This document shows, in pieces, positions 1 to 64,000 of a stretch of 64,000 nucleotides of DNA. Position numbers and translations under genes: made by a program. Source of the stretch: Clostridia bacterium (GTDB taxonomy: Bacteria > Bacillota > Clostridia > Oscillospirales > SIG627); the NCBI GenBank assembly GCA_017520825.1, contig JAFXEX010000002.1, positions 25,584-89,583 of the forward strand, given 5' to 3'. The notes beneath the pieces are model-generated. The model saw only the letters and a list, made by a program, of their open reading frames with translations, did not search any database and was not told the origin of the DNA. Numbering within the stretch: the first letter of the stretch is position 1; each line of letters begins with the position of its first letter.

Positions 1-1122
1 TTAATTATCGGAGTTGCCTGCGTGCCCACAGAGGACACTCAGTTACCCGATACCCCGTCAGAAACCGACAAGCCCGTTATTGACGAGCCCGAGGTTATCG
101 TGCCACCTGCCGTTGAAAACAGTTCAACCTTTGAGGTACACTTTATAGACGTTGGGCAGGCAGATGCGTCTCTTATTCTTTGCGACGGCAAGTCAATGCT
201 TATTGACGGCGGAAACGTTGAGGATTCCAACTTAATTTACTCGTATTTGAAAAAGAATGAGGTTACCCACCTGAATTACGTAGTAGCAACACATGCACAT
301 GAGGACCACGTGGGTGGTCTGTCGGGTGCGTTGAATTTTGCAACCGTTGACACTGTTTACTGTCCCGTCAAAAGTTATTCAAGTGACGCTTTTAATAACT
401 TTGTCAAGAACGTGGAAAAGAGGAACGCAGAGATTACCGTTCCCGAGGTTAATTCCTCCTTCCTTTTAGGAAGCGCCGAGGTTGTTATTCTGGCTTGTAA
501 TTCTACCGACGACACCAACAATTCTTCAATCGTTTTGAAAATCACCTACGGGGAAACGTCCTTCCTCTTTACTGCCGATGCAGAAAGAGAAGCCGAGGAA
601 ATTATTTTAGAGCAAGAGTTTGATTTAAGCGCAACGGTTTTGAAGGTTGGACACCACGGAAGTGAAAATTCCACAACATATCCCTTCCTGCGTGAAATTA
701 TGCCTGAATACGCCGTTATTTCGGTGGGCAAAAACAATAGCTACGGACATCCCACAGAAGAAGCGTTAAGCCGTTTGCGAGATGCAGACGTAAAGGTATT
801 CAGAACCGACCTTCAGGGAGATATTATTTGTACAAGTGGCGGAAAGACGGTTAGCTTTACGGTTGACAGAAACGCCGACGCAGACACTCTGGTGGGCATA
901 GAAAAAGAAACGGATACGGTCTCCCCCACCCCTGATGCTCAACCCGAGAAAACAGAAGCTATAACCACGGACTATATTGGAAATATAAACACAGAAAAAT
1001 TCCACTATCCCGATTGCAGTAGCGTAAAGAGAATGAAAGAGAGTAATAAATATTATTTCACGGGAACACGAGAAGAAATAATTGCAGAGGGGTATGAGCC
1101 CTGTGGCAACTGTAATCCGTAA
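1..1122 (+). CDS. MBL-fold metallo-hydrolase of the ComEC/Rec2 C-terminal-domain type, 5'-partial, with an Ada-type Cys4 zinc-finger-like C-terminus
   Basis: HAHEDHVGG (HxHxDH) and VGHHGS motifs. Frame 1 is open from nt 1 (LIIGVAC... looks like the end of a signal peptide), so the GTG at 22 is probably internal. The C-terminus FHYPDC...YEPCGNCNP resembles the Ada N-terminal Zn-binding motif. Confidence 0.75.
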   Translation, partial: LIIGVACVPTEDTQLPDTPSETDKPVIDEPEVIVPPAVENSSTFEVHFIDVGQADASLILCDGKSMLIDGGNVEDSNLIYSYLKKNEVTHLNYVVATHAHEDHVGGLSGALNFATVDTVYCPVKSYSSDAFNNFVKNVEKRNAEITVPEVNSSFLLGSAEVVILACNSTDDTNNSSIVLKITYGETSFLFTADAEREAEEIILEQEFDLSATVLKVGHHGSENSTTYPFLREIMPEYAVISVGKNNSYGHPTEEALSRLRDADVKVFRTDLQGDIICTSGGKTVSFTVDRNADADTLVGIEKETDTVSPTPDAQPEKTEAITTDYIGNINTEKFHYPDCSSVKRMKESNKYYFTGTREEIIAEGYEPCGNCNP

Positions 1123-1126
1123 AACC

Positions 1127-1155
1127 AAAAGAAGCTCAAAAATGAGCTTCTTTTT
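1127..1155. terminator. Bidirectional intrinsic terminator between convergent genes
   Basis: aaaaGAAGCTCA-aaaa-TGAGCTTCtttt hairpin with T-runs on both strands. Confidence 0.6.
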
Positions 1156-1158
1156 CTG

Positions 1159-1839
1159 TTATATGGTTTGCAAAAACGCTGATACTTCTTTATTAAAGGC
1201 TTCATATTCTTCGCTTGCAATAAAATGGCTTCCCTTGATAATCGACAGTCTTGAATTTGTGATATTGTGGGCAATTTCTCTCGTGTGTGAGTCCTTTATC
1301 ATATCCTTTGTTCCGCAAATCACAAGGGTGGGCGCATTGATTTGAGATAACTCCCCTGTTGTTATGTTTGGCTCGTTTACCATCAGACCCAGCAATTCTG
1401 TCTTTAGCTTTGCTTTGGGAAACAGACTTGATATTCTGTAGCCTATTTCAATGGGGAGCTGAACCGACGGCTTTACGCCACGAGAATTCAGATTACCACC
1501 GTTCAATATTAAAGCCTTTACTCTTTGGGGATATTTCAAGGCAAATTTCATAGCGATATTGGCACCGTCCGAAAAGCCTAAAATGATAGCGTTTGAAAGC
1601 TTTAATTGGTCCATCAGCCCGTTTAAATCCCCTGAAAATTGCTCAATGGTAAAGGGTGCCGTGCCTCTCGGAGATTTTCCGTGTCCCCTTGTATCTACTG
1701 CAATTACTCTGAATTTCTTAGAAAAGTATTCTATCTGATGGCTGAAATAGGTGCAGTCCTCACCGTTTCCGTGCAAAAGGATAAAGGGCTCGCCATTGCC
1801 TTTTTCAAGAAAATATAATTTTACGTCCACTTTTCTCAC
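1159..1839 (-). CDS. Alpha/beta-fold hydrolase (esterase/lipase-like)
   Basis: LLHGNG oxyanion-hole motif and GFSDG nucleophile elbow (GxSxG); 226 aa. The start lies 4 nt after the stop of the upstream SorC gene, so the two are likely co-transcribed. Confidence 0.75.
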   Translation of the reverse strand: MRKVDVKLYFLEKGNGEPFILLHGNGEDCTYFSHQIEYFSKKFRVIAVDTRGHGKSPRGTAPFTIEQFSGDLNGLMDQLKLSNAIILGFSDGANIAMKFALKYPQRVKALILNGGNLNSRGVKPSVQLPIEIGYRISSLFPKAKLKTELLGLMVNEPNITTGELSQINAPTLVICGTKDMIKDSHTREIAHNITNSRLSIIKGSHFIASEEYEAFNKEVSAFLQTI

Positions 1840-1842
1840 CTT

Positions 1843-2781
1843 TTATTGAGCGTCACTTTCATTTAACGATGAAAGTATTCTTTTTGCAGTATACTCGTCT
1901 GTAATCAGCGTATCAATAATCTGCGTGCGCAACGCTCCTATAATAGCTTCCTTTTTGTCATTTCCACACGCAATAGCAATAGTTTGCTTTGCGTTTTTTA
2001 AATTCTCCTTTGACGCGCAGAGAGTATTTTCGTATAGGTCTACGAAATTTCCGTTTAAATCGAAAAAGTGTGTGGAAATATCACCTACGGCAGAAATGCC
2101 CTTTCTGTTATATCCAAATAGCTTGCCAAAGGTCTGAATTATTTCGTTATTACCTATTCCCACAATGGCGATATCAATATCGTTCCATAAATCAAAGACC
2201 CTTTTGTAGTAAGAGGTTTTCTCAAAAAGCTTACAATCGTCAACACTGTCGGGGCGATAAGGAAACCAAGCGTATTTTACCCTTGCCCCTATTTTGTCGG
2301 CAAAGCTCCTTGCAAGCTCATTTGATAAGAAGCAGGCTTGCTCCTGGTCGGTTGCGCCAAAAAGTGGAAACACAACGTTGTCGGAGGTATTGATATTACC
2401 GAATTCGGAAATAAGCAGTTGAATGGTACGGCCCCATGAAATTCCTATTTTCTGCTTACCACCTTTTATAAGCGAAAGAATGTAATTCGAAGCCTTTTTG
2501 ACGGTCATCAGACGGCAAAGCTCTTCGTCATCGGCACTGACTCCACACACAACTGCATTTTTGATTTGAAATTTTGCGCAAAGCTCCCGTTCGAGCTGGT
2601 CACAAACCACCTCGGGATTGTGGATTTTAATCTCCACTATATTCTCTTTTACAGCGTCGTTCAATAGCTTGGAAACGGTCTGACGGGACAGCTTCATAAG
2701 CTCTGCAATCTGATTCTGCGTATATTTCTTTTCATAATACAATATTGCGGCTTCTTCCATTTGCTTCTTCTGATAATCCAT
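1843..2781 (-). CDS. SorC/DeoR-type sugar-binding transcriptional regulator
   Basis: N-terminal HTH (YTQNQIAELMKLSRQTVSKLLNDA) followed by a SorC-like sugar-phosphate-binding domain; divergent from the aldolase/dehydrogenase pair. Confidence 0.8.
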   Translation of the reverse strand: MDYQKKQMEEAAILYYEKKYTQNQIAELMKLSRQTVSKLLNDAVKENIVEIKIHNPEVVCDQLERELCAKFQIKNAVVCGVSADDEELCRLMTVKKASNYILSLIKGGKQKIGISWGRTIQLLISEFGNINTSDNVVFPLFGATDQEQACFLSNELARSFADKIGARVKYAWFPYRPDSVDDCKLFEKTSYYKRVFDLWNDIDIAIVGIGNNEIIQTFGKLFGYNRKGISAVGDISTHFFDLNGNFVDLYENTLCASKENLKNAKQTIAIACGNDKKEAIIGALRTQIIDTLITDEYTAKRILSSLNESDAQ

Positions 2782-2844
2782 ATTATGCCACCTTTTCGCT
2801 TTCTTTGAGGTTATTATATCACTAATTTCACTTCAAGTCAATAA

Positions 2845-2875
2845 TTTTAACATTTGTAATTGACAAATGTTAAAA
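2845..2875. promoter_or_regulatory. Perfect 13-bp inverted repeat (candidate operator)
   Basis: TTTTAACATTTGT-aattg-ACAAATGTTAAAA read directly. The right arm overlaps the -35 hexamer of the aldolase promoter. Confidence 0.55.
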
Positions 2876-2888
2876 TGCGTGTTATAAT
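2860..2888 (+). promoter_or_regulatory. Sigma-70 consensus promoter of the aldolase-dehydrogenase operon
   Basis: TTGACA (2860-2865), 17-nt spacer, TATAAT (2883-2888). Confidence 0.6.
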
Positions 2889-2919
2889 CATAACGAAATT
2901 AAATAAAGGAGACGTGAAT

Positions 2920-3789
2920 ATGTTAGTAACAATGAAAGAAATGCTTGCAGATGCAAAGAAAAACCATTATGCAATTCCTGCATTTGACGTAAGCAATTAT
3001 GAAATGATGAAGGCTGTGTTGGAAACCTGCGAGGAAGAAAGGTCCCCTGCCCTTCTTATGACTCTTGGAGTAGACACTCAGGGAAGAAATCTTCAGCTTA
3101 TATCTTCTATGGTAAGAGGTGCTTCAGAGTTTTTCAAGCTTCCCATTTGTCTTCATATGGACCATGCAACAGATATTGACTTTATTAAATACGGATGTGA
3201 CAACGGTTACAGCTCGGTTATGTACGACGGCTCTGTGCTTCCCTTTGACGATAATGCAAAAAACACTGCAATAGTAACGGAATATGCGCACAAAAAGGGT
3301 ATTTCCGTTGAAGCTGAGCTTGGTCACGTTGGTAACGCAAGCGTTGGAAGCATCAGTGAAACGGGCACGGATACCGACCCCGGAGAAAGCCTTACAGTTC
3401 CCGAAGAGGTAGCAAAGTTCGTTGAGATTACAGACGTTGACGCTTTGGCAGTTGCTATCGGTACTTCACACGGCGTGTATCAGAAAACACCCGAGCTCAG
3501 AATTGACAGACTTGACGAGATAACTGCCGTGTGTGACAGACCTCTCGTGCTTCACGGTGGTAGCGGTACCCCCAACGACCAGATGCAGAACGCTATTACC
3601 CACGGAATTACTAAAATCAATATTTATTCCGACGTGCTTTATGCTCTCAACAAGGGACTTAAAGATACTCTTAACACCATGACCAATCCTTCTACCTGGC
3701 CCTTCATCGTATATGAGGACGCTATGAAAATGATGAAGGAAGTAGTTCGTGAAAAGCTCAGAACCTTCGGCAGCGCAGGAAGGATATAA
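2920..3789 (+). CDS. Class II ketose/fructose-bisphosphate aldolase family protein (tagatose- or fructose-1,6-bisphosphate aldolase-like)
   Basis: AIPAFDV, LHMDH, ELGHVG and LHGGSG motifs typical of class II aldolases. ATG at 2920 follows AAAGGAGA; the track ORF start at 2860 is the TTG of the -35 box. Confidence 0.8.
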   Translation: MLVTMKEMLADAKKNHYAIPAFDVSNYEMMKAVLETCEEERSPALLMTLGVDTQGRNLQLISSMVRGASEFFKLPICLHMDHATDIDFIKYGCDNGYSSVMYDGSVLPFDDNAKNTAIVTEYAHKKGISVEAELGHVGNASVGSISETGTDTDPGESLTVPEEVAKFVEITDVDALAVAIGTSHGVYQKTPELRIDRLDEITAVCDRPLVLHGGSGTPNDQMQNAITHGITKINIYSDVLYALNKGLKDTLNTMTNPSTWPFIVYEDAMKMMKEVVREKLRTFGSAGRI

Positions 3790-3799
3790 GGTGAAAAAT

Positions 3800-5035
3800 A
3801 TGAAAACAAGAGCAGTAAGACTGTATGGAGCAAACGACGTAAGACTTGAAGAATTCGAGCTTCGTCCCATTACGTCGGGAGAGCTTCTCATCAAAATAAT
3901 TTCAGACAGCGTATGTATGTCAACCCACAAAACAATTCTCCAAGGTGCAAAGCACCTGAGAGTGCCCGAAAACGTTGCCGAGCATCCCGTCATTGTAGGA
4001 CACGAGTTCTGCGCTGAAGTAGTTGAGGTAGGCGACAAATGGAAGGACAAGTTTGCCGTTGGCGACAAGGTTGTTATGCCCCCCGTTCTCAGCTATATGG
4101 GTGTTAACACGGTTGGATACTCCTTTGAGGACATCGGTGGTGTTTCTACATACTCTATCGTTTACGAGCATATTCTCGACAATGATTTCCTTATTAAGCT
4201 TAACAGTGACTCCTACTTCAACGGCTCTCTCATTGAGCCTGCGTCCTGCGTTATAAGAGGCTATAAGGCAAGCTTCCACCTTGACGAAAACTACAATCAC
4301 GTAATCGGAATCAAGGAAGGTGGAAAGGTTGCTATTCTTGCAGGATGTGGTCCTATGGGACTCGTTGCCATTGACATTGCACTCCACGGAAACGTAAAGC
4401 CCTCTATGGTTGTAGTAACCGACCTTGACCAGTCAAGGCTTGACCGTGCAGAAGCTATCTTCTCCCCCGAGGAAGCTGCTAAAAACGGAATTAAGCTTGT
4501 GTTTGCAAACACCTCTGACAAGGACGAGCTTATGGAAATCTCAGGTGGTAAGGGCTTTGACGACGTTTTCGTATACGCACCCGTTCCTGCAGTTGTTGAG
4601 CTTGGTGACGCTATTCTCGGCTTCGACGGTTGCCTCAACTTCTTTGCCGGTCCTCTTGATAAAAATTTCAGTGCTAACTTCAATTTCTACAACGTTCACT
4701 ACGCTCAGCACCACGTTGCAGGAACAAGTGGAAGCACTCCCGAGGATATGAGAGATATAGTTGACCTTATCGGTCAGAAGCGCCTTGACCCCTCCGTTAT
4801 GATTACTCATATAGGTGGTATTGACGCAGCAATCGACACAACTGTAAATCTCCCCAAAATCCCCGGTGGAAAGAAGCTTATATACACTCATATCGAGCTT
4901 CCTCTCACAGCCCTTGCAGACTTTGAAAAGCTTGGTGAGACAGATGAAAGATTCAAGGTTCTTGATAAGCTTGTAAAGGAAAACAACGGCTTGTGGAACA
5001 AAGACGCTGAAAAGTATTTGCTTGAAAATTTCTGA
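3800..5035 (+). CDS. Zinc-dependent medium-chain dehydrogenase/reductase (sugar-phosphate or polyol dehydrogenase; L-sorbose-1-phosphate-reductase-like length)
   Basis: GHEFCAEVVEVG (GHE zinc motif) and AGCGPMGL Rossmann motif. The ATG at 3800 is preferred because the sequence from MKTRAVRLYG resembles a typical MDR N-terminus; no convincing SD was noted. The track start at 3749 overlaps the aldolase. Confidence 0.75.
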   Translation: MKTRAVRLYGANDVRLEEFELRPITSGELLIKIISDSVCMSTHKTILQGAKHLRVPENVAEHPVIVGHEFCAEVVEVGDKWKDKFAVGDKVVMPPVLSYMGVNTVGYSFEDIGGVSTYSIVYEHILDNDFLIKLNSDSYFNGSLIEPASCVIRGYKASFHLDENYNHVIGIKEGGKVAILAGCGPMGLVAIDIALHGNVKPSMVVVTDLDQSRLDRAEAIFSPEEAAKNGIKLVFANTSDKDELMEISGGKGFDDVFVYAPVPAVVELGDAILGFDGCLNFFAGPLDKNFSANFNFYNVHYAQHHVAGTSGSTPEDMRDIVDLIGQKRLDPSVMITHIGGIDAAIDTTVNLPKIPGGKKLIYTHIELPLTALADFEKLGETDERFKVLDKLVKENNGLWNKDAEKYLLENF

Positions 5036-5046
5036 TATAACGCTTG

Positions 5047-5072
5047 AAGCCTCCGAGAATTCGGAGGCTTTT
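5047..5072 (+). terminator. Intrinsic terminator of the aldolase-dehydrogenase operon
   Basis: AAGCCTCCGA-gaat-TCGGAGGCTT hairpin followed by a short TT(T)C run. Confidence 0.5.
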
Positions 5073-5084
5073 CGCTACACAAAA

Positions 5085-5110
5085 ACAGCACCCACTTGCG
5101 TGAGTGCTGT
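5085..5110 (-). terminator. Intrinsic terminator of rplM-rpsI
   Basis: ACAGCAC...GTGCTGT stem followed on the minus strand by TTTTTGTG. Confidence 0.55.
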
Positions 5111-5139
5111 AATTTTTGATAATCGCCAATAGGCTGTAA

Positions 5140-5547
5140 TTATCTCTTGCTGAACTGAGGAGCGCGACGTGCGGCTTTGAGACCGTACTTCTTTCTTTCC
5201 TTCATTCTGGGGTCACGAGTAAGAAGTCCAGCCTTCTTGAGAGCTGTGTGATACTCATCACGAGATGCCTGGTCAAGAGCTCTTGCGATACCGTGACGGA
5301 TAGCGCCTGCCTGACCTGATACACCACCACCTGTAACTGTACAGATAACGTCAAACTTGCCTTCTGTACCTGTTACTCCAAAGGGCTGGTTTACAACAAG
5401 CTTGAGGGTGTCAAGTCCGAAGTATTCGTCCATTGTTCTGTTGTTGATCTTAACTTCGCCTGTTCCGGGATAGAGACGAACTCTTGCAACTGATTTTTTT
5501 CTTCTGCCTGTACCGTAGAAGTAAGGCTTTGCACTTGTATAATTCAT
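5140..5547 (-). CDS. rpsI: 30S ribosomal protein S9
   Basis: [14 protein letters not shown] ... ending in RRAPQFSKR; 135 aa; GGAGGA RBS. Confidence 0.95.
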
Positions 5548-5564
5548 TCTTCCATCCTCCTCAA

Positions 5565-5996
5565 TTACTTAACTTCAACAGCTGTGGGCTGCTGTGCTTC
5601 CTGCTTGTGCTCTGCACCTGCATACACTTTAAGACGTGTAAGGCTCTTCTTACCTATTGTGTTCTTGGGAAGCATTCCCTTAACAGCAAGGGTAATAGCC
5701 AATTCGGGCTTGGTTGCAAGAAGGGTCTTATAATCGATTTCCTTAAGACCACCGATGTAACCTGTGTGATACTTGTACTTCTTCTGTGTGAGCTTGTTGC
5801 CTGAAAGTGCAACCTTAGCTGCGTTAAGAACGATAACGTATTCGCCGCAATCAACGTGGGGAGTGAACTCCGGTCTGTGCTTGCCACGAAGTATATCAGC
5901 AGCCATAACTGCTACCTTACCGAGAGTTTTTCCCTCAGCGTCGATAACATACCACTTGCGCTCAACTGTTTCTGCTTTTGCCATGAATGTTGACAT
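5565..5996 (-). CDS. rplM: 50S ribosomal protein L13
   Basis: [15 protein letters not shown]..., HTGYIGG, canonical L13; immediately upstream of rpsI. Confidence 0.95.
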
Positions 5997-6036
5997 TGCT
6001 TTTTCCTCCGTAATTTAGTTTTTTACTTACCCGTAT

Positions 6037-6065
6037 ATTATAATAGATGAGTTTTATTTTGTCAA
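6037..6065 (-). promoter_or_regulatory. Consensus sigma-70 promoter of rplM-rpsI
   Basis: On the minus strand: TTGACA, 17 nt, TATAAT, with a ~30-nt leader to the RBS. Confidence 0.55.
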
Positions 6066-6168
6066 TGCTTTTTTGAAGAATTTTAAATTTATTTTTAGTT
6101 ATCTTTGATTTTCTCCCATTATCTCAATTTATCTCGTTTTTTCTCGCTCGGCATTTCGCGTTTTTGTA

Positions 6169-6197
6169 TTGACAACCAGTGGATATACGGGTATAAT
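6169..6197 (+). promoter_or_regulatory. Consensus sigma-70 promoter of the ttcA-like gene
   Basis: TTGACA (6169-6174), 17 nt, TATAAT (6192-6197). Confidence 0.55.
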
Positions 6198-6218
6198 TTA
6201 TCGAAAGAGGTAAAATTT

Positions 6219-6944
6219 ATGGACATAAAATTGATATTAAGCTATACAAGGCGAGCTGTTGACAGCTATAATATGATAGAGGACGGCGACAGAATTGCCG
6301 TTGGCATTTCGGGTGGCAAAGACTCGCTCACTCTTTTATGCGCTCTGGCACATTTGAAGAAGTTCTACAACAAGTCTTTCGAAATAGTACCTATTTCAAT
6401 CGATATGGGCTTTGAGGGAACCGACTACTCCGGAGTTGAAGCCCTTTGCCGTGAGCTTGGACTTGAGCTTAAAATTGTAAAAACACAAATATCACAAATT
6501 ATATTCGACGTGCGTAAAGAGGACAGTCCCTGCTCCCTCTGCTCGCGAATGAGACGAGGTGCGTTAAACGATGCAGCTGATGAGTTCGGATGCAATAAGG
6601 TAGCCCTTGGGCATCATATGGACGACGTTATTGAAACCTATATGCTAAATCTTTTTTACGCAGGTCGCATAGGTACCTTCTCCCCCGTCACCTATCTTGA
6701 CCGTTCGGGAATCACTAACATACGGCCTCTGATTTACGTTCCTGAAAAGGATATAAGATACTTTGCATCAAAGGAAAAGCTTCCTATATTCAAGAACAAA
6801 TGCCGTGCCGACGGCAATACCGAGCGTGAAAATATGAAAAAGCGCATTGCAGACCTTCAGCGCGAGATCCCTGATATTAAAAATAAAATTTTCGGCGCTA
6901 TTCAAAGAGCCGAAATAAGTGGTTTCCACCCATTAAAAAAGTGA
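6219..6944 (+). CDS. ttcA: PP-loop ATPase, tRNA 2-thiocytidine biosynthesis TtcA-like
   Basis: SGGKDS PP-loop and CSLCSRMRRG motif. ATG at 6219 follows AAAGAGG; the track N-terminus (from 6105) is promoter sequence. Confidence 0.75.
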   Translation: MDIKLILSYTRRAVDSYNMIEDGDRIAVGISGGKDSLTLLCALAHLKKFYNKSFEIVPISIDMGFEGTDYSGVEALCRELGLELKIVKTQISQIIFDVRKEDSPCSLCSRMRRGALNDAADEFGCNKVALGHHMDDVIETYMLNLFYAGRIGTFSPVTYLDRSGITNIRPLIYVPEKDIRYFASKEKLPIFKNKCRADGNTERENMKKRIADLQREIPDIKNKIFGAIQRAEISGFHPLKK

Positions 6945-7001
6945 ATTAATTAAAGGCTTTTGCATATACTGAAATCAGTATGATTTTTATGAGGTGGGTA
7001 T

Positions 7002-7181
7002 ATGTCAAACTCTGCAAAGGCAAAAAGCAATACGCAAATCAACGTTATAACCGAGCGCTTTTGCTCAAAGCTTGGTGACAATGCAATTATAGTCACAACC
7101 AGGACGAATCAGGGCGAGGAAAAAAGATGCTTGTACTCTGACAAATGCGATGCCGAATGTGAACACAAGAAAAATCAGTAG
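7002..7181 (+). CDS. Small (59 aa) Cys-rich hypothetical protein, not in the ORF track (below cutoff)
   Basis: ATG at 7002, 5 nt after GAGGTGG. Translation read by hand: MSNSAKAKSNTQINVITERFCSKLGDNAIIVTTRTNQGEEKRCLYSDKCDAECEHKKNQ. The stop codon sits inside the terminator stem. Confidence 0.45.
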   Translation: MSNSAKAKSNTQINVITERFCSKLGDNAIIVTTRTNQGEEKRCLYSDKCDAECEHKKNQ

Positions 7182-7198
7182 CTTGCGCTACTGATTTT
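7171..7198. terminator. Bidirectional terminator shared by convergent genes
   Basis: 12-bp stem AAAATCAGTAGC-ttgc-GCTACTGATTTT. The stop codons of both the small ORF (7179-7181) and the AI-2E gene (7188-7190) lie inside the stem. Confidence 0.65.
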
Positions 7199-8390
7199 TA
7201 TTTTCATCATCTTTTGCTATCGGGAATTCGTGATAATATGACTCTACCTCCACGGGAAGCTGCTTTGCCTCAAGGCGTTTATCCACAAGGCGTTCTACAA
7301 GAACGTAAACTACCGAGAAGATAGGAACACCGATAATCATTCCTGCAAATCCGAAGAGTCCACTCATAACTACAATGGCTACAAGTACCCAGAAGGCTGA
7401 AAGTCCCATAGAGCTGCCAAGAATTTTCGGACCTATAAAGTTTCCGTCAAGCTGTTGTATAAGAAGTATCGCTATAAGGAATGGTATTACTTCCCTTGGG
7501 TTTACCATGAGAAGAATAAATGCGCTTGGTATTGCACCGATGAAAGGTCCAAAGAAAGGAATAACGTTGGTAACGCCAACGATTACGCTGATGAGCATTG
7601 CATAATCAAGACGAAGAATAATCATTACTATATAGCAAAGAACACCGATAATAGCAGAGTCGATGAGCTTGCCTCTTATAAATCCTCCCACAGAATCGTC
7701 AAGCATCTGCGAAAAATCTTCTATTCTCTGCACCCATTTTGAGTTAAAAACAGAGCAGATTAGCTTTTTCATTTGAGCAATCAAATGTTCCTTGCGTGAT
7801 ATCATATAAATTGATACGAAGATTGAAACCAAAAGATTTACCACGATTACGGAAACGCTCTTGATAAGTGAAATTGCCTTGGGGAAAAGCTCGGTAACGT
7901 AGGCTACTGCTTTATCCAGGAACTCGTCAAAGAAGGTTATTAATCTTTGAACTATGGGATAGTATCTACTGGACTTATCAAACAGTGAATCAGCCCAGCC
8001 TTCAAGCTTTTCCTGATATGAGCTGATGTTGTTAACGAAGGTTTCAAAGCTGGAATAAAGTTGAGGAATGATAATAGCCAGTATTGCAGTAAGAACTGCC
8101 AATACTACGACGTATGCACACAACACCGACAGAAGACGCTTTATACGCTGCATATCCTTCTTTGCCTTTTTGAAAAGAAAAACCTTTTTTTCAAAGAGAT
8201 TCACAACGGGGTTTATGAGATACGCTATTACAAATCCTACGAAAATAGGTGAAAGTATTGAAAGCAGATTTGATACGAAGGCAGAAATTATTTTAAAATT
8301 AAATATAAAATAAATAATTAAAGCACAAACCGTAACGGTTGTAACTGCATACAAAGAGGTTAAAAAATATTTATTCTGAAATCTTTTCAA
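7188..8390 (-). CDS. AI-2E family transporter (PerM/UPF0118-type permease)
   Basis: 400 aa, ~8 TM helices, conserved C-terminal block VIPFFGPFIGAIP...LDGNFIGPKILG. Confidence 0.8.
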   Translation of the reverse strand: MKRFQNKYFLTSLYAVTTVTVCALIIYFIFNFKIISAFVSNLLSILSPIFVGFVIAYLINPVVNLFEKKVFLFKKAKKDMQRIKRLLSVLCAYVVVLAVLTAILAIIIPQLYSSFETFVNNISSYQEKLEGWADSLFDKSSRYYPIVQRLITFFDEFLDKAVAYVTELFPKAISLIKSVSVIVVNLLVSIFVSIYMISRKEHLIAQMKKLICSVFNSKWVQRIEDFSQMLDDSVGGFIRGKLIDSAIIGVLCYIVMIILRLDYAMLISVIVGVTNVIPFFGPFIGAIPSAFILLMVNPREVIPFLIAILLIQQLDGNFIGPKILGSSMGLSAFWVLVAIVVMSGLFGFAGMIIGVPIFSVVYVLVERLVDKRLEAKQLPVEVESYYHEFPIAKDDENKNQ

Positions 8391-8456
8391 GCTTTCACCT
8401 TCCTTTTATTTAATTATACATTAAGCTACCAAAAAGTGCAATAGTTTTTTCATTAA

Positions 8457-8485
8457 AAAAGTGTCGGCAAAATGCCGACACTTTT
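8457..8485 (-). terminator. Intrinsic terminator ending the 7-gene ABC-type operon
   Basis: AAAAGTGTCGGCA-aaa-TGCCGACACTTTT, followed on the minus strand by TTTTTTAAT; 10 nt after the stop at 8495. Confidence 0.7.
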
Positions 8486-8494
8486 GTTTTTGTA

Positions 8495-9523
8495 TTAACC
8501 AACGATACCTGAACGCTCAATACCCTGAATGAGATATCTCTGCATATAGCTGTAGAACAGCATCAGAGGAAGGATAATCAAGAGACCGCAGGTATTCTTT
8601 ATACAGGACTCGTAAAGAGTCTTTGCAGTGAAGGAGTCGTCTGAAAGGCTTGACGGAACCTTAACAATTCTGGGCATCAGAATCGCACCTGACTGTGTAA
8701 AGAAGAGGTCGGTGTAGAAGTTGTCTGTCCACTGCCATGAGAAGGCAAAGAGGAAGATTGTAATCATCATGGGAACGGAGATGGGAAGAATGATCTTCAC
8801 AAACGTTCCGAAGGTGTTTTCGCCGTCGATGTAAGCTGCTTCTTCAAGCTCATCGGGAACGCCCTTGAAGAACTGTCTCATCATAAATATGTACAAACCG
8901 TTCTTAAAGGCAATACCACCCAATGAGAGAATAAACAAGGGCCAATAGGTATTGATTAAGTCTAACGACGAAGCTTCCAGATTGAACAGGTTGCTTATAC
9001 CTCCTACAATTCCGAATACGTCGAAGAACTTGAAGTTCATATACATAGAAAGCTTAACCGTATCGTGAGGAACAATCATCGTAAGGATAACTGCCATAAA
9101 TACAAGCTTGTTTCCACGGAATTTGAACTTTGCAAGTCCGTATCCGACGATTGAACAGATAAGCGTCTGCACCAATGCACAGAGTGTTGAAAGTACGAAG
9201 GTGTTGAAGAACGCTGTGAAATAGCTGTTCTCTCGGATAATATACTTGTAGGTGTCAAGCGTGGGGTATTTCGGGATAAGTCTTACCGTAGCGTCTACGA
9301 GGTCATCTCGGCTCATAAATGAACCGAAAATCTTAACAAAGAACGGGAAAATAATAATGTACGAAATACCAATGAGGAGTAAAAGTCTGAAAATTTTCCA
9401 AATTACCTGAACAAGAAAGTTTGTGGTAAGGTATTTAGCCTTCAATCTTTCCGCAAGGCTTGTTCTTTCAAACTCAACTCGGATTTTGCGTTTGTTATCT
9501 TTTAAAACCTTTGGTGAATCCAT
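8495..9523 (-). CDS. Carbohydrate ABC transporter permease (MalG/LplC-like), second pair
   Basis: 6 TM helices and an EAA loop (DELEEAAYIDGENTFGTFVKIILP); AGGGAGGAA RBS. Confidence 0.85.
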   Translation of the reverse strand: MDSPKVLKDNKRKIRVEFERTSLAERLKAKYLTTNFLVQVIWKIFRLLLLIGISYIIIFPFFVKIFGSFMSRDDLVDATVRLIPKYPTLDTYKYIIRENSYFTAFFNTFVLSTLCALVQTLICSIVGYGLAKFKFRGNKLVFMAVILTMIVPHDTVKLSMYMNFKFFDVFGIVGGISNLFNLEASSLDLINTYWPLFILSLGGIAFKNGLYIFMMRQFFKGVPDELEEAAYIDGENTFGTFVKIILPISVPMMITIFLFAFSWQWTDNFYTDLFFTQSGAILMPRIVKVPSSLSDDSFTAKTLYESCIKNTCGLLIILPLMLFYSYMQRYLIQGIERSGIVG

Positions 9524-9541
9524 TTACTATTTCCTCCCTTC

Positions 9542-10525
9542 TTAGTCTCTTCTCTGATAGAATATGTACATTGAAAGAAGTCCTGCAACAAGTGCGATCA
9601 TAATGACTACTATCAAGAAGTACATCCAGCTCATTGCAGAGCTGAGAACCTGTCCGTTAGCCGCTGACTTGTAAATATTGTCGATATACGACATAACCTG
9701 GTTGCTCTCTGAAGTAAAGGAGTCGATTACCGTATATACCGTGTTTACAAGAATCATAGGGCTTATCATCGGGAAGGTTATCTTCCAGAAGGTTTCCCAA
9801 GCAGAAGCACCGTCAATTCGGCAGGATTCGTAAATCGCCGGGTTAATTGACTGAAGACCTGCAAGGAATATAAGCATCTGTACACCCGAACGGTTTACAA
9901 TGTTATAGATGTCGTTTACAAGACCTACAACGTATTCAACCAGACCCTGACCGACCTTCATATTTGCAAACAGCTTCTGAATATCCATTGCTGAAATAAT
10001 TTCATTGGCTGTTGTCTGGCTTCCTTCGGCACCTGTTGAAATACCTTCGGTTGAGCCCATGTAATCCATCATGGAATTGGATTGGTCGATTGAGTCGATG
10101 ATACCCGTTGAAAGAATAACGGGTATGAAGAAGATTGCTCTGAAAAGCGTTCTTCCGGGCATCTTATCGTTAAGCATTATCGCCATAAAGAGCGAGAAGA
10201 TAACGATGGCGGGAATATCAAGGACAAGCTGTTTAAGTCCTGATATAAGGGTTGTAACGTATCCCGAATCGACAAACAGCGCCTCGGTGTAATTATCAAG
10301 ACCGATATAAATCAGATCATAACCACCGGAAGACTGAATTTCAAGCTCATGGAAGCTGAAACGTATTGAGTCGAATATTATGGGGATGTATACTGCTATA
10401 AAAACTACTACGAAGGGAAGGACAAACCACCAGCCTGCGCGAGCTTTTTTTCTGTCAAGTGACGCCGGCTTTTTCTTCTTGGTCTGTTTAGCCGTTGCTA
10501 CTTTAACCGTTGCATCTGCGTTCAT
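9542..10525 (-). CDS. Carbohydrate ABC transporter permease (MalF/LplB-like), second pair
   Basis: TM-rich, EAA-like loop YESCRIDGASAWETFWKITFPMISP. Confidence 0.85.
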   Translation of the reverse strand: MNADATVKVATAKQTKKKKPASLDRKKARAGWWFVLPFVVVFIAVYIPIIFDSIRFSFHELEIQSSGGYDLIYIGLDNYTEALFVDSGYVTTLISGLKQLVLDIPAIVIFSLFMAIMLNDKMPGRTLFRAIFFIPVILSTGIIDSIDQSNSMMDYMGSTEGISTGAEGSQTTANEIISAMDIQKLFANMKVGQGLVEYVVGLVNDIYNIVNRSGVQMLIFLAGLQSINPAIYESCRIDGASAWETFWKITFPMISPMILVNTVYTVIDSFTSESNQVMSYIDNIYKSAANGQVLSSAMSWMYFLIVVIMIALVAGLLSMYIFYQRRD

Positions 10526-10542
10526 TTTAAATCCTCCCTTTC

Positions 10543-13377
10543 TTATTCTTTAACAAACTCAGCGATTGTAACAACGCTTTCGTTTGCAGTAACTGTATCG
10601 TTTTCAAAATCTACCGTGTACTCGGTTTCTCCGTCGTTTACCGTTACGGTGTTCAGGTTATAGTCAAGAACAATGGTGATACCGTTGTCATAAACCATTT
10701 CTACAACTCTGAATGACGTAAAATCGTGTGAAACGACAAGAGCATTCTGTACAGGCTTCATAATCTTATCAACTATCTTATAAGTCTCTACCATATCGTT
10801 ATACCAGATGTCGTATCTGATAGAGTAATACTCTTCGCCACCGTAATTCGTTTTAAGTGTTGAGGTATTCTCATAAGAAAGCAGGAAGAAGAGATTTGCG
10901 CCGTTTTCAATAGTCTTGAGTATAGAGTTATTGAAGTCACCTGCAAGGTTGATTGCAGAGCCTGCAAAGCTCTTATAGCCGTGGAATACAAGACCTACGA
11001 GAGGTATAGCTTCACTTGCTACGTAACGGTTGCTACTGTCAAGGGGAACGTTGAGAACGTCTGTTGCATACTGCATAGTGTATGCGTTACCCTGGTCAAC
11101 CATAATATCGTAGCCGTCTTCCTTAATGGCTGAAAGGAATTCCTGTACTCTTTCCTTAGAGTCTTCACGGTTAAGTGAATTTTCCTTATTATGGTCAGAG
11201 TTGAGGTCTGAACCTATAGTGGAAAGAGAAATAGTTCCTGTGCCTAAATCGGCATACTTTTCCTTGAAGAGATTGTAGAAGTCAAGAATCTTGTTAGGCG
11301 AAATGAGAAGTGATTCGTCATTCATAAACGCCTGATATACGGGTGAATAAGATCTGTGAGATGCTGAACGGTTGTCAACAGTCTTTACAGTGTCCTTTTT
11401 GATGTTGAACTTATCGCCTGAGCCAAACTCTGAAATGTAAACGAAATCGTAATCGGGATAAATCTTTACGCCGTTTTCGTTAGCATATTCTACAAGCTCT
11501 TTAAGACCGTCGTTGCCACCCAAAACCTTTTCTACCTTAGCCTTTGTGGGAGCCTTGGCTTCAAGACCACCGTTTGCCCAGCCTGTGTATCTGATAGAAA
11601 GGTTTGTAACTCCGTCCTTTTTGAGATCGTCAATCATTATCTTTGCGTCCTCAAAGGATGTGAGAGGCTTCTTTACGGCTACGGGAACACCAAGAACTCT
11701 TTCGTTGGTTTCAACTGCCCCGAAGGTCTCTAAGTAAAGCTCTGTGTCACCTTCATATTTCTGTCTTTCAAGCTTACCGTTCTTTTCAAGGTAATTACGG
11801 TAAATGGTCGCCATATTTACGTAATTGGCGTCATCACCGTTCAACATAATGTACTTGATTCGGTAGTTGCCCGTGTATTTCTTATCCGTTTCAACAGTCC
11901 AGGTTGCAGTAAGTCCCGAAACCGAGATACCGTCAAGAGGATAAGTGTCCTTGGGTCTGGGGTAAACGTTGATAGAGGTTGCAAAATACTTGCTCAATAT
12001 ACCACCCGATGCAGTGGTGATTTCTGCAAGGGAGTCACCCTCGGTTATAATAGCAAGGTAGCCCTGTGAATCATACTCGGTTACCGTTACCATATCAACC
12101 GAACCGTCTTCCTTAACTATAACCTCGTCCTTTTCAGTGGCTTTTCTTTCTACCATTCCGAAAATGGGAAGCGTCCAATTTTCCATATTGGCTACGCTCT
12201 TTTGTGAGTAGAAGGAATAGTCCTCACCGTAAAGACGGTTTGTAATAGTAGTAGCAACGTTTGCTGAAGTATCTTCAAATCTTACAAGCGTTCCTGATCC
12301 GTCGGGAAGAACTACGTAGCCCTGCTCGGACTGATTGTAGGCTCCAAAGTAAGGAAGAATCTTGATGTTTGTAAGAGAATACTGCTTAGCGTCGTAACGA
12401 ATACCTCTTGCAGGAAGTCTTACCTCAAGTCCGTCTTCTGTAAGATAGTATTCAAGAGCCATACGGAATACAGCAGGGTTCTTTGTAGAGCCTGTGTATC
12501 CTGTAAGGTCGTGGTCGTAAAGAACGTCGTCGTAGGTGTAGTTCGTATACGTTGTGATGAATTTCTCAAACATATTAAGCTCACGCTGAACGTTCGCTAC
12601 GGTGGGGTCAATTACGTAGACAGCCATCTGTCTTGTAATGGGAAGTGTGTTATAAAGAGTCTGAATTTCATTTTGTGAAAGTCCGGGCTGGTTGGGGTCC
12701 TTGAGCAGATAGTACGACTTAAAACGATTGTACATATCCGTTTCGCCCGACTCAGCAAGAGGAGCAAGCACGTATTCCTCAAATCTTGATTTTTCAATCA
12801 TCATAGGAATAGTACGCTTTGTCGTTCCCTGACCTATGGTGTACTCAACTCTTATACCACCTCTGATTTTTGTCATGGTGATCTGATTGAGAAGTGCTGC
12901 CATAGAATATGAGGTCATGGACTTATCTTCGCCGTTATCGTTATAGTTTACGATAAGCTGGCTGAGAAGCTTTTCTCTCTCTGTGGACTTATTGCTTGTT
13001 GAAGCAACGTCGTAAGGGTTGGTAGAAAGATACTGACCTGTAGTTGTATTTACTACCTGAACCTCACCGGTTTCCTTCTGGTAGTAAAGATCGTAACCGA
13101 AATCGGAGTAAACAAGCTCCATGGTTGCCAGCTTTTCTTCATTGGAGGAATACTTCTTTGTGGTATAATCCTCGCTGAGAACCGTTACGGTAGAGGTCTT
13201 ATTCTCTTCTTGCTTTTCTTCCTCTTCGGCTTCTTCCGTTTCGTCGTTTGCAGTAGCTTCAACGGGCTTAGGTCCGTCTTCACCGTCAGCAAGAACAGGA
13301 AGTGCAACCAGCGATGAAAGTGTGCCAAGCATCATAATAAATGCAAGCAACATCGCAATGAATTTTATGTTTTTCAT
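10543..13377 (-). CDS. Large secreted protein of unknown function (944 aa; resembles what I recall as DUF5696)
   Basis: N-terminal signal peptide (MKNIKFIAMLLAFIMMLGTLSSLVALPVLADG) and an acidic linker. No catalytic motif that I can name. The family assignment is from memory and unverified. Confidence 0.6.
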   Translation of the reverse strand: MKNIKFIAMLLAFIMMLGTLSSLVALPVLADGEDGPKPVEATANDETEEAEEEEKQEENKTSTVTVLSEDYTTKKYSSNEEKLATMELVYSDFGYDLYYQKETGEVQVVNTTTGQYLSTNPYDVASTSNKSTEREKLLSQLIVNYNDNGEDKSMTSYSMAALLNQITMTKIRGGIRVEYTIGQGTTKRTIPMMIEKSRFEEYVLAPLAESGETDMYNRFKSYYLLKDPNQPGLSQNEIQTLYNTLPITRQMAVYVIDPTVANVQRELNMFEKFITTYTNYTYDDVLYDHDLTGYTGSTKNPAVFRMALEYYLTEDGLEVRLPARGIRYDAKQYSLTNIKILPYFGAYNQSEQGYVVLPDGSGTLVRFEDTSANVATTITNRLYGEDYSFYSQKSVANMENWTLPIFGMVERKATEKDEVIVKEDGSVDMVTVTEYDSQGYLAIITEGDSLAEITTASGGILSKYFATSINVYPRPKDTYPLDGISVSGLTATWTVETDKKYTGNYRIKYIMLNGDDANYVNMATIYRNYLEKNGKLERQKYEGDTELYLETFGAVETNERVLGVPVAVKKPLTSFEDAKIMIDDLKKDGVTNLSIRYTGWANGGLEAKAPTKAKVEKVLGGNDGLKELVEYANENGVKIYPDYDFVYISEFGSGDKFNIKKDTVKTVDNRSASHRSYSPVYQAFMNDESLLISPNKILDFYNLFKEKYADLGTGTISLSTIGSDLNSDHNKENSLNREDSKERVQEFLSAIKEDGYDIMVDQGNAYTMQYATDVLNVPLDSSNRYVASEAIPLVGLVFHGYKSFAGSAINLAGDFNNSILKTIENGANLFFLLSYENTSTLKTNYGGEEYYSIRYDIWYNDMVETYKIVDKIMKPVQNALVVSHDFTSFRVVEMVYDNGITIVLDYNLNTVTVNDGETEYTVDFENDTVTANESVVTIAEFVKE

Positions 13378-13397
13378 TATTTTTCCTCCTGTTCAAA

Positions 13398-15533
13398 TTA
13401 CATTCGATACGAAAGCTCGACGTAAATGTTATATACGAATGATACTATCTTCGCAACAAGTCCCGAGAAGAGAACTCCAAGGAAGATGATAATCGCCATA
13501 CCGACGATGGTACCGATACAGGTAATTACGTTCTTGCCGAGAGCATAATCGTGAATTACGCTCATTGCAAAGAATATAAGGAAGCCTGCCCATACAAAGC
13601 CGATAGCGTTAATAAGTGTTACGATAGAGCCTTCTTCGAAAAGAAGTACGTTTGTGATAGCCGTTGAAGGAATCATCATAATGGGTATAGGAAGCATTGC
13701 ATAGCCTGTTGCCATAAAGATGTCCTTCATACTTCCCTCACCCTCAAAGAGAGTGGTGAGACACCAGTTAGAAATACACCAGAGAACGTAAGGCAGAATA
13801 ACGCCTATCGCTTCGGCTATATAACTGATACCTTCCGAGTAGGGATTGAAGATGTATGCCGTACCCGATGATTTGTAGATAAATCCAATAATAGTTAAAG
13901 CAACTATTGTAAGGGATGCTGCCATACTTCCTCGCTTTTCGTGCTTCATATCCCAGAAGCCGTCAAAGGGATGGAAAATAATATGGAAGGCGTAGAGGAA
14001 GGTTTCCTTGAAGCTTCTCTTGGACTTCATCTTCTGTCCTGCTACGTTTACCTTATTGGCATACTTGAGGAATTTTCCAACGAGCACGAAGAAAACGATT
14101 ATTACGATGGGAACCAGAAGAATCCATTTCTCCATCCAATCTTTTCTTATCTGCTTAAATGCATTTGAGTAATCTTCAACTGCATAAGCGTATTTGTACA
14201 TATCCATTGCTTCTTCATACTTACCCTGACGGTAGTAGCTATCGCCTATACCGATGTAAGCCATGTCGAAGTTGGAGTTTCTTTGAAGTATCTTTTCCCA
14301 ATATACAACTGCCTGGTCATAGTTTCTGTCTTCTGTGTTCTGAAGAGCTTCTACAAGCAGGTCGCCGTATTCTGTGCGCTTATATATTGTGATAGTATCG
14401 TTTGATTTATCAAGGATGAGCAACTCGTCACCCTTATAGCAAATAGACTGAATATTCGCTATATTACCAAGCTGTGAGCCCTTATCTCCAAAGATGTAGA
14501 GCAGGTCACCGTCCTGGTTGTAGGTGAATACCTTACTTCTCTTTTCGTCGATAATCGACCACATTCCGGCAGAGCCGAGCGCTACGTCGATAACCTTTGA
14601 GGGACCCGTAATTGTAACGTTGTCCATCTCTACGAGCATTACCTGTACTTCACCTGAAGGAGGATAGAAGCCATTACGGTTCATAATATCCTGTCCGTTG
14701 GGGTTGAGCTTCTTAACAGGAGCGTAGTCGGCTGATTTACTCTTAGTGTCAATAGCCTCTTGCTGTGAATTAGCGTCAATGGTAGAGGTTGTAACGTAGA
14801 TGAATCCCGTTTCATCAATGGTCATATTGTTATACTCAGTAGGAACGTACTGCGTGCTCTGAGCTCTCTGTGCCTTTGTCTGGAATCGTCTCCAGAAGAT
14901 ATCGAAGGCAGAGGGAGTTGTCTTCTGAGCGCCGAGGAAGCCAAGGAAGGTACCGTCGGCATTCATTGAGATAACACCGTAGGTTGTGGTAGAAGATACA
15001 ACGTAAATTCTTCCTGCCGTATCAACCGAAACAGCAACGGGTGTGTAAATGTGTCCTTCGGGGAATACGTCGCTTTCAGGCTCGGGAATTATTCTCTTGA
15101 AGGAGCCGTCAGCTCTTGAGAAAACTACTATTCTGTGGTTCTGGGAGTCTGCAACGTATATTTCAATCTCGTTAACGAAAACACCCTCAGGAGCGTTAAG
15201 CATATCATATACGCCGTTTTCGTTATAGAAAGCAGAAATACCGTATTGAGTTTCCCACTTATCGTTGATTACAACGATTCTGTTGTTTTTTGTGTCTGCT
15301 ATGTAAACCCATTCGTGAGAATCTACAAAGATATCGTTGGCACTGCTTAACGGTGTTTCCAACGTCAGGTCAGTGGAATCAATGAGCCTGTCGGGAACGT
15401 AAGCGTCGGGAGAAAGTGCCATAAAGCCGTCGATGTCATAGGTGTAGGTTGCATAGGGCACGGCAGCGAATACGCTGGGTGCAAGAATAACTGCAACGAG
15501 AAGGGCTAAGAGAACTATTTTGATTTTTTTCAT
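13398..15533 (-). CDS. Signal peptide + NHL-repeat beta-propeller + TPR + C-terminal Yip1-family multi-pass membrane domain (711 aa)
   Basis: Repeated NNRIVVIN / NHRIVVFS / GRIYVV NHL-like blades; TPR-like YDQAVVYWEKILQRNSNFDMAYIGIGDSYYRQGKYEEAMDMY; then about 6 TM helices with a Yip1-like organisation. Confidence 0.65.
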   Translation of the reverse strand: MKKIKIVLLALLVAVILAPSVFAAVPYATYTYDIDGFMALSPDAYVPDRLIDSTDLTLETPLSSANDIFVDSHEWVYIADTKNNRIVVINDKWETQYGISAFYNENGVYDMLNAPEGVFVNEIEIYVADSQNHRIVVFSRADGSFKRIIPEPESDVFPEGHIYTPVAVSVDTAGRIYVVSSTTTYGVISMNADGTFLGFLGAQKTTPSAFDIFWRRFQTKAQRAQSTQYVPTEYNNMTIDETGFIYVTTSTIDANSQQEAIDTKSKSADYAPVKKLNPNGQDIMNRNGFYPPSGEVQVMLVEMDNVTITGPSKVIDVALGSAGMWSIIDEKRSKVFTYNQDGDLLYIFGDKGSQLGNIANIQSICYKGDELLILDKSNDTITIYKRTEYGDLLVEALQNTEDRNYDQAVVYWEKILQRNSNFDMAYIGIGDSYYRQGKYEEAMDMYKYAYAVEDYSNAFKQIRKDWMEKWILLVPIVIIVFFVLVGKFLKYANKVNVAGQKMKSKRSFKETFLYAFHIIFHPFDGFWDMKHEKRGSMAASLTIVALTIIGFIYKSSGTAYIFNPYSEGISYIAEAIGVILPYVLWCISNWCLTTLFEGEGSMKDIFMATGYAMLPIPIMMIPSTAITNVLLFEEGSIVTLINAIGFVWAGFLIFFAMSVIHDYALGKNVITCIGTIVGMAIIIFLGVLFSGLVAKIVSFVYNIYVELSYRM

Positions 15534-15548
15534 TGTCTGTCCTCCTCC

Positions 15549-16421
15549 TTAATCCTTCATACCTGACGATGACATCGTCTCGATAACGTTACTCTGTGAA
15601 ACGACGAATACCAAAATGGGAACTACCATCATAACAACCGTTGAAGCAGCACTTGCGCCTGCACGGGCAATACCACCCGTTACTATCTGGCTTATCGCAT
15701 AGGGGAAGGTTTTAAGCTCTTCGCTGAATACGTAAACCGATGCGCCCTGATTCCAAAGTCCCTGGAAGGAGAATATGATCAGTGTGAGCCAAGCAGGTTT
15801 TACCATGGGCATTACCAGAGTCCAAAGGATATTCCATTCAGATGCACCGTCGAGACGGGCAGATTCAAGAACTGAATCGGGAACTGAAGTTTCCATGAAC
15901 TGCTTCATAAGGTAAAGACCAAGTGATGAGCCCATTGCAGGGATAATTATTGCAAGATAGGTATCAACCATTTTGAGTGCTGACATTGTAATAAAGTTTG
16001 TGATACCTGCAACCGTTGTGTTGAACATCAGTGAATAAACGATGATGTTGAAAAGCACTTTTCTTCCGGGGAACTTAATCTTAGCAAGTGAATAAGCAGC
16101 AAAGGAAGAAAGCATTACGTTACCGAACGTACCGCAGGCGGAGATGAATACCGTGTTGAATATGTATCTTGAGAAAGGAACCCAAGAGGTAGACATCAGC
16201 GAGAACAGGTCGGTAAAGTTCTTTGCCGTAGGATTAACTACGTAAAGTCTGGGGGGGAACATCCATAACTCGTTCAAGGGCTTAAGAGCTTGTACGATAG
16301 TGTAATACATGGGGAAGAACATGAATACGCCAAATACCAACAGAACGCCGTTGATACTCAAATCTCCTGCGAAAGAACGGTTAAGAGCATGATTATGTTT
16401 TTTAATTCTTAACTTTGACAT
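15549..16421 (-). CDS. Carbohydrate ABC transporter permease (MalG-like), first pair
   Basis: EAA loop LESARLDGASEWNILWTLVMPMVKP; the start lies 1 nt after the upstream stop. Confidence 0.85.
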   Translation of the reverse strand: MSKLRIKKHNHALNRSFAGDLSINGVLLVFGVFMFFPMYYTIVQALKPLNELWMFPPRLYVVNPTAKNFTDLFSLMSTSWVPFSRYIFNTVFISACGTFGNVMLSSFAAYSLAKIKFPGRKVLFNIIVYSLMFNTTVAGITNFITMSALKMVDTYLAIIIPAMGSSLGLYLMKQFMETSVPDSVLESARLDGASEWNILWTLVMPMVKPAWLTLIIFSFQGLWNQGASVYVFSEELKTFPYAISQIVTGGIARAGASAASTVVMMVVPILVFVVSQSNVIETMSSSGMKD

Positions 16422-16422
16422 A

Positions 16423-17376
16423 CTACTGACCTACCTTCGACAAAAGTTTTTTGATTACCATGTTCGATCCAATCATCATGAAGAAGAGGACCGTAGCAAT
16501 GGCTGACGCATAACCCATCTCGAAACGCTGTCCGCCGTAGTCGTCGAGGTGGTGCATAATTGTATGAGCACAATACTCAGGGCTGGGGAAGCCTACAAGT
16601 GCAGTGATAATTGCACCGAAACCGAATGATGAGGTGATAGCCATAACCGCACCGAACATCATCTGGGGCTTCATTGAAGGAAGTGTGATGGACCACAATT
16701 CCTGCCATCTGTTTTTAATTCCGTCCATAGCTCCCGCTTCATAAAGGCTTCTGTCAACAACCTGGAAACCTGCTATGAAGGAAAGGAAGGAGGTACCAAG
16801 GCTCGTCCACAATGCAACTACGATAACGAGAGGCATTATGTAAGAGGTGTTGGTAAAGAACTGAATAGGTGTGCTTATAAATCCTGTTTCAATAAGGAAC
16901 GCATTAACGAGACCGTACTGGTCACCAGAGAAGAGTGTTGTCCAGATAAGGTAAACGTTACCCGAAATAGAGGGTGCGTAGAATATAAGTGTTACAAGCG
17001 CTCTCATCTTGGGTGACAGCTCGTTGATGAACCATGCAAACAAGAGTGAGAGAAGATAGGATACAGGTCCTGTGATAGCTGCGAATATCAGCGTGTTCTT
17101 AACGGCGATAAGGAAAATATCGTCATCGAGGAAAAGTCTGATGTAGTTATCCATGAACACGAAATCGGGAAATTCCAGCATATTGAAGTTTGTCAAGCTG
17201 ATAACCAGTGACAAAATAACGGGAAGAATCGTAAACATTGTGAAGATGATATAGAAGGGTGCAAGCAACAAATAAGCTACTTTGTTCTTCTTCATCTCGT
17301 GCCACGTGTACTGTGCCTTTGACATTTCATGAGGCAACAGGCGTCTCTTGGCTTCCGCAGTCTTTGAATTTGCCAT
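16423..17376 (-). CDS. Carbohydrate ABC transporter permease (MalF-like), first pair
   Basis: EAA loop YEAGAMDGIKNRWQELWSITLPSMKP; 6 TM helices. Confidence 0.85.
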   Translation of the reverse strand: MANSKTAEAKRRLLPHEMSKAQYTWHEMKKNKVAYLLLAPFYIIFTMFTILPVILSLVISLTNFNMLEFPDFVFMDNYIRLFLDDDIFLIAVKNTLIFAAITGPVSYLLSLLFAWFINELSPKMRALVTLIFYAPSISGNVYLIWTTLFSGDQYGLVNAFLIETGFISTPIQFFTNTSYIMPLVIVVALWTSLGTSFLSFIAGFQVVDRSLYEAGAMDGIKNRWQELWSITLPSMKPQMMFGAVMAITSSFGFGAIITALVGFPSPEYCAHTIMHHLDDYGGQRFEMGYASAIATVLFFMMIGSNMVIKKLLSKVGQ

Positions 17377-17418
17377 TGTTTTCTCTCCTTTTTTTATATA
17401 TTTTAGCTGCGGCTGTCT

Positions 17419-20400
17419 TTAAGACCTGAAGTCTTCAAGAGTAGGCAGTTCAAATTCTTCGCGCTTACGTGACAGCTCGGCGTTGATGGAGTCGATGTAG
17501 CTGAGAAGCTCTTCAACGGGGTTCGCATCATCGTTGTATGCTGCCAGGAATGCAAAGTTGACGTAACGGGTTATAATGTAACCACCGGGCATTTCGGGTG
17601 TTACCGCAAGGTTAGCAAACTGCTCTTCAAGTGCGGCGAGCACCTCGTCTGACCAAGGCTGTTTTCTCAATGAATTGAGGTTTGCAGTTGCATACTGTCC
17701 TGAAGGACCGAGCAAGGTAACGAGCTCATTACCGTAGGTGGTCTGAGGCTCTTCACTTACCCACCACTTCATAAACTCCCATGATCTTTCTTCGTCACCG
17801 ATAGCGCCCTTCATCATTACAACGCAGGTAACGGATGCAACGGAGTTGTTGTTAATGCTTTCGATTACTCTCTTACCGTCTTCTCCGTAGATGTAGTCTC
17901 CGTCCTCGTCAACTGCATAGGTTGCAGTTCCGGGAAGAGTGGTTATCTTCCAGAGACCACTGATTTCGGGAGCGAAAATCTGAAGCTGGTTATAAGAAGT
18001 ATAAGAGGTTACTGCGATAGGCATTTCACCTGATCTGAAACGGTTTGCAAAGTCGAAGGTGAGAGGGAATGAATACATTGTAAAGAATTCGCAAACCTCC
18101 TTGAAGCAATCAAGAGCAGTATTTGAATCAAGGTTTATCTGCATACCTCTCGTAAGATATGCGTCGTCGGGATTGAAGCCTGCTGCTTCCATTTCTTCTG
18201 CCGAAACGGCATCCTTGTACATAGGCTCGTCCCTCTGGTACATAAGCATTGTAGTACCTGCAAGGTTGCTGGGGAAGCCTGCCTGAAGGTTGTTGGACTG
18301 AAGAACGGGAAGAATTGCATAAAGGTCGTCCCAAGTCTTAGGTATTTCCATTTCAAGCTCTGCAAAGATATCAAGTCTTACGAAGAGCATGCTGAAAGTT
18401 TCGGTTTCGGGAAGTCCGTAGATTTCTCCGTAAAGTGTAAGAGGAATCATAGCCGAATCGTCGAACCACGTTTTAACCTCGTCTATTCCTTCCATATTAG
18501 TAATGGGAAGGACTGCACTTCTGATAGCGTAGTTGATACAGGTGTCAGCCGTATTCTGAATTGAAACGTCAGGACCTGTTCCTGCAAGAGTTGCGGGAAG
18601 AAGTGAACCGCCTGCAACAAGCTTTAGGTTTACTGCTATACCGGTCTGTGCCGTAAAGTCGGTAAGCATTGAACGGATAATCTGTGCCTGGTCACGTCCT
18701 GCTGTCATCCATACTTCAACGGGGTCTTCGGATTCTGCAGACTCATCCATTGCACCGAGGTTGTTATAATCGCTTATAAAGCTCATTATAAAGGACTTAA
18801 ACTCGTGTACAAGAGAAGCTATGAAGCCTGCGCTTGCCTTAGGAGGCTCTGCATCTGATGCCGACTGTACCTGAATGTAGTCAAGTGAAAGAGGCTGTGA
18901 ACGTACGTTGGATATCCAAGTACCCAATGAACCGATGTTATCCTTAAGTGTTGAAAGGTTGGGAGCAACGTCGTCGTTGTCCGAGCCCATCATTCCAAGG
19001 ATGAGAGCAATCTTGTCAAGGAGAACCGAGTCTTCACCCTTCTGACCTGTGATTTTTTCAAGGTCAGAGGAAATTCTGTAAAGACGCTCAGATTCTGTAA
19101 CAAGACCTGTCATTACCTCGGGAATAAGAGTTGTAAAGCCGTAGTCACGGTAGATATCGGGGTCGGGACCCGTAATCATCATTATCTTAAGGTAGTAGCT
19201 GTTTATGGTTACCATAGACTCGTCTACTTCTCTGATAATGGGAGCCATATCACCGAGAACAACTTCCATCTTGAGAACGTGCTTACCCTTTGTGAGATAG
19301 AAGTCAAATGCCTCTCTCTCCATCTTGCCGTCCTCACCCTCAACGTCTCTTCCAAGGAACTGTGTCTGCCAGCTGGAATCGTAATTAAAGGTAATGAAGT
19401 TAGCTTCATTGAAGGGAACCTCTCCGTCTATGTAGAGGCGACGGGATACGTACATACCTGAAAGTGTATCCTGCTTAAAGCGAGTGCTTATACGGTAGAG
19501 ACCGTCCTCGGGAACTTCAACTTCCCATTCGATCCACTGACCGTTGCTCTGCCATTTGGTTCCACCTATATTATTAAGGTAAACTTTCGAAGCGTCCTGA
19601 GGCTCTGTGCTTCCCGACGTTCTGTCGTTTACAGCGTAAATCGACTTGTCCGACATACGGTAAGCGTGCTCTGCCTGAATCTTGATAGGCTCAGCAGTGT
19701 ACGCCTTGTAGCCGTTAGCTTCATACTCTGCCTTAACCTCGTCGTAAGAAGGCTGACCCTTGTGGGCATGAATTCTTACTGACTTTATTATCATGGACTC
19801 TTTGATTCCGTTTATAGTAACTGTGTGAGTACCTTCTGTCAGATGGTATTTAAGGGGAAGCTCATAATATCCTGCCGTATCGTAAACGTAGCGTGACGAC
19901 CATGAGGGATACTGAACCTTTGTCGGTCTGATTTCGTTATCGTTAATGTCGTGAATAAATCCACGCTCATATCTTGTGTCGTATTCGTCAACCCATGTTC
20001 CTACGAAGGAAACGGTTCTTGTTTCCGAGTAAGGATATGCACCGTCAATCATAAATGCGCGCTCGATATTGTTTGCGCTGGCTTCGGGTGACATATATTC
20101 AATCTCGATGCTGTAGAATCCGGGATCTTTAATCTCGAACTCATATGTAAGCTCAGAAGAGCCTGTCGTATAAACGACCTTTTCCAAGCCGTCCATACCT
20201 GCCTTTGCCTCTTCTGCAATAGTTACGACGTGATTGGCATTGAACTTGTTGTGCTCCTCAGTCTTGCCCTTTACGTTCGCACTCATTGATTCTGTTATTT
20301 CTTCCTCGTTGGTGTAGAGCGCAGTAAGATATGCTGCAAGCTCATCGGCACCGAAAAGAAGGGTGTCGTTAGTTGTTTTTTCGGCAACGATGTTCTCATA

Positions 20401-20655
20401 CGTTACGGTAACGTCGTCTTTACCGTCAACGATTTCTCCATCGAAGTCATCAAGATATTCCTGATAGCTTAATGCCGAAAGTAAAGCTTTGACCTCTTCC
20501 AATTCTTCTTTTGCGGTTTTGCCTGTTGAGTTTGAATCCACAGTACCGGCAGGTATGCCGTAGCCTTCAGCAAGCGCAAGAACGCCAGCCTGGGTAACAA
20601 GCATCAAAATCGCCAAAAGAACAGCAAGAGTTCTTGAAAAACGTGATTTTAACAT
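17419..20655 (-). CDS. Giant extracellular solute-binding protein (~1078 aa): signal peptide, two CBM-like beta-sandwich modules, helical linker, family-1 SBP domain
   Basis: ATG at 20655 follows AGGAGGA and gives MLKSRFSRTLAVLLAILMLVTQAGVLALAEG. The track GTG at 20787 has no RBS. Two segments have CBM6/35-like patterns (FYSIEIEYMSP..., WIEWEVEVPEDGLYRISTRF...). The C-terminal ~450 aa is SBP-like. Confidence 0.7.
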   Translation of the reverse strand: MLKSRFSRTLAVLLAILMLVTQAGVLALAEGYGIPAGTVDSNSTGKTAKEELEEVKALLSALSYQEYLDDFDGEIVDGKDDVTVTYENIVAEKTTNDTLLFGADELAAYLTALYTNEEEITESMSANVKGKTEEHNKFNANHVVTIAEEAKAGMDGLEKVVYTTGSSELTYEFEIKDPGFYSIEIEYMSPEASANNIERAFMIDGAYPYSETRTVSFVGTWVDEYDTRYERGFIHDINDNEIRPTKVQYPSWSSRYVYDTAGYYELPLKYHLTEGTHTVTINGIKESMIIKSVRIHAHKGQPSYDEVKAEYEANGYKAYTAEPIKIQAEHAYRMSDKSIYAVNDRTSGSTEPQDASKVYLNNIGGTKWQSNGQWIEWEVEVPEDGLYRISTRFKQDTLSGMYVSRRLYIDGEVPFNEANFITFNYDSSWQTQFLGRDVEGEDGKMEREAFDFYLTKGKHVLKMEVVLGDMAPIIREVDESMVTINSYYLKIMMITGPDPDIYRDYGFTTLIPEVMTGLVTESERLYRISSDLEKITGQKGEDSVLLDKIALILGMMGSDNDDVAPNLSTLKDNIGSLGTWISNVRSQPLSLDYIQVQSASDAEPPKASAGFIASLVHEFKSFIMSFISDYNNLGAMDESAESEDPVEVWMTAGRDQAQIIRSMLTDFTAQTGIAVNLKLVAGGSLLPATLAGTGPDVSIQNTADTCINYAIRSAVLPITNMEGIDEVKTWFDDSAMIPLTLYGEIYGLPETETFSMLFVRLDIFAELEMEIPKTWDDLYAILPVLQSNNLQAGFPSNLAGTTMLMYQRDEPMYKDAVSAEEMEAAGFNPDDAYLTRGMQINLDSNTALDCFKEVCEFFTMYSFPLTFDFANRFRSGEMPIAVTSYTSYNQLQIFAPEISGLWKITTLPGTATYAVDEDGDYIYGEDGKRVIESINNNSVASVTCVVMMKGAIGDEERSWEFMKWWVSEEPQTTYGNELVTLLGPSGQYATANLNSLRKQPWSDEVLAALEEQFANLAVTPEMPGGYIITRYVNFAFLAAYNDDANPVEELLSYIDSINAELSRKREEFELPTLEDFRS

Positions 20656-20855
20656 TACTTTTCCTCCTGAAAGTTTTGGGTTGATATACTCTAACACGGT
20701 CTGCACGTCCTGCATCTCCGTCCGACACACGGAATGCCGTCCAGACCTGAAAAGCTCCTTAAAAAGTACCTTTTTATCAGCATTCACACAGTAAAAATGC
20801 GATTAAAATCCGTACTGTTCGCCAGGTTGCCCCAGTTTGAGTATTTTACTGAAAT

Positions 20856-20884
20856 AGTATATCATTCCAGCCGTTTTTTGTCAA
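20856..20884 (-). promoter_or_regulatory. Promoter of the 7-gene operon
   Basis: Minus strand: TTGACA (20884-20879), 17 nt, TATACT (20861-20856). Leaves a ~190-nt 5' leader. Confidence 0.5.
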
Positions 20885-20993
20885 GTATGACCATATTTTA
20901 CGTTCCAATTATATATATAATAACAAAATTCTATTTTTGACTTTTTTGTAAAATTTCCACTTTTTTGGAAGTTAAAATTTAAATTTTAAAAAG

Positions 20994-21022
20994 TTGCACA
21001 AAAATCAAAGCAATAATATACT
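20994..21022 (+). promoter_or_regulatory. Orphan near-consensus promoter facing an orphan terminator
   Basis: TTGCAC (20994-20999), 17 nt, TATACT (21017-21022); about 20 nt upstream of the hairpin at 21042. Confidence 0.3.
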
Positions 21023-21041
21023 ACCACTTTTATATTCAACA

Positions 21042-21068
21042 AAAAGCCCCCTTATTTTAGGGGCTTTT
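21042..21068. terminator. Strong hairpin with T-runs on both strands, not adjacent to any ORF
   Basis: AAAAGCCCC-loop-GGGGCTTTT, followed by cgTTGTTTTTTT on plus and TTTTTGTTG on minus. It lies 244 nt downstream of the mnmA stop. Confidence 0.55.
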
Positions 21069-21311
21069 CGTTGTTTTTTTATTTGCGAAAATATAATTAT
21101 TGTATCTTTTATAAAAGCAGAATTTTTTAACTAAAGTTTATAATCAAAGCACTAATGATTGTTCATAACTCCGGTTTTTGCAAAAAAGTTTGTGAAAGAC
21201 TTGTCAATCTAAATGTGCACAATTCACAATTTGCATTCAAAATATTCGTCGTTTAGGACATCAAAAATTTTTATTTTGGTTAAAAATAATCTTTAAAATG
21301 AACACAGTTTG

Positions 21312-22373
21312 CTAAAAATTTACACCGTTTCGGGCGTTTCGGCAAATTTTACCACCAAGCATTACCCTTCCCTCTTCGTCGTAGAATACTGCCGACTGCC
21401 CCGGAGAAACCAGCTTAATAGGGACGTCTGTTATTACCTCGGCTTTTCCGTTTGTTATATTAACTGTACAAGGAATAAGTGGAGAGCGATATCGGGGACG
21501 TACAAAAAAGCGTCTCTCCCCTTCAAACTCTGGAGTTGAAACAAAGTTCAGAGAATCGGCTACAAAGCCCTCACATCTGTTGTCCTCCTCAAAGCCGAGA
21601 ATCACTCTGTTGTCTTCGGAAGATATACCCACAACGAAAGCCGGTCTGCCCAGGGCTATTCCAAGTCCCTTGCGCTGTCCCACCGTATATGAAGCATATC
21701 CCTTATGCTTTCCGACTGCTTCTCCGTTAAGCTTTACAAAGTCGCCCTCTTTAAACGCCTTTTCGCAATCCTCAGGTGACAAGCGCGCTTTAAGGAAAGA
21801 AACGTAATCATCGTCGGGAATAAAGCAGATTTCCTGGCTTTCCTTTATTTCGTCTATGAGCGAATTCTCTGTAACTCTTCTCACCACCTCGTCCTTGCTT
21901 GCCTTTTCCAGCGGTGATACAAAGCGTGAAAGGAGCTCTTGTGTCAACTGCCAAAGGAAATAGCTTTGGTCCTTCTTTGCATCAAGTGCTTGTGACAAAG
22001 TGTATCGGTCGCCTGCTTTCCCTACGGTAACGTAATGACCGGTTGCTATTTTTTCTATTCCGAGACGGTCAGCTTCATCTGCAAGTGCCGAAAATTTTAT
22101 TTTTCTGTTACACTCTACGCAAGGGTTCGGAGTTCTGCCCTCTAAATATTCTCTTGCAAAATACTCCTCAACTTCCCTTTTAAAGCTTTCACTGTAATCG
22201 GCAATATGAAGCTTTATTCCAAGTCGGTCTGCAGCAAGCTGAGCCTCCTTCACGGGAGCTGATTCGTGAAGCACCAGCAAAAGTCCCTCTACCTCATATC
22301 CCATTTCCTGCAAAACACGGCAAGCCCAGGTACTGTCTTTGCCTCCCGACATTCCAAGTAATACCTTTTCCAT
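21312..22373 (-). CDS. mnmA: tRNA 2-thiouridine(34) synthase MnmA
   Basis: MSGGKDS PP-loop, conserved Cys (NPCVECN), 353 aa from the ATG at 22373 (AAGAGGT RBS). The track start at 22421 overlaps rnhA. Confidence 0.9.
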   Translation of the reverse strand: MEKVLLGMSGGKDSTWACRVLQEMGYEVEGLLLVLHESAPVKEAQLAADRLGIKLHIADYSESFKREVEEYFAREYLEGRTPNPCVECNRKIKFSALADEADRLGIEKIATGHYVTVGKAGDRYTLSQALDAKKDQSYFLWQLTQELLSRFVSPLEKASKDEVVRRVTENSLIDEIKESQEICFIPDDDYVSFLKARLSPEDCEKAFKEGDFVKLNGEAVGKHKGYASYTVGQRKGLGIALGRPAFVVGISSEDNRVILGFEEDNRCEGFVADSLNFVSTPEFEGERRFFVRPRYRSPLIPCTVNITNGKAEVITDVPIKLVSPGQSAVFYDEEGRVMLGGKICRNARNGVNF

Positions 22374-22374
22374 T

Positions 22375-22818
22375 TTAACCTCTTGAAAATTTCTGGCTTT
22401 CTTCAACTGCAGCGACGTCACATCTTTCGTTATAGGGATGTCCGTCGTGTCCCTTTATCCATATAAAAGATACCTTATGACGCTCAAGCTGTGGAATAAG
22501 CTTCTGCCACAGATCTATATTAAGCGCAGGCTTTCCGTCCGATTTCTTCCAATTCTTTTTCTGCCAGGATTCAAGCCATCCTTTATTTATAGCGTCAACC
22601 ACGTATTTGGAATCCGAGGTAAGCTCCACCTCGCACTCCTCGTTTAACGCTTCAAGGGCAGTCACAACTGCAGTAAGCTCCATTCTGTTATTTGTAGTAG
22701 AAGCTTCGCCACCCGAAATCAGCTTTTCTGTTCCTTTGTACACCAATATTGATGCCCAGCCTCCCGGACCCGGATTTCCACTACACGCTCCGTCAGTATA
22801 TATATTAACCTTTTTCAT
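22375..22818 (-). CDS. rnhA: Ribonuclease HI
   Basis: YTDGACSGNPGPGGW, TNNRMEL, SDSKYV and GHDGHPYNERCD motifs; start at ATG 22818 (or GTG 22824). Confidence 0.9.
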   Translation of the reverse strand: MKKVNIYTDGACSGNPGPGGWASILVYKGTEKLISGGEASTTNNRMELTAVVTALEALNEECEVELTSDSKYVVDAINKGWLESWQKKNWKKSDGKPALNIDLWQKLIPQLERHKVSFIWIKGHDGHPYNERCDVAAVEESQKFSRG

Positions 22819-22878
22819 TTCCACCTCATACGTTTTGATAATTTATTTTAACACAAATGACACCTTTGGTCAAGAGAA

Positions 22879-22906
22879 AACCACCTTGCACGATTGCAAG
22901 GTGGTT
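22879..22906 (-). terminator. Intrinsic terminator
   Basis: AACCACCTTGCA-cgat-TGCAAGGTGGTT, followed on the minus strand by TTTTCTCTT. Confidence 0.6.
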
Positions 22907-22915
22907 AAAGCTGAT

Positions 22916-23407
22916 TTATTTTCCACTAAAGCCGTAAGTGAAGCCGTTATTTTCTGCAGAAGACACGTCTCCACCTATCACTCTATTTTTATACACCAAA
23001 ACGGTAGCATATGCCTTGCCGTCGGCGTTTGTAATACTATAAGTGTACATATCAACCGTCTTTCCCTTGTACTTTTCAAGGTCAAGACCTTCTCCCTTTT
23101 GGAGTTTATTATACTCCTCATAAAGCTGGTCAAATTCTTGGGGAATCGTTACGCTTCTTTCAGAAACGGGAGTGTCTTCCACCTCCCAGCCGTAGCTTTT
23201 CAGAAAAGCAACCACGTCTTCACTTGTCTTGACGTTTTTAAAGTCACCGATTTTCCGCTCTGCCGAAACCTCGATAGCGCCGTTCTCCATACCTGATGAC
23301 ATACTATTGGAGGGGACTATGGCAACCGTCATTATTATTGCCATCACACAAAGACTCATAACTCCGATATATTTCAGCGTGGAAGCCTTGAATGAGAAAA
23401 CGAACAT
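22916..23407 (-). CDS. Small membrane-anchored protein (DUF4830-like, from memory)
   Basis: N-terminal TM helix; the GWEV...IPQEFDQLYEEYNKLQKGEGLDLEKYKGK pattern recalls DUF4830. Confidence 0.5.
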   Translation of the reverse strand: MFVFSFKASTLKYIGVMSLCVMAIIMTVAIVPSNSMSSGMENGAIEVSAERKIGDFKNVKTSEDVVAFLKSYGWEVEDTPVSERSVTIPQEFDQLYEEYNKLQKGEGLDLEKYKGKTVDMYTYSITNADGKAYATVLVYKNRVIGGDVSSAENNGFTYGFSGK

Positions 23408-23464
23408 AAATATGACACTCCTTTAATTTTTGTCTTTGTCATATTTTATGTCCGTTTTTTTGCT

Positions 23465-24184
23465 TTATGCCATATTCTTCAAAAGTGAAGCTATTTCTTG
23501 AGCCGTCAGCTCTCTGATCTCCCCTCTTTCAAGATCGGGATCAAGCTTTATTTCGTCAAACTGTACTCTTTCAAGATATATAACCTTCTTCCCCAGGCTT
23601 TCCATCATTCTTTTGATTTGATGGAATTTACCCTCGCATATAGTTATATACGCCTTGTTATTATCCTCACATATTTCAAGCCTTGCAGGTAAAGTAAGCC
23701 TTTTTTCTCCTATGTCTACGCCCTTTTCAAGACTTATCACGTCATTTTCCGTCATAGGAAGGTCGGTTTCAAGATAATACCTTTTATCAACGTGACGCTT
23801 GGGGGAAAGCAGAAAATGGGCAAGCTCTCCGTTATCGGTAAGTATCACCAAGCCGAAGGTGTCCTTGTCAAGTCTGCCAACCGGGAAAATATCAAAATGC
23901 TTTACGCTATCCGGGAGAAGCTCCATTATAGTCGGGTCCCTCATATCCTCGGTAGAGCAGATATATCCGTCGGGCTTATTGAGCATAAAATAATGATATT
24001 CGGAATAATTCAGACTCTCACCACGGCAGGTAACCGACACCTTTTCGGGGTCAAGCTTTTTGCCAATATCTCTTTCAGGCTTGCCGTCAACTGCCACGTA
24101 ACCCCGTCTTATAAGTGTATGAGCCTCACTTCTCGTCACTGCCATAGCCGATGAAATGAATTTATCAAGTCTTACGTTTGCCAT
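23465..24184 (-). CDS. rsuA: Pseudouridine synthase, RsuA/RluB family (S4 domain + PUS core)
   Basis: S4 domain (RLDKFIS...) and catalytic GRLDKDTFGLVILT; ATG at 24184 after AGGAGAAAA. Confidence 0.85.
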   Translation of the reverse strand: MANVRLDKFISSAMAVTRSEAHTLIRRGYVAVDGKPERDIGKKLDPEKVSVTCRGESLNYSEYHYFMLNKPDGYICSTEDMRDPTIMELLPDSVKHFDIFPVGRLDKDTFGLVILTDNGELAHFLLSPKRHVDKRYYLETDLPMTENDVISLEKGVDIGEKRLTLPARLEICEDNNKAYITICEGKFHQIKRMMESLGKKVIYLERVQFDEIKLDPDLERGEIRELTAQEIASLLKNMA

Positions 24185-24191
24185 TTTTCTC

Positions 24192-26084
24192 CTATACAAG
24201 CGTATCGAGGAAGGAATAAAGACTGTCAAGGCGTTCTTCAAGGGCTTGTCTTTCCTTTTCTGCCTCCATTAACGCCGAATAGTCGGTAGCCAGCTCACCC
24301 GACATTCTTTCCTCTATTTCGCTTATTCTCTTTTCCGTATCTTCTATTTCCTTCTCGGTTTTAGCTATATCTCTTTCACGCTTGCGCTCCTGCGCTTTGT
24401 TTTCACGCCTTTGAATAAATTCTTCCTTGCCCGAGGCAACAGCCTGAACCGTCACTGCAGAGGGCTTTATACTTTCTCTGACCTTTTCAACGTAATGCTC
24501 GTAGCCGTGCTCATAGACAGTGCAGCCCCTCTCTTCAATTCTGATTATTCTGGTAGCAAGCTTCTTGATAAAATATCTGTCGTGGGACACGGCAATTACC
24601 GTACCCTTGAATTGAAGTATTGCGTCCTCAAGAGTTTCTCTTGAAGCTATGTCAAGGTGGTTCGTAGGCTCGTCGAGAATGAGCAGATTAACCTTTGAAA
24701 GCATTAGCTTTGCAAGGGTAAGCCTTGCTTTTTCTCCACCACTTAACACCGACACCTTTTTCATAACGTCGTCACCACAGAATCTGAACATCGCCAAGGC
24801 AGAGCGCACCTCGGTCATGGTCATTGAGGAGTATTCGTTCCACAACTCGTCAAGAACTGTGTTATTAGGCGAAAGGTTCTGGTTTTCCTGGTCGTAATAG
24901 CCAAGCTTAACGTTGGTGCCGTACTCGAAATCACCCTCAATTGAAGTAAGCCGTGAATTAAGGATTTTCAAAAGAGTAGATTTTCCCGTTCCATTTTTAC
25001 CCAGAATAAAAAGTCTGTCCCCTCTTTTAACCTCGAAGGAAACGTCGGTAAAAAGTCTTTTAGAGTCAAACGCCATTCCAAGCCCGTTGACCGAAAGCAC
25101 TTCATTGCCCGAGCGTATTGCCTCCCCGAAGGAAAAGCTGATTCCTACGGGAAGATTTTCGGGCTTGTCTAATTTGTCCATTCGTTCTATGGCTTTTTCA
25201 CGGCTTTCTGCAGCAATTATGTTCCGTTCTCTGTTCCAGCGTCTCTGCTGCTCTATATAGGCTTCAAGACGGGCTATTTCCTTCTGCTGATTCTCATAAT
25301 GCCGTCTGTATATTTCTCTGTCCTTCTTCTTTTTTTCGATAAAAGCAGAGTATGAGCCGTTATAAAGATTTACGTGGGTGTTCTCCACGTCCAGAGTTTT
25401 GGTAGTAACGGCATCAAGAAAATATCTGTCGTGAGAAATGACTATAACGGTTGACTTGATACCCTTTATATAGTTTTCAAGCCATTCAACAGACTCTATG
25501 TCCAAATGGTTGGTAGGCTCGTCAAGAATAAGTATGCCGTGATTTTGCAAAATCAGTCCAACGAGAGCAAGCGCCGTTTTCTGTCCACCACTTAAAGCAT
25601 TTACAGGAAGATTGAAATACTCCTCTCCAAAGCCCATTTTTGTAAGCACGGATTTAGTTCTACCAACGTACTCGTAGCCACCGGCCTTTTTGTATTCTTC
25701 GGTTAACGCCGAAAAAGAAGTAGCTGCGTTTGCTGATACGGTGGGGTCTGAAGAATTCTGCATAATCAGTTCAAGCTCGTCAAGACGATTCTTCATTGAT
25801 GCAAGATGAGAAAAATTTGCAAGCATTTCTTCAAGCACCGTTCTGTCGGAATCAACGGTTGCATACTGGTCAAGATACCCTACGGTTTCACCACCTGCAA
25901 TATATACCTCTCCGTCGTCCTTGGGCATATCACCGGTTATTATTTTCATCAGTGTGGTCTTGCCTGCTCCGTTTACACCTACGACGCCAACTCTGTCTCC
26001 CTTTTCAACCGAAAAGGTGACGCGATCAAGAAGCACGTCCGTTCCAAAGGCAAGAGAAACGTTTTTACAGCTTATACTAATCAT
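24192..26084 (-). CDS. ABC-F family ATPase (two NBDs, no TMD; translation-factor type)
   Basis: Two Walker A motifs (GVNGAGKTT, GKNGTGKST), two signatures (LSGGQ, LSGGE), two Walker B motifs (ILDEPTNHLD), and a charged coiled-coil C-terminus. Confidence 0.85.
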   Translation of the reverse strand: MISISCKNVSLAFGTDVLLDRVTFSVEKGDRVGVVGVNGAGKTTLMKIITGDMPKDDGEVYIAGGETVGYLDQYATVDSDRTVLEEMLANFSHLASMKNRLDELELIMQNSSDPTVSANAATSFSALTEEYKKAGGYEYVGRTKSVLTKMGFGEEYFNLPVNALSGGQKTALALVGLILQNHGILILDEPTNHLDIESVEWLENYIKGIKSTVIVISHDRYFLDAVTTKTLDVENTHVNLYNGSYSAFIEKKKKDREIYRRHYENQQKEIARLEAYIEQQRRWNRERNIIAAESREKAIERMDKLDKPENLPVGISFSFGEAIRSGNEVLSVNGLGMAFDSKRLFTDVSFEVKRGDRLFILGKNGTGKSTLLKILNSRLTSIEGDFEYGTNVKLGYYDQENQNLSPNNTVLDELWNEYSSMTMTEVRSALAMFRFCGDDVMKKVSVLSGGEKARLTLAKLMLSKVNLLILDEPTNHLDIASRETLEDAILQFKGTVIAVSHDRYFIKKLATRIIRIEERGCTVYEHGYEHYVEKVRESIKPSAVTVQAVASGKEEFIQRRENKAQERKRERDIAKTEKEIEDTEKRISEIEERMSGELATDYSALMEAEKERQALEERLDSLYSFLDTLV

Positions 26085-26149
26085 ACTTTATCCTTTACTA
26101 TTTTGTCTTCTTATTCTATCACATATAATAATAAATTTCAAGCAAACCC

Positions 26150-26178
26150 TTGCATTTTTCTTTTCGGTAATGTATAAT
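26150..26178 (+). promoter_or_regulatory. Promoter of ppa
   Basis: TTGCAT, 17 nt, TATAAT, with TG immediately upstream of the -10. Confidence 0.5.
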
Positions 26179-26208
26179 AAGCGTACTTTAACGAAAAGGA
26201 GAATTCGT

Positions 26209-26742
26209 ATGGGAAATATATGGCATGATATATCACCAAAAAGGATTAACGCAAAGGACTTTATATGCGTAGTAGAGATATCCAAGGGCAGTAAAAAGAA
26301 ATATGAGCTTGACAAGGAAACGGGCTATCTTATGCTCGACAGAATTCTTTACACATCAACCCACTACCCTGCAAACTACGGTTTCATTCCCCGTACCCTC
26401 GGCGATGATAACGACCCTCTCGACGTGCTTCTGCTTTGCGCTGAGCCTCTTGAGCCTCTTACTCTGGTGCGTGCTTATCCTATCGGCGTTATATCTATGA
26501 TAGACAACGGCAGAAACGACGAAAAGATAATTGCTATTCCCTTTGAAGACCCTAACAACAATCAATACAGTAATATCGACCAGCTTCCCTCTCACGTTTT
26601 TGACGAAATGAAGCACTTCTTCCAGGTTTATAAAAACCTTGAAAAGAAGGAAACTGCCGTAAACGAGGTTCAGGACAGAGACGAGGCTATAAAGGTTATT
26701 GAAGCAGCAATAAATAACTACATAGAGAAATTCTGCAAATAG
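26209..26742 (+). CDS. ppa: Inorganic pyrophosphatase (family I)
   Basis: YPANYGFIP, DDNDPLDVLLL and DEKIIA motifs; ATG at 26209 after AAAAGGAGA. Confidence 0.9.
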   Translation: MGNIWHDISPKRINAKDFICVVEISKGSKKKYELDKETGYLMLDRILYTSTHYPANYGFIPRTLGDDNDPLDVLLLCAEPLEPLTLVRAYPIGVISMIDNGRNDEKIIAIPFEDPNNNQYSNIDQLPSHVFDEMKHFFQVYKNLEKKETAVNEVQDRDEAIKVIEAAINNYIEKFCK

Positions 26743-26767
26743 AGCCTTGAACCGTTTCGCAAAGCAA

Positions 26768-26796
26768 AAAGCTACCCGAAAAATTCGGGTAGCTTT
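26768..26796. terminator. Bidirectional terminator (ppa / rsmG)
   Basis: AAAGCTACCCGAA-aaa-TTCGGGTAGCTTT with T-runs on both sides. Confidence 0.65.
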
Positions 26797-26801
26797 GTTT
26801 T

Positions 26802-27578
26802 TTATAAAGGCTTCTTGGATATTCTGGAATACTGTCTGGGGTATGCATCGGGGGTGTGTGATACCTTTTCAATTACTATCATATACCTTTTTGCCTGCAC
26901 GAAGTCGCATATAGCATTTTTATCTTCGGGGCTATAATCAGCAGTATCAAGGCGAGAAAGGTCAAAATGGACTTCCTTTACGTACTTTACCTTACCACCC
27001 AACTGACCTATGGCACGTCGTGCCTCGTCAAGCTCCTCCTCTGCCGTTGCAGCTTTCATAGAAATGAAAACACCACCAACCTTAACGAAGGGCAGACAAA
27101 GCTCTGCCAGCACGTTTAGTCTTGCAAGTGCCCGTGCAGTAACCACGTCAAAAGCCTCTCGAAGTGCCCCGTTCTTTGAAGCAATTTCTTCAGCCCTTGC
27201 TGAAAGAGGATTCACCTTTACAAGTCCAAGCTTCTTTGCCGTAGCATCTACGTAGCGTATTTTCTTTTCTGTGGAATCAATCATAGTGATGTCGATGTCG
27301 TCACGCACTATTTTCACCGGTAGTCCAGGAAAGCCTCCTCCACAGCCGATATCTGCCATTTTAATATTCTCTTTTTTTATTTCGTCAATCTCTAAAACAG
27401 AAAGTGAGTCGGCGAAATGCTTGAGAGCTATTCCCACTGGGTCGGTAATAGAGGTTACGTTCACCTTGCGATTTTCTTCAACCAATATTTCGGCAAGTCG
27501 GTCAAAGGAATCAAGCTGTTCGTTGGTGAGCGCAGGTATTCCGTCGGTTGCCGACAGTATTTCTTTTATCTTTTCCAT
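26802..27578 (-). CDS. rsmG: 16S rRNA (guanine527-N7)-methyltransferase RsmG
   Basis: DIGCGGGFPGLP SAM motif; position downstream of mnmG. Confidence 0.9.
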   Translation of the reverse strand: MEKIKEILSATDGIPALTNEQLDSFDRLAEILVEENRKVNVTSITDPVGIALKHFADSLSVLEIDEIKKENIKMADIGCGGGFPGLPVKIVRDDIDITMIDSTEKKIRYVDATAKKLGLVKVNPLSARAEEIASKNGALREAFDVVTARALARLNVLAELCLPFVKVGGVFISMKAATAEEELDEARRAIGQLGGKVKYVKEVHFDLSRLDTADYSPEDKNAICDFVQAKRYMIVIEKVSHTPDAYPRQYSRISKKPL

Positions 27579-27585
27579 TTTACAC

Positions 27586-29466
27586 CTATTTCATATTGAA
27601 GTATATGAGGAGCACCGATATATCGGCAGGGCTTATGCCCGAAATTCGCGAAGCCTGTCCTATATTAAGAGGTCTGATTTTATTAAGCTTCTGAGACGCC
27701 TCTATACGGATACCCTTAATAGTGGTATAGTCTATATCCTGAGGAAGCTTTTTGTTTTCAAGTCTGTGAAAGGCTTCTATTTCAAGCTCCTGCTTTTTGA
27801 TATAGCCTCGGTATTTAATTTCAATTTCGGCGCGCTTGCAAATTTCCTCTGAAAGCTGAGGTCGGGTTTTATCAACCTCCGAAAGCACCGAATAGTTAAG
27901 CTCGGGACGGCGAACTAAATCACCCAGACGGATTCCCGTAGTTACCTCAGTAGAGCCATGGGCTTTAAGAAGCTCGGAAAGAGCAGAGCTTGGTGCAATA
28001 AAGGTACTTTCTGCACGCTCAACCTCTCTGTCGATAGCCTCAAACAAGGCTTTTTTCTTTTCGTAGCGCTCATCGTCAATGAGTCCTGCGTACCTGCCGT
28101 ACTCTATCAACCTTCGGTCTGCATTGTCCTGACGCAAAACCAGACGGTACTCACAGCGTGAGGTCATAATTCGGTAAGGCTCGTTTGTTCCCTTGACAAC
28201 CAGGTCGTCAATAAGCGTACCAATGTATGACGACGCTCTGCTGAGTATCATAGGCTCTCTGCCCTCTATCTTAAGGGCGGCGTTGATGCCTGCTACAAGC
28301 CCCTGAGCTGCTGCCTCCTCGTAGCCCGAGGTACCGTTAAACTGACCTGCGCCGTAAAGACCCGGAATGTCCTTGAATTCAAGGGTTGGAAGAAGCTGTG
28401 TAGGGTCAGCCAAATCGTATTCTATGGCATATGCAGTACGCATAACCTCTGCCCTCTCCAAGCCCTTGATTGAATGAATTATTTTCTGCTGTACGTCCTC
28501 GGGAAGTGACGAGCTGAGTCCCTGCACGTATACCTCGTCGGTTTCTCTGCCCATAGGCTCAAGGAAGAGCTGATGTCTTTCCTTGTCGGAGAAACGTACT
28601 ACCTTATCCTCTATACTTGGACAGTAACGGGGTCCTACGCCTCTGATGTTGCCCGAATAGAGAGGAGAACGGTCAAGATTGTCTTTGATTATATTGTGAG
28701 TTTCCTCGTTGGTATACACTGTATAACAGCAATACTGCTCACGGCTTTGGAATTCCTCTTTATCGGTGTGATAAGAGTAAAATGACGGCTTTTCGTCACC
28801 CTTTTGTATCTCGCACTTTTCGTAGTCAATGCTTCGTCTGTGAATTCTGGCTGGAGTTCCCGTTTTGAAACGAAGCATCTTCATTCCGAGCTTTTCAAGG
28901 GACTGGGTTAAAAACGAGGCAGGAAACATATTATCGGGTCCCGAAGGGAAAGCCGTATCTCCCACGATAACACGGGCGTTGAGGTAAGTGCCCGTTGACA
29001 CGATTACAGCCTTTGCGTGCCATACGGCGCCGTAGCGAGTAGTAACCTTCAAGCCACCGTCTTCCTTTTCCACCTCAACTATTTCGGCTTGTATAAGACG
29101 AAGTCCTTCGGTCTGCTCTATAGTTTTTTTCATAAGGGTCTGATATGCTCGACGGTCTGCCTGCATTCTCAACGAATGAACGGCAGGACCCTTACCGAGA
29201 TTAAGCATTCGGCTCTGCATACATACCTTATCTGCAGCTCTGCCCATTTCTCCACCGAGAGCGTCGATTTCATAAACAAGGTGTCCCTTGCCCGTTCCAC
29301 CTATAGACGGGTTGCAGGGCATATTGCCCACTGCATCGAGATTCAGAGTGAACAGTATGGTAGAATGTCCCATTCTTGCAGCAGCAAGAGCCGCTTCTAT
29401 TCCTGCATGGCCTGCGCCGATAACTATAACGTCGCAAGAGCCTGCTTCATATTTTACGTTTTCCAT
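27586..29466 (-). CDS. mnmG: tRNA uridine 5-carboxymethylaminomethyl modification enzyme MnmG (GidA)
   Basis: [17 protein letters not shown] motif; 626 aa, canonical. Confidence 0.95.
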
Positions 29467-29474
29467 AATCTTTG

Positions 29475-30863
29475 TTACTTTCCTACGCAGAATTTAGAAA
29501 AAATTTCGTTTACTACCTTTTCGGCAACGGTTCTCGAATCAATTTCGCCAACCGTATTTACAGCGCCTTCAAGCTCTATGAGTGACATATCCTTCATTCC
29601 GGACGAAACGAGACCTTCTGCAGTGTTAAGAAATTCAATACACTTTTTAACCGATGCAAGCTGACGCACGTTGGTAAGCACAGCTCCCACCTCTACCTCA
29701 CTGTCGCAGGTAACGAAGCTTCTTACAATTTCTTTTTTCAGCTCTTCTATTCCGGCTCCGGTGTGTGAAGATATTCTGTATGCTTTTCCAAGTGTTTTTT
29801 CCACCTTATCGGTATCAAAAACTGCAGTCTTGTCACATTTTGTAAAAATGGGAATAACCGTCTTTTCCCCTATTACCTCGCTTAATGACTTAATAAGCGC
29901 TTCGTCGGATAAATCAAGCTCTCTTGAAATATCAAAAAGTGCTAAAATAAGCTCTGTTTCGGGTGAGGTAATTTTTTCCTTTGCAATGTCAATTCCCATT
30001 GCTTCTATAACGTCGTCGGTTTTATCTCTTATGCCTGCAGTGTCAAACAGTCTGAAGGCAATACCGTCTATTTCGGCAAGCTGCTCCAGAACGTCACGGG
30101 TAGTGCCTGGAATATCGGTAACTATCGCTTTTTTTGCCGACACCAAAGAATTAAAAAACGAAGATTTTCCTACGTTGGTTTTGCCTACGATAACGGTATT
30201 GACTCCGTGTGCTACGGCGTGGCCACTACGGTAGGTGTTAATAAGGCCCTGACACTCTTCCCTTACCCTGCAGATACGTTCCAAAAGCTCCGAGTCCTGC
30301 ATATCCTCCAAATCCTCTTCAGGATAATCAATGGAAGCGTACACAGAGGAAATAATGGAAATAAGGCTTGATGAAACGTACTCGGTTTTTTCTCTCAATG
30401 CGCCGTTTATGTGTCGGTTTGAAAGTCTGACTGCCCTTTCGGATTCGGCAGTGAGCATATTACCCACGGCTTCGGCTTCGGTAAGTCCTATTTTATTATT
30501 GATAAAGGCTCGGCGAGTAAACTCTCCCCCCTCTGCCATACGGGCGCCCTTTTCAAGCACTGCAGACAACACCATTGAGGTAACCGTAAAGCCCCCATGG
30601 CAGGAAAGCTCTACCATATCCTCTCCTGTGTAGCTGTTGGGAGCAAGATAATAGGTAAGAATACCACTGTCAATAGCAGATTTTTCGTCGTAAATATCTC
30701 CGTATATTGCAAATCTCGGAGAATACTCTGAAATATCCTTTCCACTTTTTGACCTGAAAAGCTTTTGGGCAAGGTCAACGGCTCCGTTGCCTGATATTCT
30801 TATTACTGCTATTCCACCAGTGCCTCTCGGCGTTGAAACGGCAGCTATAACGTCACTTAACAT
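29475..30863 (-). CDS. mnmE: tRNA modification GTPase MnmE (TrmE)
   Basis: [10 protein letters not shown]1, DTAG G3, C-terminal FCVGK. Confidence 0.95.
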
Positions 30864-30877
30864 ATTTTCCTCACAAA

Positions 30878-30914
30878 AAGGGTAAATTCAGGGCAAGTGC
30901 CTGAATTTACCCTT
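30878..30914 (-). terminator. Intrinsic terminator after jag
   Basis: AAGGGTAAATTCAGG-gcaagtg-CCTGAATTTACCCTT, followed on the minus strand by TTTTTGTG. Confidence 0.65.
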
Positions 30915-30920
30915 ATTCAA

Positions 30921-31745
30921 TCAATAAATGTCGCTATCGTCGGGGTCTGCAAGATTAAGCTCTTCTATGCTCTTTGCCTTGACAACAGGCTGCTTGGAAA
31001 CGCCTGAGCCTGCATAAGTCAGAGGAATGTCGGGGTCAAGCTCGAAGCGCTTTTCTTCCTTTGCCTCAACGGGCTTTTCTGCCTTCTGACTGTGGCGATT
31101 TCTTGAAGGTCTCTCCTTTTGATTTTCGGGAGAAACGACTACCTTTCTCTGATCACCGGAGCCTACCGAGAAGGTGGTAACGCCTTCAATGTTCTGCACC
31201 TCCGAATGAATAGCACGACGCTCGTAGGCGCTCATGGGCTCAAGTGTTATATTTCTGCCCTGTCTCTTTGCACGGGCAGCAGTCTTTTGTGCAAGCTTGC
31301 GAAGTGCTTCCTCACGCTTTGCACGGTAGTTCTCAACGTCTACAATGTATCTTCTGTATCCGTCCACACCCTTGTTTGCTGCAAGGTTGGTAAGATATTG
31401 AAGAGATTCGAGAATTTCTCCGTGGTGTCCGATAATAAGTCCCATATCGTCACCCGTTACGCTGATAGTAACCTCCTTGTTAGAGGTTTCTGACATTTCA
31501 ATGTTTACGTTGGTAAATTCCAGGTCGGCAAGCACTGTTTTTACAAAGCTCAGAGCAAGCTCGTCGGGAGTTTCTTCAACTGTAACGTTGATAACGGCAT
31601 CCTGCGCACCTATACCGAAAAGTCCTTTTTTCGCTTCTGAAACTACTTCATACTTCAGATCAGCCTTTTCAATACCGGTTTCAGCCGTTGCTTTTTCAAG
31701 TGCATCTTCTACTGTTTTAGCACTTACGGTTATGATCTTTGACAA
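30921..31745 (-). CDS. jag: Jag/KhpB RNA-binding protein (Jag_N, KH, R3H) with a ~70-aa C-terminal extension
   Basis: KH/R3H region (LEPMSAYERRAIHSEV); TTG start 8 nt after AGGAGG. Confidence 0.85.
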   Translation of the reverse strand: MSKIITVSAKTVEDALEKATAETGIEKADLKYEVVSEAKKGLFGIGAQDAVINVTVEETPDELALSFVKTVLADLEFTNVNIEMSETSNKEVTISVTGDDMGLIIGHHGEILESLQYLTNLAANKGVDGYRRYIVDVENYRAKREEALRKLAQKTAARAKRQGRNITLEPMSAYERRAIHSEVQNIEGVTTFSVGSGDQRKVVVSPENQKERPSRNRHSQKAEKPVEAKEEKRFELDPDIPLTYAGSGVSKQPVVKAKSIEELNLADPDDSDIY

Positions 31746-31781
31746 TGAAATTTCCTCCTGTGATATTTATATTACGTCCAA

Positions 31782-32888
31782 TCATTTAAGAGGAGCTTTG
31801 GGGATAATAGAGTCTCCGTCGGGCTCTTCGTCACTGTCGGACACGATACTCTTGTTTTGTGTTTCGGGCAATATCTCTTCCTCGTCGTCATCGTCGAAGA
31901 TGAGTGATTTTCTGCCCTGATTTTCAGAAGCCTTGTAGGGCTTTGCCTTGTTCTGTGCGGCATATGCCTTCTCTGCTTCCTTCAATTCCTTTTCAGTCAT
32001 TACGGGAATGGGATACAAACGGCTGAGAAGGAGCTGCTGAATAAACGAAAGGATACTGCGATAGGTCCAATAAAGACCCATTACGGCAGGCCAACGGAAT
32101 GCAAGATATGCCGAGAAAAGAGGCATCATAATATTCATAAGCTTCATGCTTGATTCTGCTTCTGCAGCCTGTTGTGTCTGATAGGTAAATTTACGGGTAA
32201 GCTTCTGACCGAAATACGCTGAAAGGAAGGTTATGACGGGGATAATCAAAAGCTGATAAGTGCCGTCAAACGCTGCCCAGGGTGTCATAGAAAGGTCAAG
32301 GAAGCTTCCGAACATTGAGAAATTGGGGATAACGTACTCTGCAACAGAGGGGATTGCCGCCTTTACAGCGTCAAAGTTTGCAATAACTTCTCTGATAAGG
32401 GGTATTTCAAACTGTGAAAGCTGCTTTACGCCCATTGAAGCATACTGATCTGCAAAGCTTGACGAAATGCCTTCTACAACCGTCTTTATCTCCATAATGA
32501 AGCTCTCGTCCATACCCGAAACGTATGAAAGAGGTCTTTGGATAACGTAGAAAAGGGCAATGAGGATGGGAAATTGGATAAGGAGAGGAAGACAGCCTGA
32601 AAGAGGGCTGAAGTTTTCCTCCTGATACAGCTTCTGTATCTCCTCGTTCATCTTCATCTGTGTTTCACGGTCGGTCCTGCCGGCATATTTCTTACGGATA
32701 ACAGATTCCTTGGGACGAAGCTTTGCCTGCTTCTGAGAATTCTTCTGCTGCTTTATTCCAAAGGGAAAAAGTATTATCTGAACGATAAGTGAAAATGCAA
32801 GAAGCGCTATTGCATAGCCTCCGAAATTTTCAAAGAGGTCATAGCACCATTTCATAAGGAAGCCAAAGGCTTTATAGATATAACTCAA
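31782..32888 (-). CDS. yidC: Membrane protein insertase YidC/Oxa1 family, with an acidic C-terminal tail
   Basis: Conserved GCLPLLIQFPILIALF and MNIMMPLF blocks; TTG start after AAAGGAG. Confidence 0.9.
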   Translation of the reverse strand: MSYIYKAFGFLMKWCYDLFENFGGYAIALLAFSLIVQIILFPFGIKQQKNSQKQAKLRPKESVIRKKYAGRTDRETQMKMNEEIQKLYQEENFSPLSGCLPLLIQFPILIALFYVIQRPLSYVSGMDESFIMEIKTVVEGISSSFADQYASMGVKQLSQFEIPLIREVIANFDAVKAAIPSVAEYVIPNFSMFGSFLDLSMTPWAAFDGTYQLLIIPVITFLSAYFGQKLTRKFTYQTQQAAEAESSMKLMNIMMPLFSAYLAFRWPAVMGLYWTYRSILSFIQQLLLSRLYPIPVMTEKELKEAEKAYAAQNKAKPYKASENQGRKSLIFDDDDEEEILPETQNKSIVSDSDEEPDGDSIIPKAPLK

Positions 32889-32910
32889 TTTTTTGCTCCT
32901 TTAAATTTAA

Positions 32911-33120
32911 TTACGGTACGGGGTCGTGCCCACCCTTACAAAAGGGATTGCACCTTAAAATTCGCCACACAGCGAGAAAGAGTCCTTTAATTGCCCCGTG
33001 CTTCTGAAAGGCTTGAATAGCATACTCCGAGCAGGTCGGGGTAAATCGGCAGCAAGGGGGGAAAAGTGGCGAAATAAATTTTCGGTAAAGCTTTATCAAA
33101 AAAATAAATACGTGCTTCAT
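32911..33120 (-). CDS. yidD: Membrane protein insertion efficiency factor YidD
   Basis: [27 protein letters not shown] is the hallmark; 69 aa. Confidence 0.9.
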
Positions 33121-33479
33121 TTTGTATTACCAAGTATTCCAAGCTCTACCAACGCCCGTTTCATATCATTGTAAACGTTCTGCATACGGATATTTTTGGA
33201 GAAGCATTTAGTTCTCGCAACGAATACGAAATAATAAGGCATATCGTTTATCCCCGTTCCTTCAAGTACAAGGGTGCGATAAGCCTCACGGATAATTCTG
33301 CGTACCCGATTGCGTTCTACTGCACCACCCTGCTTTTTGCTCGCAGTAATTCCGATATGCGCTTTTTTCAGATTGGGATTACGTCTGACGTAAACCACCA
33401 CCGTACCTTGAGGCGAGCTCTTTGAACGGTACATTCTGGTAAAGGTGGAATTGCTTTTGATAGTAAAAATCTTTTCCAT
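33117..33479 (-). CDS. rnpA: Ribonuclease P protein component
   Basis: Basic 120-aa protein ([26 protein letters not shown]) between rpmH and yidD. Start at ATG 33479, or TTG 33488 as in the track. Confidence 0.85.
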
Positions 33480-33607
33480 AATATTCAAGTCCCTACAAAA
33501 AAGGAAACCCCCGAACTGAGCCAGTCCGCATACTAAAATAATATATGGGATAGGTCATCCACGGCGGTTTATCAAATTACACTACTGTGCATCCTTTTTT
33601 ACAAAGC

Positions 33608-33742
33608 TTAATATGTGAGACGTGCTCTTCCTTTTGCTCTGCGTCTTTTGAGAACCTTTCTTCCGTTAGCAGTCTTCATTCTCTTACGGAATCCATGCTC
33701 CATCTTTCTCTGTCTCTTCTTAGGCTGGTATGTTCTTTTCAT
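33608..33742 (-). CDS. rpmH: 50S ribosomal protein L34 (44 aa; below the ORF-track cutoff)
   Basis: Hand translation: [44 protein letters not shown]; GGAGGTG RBS. Confidence 0.95.
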
Positions 33743-33808
33743 ATCTGCACCTCCTTTATAGCAATCACGGCAGGTAATCCTGCTCTGTCAATTTTTTCGT
33801 CGCATACC

Positions 33809-33837
33809 ATTATACAGATATTTGACCGAAATGTCAA
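33809..33837 (-). promoter_or_regulatory. Consensus promoter of the rpmH-rnpA operon
   Basis: Minus strand: TTGACA, 17 nt, TATAAT. Confidence 0.55.
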
Positions 33838-33872
33838 TAGTTTTTTTATTTTTTCTTTGCTTTTTCAAAGAA

Positions 33873-33898
33873 AGTGGCACTGAAAATTCAGTGCCACT
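33873..33898 (-). terminator. Hairpin terminator after the 664-aa lipoprotein gene
   Basis: AGTGGCACTGAA/TTCAGTGCCACT stem starting 12 nt after the stop. The U-tract on the minus strand is modest (TTCTTTG). Confidence 0.5.
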
Positions 33899-33909
33899 GA
33901 ACTTTTTAG

Positions 33910-35904
33910 TTATTCTTCAACGGGACTCGTCTCTGTTGCCTCGTCGGTTACCTCTGCTTCTGCTTCAGTGTTTTCTCCTTCAGGAAGGATTTCTCCCTCT
34001 GTGGGAAGCTCGGTTGTCTCTCCTTCAACTGCCTCTTCTGCCGCGAGAAGCTCTTCTCTTCTCTTCTTCTCTTCTTTGGTAATGATTGAGTTATCAATAA
34101 CTACCGCAGTTGTGGGACGGGATGCCGCGAAGGTTGAGAATCCGGAATCAAGACCACCCTGAAGTCTTACGTAGGGCTCTTCGTAATCCTCTCCGTCCTT
34201 GGAATCGGGATATACGCCGAGAACGTCTTCGTTTTTACCTAACTTTACAAGTATTTCTTCAAATACGTCGTCAATATCAATAGTGCCGTTTCCGTTTTCG
34301 TCTGCAGTATTGGAAACGTCGTAGCCATTCATAAGACCGTCGATGTATTCGGCTACAACCTTGTTGATTTCCTCAAAGGCTGCAATGTCTTCATCCTCAA
34401 GAGTATGAATATATCCTGTGAACGCACTTGCTTTGATTGTCTTATTCTTTTCAATAGCATCAGCCTGATAGGTTGCGCCAAGCTCTTCGGGAACGTAACC
34501 GATAAGTGAGTTTCCGTAGGTTTCAAAGCCCATATTGTAATCGTTTGTAAGCTTTGTAATAGTTTCGCCGTCGTTGTTTACCTCGTAGTGTACGTTTTCA
34601 ACACCGAAGGTAATAAGGTTACGAAGCTTTTCATCTGTACAAAGTCCACAAATTACCTCTACTGCACGGGCAGGATATTTACATGATGAGCTTACAACCA
34701 TAGTTGAACCGAAGAGGTCGTCTGTGACAACTCTGGGGTATGCAAAGGTTGCATATGTATACTGTTCAGCCTTGTCTCCAAGCTGTGCCTTAACCTCGTC
34801 AAGAGAGCCCTTGAACACGCCTACTGCAAAGTCGGTTGTTTTGGGGTCTGCGCCTTCAGGTCCGAAGTAGCCTGCCTGACGGTATTTGAACATCTTTCTG
34901 AAGTGGAAGAATGCAACGGGAACATCCATTTCGTTAAGCTCGTTGTTACCACGAAGAATGGGCTGTATGTTGGTGGAGGTTGTAGCTGCTCCTTCAACGT
35001 TTTTAGCTCCGTAAGCAGGATACTCTTCCATATTGTCCATATAGAAATCAAAGTTCTGGATAACAGCCGGTGGTGCAAGGAAAGGAACTACGCCTCTTTC
35101 GTTTGCCTTAATGCTTTCAAGCCAAGCATCTATAGGTGCAAGGTTAAGAGCAGGAAGCTCTGTTACCTCATAACCGTATTTTTCAACAAGGTCTGTTCTG
35201 AATGCGTAATAATAACCCGTCTTACCTGCGCCCATAAGTCTGTTTGCAGGAACGCCGTAATATGAGCCTTGAATCTTTGCAACGCTGAGAATGGTGGGGT
35301 TAACAAACTTCGTAATGAGGCCGTACGTACCCGTTACAGAGCTTGATATATCGGCAAGAAGCTCGCGCTCAACAAGGTCCTGATAGTACTGATAATCGTC
35401 AACAAGGAAAATGTCAAGCTGAACGTCGTCAGACATTTCGATATCAATCTCGCCTGTTTCACCCTGGCTTTCAGCCCACTTTTCATATTCTCTCTGAGCT
35501 CTCTTCTTTTCCTTCTGCTCCTCGAGAGAAAGCTGCTTTGCCGCTTCTCTTGCAGCCTTAGCTGCAGCAGTAGCCGCCTTTTCGGCAAGCTCGTTACGCT
35601 CTATCTGCTCCTGAGTCTTTACAAAAGCGTCCTCAATAACCTCATCATATTCCTCTTCTGTGAACATATGAAGCTCAATTGTGGTCTTATATTTATCTTC
35701 TGTATATCTGTTTACCTGCGCTTCTACAAGGTCAATCGCCTCGTCTGTCGTTCCCTCACCCTTGATACCGTAAATGGTAAGGGTAATTTCGGGAATTGTA
35801 CTTGTCTCTTCCTCATAACCTGTATCAATGTCAGAGCACGAAGTCAAAAAAGCTGACATGAACATTGAGACAAGAAGCAACAAGCTTACTATCTTTCTTT
35901 TCAT
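33910..35904 (-). CDS. Orphan large extracellular solute-binding lipoprotein (LplA-like family-1 SBP) with a coiled-coil insertion and an acidic C-terminal tail
   Basis: Signal peptide with lipobox (FLTSC); SBP-like blocks; a charged helical insert (ERNELAEKAATAAAKAAREAAKQLSLEEQKEKKRAQREYEKW). Own promoter and terminator, with no adjacent permeases. Confidence 0.65.
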   Translation of the reverse strand: MKRKIVSLLLLVSMFMSAFLTSCSDIDTGYEEETSTIPEITLTIYGIKGEGTTDEAIDLVEAQVNRYTEDKYKTTIELHMFTEEEYDEVIEDAFVKTQEQIERNELAEKAATAAAKAAREAAKQLSLEEQKEKKRAQREYEKWAESQGETGEIDIEMSDDVQLDIFLVDDYQYYQDLVERELLADISSSVTGTYGLITKFVNPTILSVAKIQGSYYGVPANRLMGAGKTGYYYAFRTDLVEKYGYEVTELPALNLAPIDAWLESIKANERGVVPFLAPPAVIQNFDFYMDNMEEYPAYGAKNVEGAATTSTNIQPILRGNNELNEMDVPVAFFHFRKMFKYRQAGYFGPEGADPKTTDFAVGVFKGSLDEVKAQLGDKAEQYTYATFAYPRVVTDDLFGSTMVVSSSCKYPARAVEVICGLCTDEKLRNLITFGVENVHYEVNNDGETITKLTNDYNMGFETYGNSLIGYVPEELGATYQADAIEKNKTIKASAFTGYIHTLEDEDIAAFEEINKVVAEYIDGLMNGYDVSNTADENGNGTIDIDDVFEEILVKLGKNEDVLGVYPDSKDGEDYEEPYVRLQGGLDSGFSTFAASRPTTAVVIDNSIITKEEKKRREELLAAEEAVEGETTELPTEGEILPEGENTEAEAEVTDEATETSPVEE

Positions 35905-35959
35905 TGAAAAACCTCCTTATGCAAATACAAAGCATAGTTACTTTATCATAAACAAAATT

Positions 35960-35988
35960 ATTTTACACTATTGTGCCAATTATGTCAA
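35960..35988 (-). promoter_or_regulatory. Promoter of the orphan SBP gene
   Basis: Minus strand: TTGACA, 17 nt, TAAAAT. Confidence 0.45.
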
Positions 35989-36048
35989 GTAAGAAAATAC
36001 CCAATTAAACGGTTAATATTTTATAGAATATCACCATTATTGCAATAT

Positions 36049-36744
36049 TTACAATCCCTTAATAATTTCACGTATGGTTTCTCCTGCCTGAACGGCTGCA
36101 AGCGACGAAAAGCTATCGTAGCTCATTCCTGCATTGCCGTCGGCGAAATCCGAAATACTTCTTATCACAAGGAAAGAGGATATGCCGTTAAGAATGCAGG
36201 TCTGCGAAATAGCCGCACCCTCCATTTCCACGCAAGAGCCGTTTAGCTCCTCTCTCAGCCGTCGGCTCAGCTCGTCACTTTCAACGAAGCAGTCACCACT
36301 GAGAATTCTGCCCTTTACGAAGCCCTTGATTTTGCCCTCAGCCTTCATTTTTTCGCAGGCTTTCTGAGCAAGAGATACAAGGCGCTTATCGCAGGCAAAA
36401 ACCGAAGTGCCAAGATTCTTCTCCTCTTCCAGCAATGAAAGGGGCGAAAAGTCGTGATACATCGTATCCTCTCCGATAACCATATCCAAAACGGACAGGC
36501 TTTTGTCAAGTCCACCTGCAACTCCTACGTTTATGATGCAGTCGGGAGAATACGTATGAATTATTCTCTGTGTGGATACGGCACTGTTAACCTTGCCGAT
36601 TCCCGACACACAGGCTATAATTTCCTTTCCTTCAAAGGACGCTTTGTAAATCTGATATTTCTCATCTACGAGAACAGCGCCGAAGTTATCTCTTATATAG
36701 GCGATTTCCTTATCCATCGCACAAATTATGCCAACTGTTTTCAT
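36049..36744 (-). CDS. mtnN: 5'-methylthioadenosine/S-adenosylhomocysteine nucleosidase
   Basis: IGIICAMDKE, GIGKVNSA and CVEMEGAAI motifs; ATG at 36744 (track GTG at 36750). Confidence 0.85.
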   Translation of the reverse strand: MKTVGIICAMDKEIAYIRDNFGAVLVDEKYQIYKASFEGKEIIACVSGIGKVNSAVSTQRIIHTYSPDCIINVGVAGGLDKSLSVLDMVIGEDTMYHDFSPLSLLEEEKNLGTSVFACDKRLVSLAQKACEKMKAEGKIKGFVKGRILSGDCFVESDELSRRLREELNGSCVEMEGAAISQTCILNGISSFLVIRSISDFADGNAGMSYDSFSSLAAVQAGETIREIIKGL

Positions 36745-36753
36745 ACGCACCTC

Positions 36754-37902
36754 TTAATCGAGATAGTCCCTGAGCTTTTTGGAACGGCTGGGGTGTCTAA
36801 GCTTTCTGAGTGCCTTCGCCTCTATCTGTCTTATACGCTCACGGGTAATGTTGAATTCCTTGCCCACCTCTTCGAGAGTACGGGTTTTTCCGTCCTCAAG
36901 ACCGAAGCGAAGCTTCAATACGTTCTTCTCTCTGGTGGTGAGAGTGTTAAGCACCTCGTCAAGCTGTTCACGCAGAAGCGTGTAGCTTACTGCATCTGCA
37001 GGGGCAGGAGATTCGTCGTCGGGAATAAAATCTCCCAGATGGCTGTCCTCTTCCTCGCCTATGGGTGTTTCCAATGACACGGGCTCCTGCGCTACCTTGA
37101 GAATTTCACGCACCTTATCCACGGGCATATTGATTGCCTCGGATATTTCCTCAGGTGATGCATCGTGTCCTTTTTCCTGCAAAATCTGTCTTGATGCTCT
37201 CTGCACCTTATGTATAGTTTCAACCATATGCACGGGAATTCTTATGGTTCTTGCCTGGTCGGCAATGGCACGGGTTATAGCCTGTCTTATCCACCAGGTT
37301 GCGTACGTGGAGAACTTGTATCCTTTTGTGTAATCGAACTTTTCAACTGCCTTCATAAGTCCGAGGTTTCCCTCTTGTATAAGGTCGAGGAAGTACATAC
37401 CTCGTCCCATATATCTTTTGGCAATGCTTACTACCAGACGTAAATTTGCTTCAACGAGAAGCTCCTTTGCTTTTTCGTCTCCCTCCAGCATTTTCTGTGA
37501 AAGCTCGATTTCCTTTTCGGTTTCAAGCAAAGGTACTTTTCCTATTTCCTTGAGGTACATTCTGACGTGGTCCTCTATTGCAAGTCCCTCGCTTGCAAGT
37601 GCGTTTTCCATATCCTCGGAGGTTTCAAGTGTTTCAACCTCTTCGATATCGTCAAAGTTTTCCAGATCCACGTAGGAATCCACTACCTCAATGCCCATCG
37701 ACTCCAATATGTCGTAGATTTTTTCCATTGTTTCGGGGTCAATGTCCACACTCTCCAAGGATTCCATAACCTCAATGGGAGTGACCGAGCCTCTTTGCTT
37801 AATTTTGTTGATAAAAGCCAATATCTCGGGTTTAAGCTCGTTTAAGTCTTTTGCCGTGTTTGGTACTGTGTTGTCAATGTTCTCCAAATTGTTGCTGTTC
37901 AT
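36754..37902 (-). CDS. sigA: RNA polymerase sigma-70 factor, RpoD/SigA (the more canonical of two tandem copies)
   Basis: Regions 1.1-4.2 are complete. [59 protein letters not shown] and the C-terminal [14 protein letters not shown] closely match my recollection of B. subtilis SigA. Confidence 0.9.
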
Positions 37903-37942
37903 AGTTTTTGCGCTGTCCCTTTCTTTGTTAGCCGTTGTTTGT

Positions 37943-39073
37943 TTACCTAAAACCTTTAAATTTTGAAATCCGTGTGGGGTGTCTGAGCTTTCTGAGTGCC
38001 TTTGCCTCTATCTGTCTTATACGCTCACGGGTAATATTAAATGCCTTTCCCACCTCCTCAAGCGTACGGGGCACTCCGTCGTCAAGACCGAATCTCATTC
38101 TTATAACGTTCTCTTCCCTCTCGGTAAGAGTTTTCAATACCTCGCTTATTTGCTCGCGAAGCATAGTTTTTCCCACTATCTCGTCGGGCTCGGGTGAGGT
38201 TTCGTCAGCAATAAATTCTCCTATGCTGCTTTCCTCGTCCTCGCCTACGGGGCTGTCTATGGAAATAGGCTCCTGTGCTATCTGCATTATCTCCCTCACC
38301 TTGTCGATAGACATACCCGAAAGCTCGGATATTTCTTCAACCGTAGCTTCCCTGCCCTTTTCCTGCAATATCTGCCTTGAGCATCTTTGTATTCTGTGCA
38401 TGGTTTCTACCATATGCACGGGTATACGAATAGTTCTCGATTGGTCGGCAAGGGCTCTGGTTATAGCCTGTCTTATCCACCAGGTTGCGTAGGTGGAAAA
38501 CTTATAGCCCTTAGTGTAATCGAATTTTTCGACTGCTTTTATCAGTCCCGAGTTTCCTTCCTGAATAAGATCCAAAAGACCCATTCCACGTCCTATGTAT
38601 CTCTTCGCGATACTTACGACAAGGCGAAGGTTTGCCTCAACGAGAACGTTTCTCGCACTGATGTCTCCCTCGGTTATTTTCTTGGCAAGCTCTATTTCTT
38701 CCTCTGCTGATAAAAGCTTTATTTTTCCTATGTCCTTGAGATACATTTTTACGTGGTCCTCAATGGGCATGGAGTCGGATGCAAGAAGCGCTTCCACATC
38801 CTCTTCGGAGTCAAACTGTTCTTCCTCGGCGTCAAAATCCTCAAAATTTTCAAAGCTGGGAAGATCGTCGGGGATATCGGGTACGGTTACCTCTATGCCA
38901 AGCTCCTCAAGCTTGGCGTAAAGCTTATCCGTTTCATCGTCACTGAGTGAATTGGACTCAATGACTTCAAGTATTTCGTCACTGTCAAGAGTGCCTTTCT
39001 TTTTTGCTTTCTGGATGAGTTCGTTGATGTCTGCTTTTTCTTCGTCTGGAATGATTGATGCTTTGTTTGTCAT
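37943..39073 (-). CDS. Second full-length RpoD/SigA-like sigma-70 paralog (more divergent), directly downstream of dnaG
   Basis: All sigma-70 regions are present. It differs from the neighbour in region 1.1, region 3 ([23 protein letters not shown]) and the C-terminal end ([13 protein letters not shown]). Only 40 nt, with no terminator, separate it from the downstream copy. Confidence 0.85.
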
Positions 39074-39101
39074 AATCCTTTTCCTTTCAACGTAACTTAT
39101 T

Positions 39102-40859
39102 TTATTTTTTTGTTTTCTTCAGCTCTTCTATTCTTTTAAAGAAGGATTCCTCAGAGCCGTCGTCGTCTTTTTTTCGGTCAGCTTCCTTTTTAAGACTTTC
39201 GGCAAGCTCAATTGCAACACTCTCACTATTGTTTGCAAGCTCTCGCCGTCGTACCGTCATCTGTGTAATTCTTCCCATTTCATCGGGAGTAAATGCATCT
39301 CCGAAGGTGGTTTCTCCTTCCTTGAGAGCCTGTGCGTTTCTCACTATCTCGCGCCACACCTTCTTTGTAAACTCGCATCCGAAAATATCCTCTGTCACCA
39401 AATTGCTAAGAGTGGGATTTTCAATAAATTCGGGTCGCATAAGAAAAAGTCCCAAAAGGTTTTCCTCTTTTTTTACTGTAGAAAGATTTTTTGCGCTGTC
39501 GGCGTTTACTCTGTCGCCGTAGCCGATACTCTTGTTTATATCGTCTCTGACTGCATTTCTTTCTGCCTGACGGCGTGATTTCTGCTGTCTTTTTTTGGTT
39601 TCGTTTCTGATAATTTCGGCAGATATTCCCGTATCAACGCTTATTCTCTGAACGAAAATTTCTCTTTCTATCTCGCTGGCGACGCCTGCCAGCATATTAC
39701 AGCATTCGTCGAGAAAAGCAAGCTTTTGCTCGGGTACCGAAAGGTTGTATTTTGCCGATATATTTTTAATCGTGTACTCAATATGTCCGTCGGAGCCACG
39801 GAGAAGCTTCTCGAAGGAAGTCTTGCCGTATTTCTTTATGTATTCGTCGGGGTCCTTTGCGCCCTCTACCGTTACTACCTTGACCTTGACTCCAACCTCG
39901 CCAAGCATATCAATTGCACGCTTTGAAGCCCTTTGTCCAGCTTCATCCGAGTCGTAGCAAAGGTATACGGTGTTTGCGTACCGTGCAATTATTCTCGTTT
40001 GCTCGGACGTCAGCGCCGTGCCGAGCGTTGCCACAGCATTCACAAAGCCTGCCTGCTGAAGCGCCACAACGTCCATATATCCCTCGCAAAGAATAAGTGA
40101 GGAGTCGGTATTGTTTTTGGCGTGGTTAAGTGCGTAAAGGTTACGGCTCTTTTTAAACACAGGTGTGTCAGAGGAGTTGAGATATTTGGGGGTGCCATCG
40201 CCTATTATTCTTCCACCAAAGGCAATTACGTTTCCCGAAAGGTCGAATATGGGGAACATTATACGCCCCCTGAAATAGTCGAAAAGCCTTCCCGTCTTCT
40301 GTGAAACGCCTGCAAGGAAGCCGTTTCTTATCTCTTCCTTTTCAAAGCCCTTGGACATAAGATAGCCGGTAAGAGAATCCCATGACGTGTCAGCGTATCC
40401 GATACCGAAGCGCTTTATGGTCTGAAGTGACAGTCCTCTTTGTGAAATATAGTTCAAAGCCTGCTGATTTTCAGGCGCTATCAGTGCATCGTAGAAAAAT
40501 CGGGCAGCAAGCTTATTCATCTCAAAATAGCGTTCCTTATTTACCCTTGCTTTAATACTGCTTGGGTCTTCGGGAACAGTTAAGCCTGCACGAGCAGCTA
40601 AATGCTCTATTGCCGTCATATAGTCAACGTTTTCCATCTTCATAGTGAAGGTGATTACGTCTCCTCCTGCACCACATCCGAAGCAATAAAAGTTTTCGTT
40701 GTTTCTGAACACTGTAAATGAAGGTGTGCGCTCACTGTGGAATGGACAACAGCCCACAAGATTTGAGCCTGCACGCTTCAACTGAACGTATTGGGATATT
40801 ACGTCTTCGATATTACATCTTGCTTTGAGCTCTTGTAAAAATTCCTGGGGTAAAGCCAA
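39102..40859 (-). CDS. dnaG: DNA primase
   Basis: [13 protein letters not shown] zinc finger and a TOPRIM region (ILCEGYMDV). TTG at 40859 lies 7 nt after AGGAGG; the track GTG at 40865 abuts the SD. Confidence 0.9.
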
Positions 40860-40945
40860 ATTCACACCTCCTGTTCTTTCCTGTTCTACAATAAATATAC
40901 GCTAAAAAAGGCGAAAATCCTTTTTTATTACTGAAAAAAATTAAT

Positions 40946-42472
40946 TTAAAGCACGTTGAAGTATTTTCTGTCAAGGCTTCTCAGCTGAACTGCCTCAAAA
41001 ACGTGCTGACGTTCAACCGAATAGCTATGCGCCAAATCGGCAATGGTTCGGGCGACTCTCACTATTCTGTCATAGCCTCTTGCTGAAAGTGAAAGCTTTT
41101 CATATGCGTTCTTCAGCACCTCGTCTGCCTCGTGTGAAAAACAGCAATTCTCTTTTTTAAAGGTCTGTGAGGGGTTATTTTTCAGCCCCATTTTAATTAT
41201 TCGGTCTGCCGAAAATTCACGCGCTCGGTTCACTCTGTCACGAACGGAGGCAGAGCTTTCTGCCCTTTCGCCCGAATTCATCTGGTCAAATTTTATGGCA
41301 GGCACCTCTATCTGAATATCTATTCTGTCAAGAAGAGGTCCCGATATTTTATCAAGATATCTTTTAACCGACGATTGAGTACAGGTGCATTCCTTCTGGT
41401 CGCTTCCAAAGTATCCACAGGGACAAGGATTCATTGCGCAAACCAGCATAAAATTACTTGGATACGAAAGCTTATAATTTGCTCTGGTTACGGTTATCAT
41501 TTTGTCCTCAATTGGCTGACGCAAAACCTCCAGCGTCTTTTTGTTGAATTCGGTAAACTCGTCAAGGAACAACACACCGTTGTGAGCCAAAGACACCTCT
41601 CCCGGTTGCGGGTTAATACCACCACCAATCATTCCTATATGAGAAACCGTATGATGTGGTGAACGGAACGGTCGTGTATTGATGACGGGATGCTCAGGGG
41701 AAAGTATACCCGTTACCGAGTGTATCTTGGTGGCTTCTATAATCTCCTCGTAGCTCATATTAGGAAGTATACCCACGAGCGCCTTGGAAAGCATACTCTT
41801 TCCTGCGCCGGGAGGCCCTATGAGAAGTATATTGTGATTGCCAGTTGCTGCTATTTCCATAGCTCTCTTGGCTTTTTCCTGACCTTTTATATCGGCAAAG
41901 TCGAGAAGAGGTACGTTGCCCTGCTGAGTAATACCGTCGTCGTACGTAATGGGAGTTATTTTCTCCTCCCCCTTAAGATGCGCAATCAACTGTCGTATAT
42001 CCTTAACTCCGTATACCTCAACGTCCTTTACTATTGATGCCTCAACGGCATTTGCTAAGGGAAGGAAAATGCGCTTTTTGCCTGCTTCACGGGCTGTAAT
42101 GCACATAGGAAGCGCACCCGTCACCGAGCGAAGCTCTCCTGCCAGTGAAAGCTCACCTATAAACACGGCGTCGTCGGTAAATACGTTTTCGAGAACGGTG
42201 TGCTTCAGCATAGACACAAGTATAGCCAAATCGTAGTATGAGCCCACCTTTTTCTTATCGGCAGGTGCAAGGTTTATTGTGGTTCTGCCCTTAATAAACG
42301 GCAGACTGTTATTGGTGGTTACAGCGCGTATTCTATCGGTAGCCTCCTTTACGGATGCGTCGGGCAAACCTATAACTGAAATCTCGGGAAGTCCCCTCTC
42401 AAAATTACATTCCACGCTAACCTCAAAGCCGTCTATGCCCCATACGGCAACAGTATAAACAGTGTTTACCAC
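40946..42472 (-). CDS. comM: YifB/ComM family Mg-chelatase-like ATPase
   Basis: Lon-like N-domain, Walker A GPPGAGKSM, C-terminal ChlI domain. GTG at 42472 follows GGAGGTG. Confidence 0.85.
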   Translation of the reverse strand: MVNTVYTVAVWGIDGFEVSVECNFERGLPEISVIGLPDASVKEATDRIRAVTTNNSLPFIKGRTTINLAPADKKKVGSYYDLAILVSMLKHTVLENVFTDDAVFIGELSLAGELRSVTGALPMCITAREAGKKRIFLPLANAVEASIVKDVEVYGVKDIRQLIAHLKGEEKITPITYDDGITQQGNVPLLDFADIKGQEKAKRAMEIAATGNHNILLIGPPGAGKSMLSKALVGILPNMSYEEIIEATKIHSVTGILSPEHPVINTRPFRSPHHTVSHIGMIGGGINPQPGEVSLAHNGVLFLDEFTEFNKKTLEVLRQPIEDKMITVTRANYKLSYPSNFMLVCAMNPCPCGYFGSDQKECTCTQSSVKRYLDKISGPLLDRIDIQIEVPAIKFDQMNSGERAESSASVRDRVNRAREFSADRIIKMGLKNNPSQTFKKENCCFSHEADEVLKNAYEKLSLSARGYDRIVRVARTIADLAHSYSVERQHVFEAVQLRSLDRKYFNVL

Positions 42473-42505
42473 AATTACACCTCCAAAGATAAGGATATTC
42501 AGTAT

Positions 42506-42534
42506 ATTATACAACATTTTTCAAAGCTTTGCAA
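42506..42534 (-). promoter_or_regulatory. Promoter of comM
   Basis: Minus strand: TTGCAA, 17 nt, TATAAT. Confidence 0.5.
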
Positions 42535-42552
42535 TAGCTGAAAACAAAAAAT

Positions 42553-42576
42553 CGCCTCACACCGAGGTGTGAGGCG
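42553..42576 (-). terminator. Intrinsic terminator after the NhaC-family gene
   Basis: CGCCTCACAC-cgag-GTGTGAGGCG, followed on the minus strand by ATTTTTTGTTTT. Confidence 0.7.
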
Positions 42577-42590
42577 TTGTTTTTTATTCT

Positions 42591-44228
42591 TTAGTCGGCT
42601 TTCTTTGCCGTTACCATTTTGATAACGAAAAGAGTTGCAACCGTAAGCACTGCGCCTATAGGAAGCACAATCCACGCATTCTGAATAAATCCTGCAAGGA
42701 TGTAGCATACGAAGGATATAGCAGCAACTGTGATAGCGTAAGGAAGCTGTGTTGAAACGTGCTGAACGTGTTCACACTGAGCGCCTGCCGACGACATAAT
42801 GGTAGTATCTGAAATGGGTGAGCAGTGGTCACCACAAACTGCACCTGCAAGGCAAGCAGACATACCGATTGTAAGAAGCGTGGAGCCTTCGGGGAAGATA
42901 ACGGTTACGATGGGAATGAGAATACCGAAGGTGCCCCATGAAGTACCCGTAGCAAATGCAAGAACACAAGCAACAAGGAAAATAACTGCAGGAAGGAAGA
43001 TGCTGAGTGCCTCTGCATTGGAGGACATAAGGTTACCTACGTAGTACTTTGTACCGAGAAGACCGGTCATATTCTTAAGACCTGTTGCAAAGGTAAGAAT
43101 AAGGATAGCAGGAACCATTGCGTTAAAGCCCTTGGGTATGCAGTCCATAGATTCCTTGAGGTCGATTATGCCACGACAGATAAAGAATACGATTGTGAAG
43201 ATGAGAGCAATAAGACCACCCCAGGGAAGACCTACTGTCGCGTCCGTGTTAGCAAATGCATCAACGAAGCTTACGCCGTCAAGGATACCACCGTTATAAA
43301 CGAGAGCAAATACGCAAACGGCAATAAGAACAACAATAGGAAGAACAAGGTCGATAACCTTACCCTTGGGACTTTCCTTTGCGTTAGCCTCTTCAACCAA
43401 CGCTTCAAGGTCAGCCTTTGCGTTCATTTCAGCCTTCTTCATAGGACCGAAGTCAAACTTCATAAGAACGATTGCTATAACGAACACGAAGGTAAGAAGT
43501 GAATAGAAGTTAAAGGGTATTGCCTGGATAAACAGCTTGAGTCCCTCTCCCTCGGGAGCGTAGCTTGCAACTGCAGCTGCCCATGAGGAAATGGGGGCTA
43601 TCATACAAATGGGAGCTGCCGTTGCGTCGATAAGATACGCAAGCTTTGCTCTTGAAACGTTATTCTTGTCTGTAACGGGACGCATTACCGAACCAACTGT
43701 GAGACAGTTGAAATAGTCGTCGATGAATATAAGTACGCCGAGAACGAAGGTAGCAAGGCTTGCGCCAACCTTTGTCTTAACGTGCTTCTTTGCCCAATTA
43801 CCGAAAGCTGCCGAACCGCCTGCTCTGTTAATAAGAGCAACCATGATACCAAGCTCTACGAGGAATACGAAGATACCTGCAGTTCCTGAAACTGCCGAGA
43901 TAAGTCCGTCGTTGATAATGGTATCAATTGTGCCTGTAACCGAGAAGTTTGCAGCAAGAATTCCTGCTACACCGATACCGATAAAGAGCGAGCTGTAAAC
44001 TTCCTTTGTGATAAGAGCCAGAGCGATAGCGATAAAGGGAGGAATAAGCGCCCAATAAGTACCAACTACCTCACCTGCTCCACCACAGGTTTCACATTCC
44101 GTTCCGGCAACTGCGCAGTCGGGACAGTCAACCGTTCCCATAGCACCGCCTGTTACGTAAGCAACGACCAGGAGAGCTATGATTACAACTGCAGCAATAG
44201 CAAGAACTATCTTGTTTGTCTTTGCCAT
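42591..44228 (-). CDS. NhaC-family Na+/H+ antiporter-type transporter (candidate lysine transporter) with an extra N-terminal TM helix and Cys4 knuckle
   Basis: 12+ TM helices with NhaC-like blocks. N-terminus: MAKTNKIVLAIAAVVIIALLVVAYV...DCPDCAVAGTECETCGGAGE. Preceded by an L-box. Confidence 0.8.
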   Translation of the reverse strand: MAKTNKIVLAIAAVVIIALLVVAYVTGGAMGTVDCPDCAVAGTECETCGGAGEVVGTYWALIPPFIAIALALITKEVYSSLFIGIGVAGILAANFSVTGTIDTIINDGLISAVSGTAGIFVFLVELGIMVALINRAGGSAAFGNWAKKHVKTKVGASLATFVLGVLIFIDDYFNCLTVGSVMRPVTDKNNVSRAKLAYLIDATAAPICMIAPISSWAAAVASYAPEGEGLKLFIQAIPFNFYSLLTFVFVIAIVLMKFDFGPMKKAEMNAKADLEALVEEANAKESPKGKVIDLVLPIVVLIAVCVFALVYNGGILDGVSFVDAFANTDATVGLPWGGLIALIFTIVFFICRGIIDLKESMDCIPKGFNAMVPAILILTFATGLKNMTGLLGTKYYVGNLMSSNAEALSIFLPAVIFLVACVLAFATGTSWGTFGILIPIVTVIFPEGSTLLTIGMSACLAGAVCGDHCSPISDTTIMSSAGAQCEHVQHVSTQLPYAITVAAISFVCYILAGFIQNAWIVLPIGAVLTVATLFVIKMVTAKKAD

Positions 44229-44242
44229 AGTTTTTTCTCCTT

Positions 44243-44455
44243 AAAAATAAAAAATGTCGTGGCACTATCTTCCACGACGAAAAGTCACAAAGGATAGCAC
44301 TCCACATAAATGTGACAGTCGACTGCATATTCTACAAGCCAACCAACCCGAAAAACAGTAATAAGGACATTTTTCGGATTTCGGCAACGGCTCCTTTCGT
44401 TATCTGCTCCTTTGCATTTGTGATAACTAATAATAACCGTCGCGCCTCTACCACA
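44243..44455 (-). promoter_or_regulatory. Lysine riboswitch (L-box; aptamer ~44300-44455) with terminator expression platform (~44243-44280)
   Basis: The minus strand reads GTGGTAGAGGCGCGA...TTAGTTA...AAGGAGC...CGAAAGGAGCCGTTGCCGAAAT...TTGGTTGGCTTGTAGAAT...GACTGTCACA. These match the conserved L-box blocks of B. subtilis lysC as I recall them. It is followed by GTCGTGG-loop-CCACGAC and ATTTTTTATTTTT. Confidence 0.8.
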
Positions 44456-44460
44456 AGTTA

Positions 44461-44489
44461 ATAGTAACATTCCCCTGTCGATTTGTCAA
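44461..44489 (-). promoter_or_regulatory. Promoter driving the lysine riboswitch
   Basis: Minus strand: TTGACA, 17 nt, TACTAT. The predicted TSS sits just before the first riboswitch helix. Confidence 0.55.
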
Positions 44490-44615
44490 GAAAAAGTTTA
44501 CATTTTGTCAAAAAATCGGCTAACAGCCACTGTCACATCTCGCCTATCCTTACTTTCCTTTTAACTCAATCAAAAAACGGCAAGTTCATTTTGAATGCAA
44601 ATTCTCGGTATAAAA

Positions 44616-44641
44616 AAAGTCCCACTAAAAAGTGGAACTTT
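44616..44641 (-). terminator. Intrinsic terminator after the PRTase gene
   Basis: AAAGTTCCACT-tttt-AGTGGGACTTT (one mismatch), followed on the minus strand by TTTTTTTA. Confidence 0.6.
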
Positions 44642-44648
44642 ATTTTTA

Positions 44649-45230
44649 TTATTTAACGCTTCCGTCCGGATTGAATAATGGAAGTCTTTCCAGGTATATA
44701 ATATCATCACGGTCAGCAGCGCTACCCTCGGCAAGAATAGCCATCTTTCCACAGATGATACCACCTGCCTTTTCTACGAGGGTTTCAATAGCCTTAAGAG
44801 ATTCACCCGTTGATATTACGTCGTCAACGATAAGGACTCTCTTGCCCTTCATAAGATTAGCATCCTCCACGTCAAGATAAAGCTTCTGACTGCTTGCAGT
44901 GGTTATTGAATTAACCTCAACCTCGAACACACCCGTCATATAAAGCTTGGGCTTTTTGCGTGCCAGAAGGTATTTTGCATCAGCCTGTCTTGCCATTTCG
45001 TAAACAAGGGGTATGCCCTTTGCCTCTGCAGTAATTATGTAATCGTATTCGGGTGCCTTTTCAAGCAATGCCGATGCTGCGGCAACGGTAAGCTCGGTAT
45101 CACCGAAAATAACGAATGCGCCTATATAAAGCTCGTCGTTTACTCTGCAAATGGGAAGCTTTCTGTCTACCCCTGCAATTTTTATGGGATAATAATTCAA
45201 AACACTCAACTCCTTTTCTATATTATACAT
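44649..45230 (-). CDS. Type I phosphoribosyltransferase (adenine/xanthine PRT-like)
   Basis: PRPP-binding loop VLIVDDVISTGESL. The start is ambiguous: ATG at 45230 lacks an SD, while TTG at 45200 follows AAGGAG. Confidence 0.7.
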   Translation of the reverse strand: MYNIEKELSVLNYYPIKIAGVDRKLPICRVNDELYIGAFVIFGDTELTVAAASALLEKAPEYDYIITAEAKGIPLVYEMARQADAKYLLARKKPKLYMTGVFEVEVNSITTASSQKLYLDVEDANLMKGKRVLIVDDVISTGESLKAIETLVEKAGGIICGKMAILAEGSAADRDDIIYLERLPLFNPDGSVK

Positions 45231-45252
45231 CTTTCTTTTTCAAAAATCAACA

Positions 45253-46068
45253 TCAAAGTAGAATTAAAACCAAAATTCCAAGAATTATTCTGTAAATACC
45301 AAACACCTTGAAGTCGTGCTTTTTTACGTAGCCGATAAGAAATTTTATTGCGATTATTGAAATCACGAATGCAGTTACCATGCCTACAGCAAGATATATA
45401 AATTCGGCAAGGGAGAAGTCAAAGCCGAATTTTACAAGCTTCAGGAGGCTTGCGCCTGCCATTACGGGCACGGCGAGATAGAAGGTGTATTCTGCAGCAA
45501 CCGTTCTTGAAACGCCTATAAGCAATGCACCGATAATAGTTGCGCCCGAGCGCGAAACACCCGGGAACACTGCTGCAAGCACCTGAAATACACCGATTAG
45601 CAACGCAGTATTCAGAGTTATTTCGGAAATAGAATTAATTTTCGGTATCTTCCTGTTTAACGTCTCAATAAGTATAAAGAAAACTCCAAATACTATAAGG
45701 GCTATTGACACCGACGTTGCGTTGTAGAACAATCTGTCGAATACGTCCTCGAAAAGTATGCCTATTATAGCTGCAGGCACGCAGGAAACGAGAATTTTTA
45801 TCCAAAGTCCGAAAATATCCTTTTTTATAAAGGATTCGCCTTTTTTAAAGGAAAATGGAAACAGCTTGCTCCAATAAATCATTACAACGGCAAGTATTGC
45901 GCCAAGCTGAATGACCACGAGGAAAAGGTCGTAGAAGCTTTCGGAAAATCCAAGAGTGAAAAACTCGTTGAAGAGTATCATATGCCCCGTACTGCTGACG
46001 GGAAGCCATTCGGTGATACCCTCAATTATTCCTACGATAAAGGTTAAAATCAAATCTGTAAAGTTCAT
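45253..46068 (-). CDS. uppP: Undecaprenyl-diphosphate phosphatase
   Basis: GIIEGITEWLPVSSTGH and PGVSRSGATI motifs; 271 aa. Confidence 0.9.
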   Translation of the reverse strand: MNFTDLILTFIVGIIEGITEWLPVSSTGHMILFNEFFTLGFSESFYDLFLVVIQLGAILAVVMIYWSKLFPFSFKKGESFIKKDIFGLWIKILVSCVPAAIIGILFEDVFDRLFYNATSVSIALIVFGVFFILIETLNRKIPKINSISEITLNTALLIGVFQVLAAVFPGVSRSGATIIGALLIGVSRTVAAEYTFYLAVPVMAGASLLKLVKFGFDFSLAEFIYLAVGMVTAFVISIIAIKFLIGYVKKHDFKVFGIYRIILGILVLILL

Positions 46069-46124
46069 ATCATTTACCTCCGTTTTTTAATGATATCATA
46101 TATTTATGCTTTTGTCAAAAAAAC

Positions 46125-46532
46125 TTGACGGCAAAAATCAAATGTTATATAATAATCGGTAAGGGAGGGATTATTACGGAAAGAAAGCTGTTTCACAAAA
46201 AAGATATAGTCGTACTTGCCCTTCTTTTATGTCTTGCTCTCCTGTTCTATTTTACTGCAACCCGTGAAAAAGGAGAAAGGGCTGAAATATGGATAAACGG
46301 AGATTTATACAAGAGCTTTGAGCTGAAAGAGCCCTTTGAAATAAAGCTGGATAACGGTGCAACGATAAAAGGTGACGGAGAAAGTGCATATTTTGAACAC
46401 TCCGACTGTCCCGACAAGGTTTGCGTAAACACGGGCAGGCTGTCGGTGTCGGGAGAATGGGCGGCGTGTCTGCCCAACGAAACTGTGCTGAAAATATCGA
46501 AGGGCAACGGCGACGTTGATACGGTGAGCTGA
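46125..46532 (+). CDS. NusG domain II-containing membrane-anchored protein
   Basis: N-terminal TM helix plus HSDCPDKVCVNTGRLSVSGEWAACLPNETVL, the NusG_II signature. The true start is uncertain: there is no ATG after the AAGGGAGGG at 46161, so it may be ATT at 46173 or CTG at 46188. Confidence 0.7.
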   Translation: MTAKIKCYIIIGKGGIITERKLFHKKDIVVLALLLCLALLFYFTATREKGERAEIWINGDLYKSFELKEPFEIKLDNGATIKGDGESAYFEHSDCPDKVCVNTGRLSVSGEWAACLPNETVLKISKGNGDVDTVS

Positions 46533-47044
46533 TGAAAAACACAAAGCAACTCACGCTCACTGCCCTGTTATGTGCCGTGGCATTGGTACTGTCCTTTATA
46601 GAGGGAAGCTTCGTTTTTATTCCTCAATGCCCCGGAGTAAAGGTGGGACTGTCCAACGTAGCAGTTATGTTTGCGCTATTTTTTATAGGCAAAAAAACAG
46701 CCTTCTCCATAAGTCTGCTGAAATCCCTTTTTGCCCTTCTCACAAGAGGCGCTATGGCAGGACTGTTAAGTCTTTCGGGTGGTATTGCCTCAATTTGCGT
46801 GATGATTATTCTGTCCTGCGTCTTCAAGGGTGTGTCCGTCGCATGTATCAGTGTGTTTGCTGCACTCACCCATAATCTTGCGCAGTTTGCAGTAATCAGT
46901 ATCGTCTATGCCCCCACGTCAATGCTCCCCTATCTTCCGTTACTGATTGTGTCGGGTACCGTCTTTGGTGTGGCAAACGCAATCTTTCTTCACGCCGTAA
47001 GACCTGCGCTATCAAAGTTTAACAGCAACAGAGGAAGCAAATGA
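46532..47044 (+). CDS. Gx transporter family protein (heptaprenyl diphosphate synthase component I-like, PF07456)
   Basis: 5 TM helices and a PGVKVGLSNVAVM block; its ATG overlaps the upstream TGA. Confidence 0.75.
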   Translation: MKNTKQLTLTALLCAVALVLSFIEGSFVFIPQCPGVKVGLSNVAVMFALFFIGKKTAFSISLLKSLFALLTRGAMAGLLSLSGGIASICVMIILSCVFKGVSVACISVFAALTHNLAQFAVISIVYAPTSMLPYLPLLIVSGTVFGVANAIFLHAVRPALSKFNSNRGSK

Positions 47045-48018
47045 AAAAAATATTATTTATCATACCCTTGTTTTTAAGCCTTGCCCTTGTTTCATGCTCA
47101 CCAACAAGATACAACACTCAACTTTTCGGATATTTTGATACCGTTGTATCGGTTGACGGATACTTTGAGTCAAAGGGTGAATTTGAACGGGCTTGTGAGC
47201 TTGTGAAAGAGACCTTGAAGGAATACGACGCTATATTCGACATATACACCGACGGCGAGCTGAAGCATCTGAACGATACAAAAAAAGCCGAGGTAAGTCT
47301 CGAGCTGGCAAATGCCATTGCCTTCGGAATAAAGGCAGAAAAGGCAACGAAGGGTTACTGTAATATCGCAATGGGCTCGGTACTGTCTCTGTGGCACCAA
47401 GCGAGAGAGGCTGACGTGCCCTATCTGCCAGACAGAGCAAAGCTTGAAGAAGCTGCAAGGCACACGGATGTTTCCGGCCTTTCCTATAGTGCCTACAACG
47501 CTGACAAAATAGAAATAACTCTGACGGACAAAGAAACGTCGTTGGATATGGGTGCAATAGCAAAGGGCATTGTATCGGACGTTTTAAGAGAACGGCTGGT
47601 TGATGCAGGCTTTGACAATATGTACGTCAATATGGGTGGCAACGTTGTGACAATCGGCAACAAGGACGGCGAGGGGTGGAACGTAGGAATTCAGGACCCT
47701 GCCAACGAAGCAGGCATCGTTGAAGCCGTAAAGGTAACCGACTCCTGCCTTGTGACGAGTGGCTCCTATCAAAGATATTTTGAATATGACGGAAAGCGTT
47801 ATCATCATATTATCTCACCCGACACTCTTTATCCCTCCGACAAGTATTTGTCGGTATCGGTGCTTTACGAAAACGGCGCGTGGGCTGACGCCTTATCCAC
47901 GGCTTTGTTTAATATGGATGTTGATGAGGGCAAGGCTGTGCTTGAGCAGTTTGACAATATAGGCGTTATGTGGATAACCACCGACAACGAATATATTTAC
48001 TACGGTACTTTAGAATAA
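47041..48018 (+). CDS. apbE: FAD:protein FMN transferase (ApbE) lipoprotein
   Basis: Lipobox LVSCS plus GAIAKG, SGSYQRYFEYDGKRYHHIISP and TALF motifs; ATGA overlap with the upstream gene. Confidence 0.9.
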   Translation: MKKILFIIPLFLSLALVSCSPTRYNTQLFGYFDTVVSVDGYFESKGEFERACELVKETLKEYDAIFDIYTDGELKHLNDTKKAEVSLELANAIAFGIKAEKATKGYCNIAMGSVLSLWHQAREADVPYLPDRAKLEEAARHTDVSGLSYSAYNADKIEITLTDKETSLDMGAIAKGIVSDVLRERLVDAGFDNMYVNMGGNVVTIGNKDGEGWNVGIQDPANEAGIVEAVKVTDSCLVTSGSYQRYFEYDGKRYHHIISPDTLYPSDKYLSVSVLYENGAWADALSTALFNMDVDEGKAVLEQFDNIGVMWITTDNEYIYYGTLE

Positions 48019-48022
48019 AACG

Positions 48023-48045
48023 GGAAGGCTCTTTTTGAGCCTTCC
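48023..48045. terminator. Bidirectional terminator (apbE / murC)
   Basis: GGAAGGCTC-ttttt-GAGCCTTCC. Confidence 0.6.
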
Positions 48046-48054
48046 TGATTTGTT

Positions 48055-49413
48055 TTAGATATTCAGATTTATTATATCCCCTGCGCCCATTATAATCAGC
48101 AAGTCGTCTTCCCTGAGCGTCCTTCTGACGTAGTCTGCAATTTCCTCAAAGCCTCCTACGTACTTTCCGTTTTCAACGGCGTCGGCAAGGTTCTTGGACG
48201 AAATGCCGTAGGTATTCTTTTCCCTTGCCGCATAAATATCGGCAAAAATTACCTCGTAGCAATCCTTAAAGGAGGCTGCAAAAGCGTGAAACAGGTCGTG
48301 CGTGCGTGAATAGGTGTGAGGCTGATAAACAACGAATACACGGCTTTTTTCAAGGAGTCTTGCCGTTGAAAGAGTTGCCCTTATTTCATCGGGGTGATGA
48401 GCGTAATCATCAAATATCTGGGCTCCGTTATATTCGCCTCTGTATTGAAAGCGCCGTCCCACACCTCTGAAGGCTTCAAGTCCCCTCTTTATACTGTCTG
48501 CGTCAATCCCCGAAAGGTAGGAAGCGCCAATTGCCGCAAGGGCGTTGCTCACCTGAAATTCTCCGGGTACGGAAAGCTTAATATGTGCAAGGAGCTTTTG
48601 GTTAACGTATGCATCAAATTCTGCAAAGCCCTTTACAAGCTTAATATTCTTGGCAAAGAAGTCTGCGTTTTCATCCTTTACCGAATAGTAAAACGCCTCG
48701 CCTCCGTATTTTTGGGATGACTCAACTGCGTTTTCATTATCGGCGCATACAACTGCCATATCCGAAATACTCATAAATTCCGTATAAGAGTGCTTCATCT
48801 GGTCAAGACTTAAAAAGTAATCGGTATGGTCAAGCTCAACGTTTAAAACTACGGATATGGTAGGAGCGAAGGAAAGAAAGGAGTCTTTATATTCGCAGGC
48901 TTCAAAAATGAAAGAGCTCTTGCCACCGATTTTCAAGCCCGAATTGATAGACGGCAGGTCTGCCCCTATCATAATGGTTGGGTCGGTATTTGCCGCCAAA
49001 TGTATTTCGGAAATCATACCCGTTGTGGTAGACTTTCCGTGTGTTCCCGAAACGCCTATTCTCGTCTTATAGCATTTCATCAGCTCGCCCAGAAAGGGAG
49101 CTCGTACAACGCACGGAATATTCTTTTTCTTTGCAAGCGTAATAATTGGGTTATCCTCTTTTATCGCAGCAGTATAGACTACAAGCCCTACCTCCGATAA
49201 GGACGGTATTTCGTCACCGTATACTACCTTTATTCCCTGACCTTCGACAAGGTCCGTATACTTACCGTGACGCTCGTCGTAGCCCGAAACTCTGTAGCCC
49301 ATATCCAGAAGTAAAAGAGCGATAGAAGACATACTTACGCCACCGATACCGAGAATAAGACAAACCTTATCCGAAATTTGGGCGTCATAGCAGAATTTAC
49401 TTTTTGTTAACAT
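48055..49413 (-). CDS. murC: UDP-N-acetylmuramate--L-alanine ligase
   Basis: GIGGVSMSS and GTHGKSTTT motifs; ATG at 49413 after GGAAGGTG. Confidence 0.9.
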   Translation of the reverse strand: MLTKSKFCYDAQISDKVCLILGIGGVSMSSIALLLLDMGYRVSGYDERHGKYTDLVEGQGIKVVYGDEIPSLSEVGLVVYTAAIKEDNPIITLAKKKNIPCVVRAPFLGELMKCYKTRIGVSGTHGKSTTTGMISEIHLAANTDPTIMIGADLPSINSGLKIGGKSSFIFEACEYKDSFLSFAPTISVVLNVELDHTDYFLSLDQMKHSYTEFMSISDMAVVCADNENAVESSQKYGGEAFYYSVKDENADFFAKNIKLVKGFAEFDAYVNQKLLAHIKLSVPGEFQVSNALAAIGASYLSGIDADSIKRGLEAFRGVGRRFQYRGEYNGAQIFDDYAHHPDEIRATLSTARLLEKSRVFVVYQPHTYSRTHDLFHAFAASFKDCYEVIFADIYAAREKNTYGISSKNLADAVENGKYVGGFEEIADYVRRTLREDDLLIIMGAGDIINLNI

Positions 49414-49497
49414 CTTCGCACCTTCCATGTAATAATATGTATATAAAATCAAACTATGCTTTTTAGGAGTAAAAATACAACCGAAAAGGAGTCAATT

Positions 49498-49764
49498 ATG
49501 CAAATTACAGACATCAAAATCAGAAAAACCTTTGAAGAAGGACCTCTCAAAGCAGTTGTATCTCTTACTTTCGACGCTCAGCTTGCAGTACACGACATCA
49601 AGGTAATTTACGCTAATGACAGATACTTCATTGTAATGCCCAGTCGTAAAAACGGAGATGGAACTTACCGTGACATCGCTCATCCCATAAATGCGGAATT
49701 CAGAGTGATGGTAGAAGAAGCAGTTCTCGCAGCATATCAGGAAGAGCTTGCAAAAGCAGAGTAA
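49498..49764 (+). CDS. spoVG: Septation protein SpoVG
   Basis: MQITDIKIRKTFEEGPLKAVVSLTFD...FIVMPSRK, canonical; AAAGGAG RBS. Confidence 0.9.
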   Translation: MQITDIKIRKTFEEGPLKAVVSLTFDAQLAVHDIKVIYANDRYFIVMPSRKNGDGTYRDIAHPINAEFRVMVEEAVLAAYQEELAKAE

Positions 49765-49791
49765 GGCTTCTTACGAAAATTCATTAGAACA

Positions 49792-49818
49792 AAAAGGAGA
49801 GCGTGTAGCTCTCCTTTT
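49792..49818. terminator. Bidirectional terminator (spoVG / MATE)
   Basis: AAAAGGAGAGC-gtgta-GCTCTCCTTTT followed by GTTTT. Confidence 0.65.
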
Positions 49819-49885
49819 GTTTTATTCCTTTGGAGAACGGCTAATATATTTTAACACCATTTCTCCAAAATGTCTATACCTTAAT

Positions 49886-51214
49886 TCAGTAATTATATTT
49901 TTTCCCTTTGACTGCAAGGAAAAGGAGCGTCATCATTACTGTCATAATTTCGGCTGCTACAACAGACAGCCATATTCCGTCAAGCTCCCATATGAGAGGA
50001 AAGACTATAATTGCAATAATCTGAAACAAAAGAGTCCTCAGAAAAGAGATAAGAGCCGAGGTCAAGCCGTCGTTGAGGGCTGTGAAAAAGGCTGATCCGA
50101 ATATAGCAATTCCCGAAAACAAAAACGAAAATGAATAAATCAAAAAGCCTCTTACCGTTATTTCAAAAAGCTCTCGGTCGTATTCAACGAATATAGCAGA
50201 AAGTGGCTTTGCCAAAAGCTCTGCAAATATAAACATTGCCACCGAGGAAATGAGAATAATAACAAAGCTCCTTTTTAAAAGTCCTTTAAGCTCACCGTTG
50301 TTTTTTGCTCCGAAATGAAAGCTGACCACAGGCGCAATTCCCGTGGAAAAGCCGATGAAAATTGCAAGGAATATCATATTTACGTACATTATGACGCCGT
50401 ATGCAGCTACTCCGTTTTCACCCGCGTATTTCAAAAGCTGAACGTTGTAAAGCATACCCACCAGGGACATTGAAATGTTACTCATAAGCTCTGACGAGCC
50501 GTTTACACAGGCACGGGTAAGCGCCCTTGAGTCAAATCCTGCTTTCACAAAACGTAAAAGGCTGGTGTTCGGTCTTGAAAAATACACGAGTGGTATAACG
50601 CCACTGAGTACCTGGCTCAATGCAGTAGCAGCTGAAGCACCTGCTATCCCCCATCTGAACACTGCCATAAACAATGCGTCAAGAATCATATTGGTTATTC
50701 CCGACGCCAAGGTGACGTAAAGTCCCATTTGTGGTTTTTCGGCAACTATAAAGAAGCTTTGAAATTCAAATTGAAGAATAAAAAACGGAAGGGCACAAAG
50801 AATTATTCTACCGTATAGCACTGCATCGTCAAGCATCTGTCCTTCTGCTCCCAAAAGCTCTGCCAGAGGTCTTAAAAAAATAAAGCTTACAACGGCAAGG
50901 ACAATTCCCAATACGATAGAAACGTATACGAAAAAAGAAAACAAACGGTTTGCTTTTTCGTTTTTACCCTCTCCAAGCGTTTTGGCAATAAGAGCACCAC
51001 CACCCGTGCCGAACATAAAGCCGAGAGTTCCAAGTATCATAAGAACGGGCATTATGAAATTAACGGCGGCAAAGGGTGTCTTCCCTACAAAGTTGGAAAC
51101 GAAAAAGCCGTCCACCACTCCGTATATAGAGGTAAAAACCATCATAGCTATTGACGGCAGGGTAAAGAGTATCATTTTTTTGTAATCGAAGTGTTCCGAA
51201 AGCTTTATATTCAT
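49886..51214 (-). CDS. MATE family efflux transporter
   Basis: 442 aa, 12 TM helices, typical MATE N-terminus (LPSIAMMVFTSIYGVVDGFFV). Confidence 0.85.
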   Translation of the reverse strand: MNIKLSEHFDYKKMILFTLPSIAMMVFTSIYGVVDGFFVSNFVGKTPFAAVNFIMPVLMILGTLGFMFGTGGGALIAKTLGEGKNEKANRLFSFFVYVSIVLGIVLAVVSFIFLRPLAELLGAEGQMLDDAVLYGRIILCALPFFILQFEFQSFFIVAEKPQMGLYVTLASGITNMILDALFMAVFRWGIAGASAATALSQVLSGVIPLVYFSRPNTSLLRFVKAGFDSRALTRACVNGSSELMSNISMSLVGMLYNVQLLKYAGENGVAAYGVIMYVNMIFLAIFIGFSTGIAPVVSFHFGAKNNGELKGLLKRSFVIILISSVAMFIFAELLAKPLSAIFVEYDRELFEITVRGFLIYSFSFLFSGIAIFGSAFFTALNDGLTSALISFLRTLLFQIIAIIVFPLIWELDGIWLSVVAAEIMTVMMTLLFLAVKGKKYNY

Positions 51215-51283
51215 ACCATAATCCTTTAAGTATTCATTATGCCGAATTATAGCTCATACTTAACGAAAAGTCAAGTACAAAGG

Positions 51284-51313
51284 AACAAGCAAGCTCCGTA
51301 AAGCTTGCTTGTT
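51284..51313. terminator. Hairpin after rnfB (weak U-tract on the minus strand)
   Basis: AACAAGCAAGCT-ccgtaa-AGCTTGCTTGTT. The T-run is good only on the plus strand. Confidence 0.4.
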
Positions 51314-51317
51314 TTTA

Positions 51318-52169
51318 TTACGCTTGTTCTTCAACAACAGGCTCTTCCTTTTTTGCACCGGGGTGAACGCTTGACGACCAGATAATGTGTCTGGGACAAA
51401 CATCAAAGCATTTTCCACAATTGGTGCAGAGAGAATAGTCAATTCTCGCAAGATTGTCTACCACCTTGATAGCGCCCGTAGGACAGCCCTTTTCACAAAG
51501 CTTACATCCTATACAACCGATTTCACACCATTTTTTAGTGGAAGCTCCCTTTTCGGTACACTTACAGCCTACCCAATATTCAGCTTCAAAGGGGATAAGA
51601 CTTATAAGTCCCTTTGGGCAGGCAGAAACGCAAGCACCACAAGCCTGACATTTGTGATAATCAACTGCTGCAACACCGTTTATTACAGTGAGCGCTCCGA
51701 ATTTGCAGGCTTCAACGCACGTACCGAAGCCCATACAACCGTTGGGGCAGAGCTTGTGACCACCTGCAAGCTTCGTTGCAGCTATGCAGTCGTGCACTCC
51801 CTCATACTCATATTTGTGCTTTGCAAGGTCAGACGTGCCACTACACATTACCTGCGCACGCATACGAACCTGCTTTTCAGCTTCAATTCCCATTATTCCG
51901 GCAATTTTCTTAATTGCTTCGGGACTTGCAACGGCGCACTTTGAAGGGTTCGCCTCCCCTTTTACGATAGCGTCAGCCATTGCTGCACAGCCTGCGTATC
52001 CACAGCCACCACAGTTTGCCGACGGAAGTGCATCCGTAATTTCCTCGATACGAGGGTCTTCCTTTACCTTCAAAAATTTTGCAGCAAAGGAAAGGGCTAT
52101 TCCCAGCGCGCCACTGATAACCAAAAACCAAACGGCTGCGAGAATTATATTTCCTATATATTCACTCAT
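51318..52169 (-). CDS. rnfB: Rnf complex subunit B (polyferredoxin)
   Basis: N-terminal TM helix, CGGCGYAGC cluster, several CxxCxxCxxxCP motifs. Confidence 0.9.
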
Positions 52170-52184
52170 TGTTTTTCCCTCCCT

Positions 52185-52763
52185 TTATAAGCTGATTCCC
52201 GAAAAGCCCGAGAATGCCATAGCGATAAGTCCTGCCGATACCAGCAATATGGGCAAGCCCTTAAAGGCTTCGGGAGGATTGGAAAATCTGAGTCTTTCTC
52301 TTACTCCTGCAAAGACCAGAAGCGCCACAGTAAAGCCAATTGCCGCCGAAAGCCCGAAAACAACCGATTCTACAAAGCTGAAGCCGTTCTGAATATTGAG
52401 GAGAGCTGCACCGAGTACGGCACAGTTAGTTGTAATAAGAGGGAGATATATACCAAGTGCCTGATAGAGAGACGGAACAAACTTTTTCAGGAACATCTCA
52501 ATTATCTGCACAAGGGCTGCGATAATCAGGATAAATGCGATTGTTTTTATGTATTCAAGTCCCGAGGGAACGAGAATAAATTTGTATACCAGCCATGTCA
52601 GAGCAGAGGAAATGGTCATAACGAACATTACTGCAAAGCCCATACCTGCTGCTGTTGACGGTTTTTCTGAAACTCCAAGAAAAGGACATATACCAAGGAA
52701 GCGAGAGAAGATGAAGTTTTCAGTAATAATTGCCGCAAAGGCGATAAGAAGTATTTCTTTCAT
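52185..52763 (-). CDS. rnfA: Rnf complex subunit A
   Basis: 192-aa 6-TM protein, RnfA/NqrE-like (NFIFSRFLGICPFLGVS). Confidence 0.9.
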   Translation of the reverse strand: MKEILLIAFAAIITENFIFSRFLGICPFLGVSEKPSTAAGMGFAVMFVMTISSALTWLVYKFILVPSGLEYIKTIAFILIIAALVQIIEMFLKKFVPSLYQALGIYLPLITTNCAVLGAALLNIQNGFSFVESVVFGLSAAIGFTVALLVFAGVRERLRFSNPPEAFKGLPILLVSAGLIAMAFSGFSGISL

Positions 52764-52764
52764 A

Positions 52765-53391
52765 TTACTCTACCTCCTTTTTCTCGGCACGTTTCTTTAT
52801 AACTGAAAGAATTTTGTTCATTCCCGCAATAACGAGGGCGAGAGTAAAGAATGCGCCTGCCGACATTACGAACATAAGTGACGGCTCAAAGGATTCGGGC
52901 GTTACCTTGTAACCCATAAGCGTTCCCGAGCCGAGAACCTCACGGATAGCAGATACAACCACCAAAGCCAGAGTAAATCCTGCTCCCATTGACAGTCCGT
53001 CAAGCACTGCGAGGGCAGGCTTATTTTTGGAAGCAAAGGATTCTGCACGGGAAAGAATTATACAGTTTACAACTATCAGAGGGATGAAAACGCCCAGAGA
53101 TTTATTGATTTCGGGCAGAAAAGCCTTTATGAGAAGCTCTACTGCCGTAACGAAGCCTGAAATAACAACGATGTAAGAAGCAATTCTCACTTCCTTGGGA
53201 ATAAAGTTTCTGAGAAGCGAGATGAAAAGGTTGGAGCAGACCAGCACTGCCGTAGTGGAAAGTCCCATTGCCACGCCGTTTGAAACCGAAGTGGTTACTG
53301 CCAGAGTAGCACAAGTACCGAGAAGCTGAACGAGGATCGGGTTTTTATCAAATAAACCGTCGGTTATTATCTTTTTTGTTTCCTTCGACAT
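52765..53391 (-). CDS. rnfE: Rnf complex subunit E
   Basis: NPILVQLLGTCATLAVT, RnfE/NqrD-like. Confidence 0.9.
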   Translation of the reverse strand: MSKETKKIITDGLFDKNPILVQLLGTCATLAVTTSVSNGVAMGLSTTAVLVCSNLFISLLRNFIPKEVRIASYIVVISGFVTAVELLIKAFLPEINKSLGVFIPLIVVNCIILSRAESFASKNKPALAVLDGLSMGAGFTLALVVVSAIREVLGSGTLMGYKVTPESFEPSLMFVMSAGAFFTLALVIAGMNKILSVIKKRAEKKEVE

Positions 53392-53934
53392 TTATTTCCC
53401 CTCCTTCAGAATTACTTCAACGGTATTTACCGCACTCTTTATACCCTGTCTGACTGCCTTTGAGCTTATGGTAGCTCCCGTTATGGTGTCAACGCCGTCA
53501 ATTTCGCCAAGTGACAAGCCTCCGTATTTTTCAAGGTTGGTCTTGTCGGTAGCCTTAGTGCCTACGCCCGGGGTTTCAGACGCCGACAACAACGCCACGT
53601 TTACTACCTTGGCTTCCGTGTCGGTTCCGACGATAAGACCTATTTCACCCTTAAAGCCTATGGGAGCTATGTCGGCGTAGTAGCCGATTATCTTTCCGTC
53701 GGCATCAAGAACCCATCCTGCGTCGCTAACGCTTGCGTCAAAAAGAGAGGAGTCAGCCGACTCAAAGGAAGCGCACTCAGGAAATATTCCTTTGATTGCG
53801 TTTTCCTTTTCTATAATGGTATTCAAAACTATTCTTTCTGCAGTTACTGAATTGACGAAAGCTAAAATCAAGGCAATTATAACGCTGATAACAGTCAGAG
53901 GAAGGGCCGGCTTTAAAAATTTAAGCTTTTGCAT
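53392..53934 (-). CDS. rnfG: Rnf complex subunit G (FMN-binding)
   Basis: FMN_bind domain with the flavinylation motif DTITGATISS (TGAT at aa 152-155). Confidence 0.9.
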   Translation of the reverse strand: MQKLKFLKPALPLTVISVIIALILAFVNSVTAERIVLNTIIEKENAIKGIFPECASFESADSSLFDASVSDAGWVLDADGKIIGYYADIAPIGFKGEIGLIVGTDTEAKVVNVALLSASETPGVGTKATDKTNLEKYGGLSLGEIDGVDTITGATISSKAVRQGIKSAVNTVEVILKEGK

Positions 53935-54895
53935 TTCTTATTCCTCCGAATTTTCTGGGTTTTGTTGCTCGGTCAAGGTACCAAACGAAAAGGTTCATAA
54001 TAAGTATCGCAAAGGATACGCCCTCGGGATAACCACCGAAGAATCTGATGAACACGGTAAGGGCACCACAACCGATTCCGTAAATTAAACGTCCTTTTGC
54101 CGTGACGGGAGAGGTAACGTAGTCGGTTGCCATAAACACGGCGCCAAGCATTACGCCTCCACTGAACAGCTCAGCCATCATAAAGCTGAGATTGCTTACT
54201 CCATCGGGAGCAAAGGCAAAGGTGAGAAGGGCAACAGTAGCAATGAAAGCCACGGGGATTTGCCAGGTAATAACCTTTCTCACAAGAAGGTATATACCCC
54301 CTGCAAGAATGAGCATAGCAGAAACCTCACCGATACAACCTGCCATATTTCCGATAAAGAGGTCGAATATATCCTCTGAGGGAAGAGCACCGTTTTTAAG
54401 CTCGGTAAGAGTTGTTGCCGAAGAAACGGCGTCTATCTTACCAAAGGCTGAAAGCCTTTCAAGAGGTGCGCTGTAGGTGGTCATATGTGAGGGCCACGAG
54501 CCAAACAAAAATGCTCTTGCTGCAAGAACGGGGTTCATGAAATTCTTGCCAAGTCCACCGAAAAGTCCCTTTACCACTACCATTGCGAAAAATGCGCCGA
54601 TAACGGGTATCCAAAGGGGAATGGTGGCAGGAAGATTGAACGCCAGAAGCATACCACTTACTACTGCCGACAAATCGCCGACAGGTATTTTCTTTTTAAG
54701 TATGAGATTAAACAGCGCCTCAAAAACAACGCAGGACACTATGGATACGGCAGTAATCGTAAGTACTCTTAAGCCGAACACGTATGCGCCCCATATGAGC
54801 AGGGGTATCATTGCAAGAATTACGTCGCTCATAAGAACTCTCGTCGTATCCTCGTGTCTGATATGAGGTGAGGCAGAAACCTTTAAAAGTCCCAT
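53921..54895 (-). CDS. rnfD: Rnf complex subunit D
   Basis: SPHIRHEDTT start, 8-10 TM helices, DAVSSATTL flavinylation-type motif. Confidence 0.9.
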   Translation of the reverse strand: MGLLKVSASPHIRHEDTTRVLMSDVILAMIPLLIWGAYVFGLRVLTITAVSIVSCVVFEALFNLILKKKIPVGDLSAVVSGMLLAFNLPATIPLWIPVIGAFFAMVVVKGLFGGLGKNFMNPVLAARAFLFGSWPSHMTTYSAPLERLSAFGKIDAVSSATTLTELKNGALPSEDIFDLFIGNMAGCIGEVSAMLILAGGIYLLVRKVITWQIPVAFIATVALLTFAFAPDGVSNLSFMMAELFSGGVMLGAVFMATDYVTSPVTAKGRLIYGIGCGALTVFIRFFGGYPEGVSFAILIMNLFVWYLDRATKPRKFGGIRNAKA

Positions 54896-54916
54896 TGATT
54901 TATATCCTTTCTGAAT

Positions 54917-56215
54917 TTACTTTCTAAGCTTTCCCTTCGCCGTTCTGATGTACTGGACGATAGGAACGTTTCCGGGGCATTGATAGGTGCAGCATCCACA
55001 TTCAACGCAGCTTAACACGTCGAACTCACGGCAAGACTCCCAATCTCCCTGCTTTGCAAAGGATGCAAGGTAGAGAGGCATAAGGTGCATGGGACAAGAG
55101 CCAACGCATTTTCCACAATGAATGCAGTTTTCAGAAGGCTGAGTCTTATTTTTCTTGCCGAAGCAGAGAATTGAAGCCGTACCCTTAATGACGGGGGCAG
55201 TCTCATCCCATTGAGCCATACCCATCATAGGACCGCCACTTATTATTTTTTCTATCTCACCGGTATAACCACCACAGTAGGATATTATATCTGAAATTGA
55301 CGTACCGAGAGGAACTATCAGATTTTTGGGCTGAGCAACGCAGTCGCCCGTTACGGTCATCACTCTGTCTACCAGAGGAATTCCGTCGTGGAAGGCTCTC
55401 CAGATGGCAGCCGAGGTTTCGGCGTTGAGAACTATTCTTCCAACGTCAGCAGGAAGCTTACCCGTGGGTATTTCAATTTTATCGATAGCGTAAATAAGCT
55501 GACGCTCGTCACCCTGGGGATATTTGGTTTTGAGTACCTTTATGTCGATACCGTTCTCGTTACCAACCTTCTCCTGCATTACCTTTATTGCATCCTTTTT
55601 GTTGTCCTCGATTGCAATATGACAGGCTTTAAGGTCAAGCGCCTTCATAACCACCTTTACGCCGTTGATAATATCCTCGGGCTTTTCAAGCATAAGACGG
55701 TGGTTTGCCGTTATGTAAGGCTCACATTCGCAACAGTTGATAATAAGCTTTTCACCCTTGCCCTTGGCAGAGGCTACCTTAAAATGAGTCGGGAAGGTAG
55801 CGCCACCCAATCCGGCTATACCTGCTGATTTAATTATTTCAACAATCTCGTCGAAGGTAGATTCCTCAAGAGATTTGGAGTTAGGCTTTATTTCGGGAAG
55901 CAATTCCGATTTGAAGTCGTTTTCGATTACCACGTGAGTAACCTTTTGTCCAAACGCACCAACTCTGTCCTCGATACCGATGACAGTACCTGATATACTT
56001 GAATGGACGGGACAGGTAAGTCCCCCCTGCCCTTCTCCCACAGTCTGACCCTTATAAACGTAGTCACCTTTTTTAACCGTGGGTATGCAAGGCGCGCCTA
56101 TGTGCTGTGACATTGCAATGGCTACCGTTGCAGGTTCTGGCATTACTTCAATCGGGGATTTTGCCGTTATCTTATTCTCCTCGGGGTGAAGTCCGCCTTT
56201 GAAAGTTAATGACAA
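54917..56215 (-). CDS. rnfC: Rnf complex subunit C
   Basis: SLTFKGGLHP N-terminus and two 4Fe-4S motifs (CIHCGKCVGSCP, CVECGCCTYQCP). TTG at 56215 lies 6 nt after AAGGAGTG. Alternatives are ATG at 56236 or the track TTG at 56305. Confidence 0.85.
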   Translation of the reverse strand: MSLTFKGGLHPEENKITAKSPIEVMPEPATVAIAMSQHIGAPCIPTVKKGDYVYKGQTVGEGQGGLTCPVHSSISGTVIGIEDRVGAFGQKVTHVVIENDFKSELLPEIKPNSKSLEESTFDEIVEIIKSAGIAGLGGATFPTHFKVASAKGKGEKLIINCCECEPYITANHRLMLEKPEDIINGVKVVMKALDLKACHIAIEDNKKDAIKVMQEKVGNENGIDIKVLKTKYPQGDERQLIYAIDKIEIPTGKLPADVGRIVLNAETSAAIWRAFHDGIPLVDRVMTVTGDCVAQPKNLIVPLGTSISDIISYCGGYTGEIEKIISGGPMMGMAQWDETAPVIKGTASILCFGKKNKTQPSENCIHCGKCVGSCPMHLMPLYLASFAKQGDWESCREFDVLSCVECGCCTYQCPGNVPIVQYIRTAKGKLRK

Positions 56216-56660
56216 TTTTATCACACTCCTTTGCATTCGCGTATATTTTACCACTTTTCCGAGGATATTGCAACACCAAAATTCAATGTTTTTCAATTTT
56301 TTCAAATTTTATTAAAGGTCTGTTTCCCTTGATAATTTTTTAACAAAGTTTTTCTCGAAAAAATACCTTATTTTTAGGCATAAAACCGTTTTGTTAAAAA
56401 ATGCGTATCTCGAATAAAATTTGTCGCAAAACCGTAAAATTTTTTAATTTTTTTCGACGGTCAAAATTATTGCAAAAATGAATATATATGCACAAATGGT
56501 ATAAATATTCGTTGAATTAATGTACAAAAGTACATAATTTTTTTCAGTAGTTTGGGTAATAATGAATAAATTTTTTATTTTTTTAAAAAAAGGTTGATTT
56601 TTATACAAAATGATGTATAATTTTGTTGTCAGAAAATAAATTTTAAGGAGAATGACAAAA

Positions 56661-57497
56661 ATGAAAAAGTTTCTTTCAATTATGCTCGTGCTCTCCATGC
56701 TTGTAATGTGCTTTGCTCTTACAGCCTGCACAGAGAAGGACGAAATCGGTGGTGCTGACGATAAAACAGGCATCGAGGTAGGAACACCCAACAATGCTCA
56801 GGACGAAACTCCTGAAGAACCCACAGAAAAAGAAGTTATCAAGATGGCTACCAACGCTTACTTCAAGCCTTATGAATATTATGAAGGCGACAAGATAGTA
56901 GGTATTGATGCTGAAATCGCAGCAGCTATTGCAGAAGAGCTTGGTATGGAGCTTGTTATCGAGGATATGGAATTCGATACCATCATCACTGCTGTTAAGG
57001 GTGGTTCTGTTGACTTCGGTATGGCAGGTATGACCGTTACTGAAGACAGACTTCTCGAAATCAACTTCACAAACAGCTACGCATCAGGCGTACAGTCAAT
57101 CATCGTTAAGGAAGATTCACCCATCACAACGGTTGACGACCTTTACGCTGAGGGCGCTGCTTACAAGGTAGGCGTTCAGCAGGGTACAACCGGTGACATC
57201 TACTCAACAGACGACTTCGGCGCTGACAACGTAGTTCCCTACAACAACGGTAACAATGCAGTTCTTGCACTTGTTGGCGGTTCAGTTGACTGCGTTATCA
57301 TCGACAACGAGCCTGCAAAGGCACTTGTAGCAGCTAACGAAGGTCTCAAGATTCTTGACACCTCTTACGCTGACGAGGACTACGCAATCTGCGTTGCAAA
57401 GGAAAACACCGAGCTTCTTGAAAAGCTTAACAACGCTATCCTTACTCTCACTGCCAACGGCAAGATTGACGAGATTGTTGCTAAGTACATCAAGTAA
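56661..57497 (+). CDS. Amino-acid ABC transporter substrate-binding lipoprotein (family 3)
   Basis: Lipobox LTAC; a polar-amino-acid SBP-like fold pattern; ATG at 56661 after AAGGAGA. Confidence 0.85.
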   Translation: MKKFLSIMLVLSMLVMCFALTACTEKDEIGGADDKTGIEVGTPNNAQDETPEEPTEKEVIKMATNAYFKPYEYYEGDKIVGIDAEIAAAIAEELGMELVIEDMEFDTIITAVKGGSVDFGMAGMTVTEDRLLEINFTNSYASGVQSIIVKEDSPITTVDDLYAEGAAYKVGVQQGTTGDIYSTDDFGADNVVPYNNGNNAVLALVGGSVDCVIIDNEPAKALVAANEGLKILDTSYADEDYAICVAKENTELLEKLNNAILTLTANGKIDEIVAKYIK

Positions 57498-57528
57498 TTC
57501 TACGCGAAAAATATTATACTAATGCAAG

Positions 57529-57560
57529 AAAATAGGATAGTTTCGGCTTTCCTATTTTTT
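57529..57560 (+). terminator. Intra-operon hairpin/attenuator between the SBP and permease genes
   Basis: AAAATAGGA...TCCTATTTT stem followed by TTTTTTTG. Confidence 0.5.
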
Positions 57561-57579
57561 TGTACCTGAAAGGCATACA

Positions 57580-58971
57580 ATGATTAAGAACAAAAACTTA
57601 CGGCTCCTTGCCGTTATAGGTGTTTTAATAGTTGTCTGTGCGATAGCTCTTGGGATTGCAGTTGCAGTTGGAAACAGCAACAACACTGTAAAGCAGGAGC
57701 TTACCGTAGAGGATGCACAGAAAATGATAGACGGTGAGCTTGACAGACTGCCAGCAACCACTGCTCTTTGCGCAAAATATCTCCGACAGAACACCTCTGT
57801 GACGGTAAATAGCCTTGAATACGGAAACCAAAAAAATATAACACTCTCCTGTACATATAAAACCCTTGACATTTATTCCGTAATAAGCCAAAACGTCAAT
57901 GATTTTTTGAATATTGACACAAACGATTCAAAAACAGGAACCAAGAAAAACGCTACCAAGATACAGCTTGAAATCTACCAAAAGCTTCAGCCCCTTCTTG
58001 AAAAGGCTGAGGTGCTTGAAGGCGAGATGGAAATCGAGCTTTACGAAATGGAAGGAAAAGGGCTGACGGTATATCTTGAGGACGGTACCGTAAACACCTT
58101 CTTCGGTGGAATAATTGACGCCGAGGAGCTTGTGAATAGCGTTAACTCCATTAAGGTGGGCGATGAGGAGATTGACATTAGTAACCGTAACTCTCTCAGA
58201 CGTGGACTCGTACAGTGCTTTGACCTTATAAACTACGATTCTGCAAAGCCCGACACGTCCATTCCCGTTATCAAGACGTTAAACAAGCTTAAAACCGATT
58301 TTCACCGTAACTTTATAGAGGACAGCAGATGGAAGTATCTTGCAAGAGGCTTGGGCACTACCCTTTCCATAACGGCTCTTTCTCTCGTTCTCGGTCTTGT
58401 TATCGGCTTTATCGTAGCTATTATCAGATGCACCTTTGCAAAGACGGGAAAGCTTGAGCTTCTTGACAAAATATGCAGTCTCTACCTTTCTATTATGAGA
58501 GGTACTCCCGTAATGATACAGCTGTTGATAATCTATTTCGTTCTTCTCTTGCCTCTCGGCATTGAGAAGTTCACTGCAGCAGTGCTTTGCTTCGGTATAA
58601 ATTCCGGAGCGTACGTTGCAGAAATAGTGCGTGGTGGTATTATGTCGGTTGACAACGGTCAGATGGAGGCAGGAAGAAGCCTTGGCTTCAATTACGTTGC
58701 TACAATGTGGTTCATAGTTGTTCCCCAGGCAATAAAGGCAGTTCTTCCGGCACTTGCAAACGAGTTTATCGCACTTCTCAAGGAAACCTCCGTTGCCTTC
58801 TATATAGGCGTTGCCGACCTTACGCAGGGTGGCTTGAAGATACGCTCCATAACCTACAGTAACTTTATGCCCCTTATAGCCATAGGACTTATATACCTTG
58901 TGCTTGTGCTTGGTCTGTCCTATCTTGTTTCTCTGCTTGAAAGGAGGCTGAACAGAAGTGATAGAAGTTAA
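57580..58971 (+). CDS. Amino-acid ABC transporter permease (HEQRo family) with a ~235-aa N-terminal extracytoplasmic extension
   Basis: The C-terminal ~220 aa is a typical polar-amino-acid permease (EAA-like [23 protein letters not shown]). The N-terminus is a TM helix plus an unassigned soluble domain. Confidence 0.8.
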
Positions 58972-59689
58972 AAACCTTTATAAAAGCTTTGGTAAGAACG
59001 AAGAAATCAAGGTTCTTAAGGGAATTGACATAAAAATTGAAAAAGGTGAAAAAGTAGTAGTAATCGGACCCTCGGGTGGAGGTAAAAGCACCTTCCTCAG
59101 ATGTCTGAATATGCTTGAGGTTCCCACCTCGGGAGAAATATGGTTTGAGGGCAAGCTTGTGGACCCAAAGAAGCGTGAAATCAACAAGCTTCGTCAAAAA
59201 ATGGGAATGGTATTTCAACACTTCAACCTCTTCCCTCACCTGACCATACTTGACAATATCACCATTGCCCCCATAAAGCTGGGCCTTATGAACAAAAAGG
59301 ATGCAGAGCAGCGTGCAAGACAGCTTCTTGAAAGAATAGGGCTTTCCGACAAGGCGTCGGCTTATCCCTCTCAGCTTTCGGGTGGCCAGAAGCAAAGAAT
59401 AGCCATTGTCCGTGCCCTTGCTATGAATCCCGACGTGCTTCTTTTTGACGAGCCCACCTCTGCCCTTGACCCGGAAATGGTAGGAGAGGTATTGGAGCTT
59501 ATGAAGGAGCTTGCAAACGAGGGAATGACAATGGTTGTGGTAACTCACGAAATGGGCTTTGCAAAAGAGGTTGGCTCACGCATTCTCTTTATTGACGACG
59601 GAAAGATTGCAGAGGAGGCTCCCCCCGAGGAATTCTTCTCAGCTCCCAAAAATCCAAGACTCAAAGATTTCCTTTCAAAAGTGTTATAA
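58958..59689 (+). CDS. Amino-acid ABC transporter ATP-binding protein (GlnQ-like)
   Basis: [17 protein letters not shown] and [11 protein letters not shown] motifs; GTG start overlapping the permease end. Confidence 0.9.
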
Positions 59690-59705
59690 TATAGTAGGAG
59701 AAAAT

Positions 59706-60047
59706 ATGGGATTGCTATCTCGTTTGTTTGAGCCCAAGCCGGGCAGTAAAAGATACAAGCTTATGATGGCTGAAAAATTCAATAATCTGATTATTGAATC
59801 GGTCACCGAAAGAATTGATAACGAAGAAATACTGGTTGGCAAAAGCGGTTCAATTTCAATCAAAGACAAAACCTTTATCATCTGCTGTGAAGGAAAGGTG
59901 GTTTTCCACGGCAACGCCGAGGAAATAACGGTTTCGGAGCTTATGAGCCGAAACGGTATAATAATCTCAGGCTTTGATGAGGAAAAAGGAGAGGTTCGCA
60001 CGGTGGTTGCGCACTTCTCGTACTACAGAAAATTGGAGAACGGTTAA
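59706..60047 (+). CDS. Hypothetical 113-aa protein
   Basis: ATG at 59706 after AGGAGAAAA. Its stop lies 1 nt before the aminopeptidase ATG. I recognise no motif. Confidence 0.55.
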   Translation: MGLLSRLFEPKPGSKRYKLMMAEKFNNLIIESVTERIDNEEILVGKSGSISIKDKTFIICCEGKVVFHGNAEEITVSELMSRNGIIISGFDEEKGEVRTVVAHFSYYRKLENG

Positions 60048-60048
60048 A

Positions 60049-61344
60049 ATGGAAAAGCTGAACTATGAGCTTCTGGAATTCATTCACTCCTCCCCCACTG
60101 CGTTTCACGCTGTAAATAATGCAAGAATACGTCTTGTGGAGGACGGATACACCGAGCTTTTTGAGTCGGACGGCTGGCTGCTTGAAAACGGAGGAAGATA
60201 TTTCGTAAGGCGTGGCGATTCTTCTCTGATCGCCTTCAGAATACCCGACGACGATTTCGACGGATACCAAATAGTTGCCTCTCATACAGACAGTCCCTGC
60301 TTTAAGCTTAAGCCGTCGTTTGAAATGACGGATAAGGGCTATTTGCGAATTTCGGCCGACAAATACGGTGGCGCCGTTCTTTCCAGCTGGCTTGACAGAC
60401 CGTTGTCCGTGGCTGGAAGAATATTCGTAAAGGAAAACTCAAAAATAGTTTCAAGGCTTGTGGATAGCAAGGACTGCACGGCGCTTATCCCCTCTCTTGC
60501 CCCACACTTAAAAGCCGATAAGGACACACCCCTTTCACCCTCCTTGGATATGTACGCGCTTCTCGGTGAAGCTAAGGACGATGGGACTCTTATAAAACAG
60601 CTTGCCACGTCGGCAGGCGTTGACCCTGAGAGCATCGTGTCACACGACTTATATCTTGTGAACAGACAGAAGGGCTACGTATGGGGAGAGAACAACTCCT
60701 TCGTTTCTTCCCCGAGACTTGACGACCTTCAATGCGTATTTGCTTCTCTCAAGGGATTTCTTCTCTCCTCCGACGAGGCAAACGTACCCGTTTTTGCAAT
60801 CTTTGACAGAGAGGAAGTAGGAAGTGAATCGGCAAACGGAGGAGCGTCTACCTTTCTCCCCGAGGTGCTTGAACGCATAAGCTTTGCTATGGGCAAGTCC
60901 CGTGCTCAGCATTTTACGCTTCTTGCCAACACCTTCTTTATTTCGGCAGACAACGCTCACGCCGTTCATCCAAATCACCCTGAAGCGACAGACCCCCACA
61001 ATAAGGGATATCTTAACTCAGGCATTGCCATTAAGCACAACGCAATGGGAAGATACGTAACCGATGCTGAAAGCTCGGCTATTATAAAAGCAATTTGCAA
61101 GAGCGCCGACCTTCCCTGCTTTGATTATACCAATCCAACGGGTATACAGGGTGGCTCTACTCTGGGTCACATAATGCAGACTCAGTTGTCGGTGGCAGGC
61201 GCAGACGTAGGTCTTCCTCAGCTTGCAATGCATTCCTCCTATGAGACGGCAGGCGCGAGGGATACCGAATATGCATTCCGCTTTTTCTCAGCCTTTTTCG
61301 GCTCTCACATCTACAAAATAGGTAATTGCTTCTCAATAGAATAA
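60049..61344 (+). CDS. M18 family aminopeptidase
   Basis: ASHTDSPCFKLKP and FDREEVGS motifs typical of M18/M42-type aminopeptidases; ATG at 60049. Confidence 0.85.
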   Translation: MEKLNYELLEFIHSSPTAFHAVNNARIRLVEDGYTELFESDGWLLENGGRYFVRRGDSSLIAFRIPDDDFDGYQIVASHTDSPCFKLKPSFEMTDKGYLRISADKYGGAVLSSWLDRPLSVAGRIFVKENSKIVSRLVDSKDCTALIPSLAPHLKADKDTPLSPSLDMYALLGEAKDDGTLIKQLATSAGVDPESIVSHDLYLVNRQKGYVWGENNSFVSSPRLDDLQCVFASLKGFLLSSDEANVPVFAIFDREEVGSESANGGASTFLPEVLERISFAMGKSRAQHFTLLANTFFISADNAHAVHPNHPEATDPHNKGYLNSGIAIKHNAMGRYVTDAESSAIIKAICKSADLPCFDYTNPTGIQGGSTLGHIMQTQLSVAGADVGLPQLAMHSSYETAGARDTEYAFRFFSAFFGSHIYKIGNCFSIE

Positions 61345-61356
61345 AAGTTTTTTCAA

Positions 61357-61391
61357 GCTCTCTCCAATTCTTTGTGAGAGAGCGCTTTTTT
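61357..61391 (+). terminator. Intrinsic terminator after the aminopeptidase gene
   Basis: GCTCTCTC-loop-GAGAGAGC followed by GCTTTTTT. Confidence 0.6.
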
Positions 61392-61524
61392 ATATGTAAA
61401 AGGAACAATTTTTATGTTTTTTTAAAAAATTCTTTTAAAATATAAAATTTAATTGCAATTTAATAAATATTTATTAAAATTTACATGCTATTATATAGCC
61501 ACACACCCGAAGGAGGTAAATTTT

Positions 61525-63003
61525 ATGTTGGAAAAAGACATTGAAAACGTAAACGGCTCTCTTACCGATGAATCGGTAACGGAACCTGTCAATAATGAAA
61601 GCGTTGCTGAAGAAACGGTAGAGCCTGAAGCAGAAGCAGTTGAAGAAGCGACTGCAGAGCCTGAGGCAGAGGCTATTGTCACAGAGGAAACAGAAGAAGT
61701 ATCCCACGTTGACGCCGAATACACACAACCGTCGGTGGAAAGCAGCTACGGTGGATTTTCACAAAAGTGGAATTACGAAAGATACGAAAGCAAAGCAAAA
61801 AACAAAGGCAGAGGTCTGAAGATTTTTGCAGTTGCAATGTCGTTTTTGTTTGTTGCAACCCTTTCTGCGTTTCTGACCTATTACGCAATCGATCAAAAAT
61901 CCGGAAACGACGCCGTATACGGAGGTGGCGCAGGTAAGCCCTCGTCACCCGTATCAAACCTCCCCGTAACCGAAAAGATAACAAACTCTGCAGTTACGTT
62001 TTACCCAGAGGTTTCGGGTCAATACACCGGCGAAGAGCTTTCAAGTCAGGAAATAATTGCTTTGGCTACTCCCAGCGTCGTAGGTATAAAGACCATGGTG
62101 GAGCAATACTATTCCTTCTACGGCACACAGACATATGAAGGAGTGGGCTCGGGCTTTATCATTACCGAGGACGGATATATCGTCACGAATTATCACGTTA
62201 TTGAAGACGCTGCAAGCATTAAGGTAATTCTCGAAAACGGAACTGAGTACGATGCAGAAACTGTAGGCTTCGACGAGCTTTCAGACGTAGCCGTTCTGAA
62301 AATAGACGGGCAAAACCTTCCGGCACTTGTTATAGGTAACTCTGATGCAGTTGTAGCAGGAGATACGGTTATTGCTATCGGTTGTCCTTCGGGAATCGAC
62401 CTTGCAGGAACCTCCACTCGCGGTATGGTGTCTATGGTAAACCGTGAAATTTCAATTACAGATTATTACGGACGAGTTCAGAAAATAATGAGCGTTATAC
62501 AGACAGACGCTGCCATTAACCCCGGTAACTCGGGTGGTCCCCTTCTCAATTCACGTGGTGAGGTTATAGGCATTAATACGCTCAAGCTCTCCTCCACAAG
62601 CTACGAGGGTATCGGCTTTGCACTTCCTATCAACGGCGTTATGAAGCTCGTTGACCAGATTTGTGAAAACGGAGCAGTTGTAGAGCGTCCTACCGATAGC
62701 TTTGTAACAGGTAAGGCAGCGCTGGGTATAACCTACAGAGAAATCACAGCTGCAGAGTCAAGAGAGTACCGACTTCCCCAGGGCGTCCTGGTAGTTCTTC
62801 TTTCACAGGGTGGCGCTGCTCAGCAGGGTGGTATGAAGAGTGGTGACGTAATCGTTGCCTTTGACGGTAATGATATTACCACCAAGGATGAGCTTATACA
62901 GCTTATTGATACCAAAAAGCCCGGAGATACCGTAGTAATCAAGGTTTACAGAGACGGAGATTATAAGGAGCTTGATATAACTCTTACGGAATCGTCAAGA
63001 TAA
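61525..63003 (+). CDS. htrA: HtrA/DegP-type S1C serine protease with a PDZ domain, a membrane anchor and an acidic N-terminal tail
   Basis: GSGFII, TNYHV and TDAAINPGNSGGPL (catalytic Ser) motifs plus a C-terminal PDZ; ATG at 61525 after AGGAGG. Confidence 0.9.
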   Translation: MLEKDIENVNGSLTDESVTEPVNNESVAEETVEPEAEAVEEATAEPEAEAIVTEETEEVSHVDAEYTQPSVESSYGGFSQKWNYERYESKAKNKGRGLKIFAVAMSFLFVATLSAFLTYYAIDQKSGNDAVYGGGAGKPSSPVSNLPVTEKITNSAVTFYPEVSGQYTGEELSSQEIIALATPSVVGIKTMVEQYYSFYGTQTYEGVGSGFIITEDGYIVTNYHVIEDAASIKVILENGTEYDAETVGFDELSDVAVLKIDGQNLPALVIGNSDAVVAGDTVIAIGCPSGIDLAGTSTRGMVSMVNREISITDYYGRVQKIMSVIQTDAAINPGNSGGPLLNSRGEVIGINTLKLSSTSYEGIGFALPINGVMKLVDQICENGAVVERPTDSFVTGKAALGITYREITAAESREYRLPQGVLVVLLSQGGAAQQGGMKSGDVIVAFDGNDITTKDELIQLIDTKKPGDTVVIKVYRDGDYKELDITLTESSR

Positions 63004-63013
63004 TCATTATATA

Positions 63014-63043
63014 AAAAACGACTTGTTCAAACAAGTCGTTTTT
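63014..63043. terminator. Bidirectional terminator after htrA
   Basis: AAAAACGACTTGT-tcaa-ACAAGTCGTTTTT. Confidence 0.7.
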
Positions 63044-63209
63044 TGTTTGAGGCTCAAGCCCTCTCTTCTATCGTAGCAAAATATAAAGCCTATCATCAAG
63101 CCGTAGGAAGATTTATACACGGCTTTGCCGTGATGATATACAGCCCACAGGTCTGATGAAATACACGCTAAAGCGTGATAATATACCAAGCCTGCGGCTT
63201 GGATAAACA

Positions 63210-63239
63210 AAAAAGGAACACCCTTCGGTGTTCCTTTTT
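63210..63239. terminator. Bidirectional terminator after tRNA-Val
   Basis: AAAAAGGAACACC-cttc-GGTGTTCCTTTTT. Confidence 0.7.
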
Positions 63240-63242
63240 GTT

Positions 63243-63318
63243 TGGTGGGGACTACAGGGCTCGAACCTGTGACCCTCTGCTTGTAAGGCAGATGCTCTCC
63301 CAGCTGAGCTAAACCCCC
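63243..63318 (-). tRNA. tRNA-Val (anticodon UAC), CCA encoded
   Basis: Reverse complement: GGGGGTTTAGCTCAGCTGGGAGAGCATCTGCCTTACAAGCAGAGGGTCACAGGTTCGAGCCCTGTAGTCCCCACCA. It has a cloverleaf with anticodon loop CTTACAA and a GGTTCGAGCC T-arm. Confidence 0.9.
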
Positions 63319-63328
63319 AACGCTGTCT

Positions 63329-63357
63329 ATATTAACATATAACAGCGTTTTTGTCAA
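63329..63357 (-). promoter_or_regulatory. Consensus promoter of the stand-alone tRNA-Val gene
   Basis: Minus strand: TTGACA, 17 nt, TAATAT, ending ~10 nt before the mature 5' end. A 7-bp inverted repeat (ACGCTGT/ACAGCGT) brackets the -10. Confidence 0.5.
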
Positions 63358-63373
63358 GCGTTTTTTGAAAAAA

Positions 63374-64000
63374 TTATTGATTTCTGTTCTGTGCGCAAAC
63401 GCTTGGGTAGAATTCTTCTACGGGGAAAGGCGTTGAGCAGAACATTGAGCAGGGATCGGTTACGCTGACAGGAGTCTTATCTGCCTCGGGAATACAAAAG
63501 TCACAAGCAGGTACGATGAGCTGTGACGGTCTCTCAATACGAACGAGAGCAAAAATACCGATGGTAAGACAAACTGCCATTGTATGACATCCCGTGTCAA
63601 GCCCACCGTCAAAGAGGCAGGATATCTGCTGAGGAATATTATCGTATTCGGGTGGAAGTGGAATTCCGTTGCAGTTTTCCACTACACTCACTGCCAGGGG
63701 TATAGGTGTTGCTACCTCAAGGACTACCTTGGGACGGTTTGAGCCGGGTATAACGTTATTGAGGTTGGGAGTTGCGCAAGGGTCGGAGTCGGTATCGGAC
63801 TTAAATACGCTTACGTTTCCTTCACCACCGTAAAGAACGACCGTTTTCTCACTGATGGCAAGGCCTTCAATATCCTGACTCGTTCCGTTTACACAACAGG
63901 TAAGCACCACGTAGAAATAATAACGTATATTTACCTGAAAATATCCACTGTTAAAGGGAAGCTCGTCTGTGTTGATTTGCGCCCAGATTACACGAACCTC
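63374..64000 (-). CDS. Cys-rich hypothetical protein, C-terminal part only (frame open to the window edge)
   Basis: The reading frame continues upstream of the GTG at 63910 without a stop (...EVRVIWAQINTDELPFNSGYFQVNIRYYFYVVLTCCVNG...). There are 11 Cys in the visible part (the 178 aa shown from the 63910 GTG, within ~208 aa of open frame). I recognise no family. Confidence 0.5.
   Translation of the reverse strand, partial: EVRVIWAQINTDELPFNSGYFQVNIRYYFYVVLTCCVNGTSQDIEGLAISEKTVVLYGGEGNVSVFKSDTDSDPCATPNLNNVIPGSNRPKVVLEVATPIPLAVSVVENCNGIPLPPEYDNIPQQISCLFDGGLDTGCHTMAVCLTIGIFALVRIERPSQLIVPACDFCIPEADKTPVSVTDPCSMFCSTPFPVEEFYPSVCAQNRNQ

Follow-up and report, generated by a model that had tools for sequence, protein, structure and literature searches.

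In gut Bacillota, the use of plant fibre and host glycans is thought to rely on simple ABC importers consisting of a substrate-binding protein (SBP), two permeases, and a shared ATPase. A canonical CUT1 system combines a single SBP with a single permease pair and lacks accessory proteins in the membrane, and the CUT1 oligosaccharide importers of Bacillota draw on a shared MsmX/MsmK-type ATPase. Eukaryotic Yip1/YIPF proteins are Rab-interacting Golgi/ER membrane proteins, which work by protein–protein contacts with membrane proteins; to our knowledge, bacteria have neither Rab GTPases nor vesicle traffic. A bacterial member of the Yip1 family, YknW, is described in PMC4887032 (citing Yamada 2012) as modulating the assembly of YknXYZ via a composite interface with the membrane-anchored extracytoplasmic YknX and the ABC transporter, and the precedent invoked in the original prediction for the present locus is thus real. 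YknW is a stand-alone Yip1 protein encoded with a MacB-type exporter of a peptide toxin. Six-bladed NHL propellers held outside the membrane are represented by PknD (PDB 1rwi), from which the Pizza designs were derived; in PknD, the propeller is carried on a single TM helix and is connected to a cytoplasmic kinase.

The window analyzed here, a stretch of 64,000 nucleotides from a Clostridia bacterium, harbors a 711-aa ORF at 13398-15533 on the minus strand, the strand having been absent from the original prediction. The encoded protein begins with a signal peptide, which is followed by a six-bladed NHL propeller, a set of TPR-like helices, and a TM helix (TM1); a basic loop on the cytoplasmic side then leads to a Yip1 domain of five helices (Table 1). 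The architecture was derived from Pfam, PDB profiles, and an AlphaFold2 monomer model (mean pLDDT 82) compared by Foldseek, and all three were in support of it, with the Pfam matches above curated cut-offs. The domain assignments made earlier were therefore found to be correct, and the profile searches upheld the NHL and Yip1 parts on which the original prediction depended. The topology proposed earlier was also recovered by hydropathy, which showed the signal peptide, TM1, a loop at 490-535 with 10 K/R, and five more hydrophobic helices. In the model, the signal peptide is helical at residues 2-17, and confidence is low at 18-23.

Table 1. Coordinates of the propeller–Yip1 protein parts and of the surrounding cassette in the window.
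Feature	Coordinates	Strand	Basis
Signal peptide, residues 1-23 (MKKIKIVLLALLVAVILAPSVFA/AV)	15465..15533	-	Hydropathy peak 6-24; VFA/AV cleavage-like site at 23/24
Six-bladed NHL propeller, extracytoplasmic, residues 24-386	14376..15464	-	Pfam, PDB profile, Foldseek
TPR-like helical module, residues 387-469, five helices	14127..14375	-	Pfam TPR_1, family profile, model
TM1, residues 470-492	14058..14126	-	Hydropathy 2.98 at 471-489; split-form junctions
Basic cytoplasmic linker, residues 493-512	13998..14057	-	K/R content, low conservation, split junctions
Yip1 domain, residues 513-711	13401..13997	-	Pfam Yip1, model helices
DUF5696 protein, 944 aa, invariant downstream neighbour	10543..13377	-	Pfam DUF5696 E 1e-156
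Permease pair P3 (9542-10525) + P4 (8495-9523)	8495..10525	-	BPD_transp_1, UgpA/UgpE/MalG-like
Module A: giant SBP + P1 (16423-17376) + P2 (15549-16421)	15549..20655	-	Pfam, PDB profile, co-evolution block
Promoter-like site TTGACA-17-TATACT + extended TG, upstream of cassette	20856..20884	-	Consensus match only, 11/12
13-bp palindromic hairpin between A and T runs, 10 nt past P4 stop	8457..8485		Sequence

The protein shares with YknW, as described in print, the character of a bacterial Yip1 membrane protein encoded within an ABC-transporter operon; it differs in that an exported NHL propeller, a TPR module, and an extra TM helix are joined to its Yip1 domain or encoded next to it, and in that it accompanies a type-I sugar importer. 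As in PknD, the propeller is six-bladed and predicted to lie outside the membrane, whereas a TPR module is placed between propeller and TM helix and a short linker leads into the Yip1 bundle instead of a kinase. With eukaryotic Yip1/YIPF proteins it has in common the Pfam domain with its five predicted TM helices and its orientation, the N-terminus being in the cytosol and the C-terminus in the lumen or outside, but the cytosolic N-terminal domain is replaced by the extracytoplasmic propeller/TPR part and the extra TM helix.

The Pfam NHL model (PF01436) matched the protein with an E of 3e-9 (36.9 bits against a cut-off of 20), and the family profile searched against PDB sequences retrieved the Pizza designs (E 1e-34), TRIM71 (4e-20), and the Mycobacterium tuberculosis PknD sensor (5e-17). 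The six-bladed propeller was modelled at residues 27-386, with a helical insertion at ∼209-262 and a low-confidence loop at 280-312. Foldseek matched the model to the NHL domains of TRIM71, Thin, Brat, and TRIM2 with E about 1e-13 and a target TM-score of about 0.75. An HMM match above the cut-off and a six-bladed fold superposing on solved NHL domains place the propeller among NHL domains. Some homologues bear the database names "gluconolactonase" or "sugar lactone lactonase YvrE," a few have a precomputed PF08450 (SGL) match, and virginiamycin B lyase appears among the weaker fold matches (E 1e-8), as would be expected if the propeller were an enzyme of the SMP-30/gluconolactonase/LRE or streptogramin-lyase type (a lactonase, lyase, or esterase) that modifies the substrate before import. 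Such an enzyme is very improbable here, as the SGL HMM gave no match in the protein at E<=0.01, which would leave it outside the SGL enzymes, and the NHL domains that it resembles most closely in sequence and fold are not enzymes. The propeller residues conserved across 19 diverse homologues are only Y45, G194, F196, G201, P231, G243, G280, and D375, i.e., Gly, Phe, Pro, Tyr, and one Asp, and no acidic, His, or Asn cluster was conserved in the alignment of these sequences. The propeller, with no catalytic-looking residues kept across the family, is predicted to be non-catalytic.

The Pfam TPR_1 model (PF00515) matched at residues 425-449 with an E of 1e-6, marginally above its cut-off (28.6 bits against 27.8). 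The family profile matched consensus TPR proteins in the PDB (E 1.7e-20), and five TPR-like helices were modelled at 388-469, the final one continuing directly into TM1; the above-threshold HMM match and the helical pairs group this module with the TPRs. TM1, modelled as a helix at 473-501, brings the chain back to the cytoplasm and serves in split homologues as the C-terminal anchor of the propeller–TPR protein. The cytoplasmic loop that follows is basic (10 K/R within about 490-545), and its linker is the least conserved region of the protein (0.14). The Yip1 model (PF04893) scored 51.7 bits (cut-off 28.6; E 1.3e-13) at residues 517-685, an alignment that covers profile positions 2-170 of 173 and makes the protein a member of the Yip1 family; in the profile search against the PDB, the Yip1 part gave no direct sequence match to a solved structure. 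Five long helices modelled at 537-710 correspond to the Yip1 bundle. At the start of the domain stands HIIFHPFDGFWDMKHEKRG, a cytoplasmic motif of high conservation, and the model predicts five TM helices thereafter, with the N-terminus in the cytoplasm and the C-terminus outside.

Phylogenetic profiling of the fusion, as suggested in the original prediction, showed that propeller–TPR and Yip1 parts were fused in 12 of 20 diverse genomes (for example, in Caldicellulosiruptor owensensis) and split in the remaining 8 (for example, in Paenibacillus), always adjoining DUF5696. The split products are a propeller–TPR–TM protein and a separate, adjacent Yip1 protein, and the break falls precisely in the cytoplasmic linker. 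The split Yip1 ORFs, which NCBI names "YIP1 family protein," begin just ahead of HPFDGFWD and have no signal peptide, which fits the N-in topology. HPFDGFWD is the most conserved peptide of the protein and was used for scanning genomes for close loci; the segment before the Yip1 helices has the highest conservation (0.46). This cytoplasmic conservation, together with the similarity to the PknD propeller, which has been proposed as a sensor, would suit a protein whose propeller detects the substrate and tunes the transporter allosterically through Yip1 and HPFDGFWD, acting as a "gate." However, an output domain in the cytoplasm is missing from the protein, the motif falls within the Pfam Yip1 model (profile positions 2-20) and thus belongs to the family as a whole instead of being a signalling element added to it, and LacI-type regulators beside several cassettes can explain regulation. 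A sensory role is hence considered extremely doubtful.

The minus-strand gene order in the window is SBP, P1, P2, propeller–Yip1 protein, DUF5696 protein, P3, and P4. The gene had been described as lying exactly between two permease pairs; it does lie between them, but not alone, since the DUF5696 gene shares the interval. The SBP gene (17419-20655 from a likely Met45 start, within an ORF open to 20787) encodes ∼1,080 aa, of which the C-terminal 420 aa correspond to SBP_bac_8/SBP_bac_1 with PDB matches to oligosaccharide SBPs. The intergenic gaps are tight (15-20 nt), and this spacing and the position in the operon suggest co-production of the cassette proteins. The hairpin past P4 is probably a bidirectional terminator closing the seven-gene unit, and co-transcription is predicted from this hairpin, the promoter-like site upstream of the cassette, and the spacing of the genes. 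The operon contains no ATPase gene, and a single ATPase ORF bearing OB_MalK (378 aa) was found on another contig (C6). The possibility that an operon devoid of an ATPase gene is abnormal was rejected, as this arrangement is usual for CUT1 systems and a MalK-type ATPase is encoded on that other contig.

MalFG/UgpAE-type permeases, a family-1 SBP, and a MalK/MsmX-type ATPase group the system with CUT1 (TC 3.A.1.1), and the cassette is predicted to be an importer. The analogy with YknW and its exporter, as originally drawn, therefore stands for the presence of a Yip1 protein in an ABC operon but not for the transporter type, the present one being a binding-protein-dependent CUT1-type system (BPD_transp_1, sugar SBP), unlike YknYZ; neither a MacB/FtsX exporter nor an HlyD partner was found in the window cassette. 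In one divergent cassette (L133), an HlyD-family MFP and a MacB/FtsX-type permease do occur beside the propeller–Yip1 and DUF5696 genes. The UgpAE/MalFG-like permeases are shared with the CUT1 oligosaccharide importers, and the SBP resembles Lin1841, cyclodextrin-binding protein, and NagB. In contrast to canonical CUT1 systems, the window cassette has two permease pairs, the giant SBP, the propeller–TPR–Yip1 protein, and a GH129-like DUF5696 protein.

The DUF5696 protein starts with a hydrophobic helix at its N-terminus, continues as a disordered acidic linker (40 aa with pLDDT <50), and has a GH129/GH101-like body. Its profile matched GH129 NagBb (5wzn) with an E of 4e-5, the HMMER alignment to GH129 spanning barrel strands 1-3 only. 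Foldseek analysis of the monomer model (pLDDT 84.8) retrieved GH129 5opq (E 2e-26) and 5wzn (E 1e-22) as well as GH101 (E 1e-15). Conserved candidates for the GH129 catalytic residues are D359, D386, D728, R737, N764, N810, and E824. The model indicates a glycosidase-shaped protein, a description that pertains to its fold and not to activity. A literature search on DUF5696 (PF18952) retrieved no publication.

The propeller–Yip1 family occurs in at least several hundred species genomes (1,431 cluster representatives at E<=1e-30) of Gram-positive bacteria from gut and soil, among them Oscillospiraceae of rumen and gut as well as Paenibacillus and Caldicellulosiruptor. A total of 80 close and 20 distant loci were surveyed, the distant set being sampled through DUF5696 and representing 20 genomes of ∼17 genera. 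The full SBP-P1-P2-propeller–Yip1-DUF5696-P3-P4 cassette was present in identical order in 61 of the 80 close loci, the other 19 being cut by contig ends, and the propeller–TPR and Yip1 gene or genes directly preceded DUF5696 in all 20 distant genomes. Adjacency to DUF5696 was without exception among the 100 loci, every incomplete case ending at a contig edge. The original prediction had allowed that the fusion might occur mostly outside transporter contexts; in the surveyed loci, it is instead bound obligately to the transporter cassette. A chance neighbour and a one-off fusion were both rejected in view of the wide recurrence and constant context. The constant core consists of four genes, for the propeller–Yip1 protein, DUF5696 protein, P3, and P4, with P3/P4 directly following DUF5696 except in L133, where the HlyD/MacB-like pair intervenes. 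Module A has moved downstream in L125, L128, and L130 and was not detected upstream of the propeller–Yip1 gene in L118, L122, and L133; in L118, a 449-aa SBP follows P4, and a P1-P2 pair is found about 5.6 kb past P4 in L123. Genes flanking related cassettes encode GH26, GH10, GH3, GH106, pectate lyase, CBM35, LacI regulators, and extra SBPs, and such CAZymes and LacI regulators are also found in Gram-positive PULs.

Co-evolution was evaluated by the mirror-tree (distance-matrix) approach with partial correlations over 62 cassettes. Two modules were obtained, namely, {SBP, P1, P2} and {propeller, TPR, Yip1, DUF5696, P3, P4}. The partial correlations of propeller–DUF5696 (0.42) and Yip1–DUF5696 (0.37) were similarly high to those of the positive controls P1–P2 (0.41), P3–P4 (0.44), and SBP–P2 (0.53), whereas those of Yip1–P3 (0.15) and Yip1–P4 (-0.08) were low. 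With column numbers equalized, propeller–DUF5696 reached 0.74 against 0.55-0.63 for the propeller with the SBP or any permease; the margins are modest, and among genes of one operon, common ancestry and selection by a common substrate inflate such correlations. The strongest specific link of the protein is thus to DUF5696 and not to the permeases, for which a search for co-evolution had originally been suggested.

The same correlations bear on a surface glycan-binding protein, in which the propeller, with or without the TPR module, would bind the poly- or oligosaccharide substrate and pass it to the giant SBP, DUF5696, or permeases, Yip1 being a mere anchor. Shared glycan binding by propeller and DUF5696 would likewise yield a high correlation, which may then reflect common substrate specificity and not contact; binding of ligands is a common task of NHL and other six-bladed propellers, near Foldseek matches include ligand-capturing propeller surface lipoproteins such as BtuG, and the cassette is found in carbohydrate-utilization contexts. 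We nevertheless regard this function as unlikely. A plain anchor needs neither a conserved five-helix Yip1 domain with an invariant motif nor a separate Yip1 gene in split forms; the propeller stays recognizably orthologous although the cassettes adjoin differing CAZymes (for mannan, xylan, and pectin); and neither CBM-like matches nor aromatic-platform signatures were found in the protein. A factor for assembly or quality control is a further alternative, in which Yip1 would transiently insert, assemble, or stabilize the four permeases or the anchored DUF5696 protein and would not be a stoichiometric subunit. The modulation of YknXYZ assembly ascribed to YknW (PMC4887032) is in line with it, and so is the co-variation of Yip1 with DUF5696 and hardly with P3/P4. 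This function would also echo eukaryotic Yip1 in membrane organization. It leaves unexplained a large conserved extracytoplasmic propeller/TPR part that co-varies most with the DUF5696 body, and the operon position and short gaps are equally compatible with a subunit; such a factor is considered quite unlikely.

It is moderately probable, in our judgment, that the propeller–Yip1 protein serves a conserved glycan-import cassette of Gram-positive bacteria as an accessory (scaffold) subunit, embedded in the membrane and devoid of catalytic activity. The absence of catalytic-looking residues from the propeller favors a YknW-like scaffold that keeps the DUF5696 ectoprotein next to the importer. In the predicted topology, the propeller and TPR module are exported and kept near the outer face of the membrane, with TM1 returning the chain ahead of the N-in Yip1 bundle. 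The ectodomain could bind the DUF5696 ectoprotein, itself presumably tethered via its N-terminal hydrophobic helix and flexible acidic linker, and the Yip1 bundle may act as the in-membrane interface retaining that ectoprotein at the P3/P4 translocon, possibly in parallel to YknW as a composite interface between YknX and its ABC transporter. Surface glycan capture or trimming would thereby be physically coupled to import, energized by the one MalK/MsmX-type ATPase of the genome, whose gene lies away from the cassette. Docking on the translocon is the weakest step owing to the little co-variation of Yip1 with P3/P4; we infer at most that the protein may dock onto the permeases and have the "gate" function originally ascribed to it. 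A more far-reaching and rather improbable extension is that the protein organizes a stable surface "utilisome" in single-membrane bacteria as a counterpart of SusCD in Bacteroidota. Its ectodomain would clamp DUF5696 over P3/P4 and Yip1 would form a bridge to the other importer and to the giant, CBM-bearing SBP, so that long oligosaccharides would be captured, processed, and imported by one machine; DUF5696 might then be a non-hydrolytic glycan-threading or lid module and not an enzyme.

The protein had been considered an accessory subunit of a new kind. No publication describing a propeller–Yip1 protein was found, including in searches for Yip1 with permease, glycoside hydrolase, ABC, or PUL, but the protein is very common and its homologues already carry database names ("YIP1 family protein," "NHL repeat-containing protein"). 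No literature on Caldicellulosiruptor NHL repeats was found, the terms NHL, Yip, and propeller do not occur in the paper on the Paenibacillus JDR-2 transcriptome, and two papers mentioning prokaryotic Yip1 (archaeal cassettes; HAAS domain) have no bearing on this protein. The cassette adds to two simple ABC importers three conserved proteins annotated without function. If the protein is indeed a scaffold of the kind favored here, it would provide the first importer role for bacterial Yip1 domains and would mean that Gram-positive bacteria assemble surface-coupled capture and import complexes. Its gene would then be a marker for an uncharacterized class of glycan-uptake loci, and the existence of culturable, genetically manipulable carriers makes the scaffold idea directly testable.

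The propeller–Yip1 protein was analyzed by hydropathy, Pfam, profile comparison, AlphaFold2, and Foldseek, and since these agree, the anatomy given in the original prediction, i.e., signal peptide, NHL blades, TPR, TM helix, basic loop, and five-helix Yip1 bundle, is present in every element. Hydropathy analysis revealed a signal peptide at the N terminus (cleavage-like site, VFA/AV), a ∼445-aa hydrophilic stretch, a strong TM helix, a loop rich in K/R (10 such residues within 490–545), and five more hydrophobic helices. Pfam matches above the curated cut-offs were obtained for Yip1 (PF04893, residues 517–685, E 1.3e-13), NHL (E 3e-9), and TPR_1 (residues 425–449, E 1e-6), and the protein carries the features tested for in all three families. 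The family profile built from 33 homologues (A1) was compared with solved structures and matched NHL propellers (Pizza designs, 1e-34; TRIM71, 4e-20; PknD sensor domain, 5e-17) as well as consensus TPR proteins (1.7e-20). Foldseek of the AlphaFold2 model (pLDDT 82) retrieved the NHL domains of TRIM71, Thin, Brat, and TRIM2 (E ∼1e-13, TM-score ∼0.75 on target).

Features of the cassette in the window and of the propeller–Yip1 protein
Feature	Position	Strand	Remarks
Promoter-like site	20884–20856		5′ of the seven-gene unit; near consensus (consensus match)
SBP gene	17419–20787	−	probable start Met45 (20655)
Propeller–Yip1 gene	13398–15533	−	711 aa
DUF5696 gene	10543–13377	−	944 aa; Pfam E 1e-156; database status, unknown function
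Terminator-like hairpin	8457–8485		3′ of the unit (P4 stop at 8495); perfect 13-bp palindrome flanked by A and T runs
Six-bladed propeller	residues 27–386		AlphaFold2 model
Five TPR-like helices	residues 388–469		AlphaFold2 model; last one continues into TM1
TM1	residues 473–501		AlphaFold2 model; 471–489 by hydropathy
Short helical cytoplasmic segment	between TM1 and Yip1 helices		AlphaFold2 model
Five long helices	residues 537–710		AlphaFold2 model

The gene belongs to a cassette of seven minus-strand genes with gaps of 1–42 nt, in the order SBP (a giant solute-binding protein), P1 and P2 (first permease pair), propeller–Yip1, DUF5696, and P3 and P4 (second permease pair). It does lie between the two permease pairs, as was proposed, but shares this position with the DUF5696 gene. 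The permeases are UgpAE/MalFG-like, and the SBP, likened to oligosaccharide-binding proteins, has its SBP fold confined to the last ∼420 aa. The ∼600-aa N-terminal extension preceding this fold gave weak matches to CBM35 (E 0.008) and Golvesin_C (E 3e-4) and changes faster than the core (mean distance 1.08 vs. 0.82). Judged from its sequence, the hairpin resembles a bidirectional terminator. Beyond it, at 8390, a gene for an AI-2E transporter starts in the same direction; it is not part of the unit, as such a gene is found 3′ of the cassette in just 1 of 80 related loci. Pfam identified no CAZymes adjacent to the window cassette, its flanks being mnmA and the AI-2E family transporter. There is no ATPase gene within the seven-gene unit; an ATPase shared among systems is the usual arrangement for CUT1 importers. 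The sole ORF with a MalK-type OB domain (OB_MalK) in this 1.5-Mb genome (84% complete), of 378 aa and on a different contig (G000 C6:32748–32921, minus strand), is MalK/MsmX-type and presumably energizes both permease pairs. DUF5696 and Yip1 occur in one copy each in the genome.

Comparison of the DUF5696 profile (A2) with PDB sequences gave a sole match, the GH129 α-N-acetylgalactosaminidase NagBb (E 4e-5; the alignment spans the first barrel strands). The AlphaFold2 model (pLDDT 84.8, pTM 0.79) was matched by Foldseek to GH129 structures (5opq, E 2e-26; 5wzn, E 1e-22, TMt 0.73) and also to GH101 endo-α-GalNAc-ases (∼1e-15) and GH36 enzymes; DUF5696 confidently models as a GH129/GH101-like multi-domain glycosidase fold. 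In the model, the N-terminal hydrophobic helix and the ∼40-aa acidic linker following it (pLDDT <50) look like a membrane tether. The polar residues conserved in 29 diverse members (D359, D386, D728, R737, N764, N810, and E824) are candidate catalytic residues. DUF5696 ORFs are up to twice the usual length at four loci of other genomes (L053, 1,978 aa; L077, 1,860 aa; L074, 1,498 aa; L071, 1,468 aa), hence these have putative extra C-terminal domains.

A word-indexed search returned >3,900 homologues; the best 120 are full-length with 54–97% identity, and some of these, from Clostridia MAGs, bear the name "YIP1 family protein." When 1.84 billion representatives clustered at 50% identity were searched exhaustively, 12,640 matched with E ≤ 1e-3 and 1,431 with E ≤ 1e-30; the top 150 are mostly fused full-length proteins of 690–790 aa with identity down to 32%. 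In the species-representative genomes scanned, at least 593 stretches encode a relative. The best 80 of these all belong to Clostridia and Oscillospiraceae that are uncultured inhabitants of the gut or rumen; the complete cassette, SBP-P1-P2-propeller–Yip1-DUF5696-P3-P4, is present in unchanged order in 61, and the remaining 19 are interrupted by a contig or locus end. Occurrence of the fusion mostly outside transporter contexts would have spoken against a transporter link, and no exception to the cassette context was found among these 80 loci; the transporter link of the original prediction is upheld.

Sampling was also carried out in reverse through DUF5696, which 35 of 401 genomes from across the phylum carry above its cut-off, and 20 kb around it was taken from 20 genomes (∼17 genera). 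Adjacency to DUF5696 and P3/P4 appeared obligate: the propeller-TPR and Yip1 parts, fused or split, were directly 5′ of DUF5696 in all 20 loci, and P3–P4 directly 3′ in 19, the exception being locus L133. The SBP–P1–P2 module was mostly upstream, downstream in three loci, and without a detected upstream copy in three others; at locus L123, a P1–P2 pair lies ∼5.6 kb past P4. Since this module varies in place or presence, [propeller-TPR-Yip1]-[DUF5696]-[P3]-[P4] is the constant core. In the minimal cassette of locus L118 (5850–15537), the fused propeller–Yip1 gene, DUF5696, P3, and P4 precede genes for a 449-aa SBP of ordinary type and a pectate lyase; GH106 (α-L-rhamnosidase-like) lies upstream, and the giant SBP and P1/P2 are absent. 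The genome of this locus has three paralogous DUF5696 cassettes.

Fused homologues (645–838 aa) were present in 12 of the 20 diverse loci and a two-gene form in eight. The first split gene is a 500–540-aa ORF (488–497 aa from the start codon in Paenibacillus examples) with signal peptide, propeller, TPR, and C-terminal TM helix, and the second encodes a Yip1 protein of ∼205–230 aa. The split point is precisely the poorly conserved basic linker that joins TM1 to the HPFDGFWD motif; Yip1 proteins of the two-gene form start 15–30 residues ahead of this motif and lack a signal sequence. This absence fits the predicted N-in topology of the Yip1 part, which in turn would explain the need for TM1 in the fused form. 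Exact-sequence look-up, which named cultured carriers, showed the split form in Paenibacillus taichungensis and P. odorifer, where the Paenibacillus names run "NHL repeat-containing protein" or "gluconolactonase," "YIP1 family protein," and "DUF5696 domain-containing protein," and the fused form in Caldicellulosiruptor owensensis (ADQ03723.1/WP_238525028.1). Both states recur across several family codes, which makes repeated fusion or fission probable. By the classic Rosetta-stone argument, this pattern indicates that the two halves function together.

Pfam comparison of the 87 ORFs beside the 20 diverse cassettes gave 17 further ordinary SBPs, GH3 (3–4 ORFs), GH26 (three), GH10 (two), one pectate lyase, CBM35 in two ORFs, and LacI-type regulators. 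From this content, the cassette is a general glycan-uptake module beside varied degradative enzymes. Rival readings are that the propeller–Yip1 protein might itself be an enzyme, as the name "gluconolactonase" implies, or a glycan-binding protein. Among 19 homologues across Paenibacillus, Caldicellulosiruptor, and Clostridia, the propeller residues kept in at least 18 (Y45, G194, F196, G201, P231, G243, G280, and D375) are all of structural types with no catalytic constellation, and the window protein lacks an SGL/gluconolactonase match in Pfam. Hence, binding or scaffolding is favored over catalysis as the role of the propeller. The database names are generic or, as with "gluconolactonase," probably misleading. 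The Yip1 part conserves P522, G598, G600, P615, E634, H661, F699, E706, and R710 in the same set.

For co-variation, each protein was aligned over 62 complete cassettes and converted to pairwise distance matrices, the propeller–Yip1 protein being cut into propeller, TPR, and Yip1. Two blocks were observed, {SBP, P1, P2} (r = 0.79–0.87) and {propeller, TPR, Yip1, DUF5696, P3, P4} (r = 0.56–0.85), with between-block r of 0.44–0.67. Partial correlations of the positive controls were 0.53 (SBP core–P2), 0.44 (P3–P4), and 0.41 (P1–P2), where physical contact is expected, and 0.49 for the SBP N-extension and core, two parts of one chain. The values for propeller–DUF5696 (0.42) and Yip1–DUF5696 (0.37) were level with these, and DUF5696–P4 gave 0.30. 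Equalized to 180 columns, propeller–DUF5696 reached 0.74 ± 0.03, against 0.55–0.63 for the propeller with SBP or any permease. The propeller–Yip1 parts share their block with P3 and P4; the partial correlations of Yip1 with the permeases were low (P3, 0.15; P4, −0.08; P2, −0.16; P1, 0.20). By this evidence, the primary partner would be DUF5696, and the idea of permease docking as a gate is conjectural; a sensor or gate is one of the rival readings. Such sequence-derived co-variation is suggestive and not proof, as operon partners have a common history and shared substrate selection could mimic the signal; on balance, we lean slightly toward DUF5696 as the specific partner, and contact of Yip1 with the permeases is rather doubtful.

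The propeller–Yip1 protein is very probably an integral accessory component of the cassette. Its membrane-proximal propeller/TPR platform would bind the GH129-like DUF5696 ectoprotein on its tether, an interface within the membrane would be provided by the Yip1 bundle, with the DUF5696 anchor helix and P3/P4 as possible contacts, and the assembly may thereby hold glycan capture or processing beside the importer. To our knowledge, a functional precedent among bacterial Yip1 proteins exists only in YknW, which belongs to the Bacillus MacB-type exporter YknWXYZ. YknW is alike in concept and follows the same logic as the proposed mechanism, and an assembly factor is accordingly among the alternatives; however, YknW partners a MacB-type exporter whereas the transporter here is a type-I importer, and the present Yip1 domain bears a large ectodomain, so the system is not YknW-type. 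The most divergent cassette (L133:6635–15791, from a 6.1-Mb genome) has, between DUF5696 and P3–P4, a 295-aa ORF without Pfam matches, an HlyD-family membrane-fusion protein (MFP), and a MacB_PCD/FtsX-type permease. Here, Yip1, MFP, and MacB are combined in a YknWXYZ-like manner beside sugar-importer permeases, which hints at an evolutionary link between YknWXYZ-type and importer arrangements. The literature search found no paper on DUF5696, PF18952, or this cassette. The protein is classed among the Yip1-type accessories of ABC transporters, in variant form, and represents a real, very widespread, and uncharacterized family.
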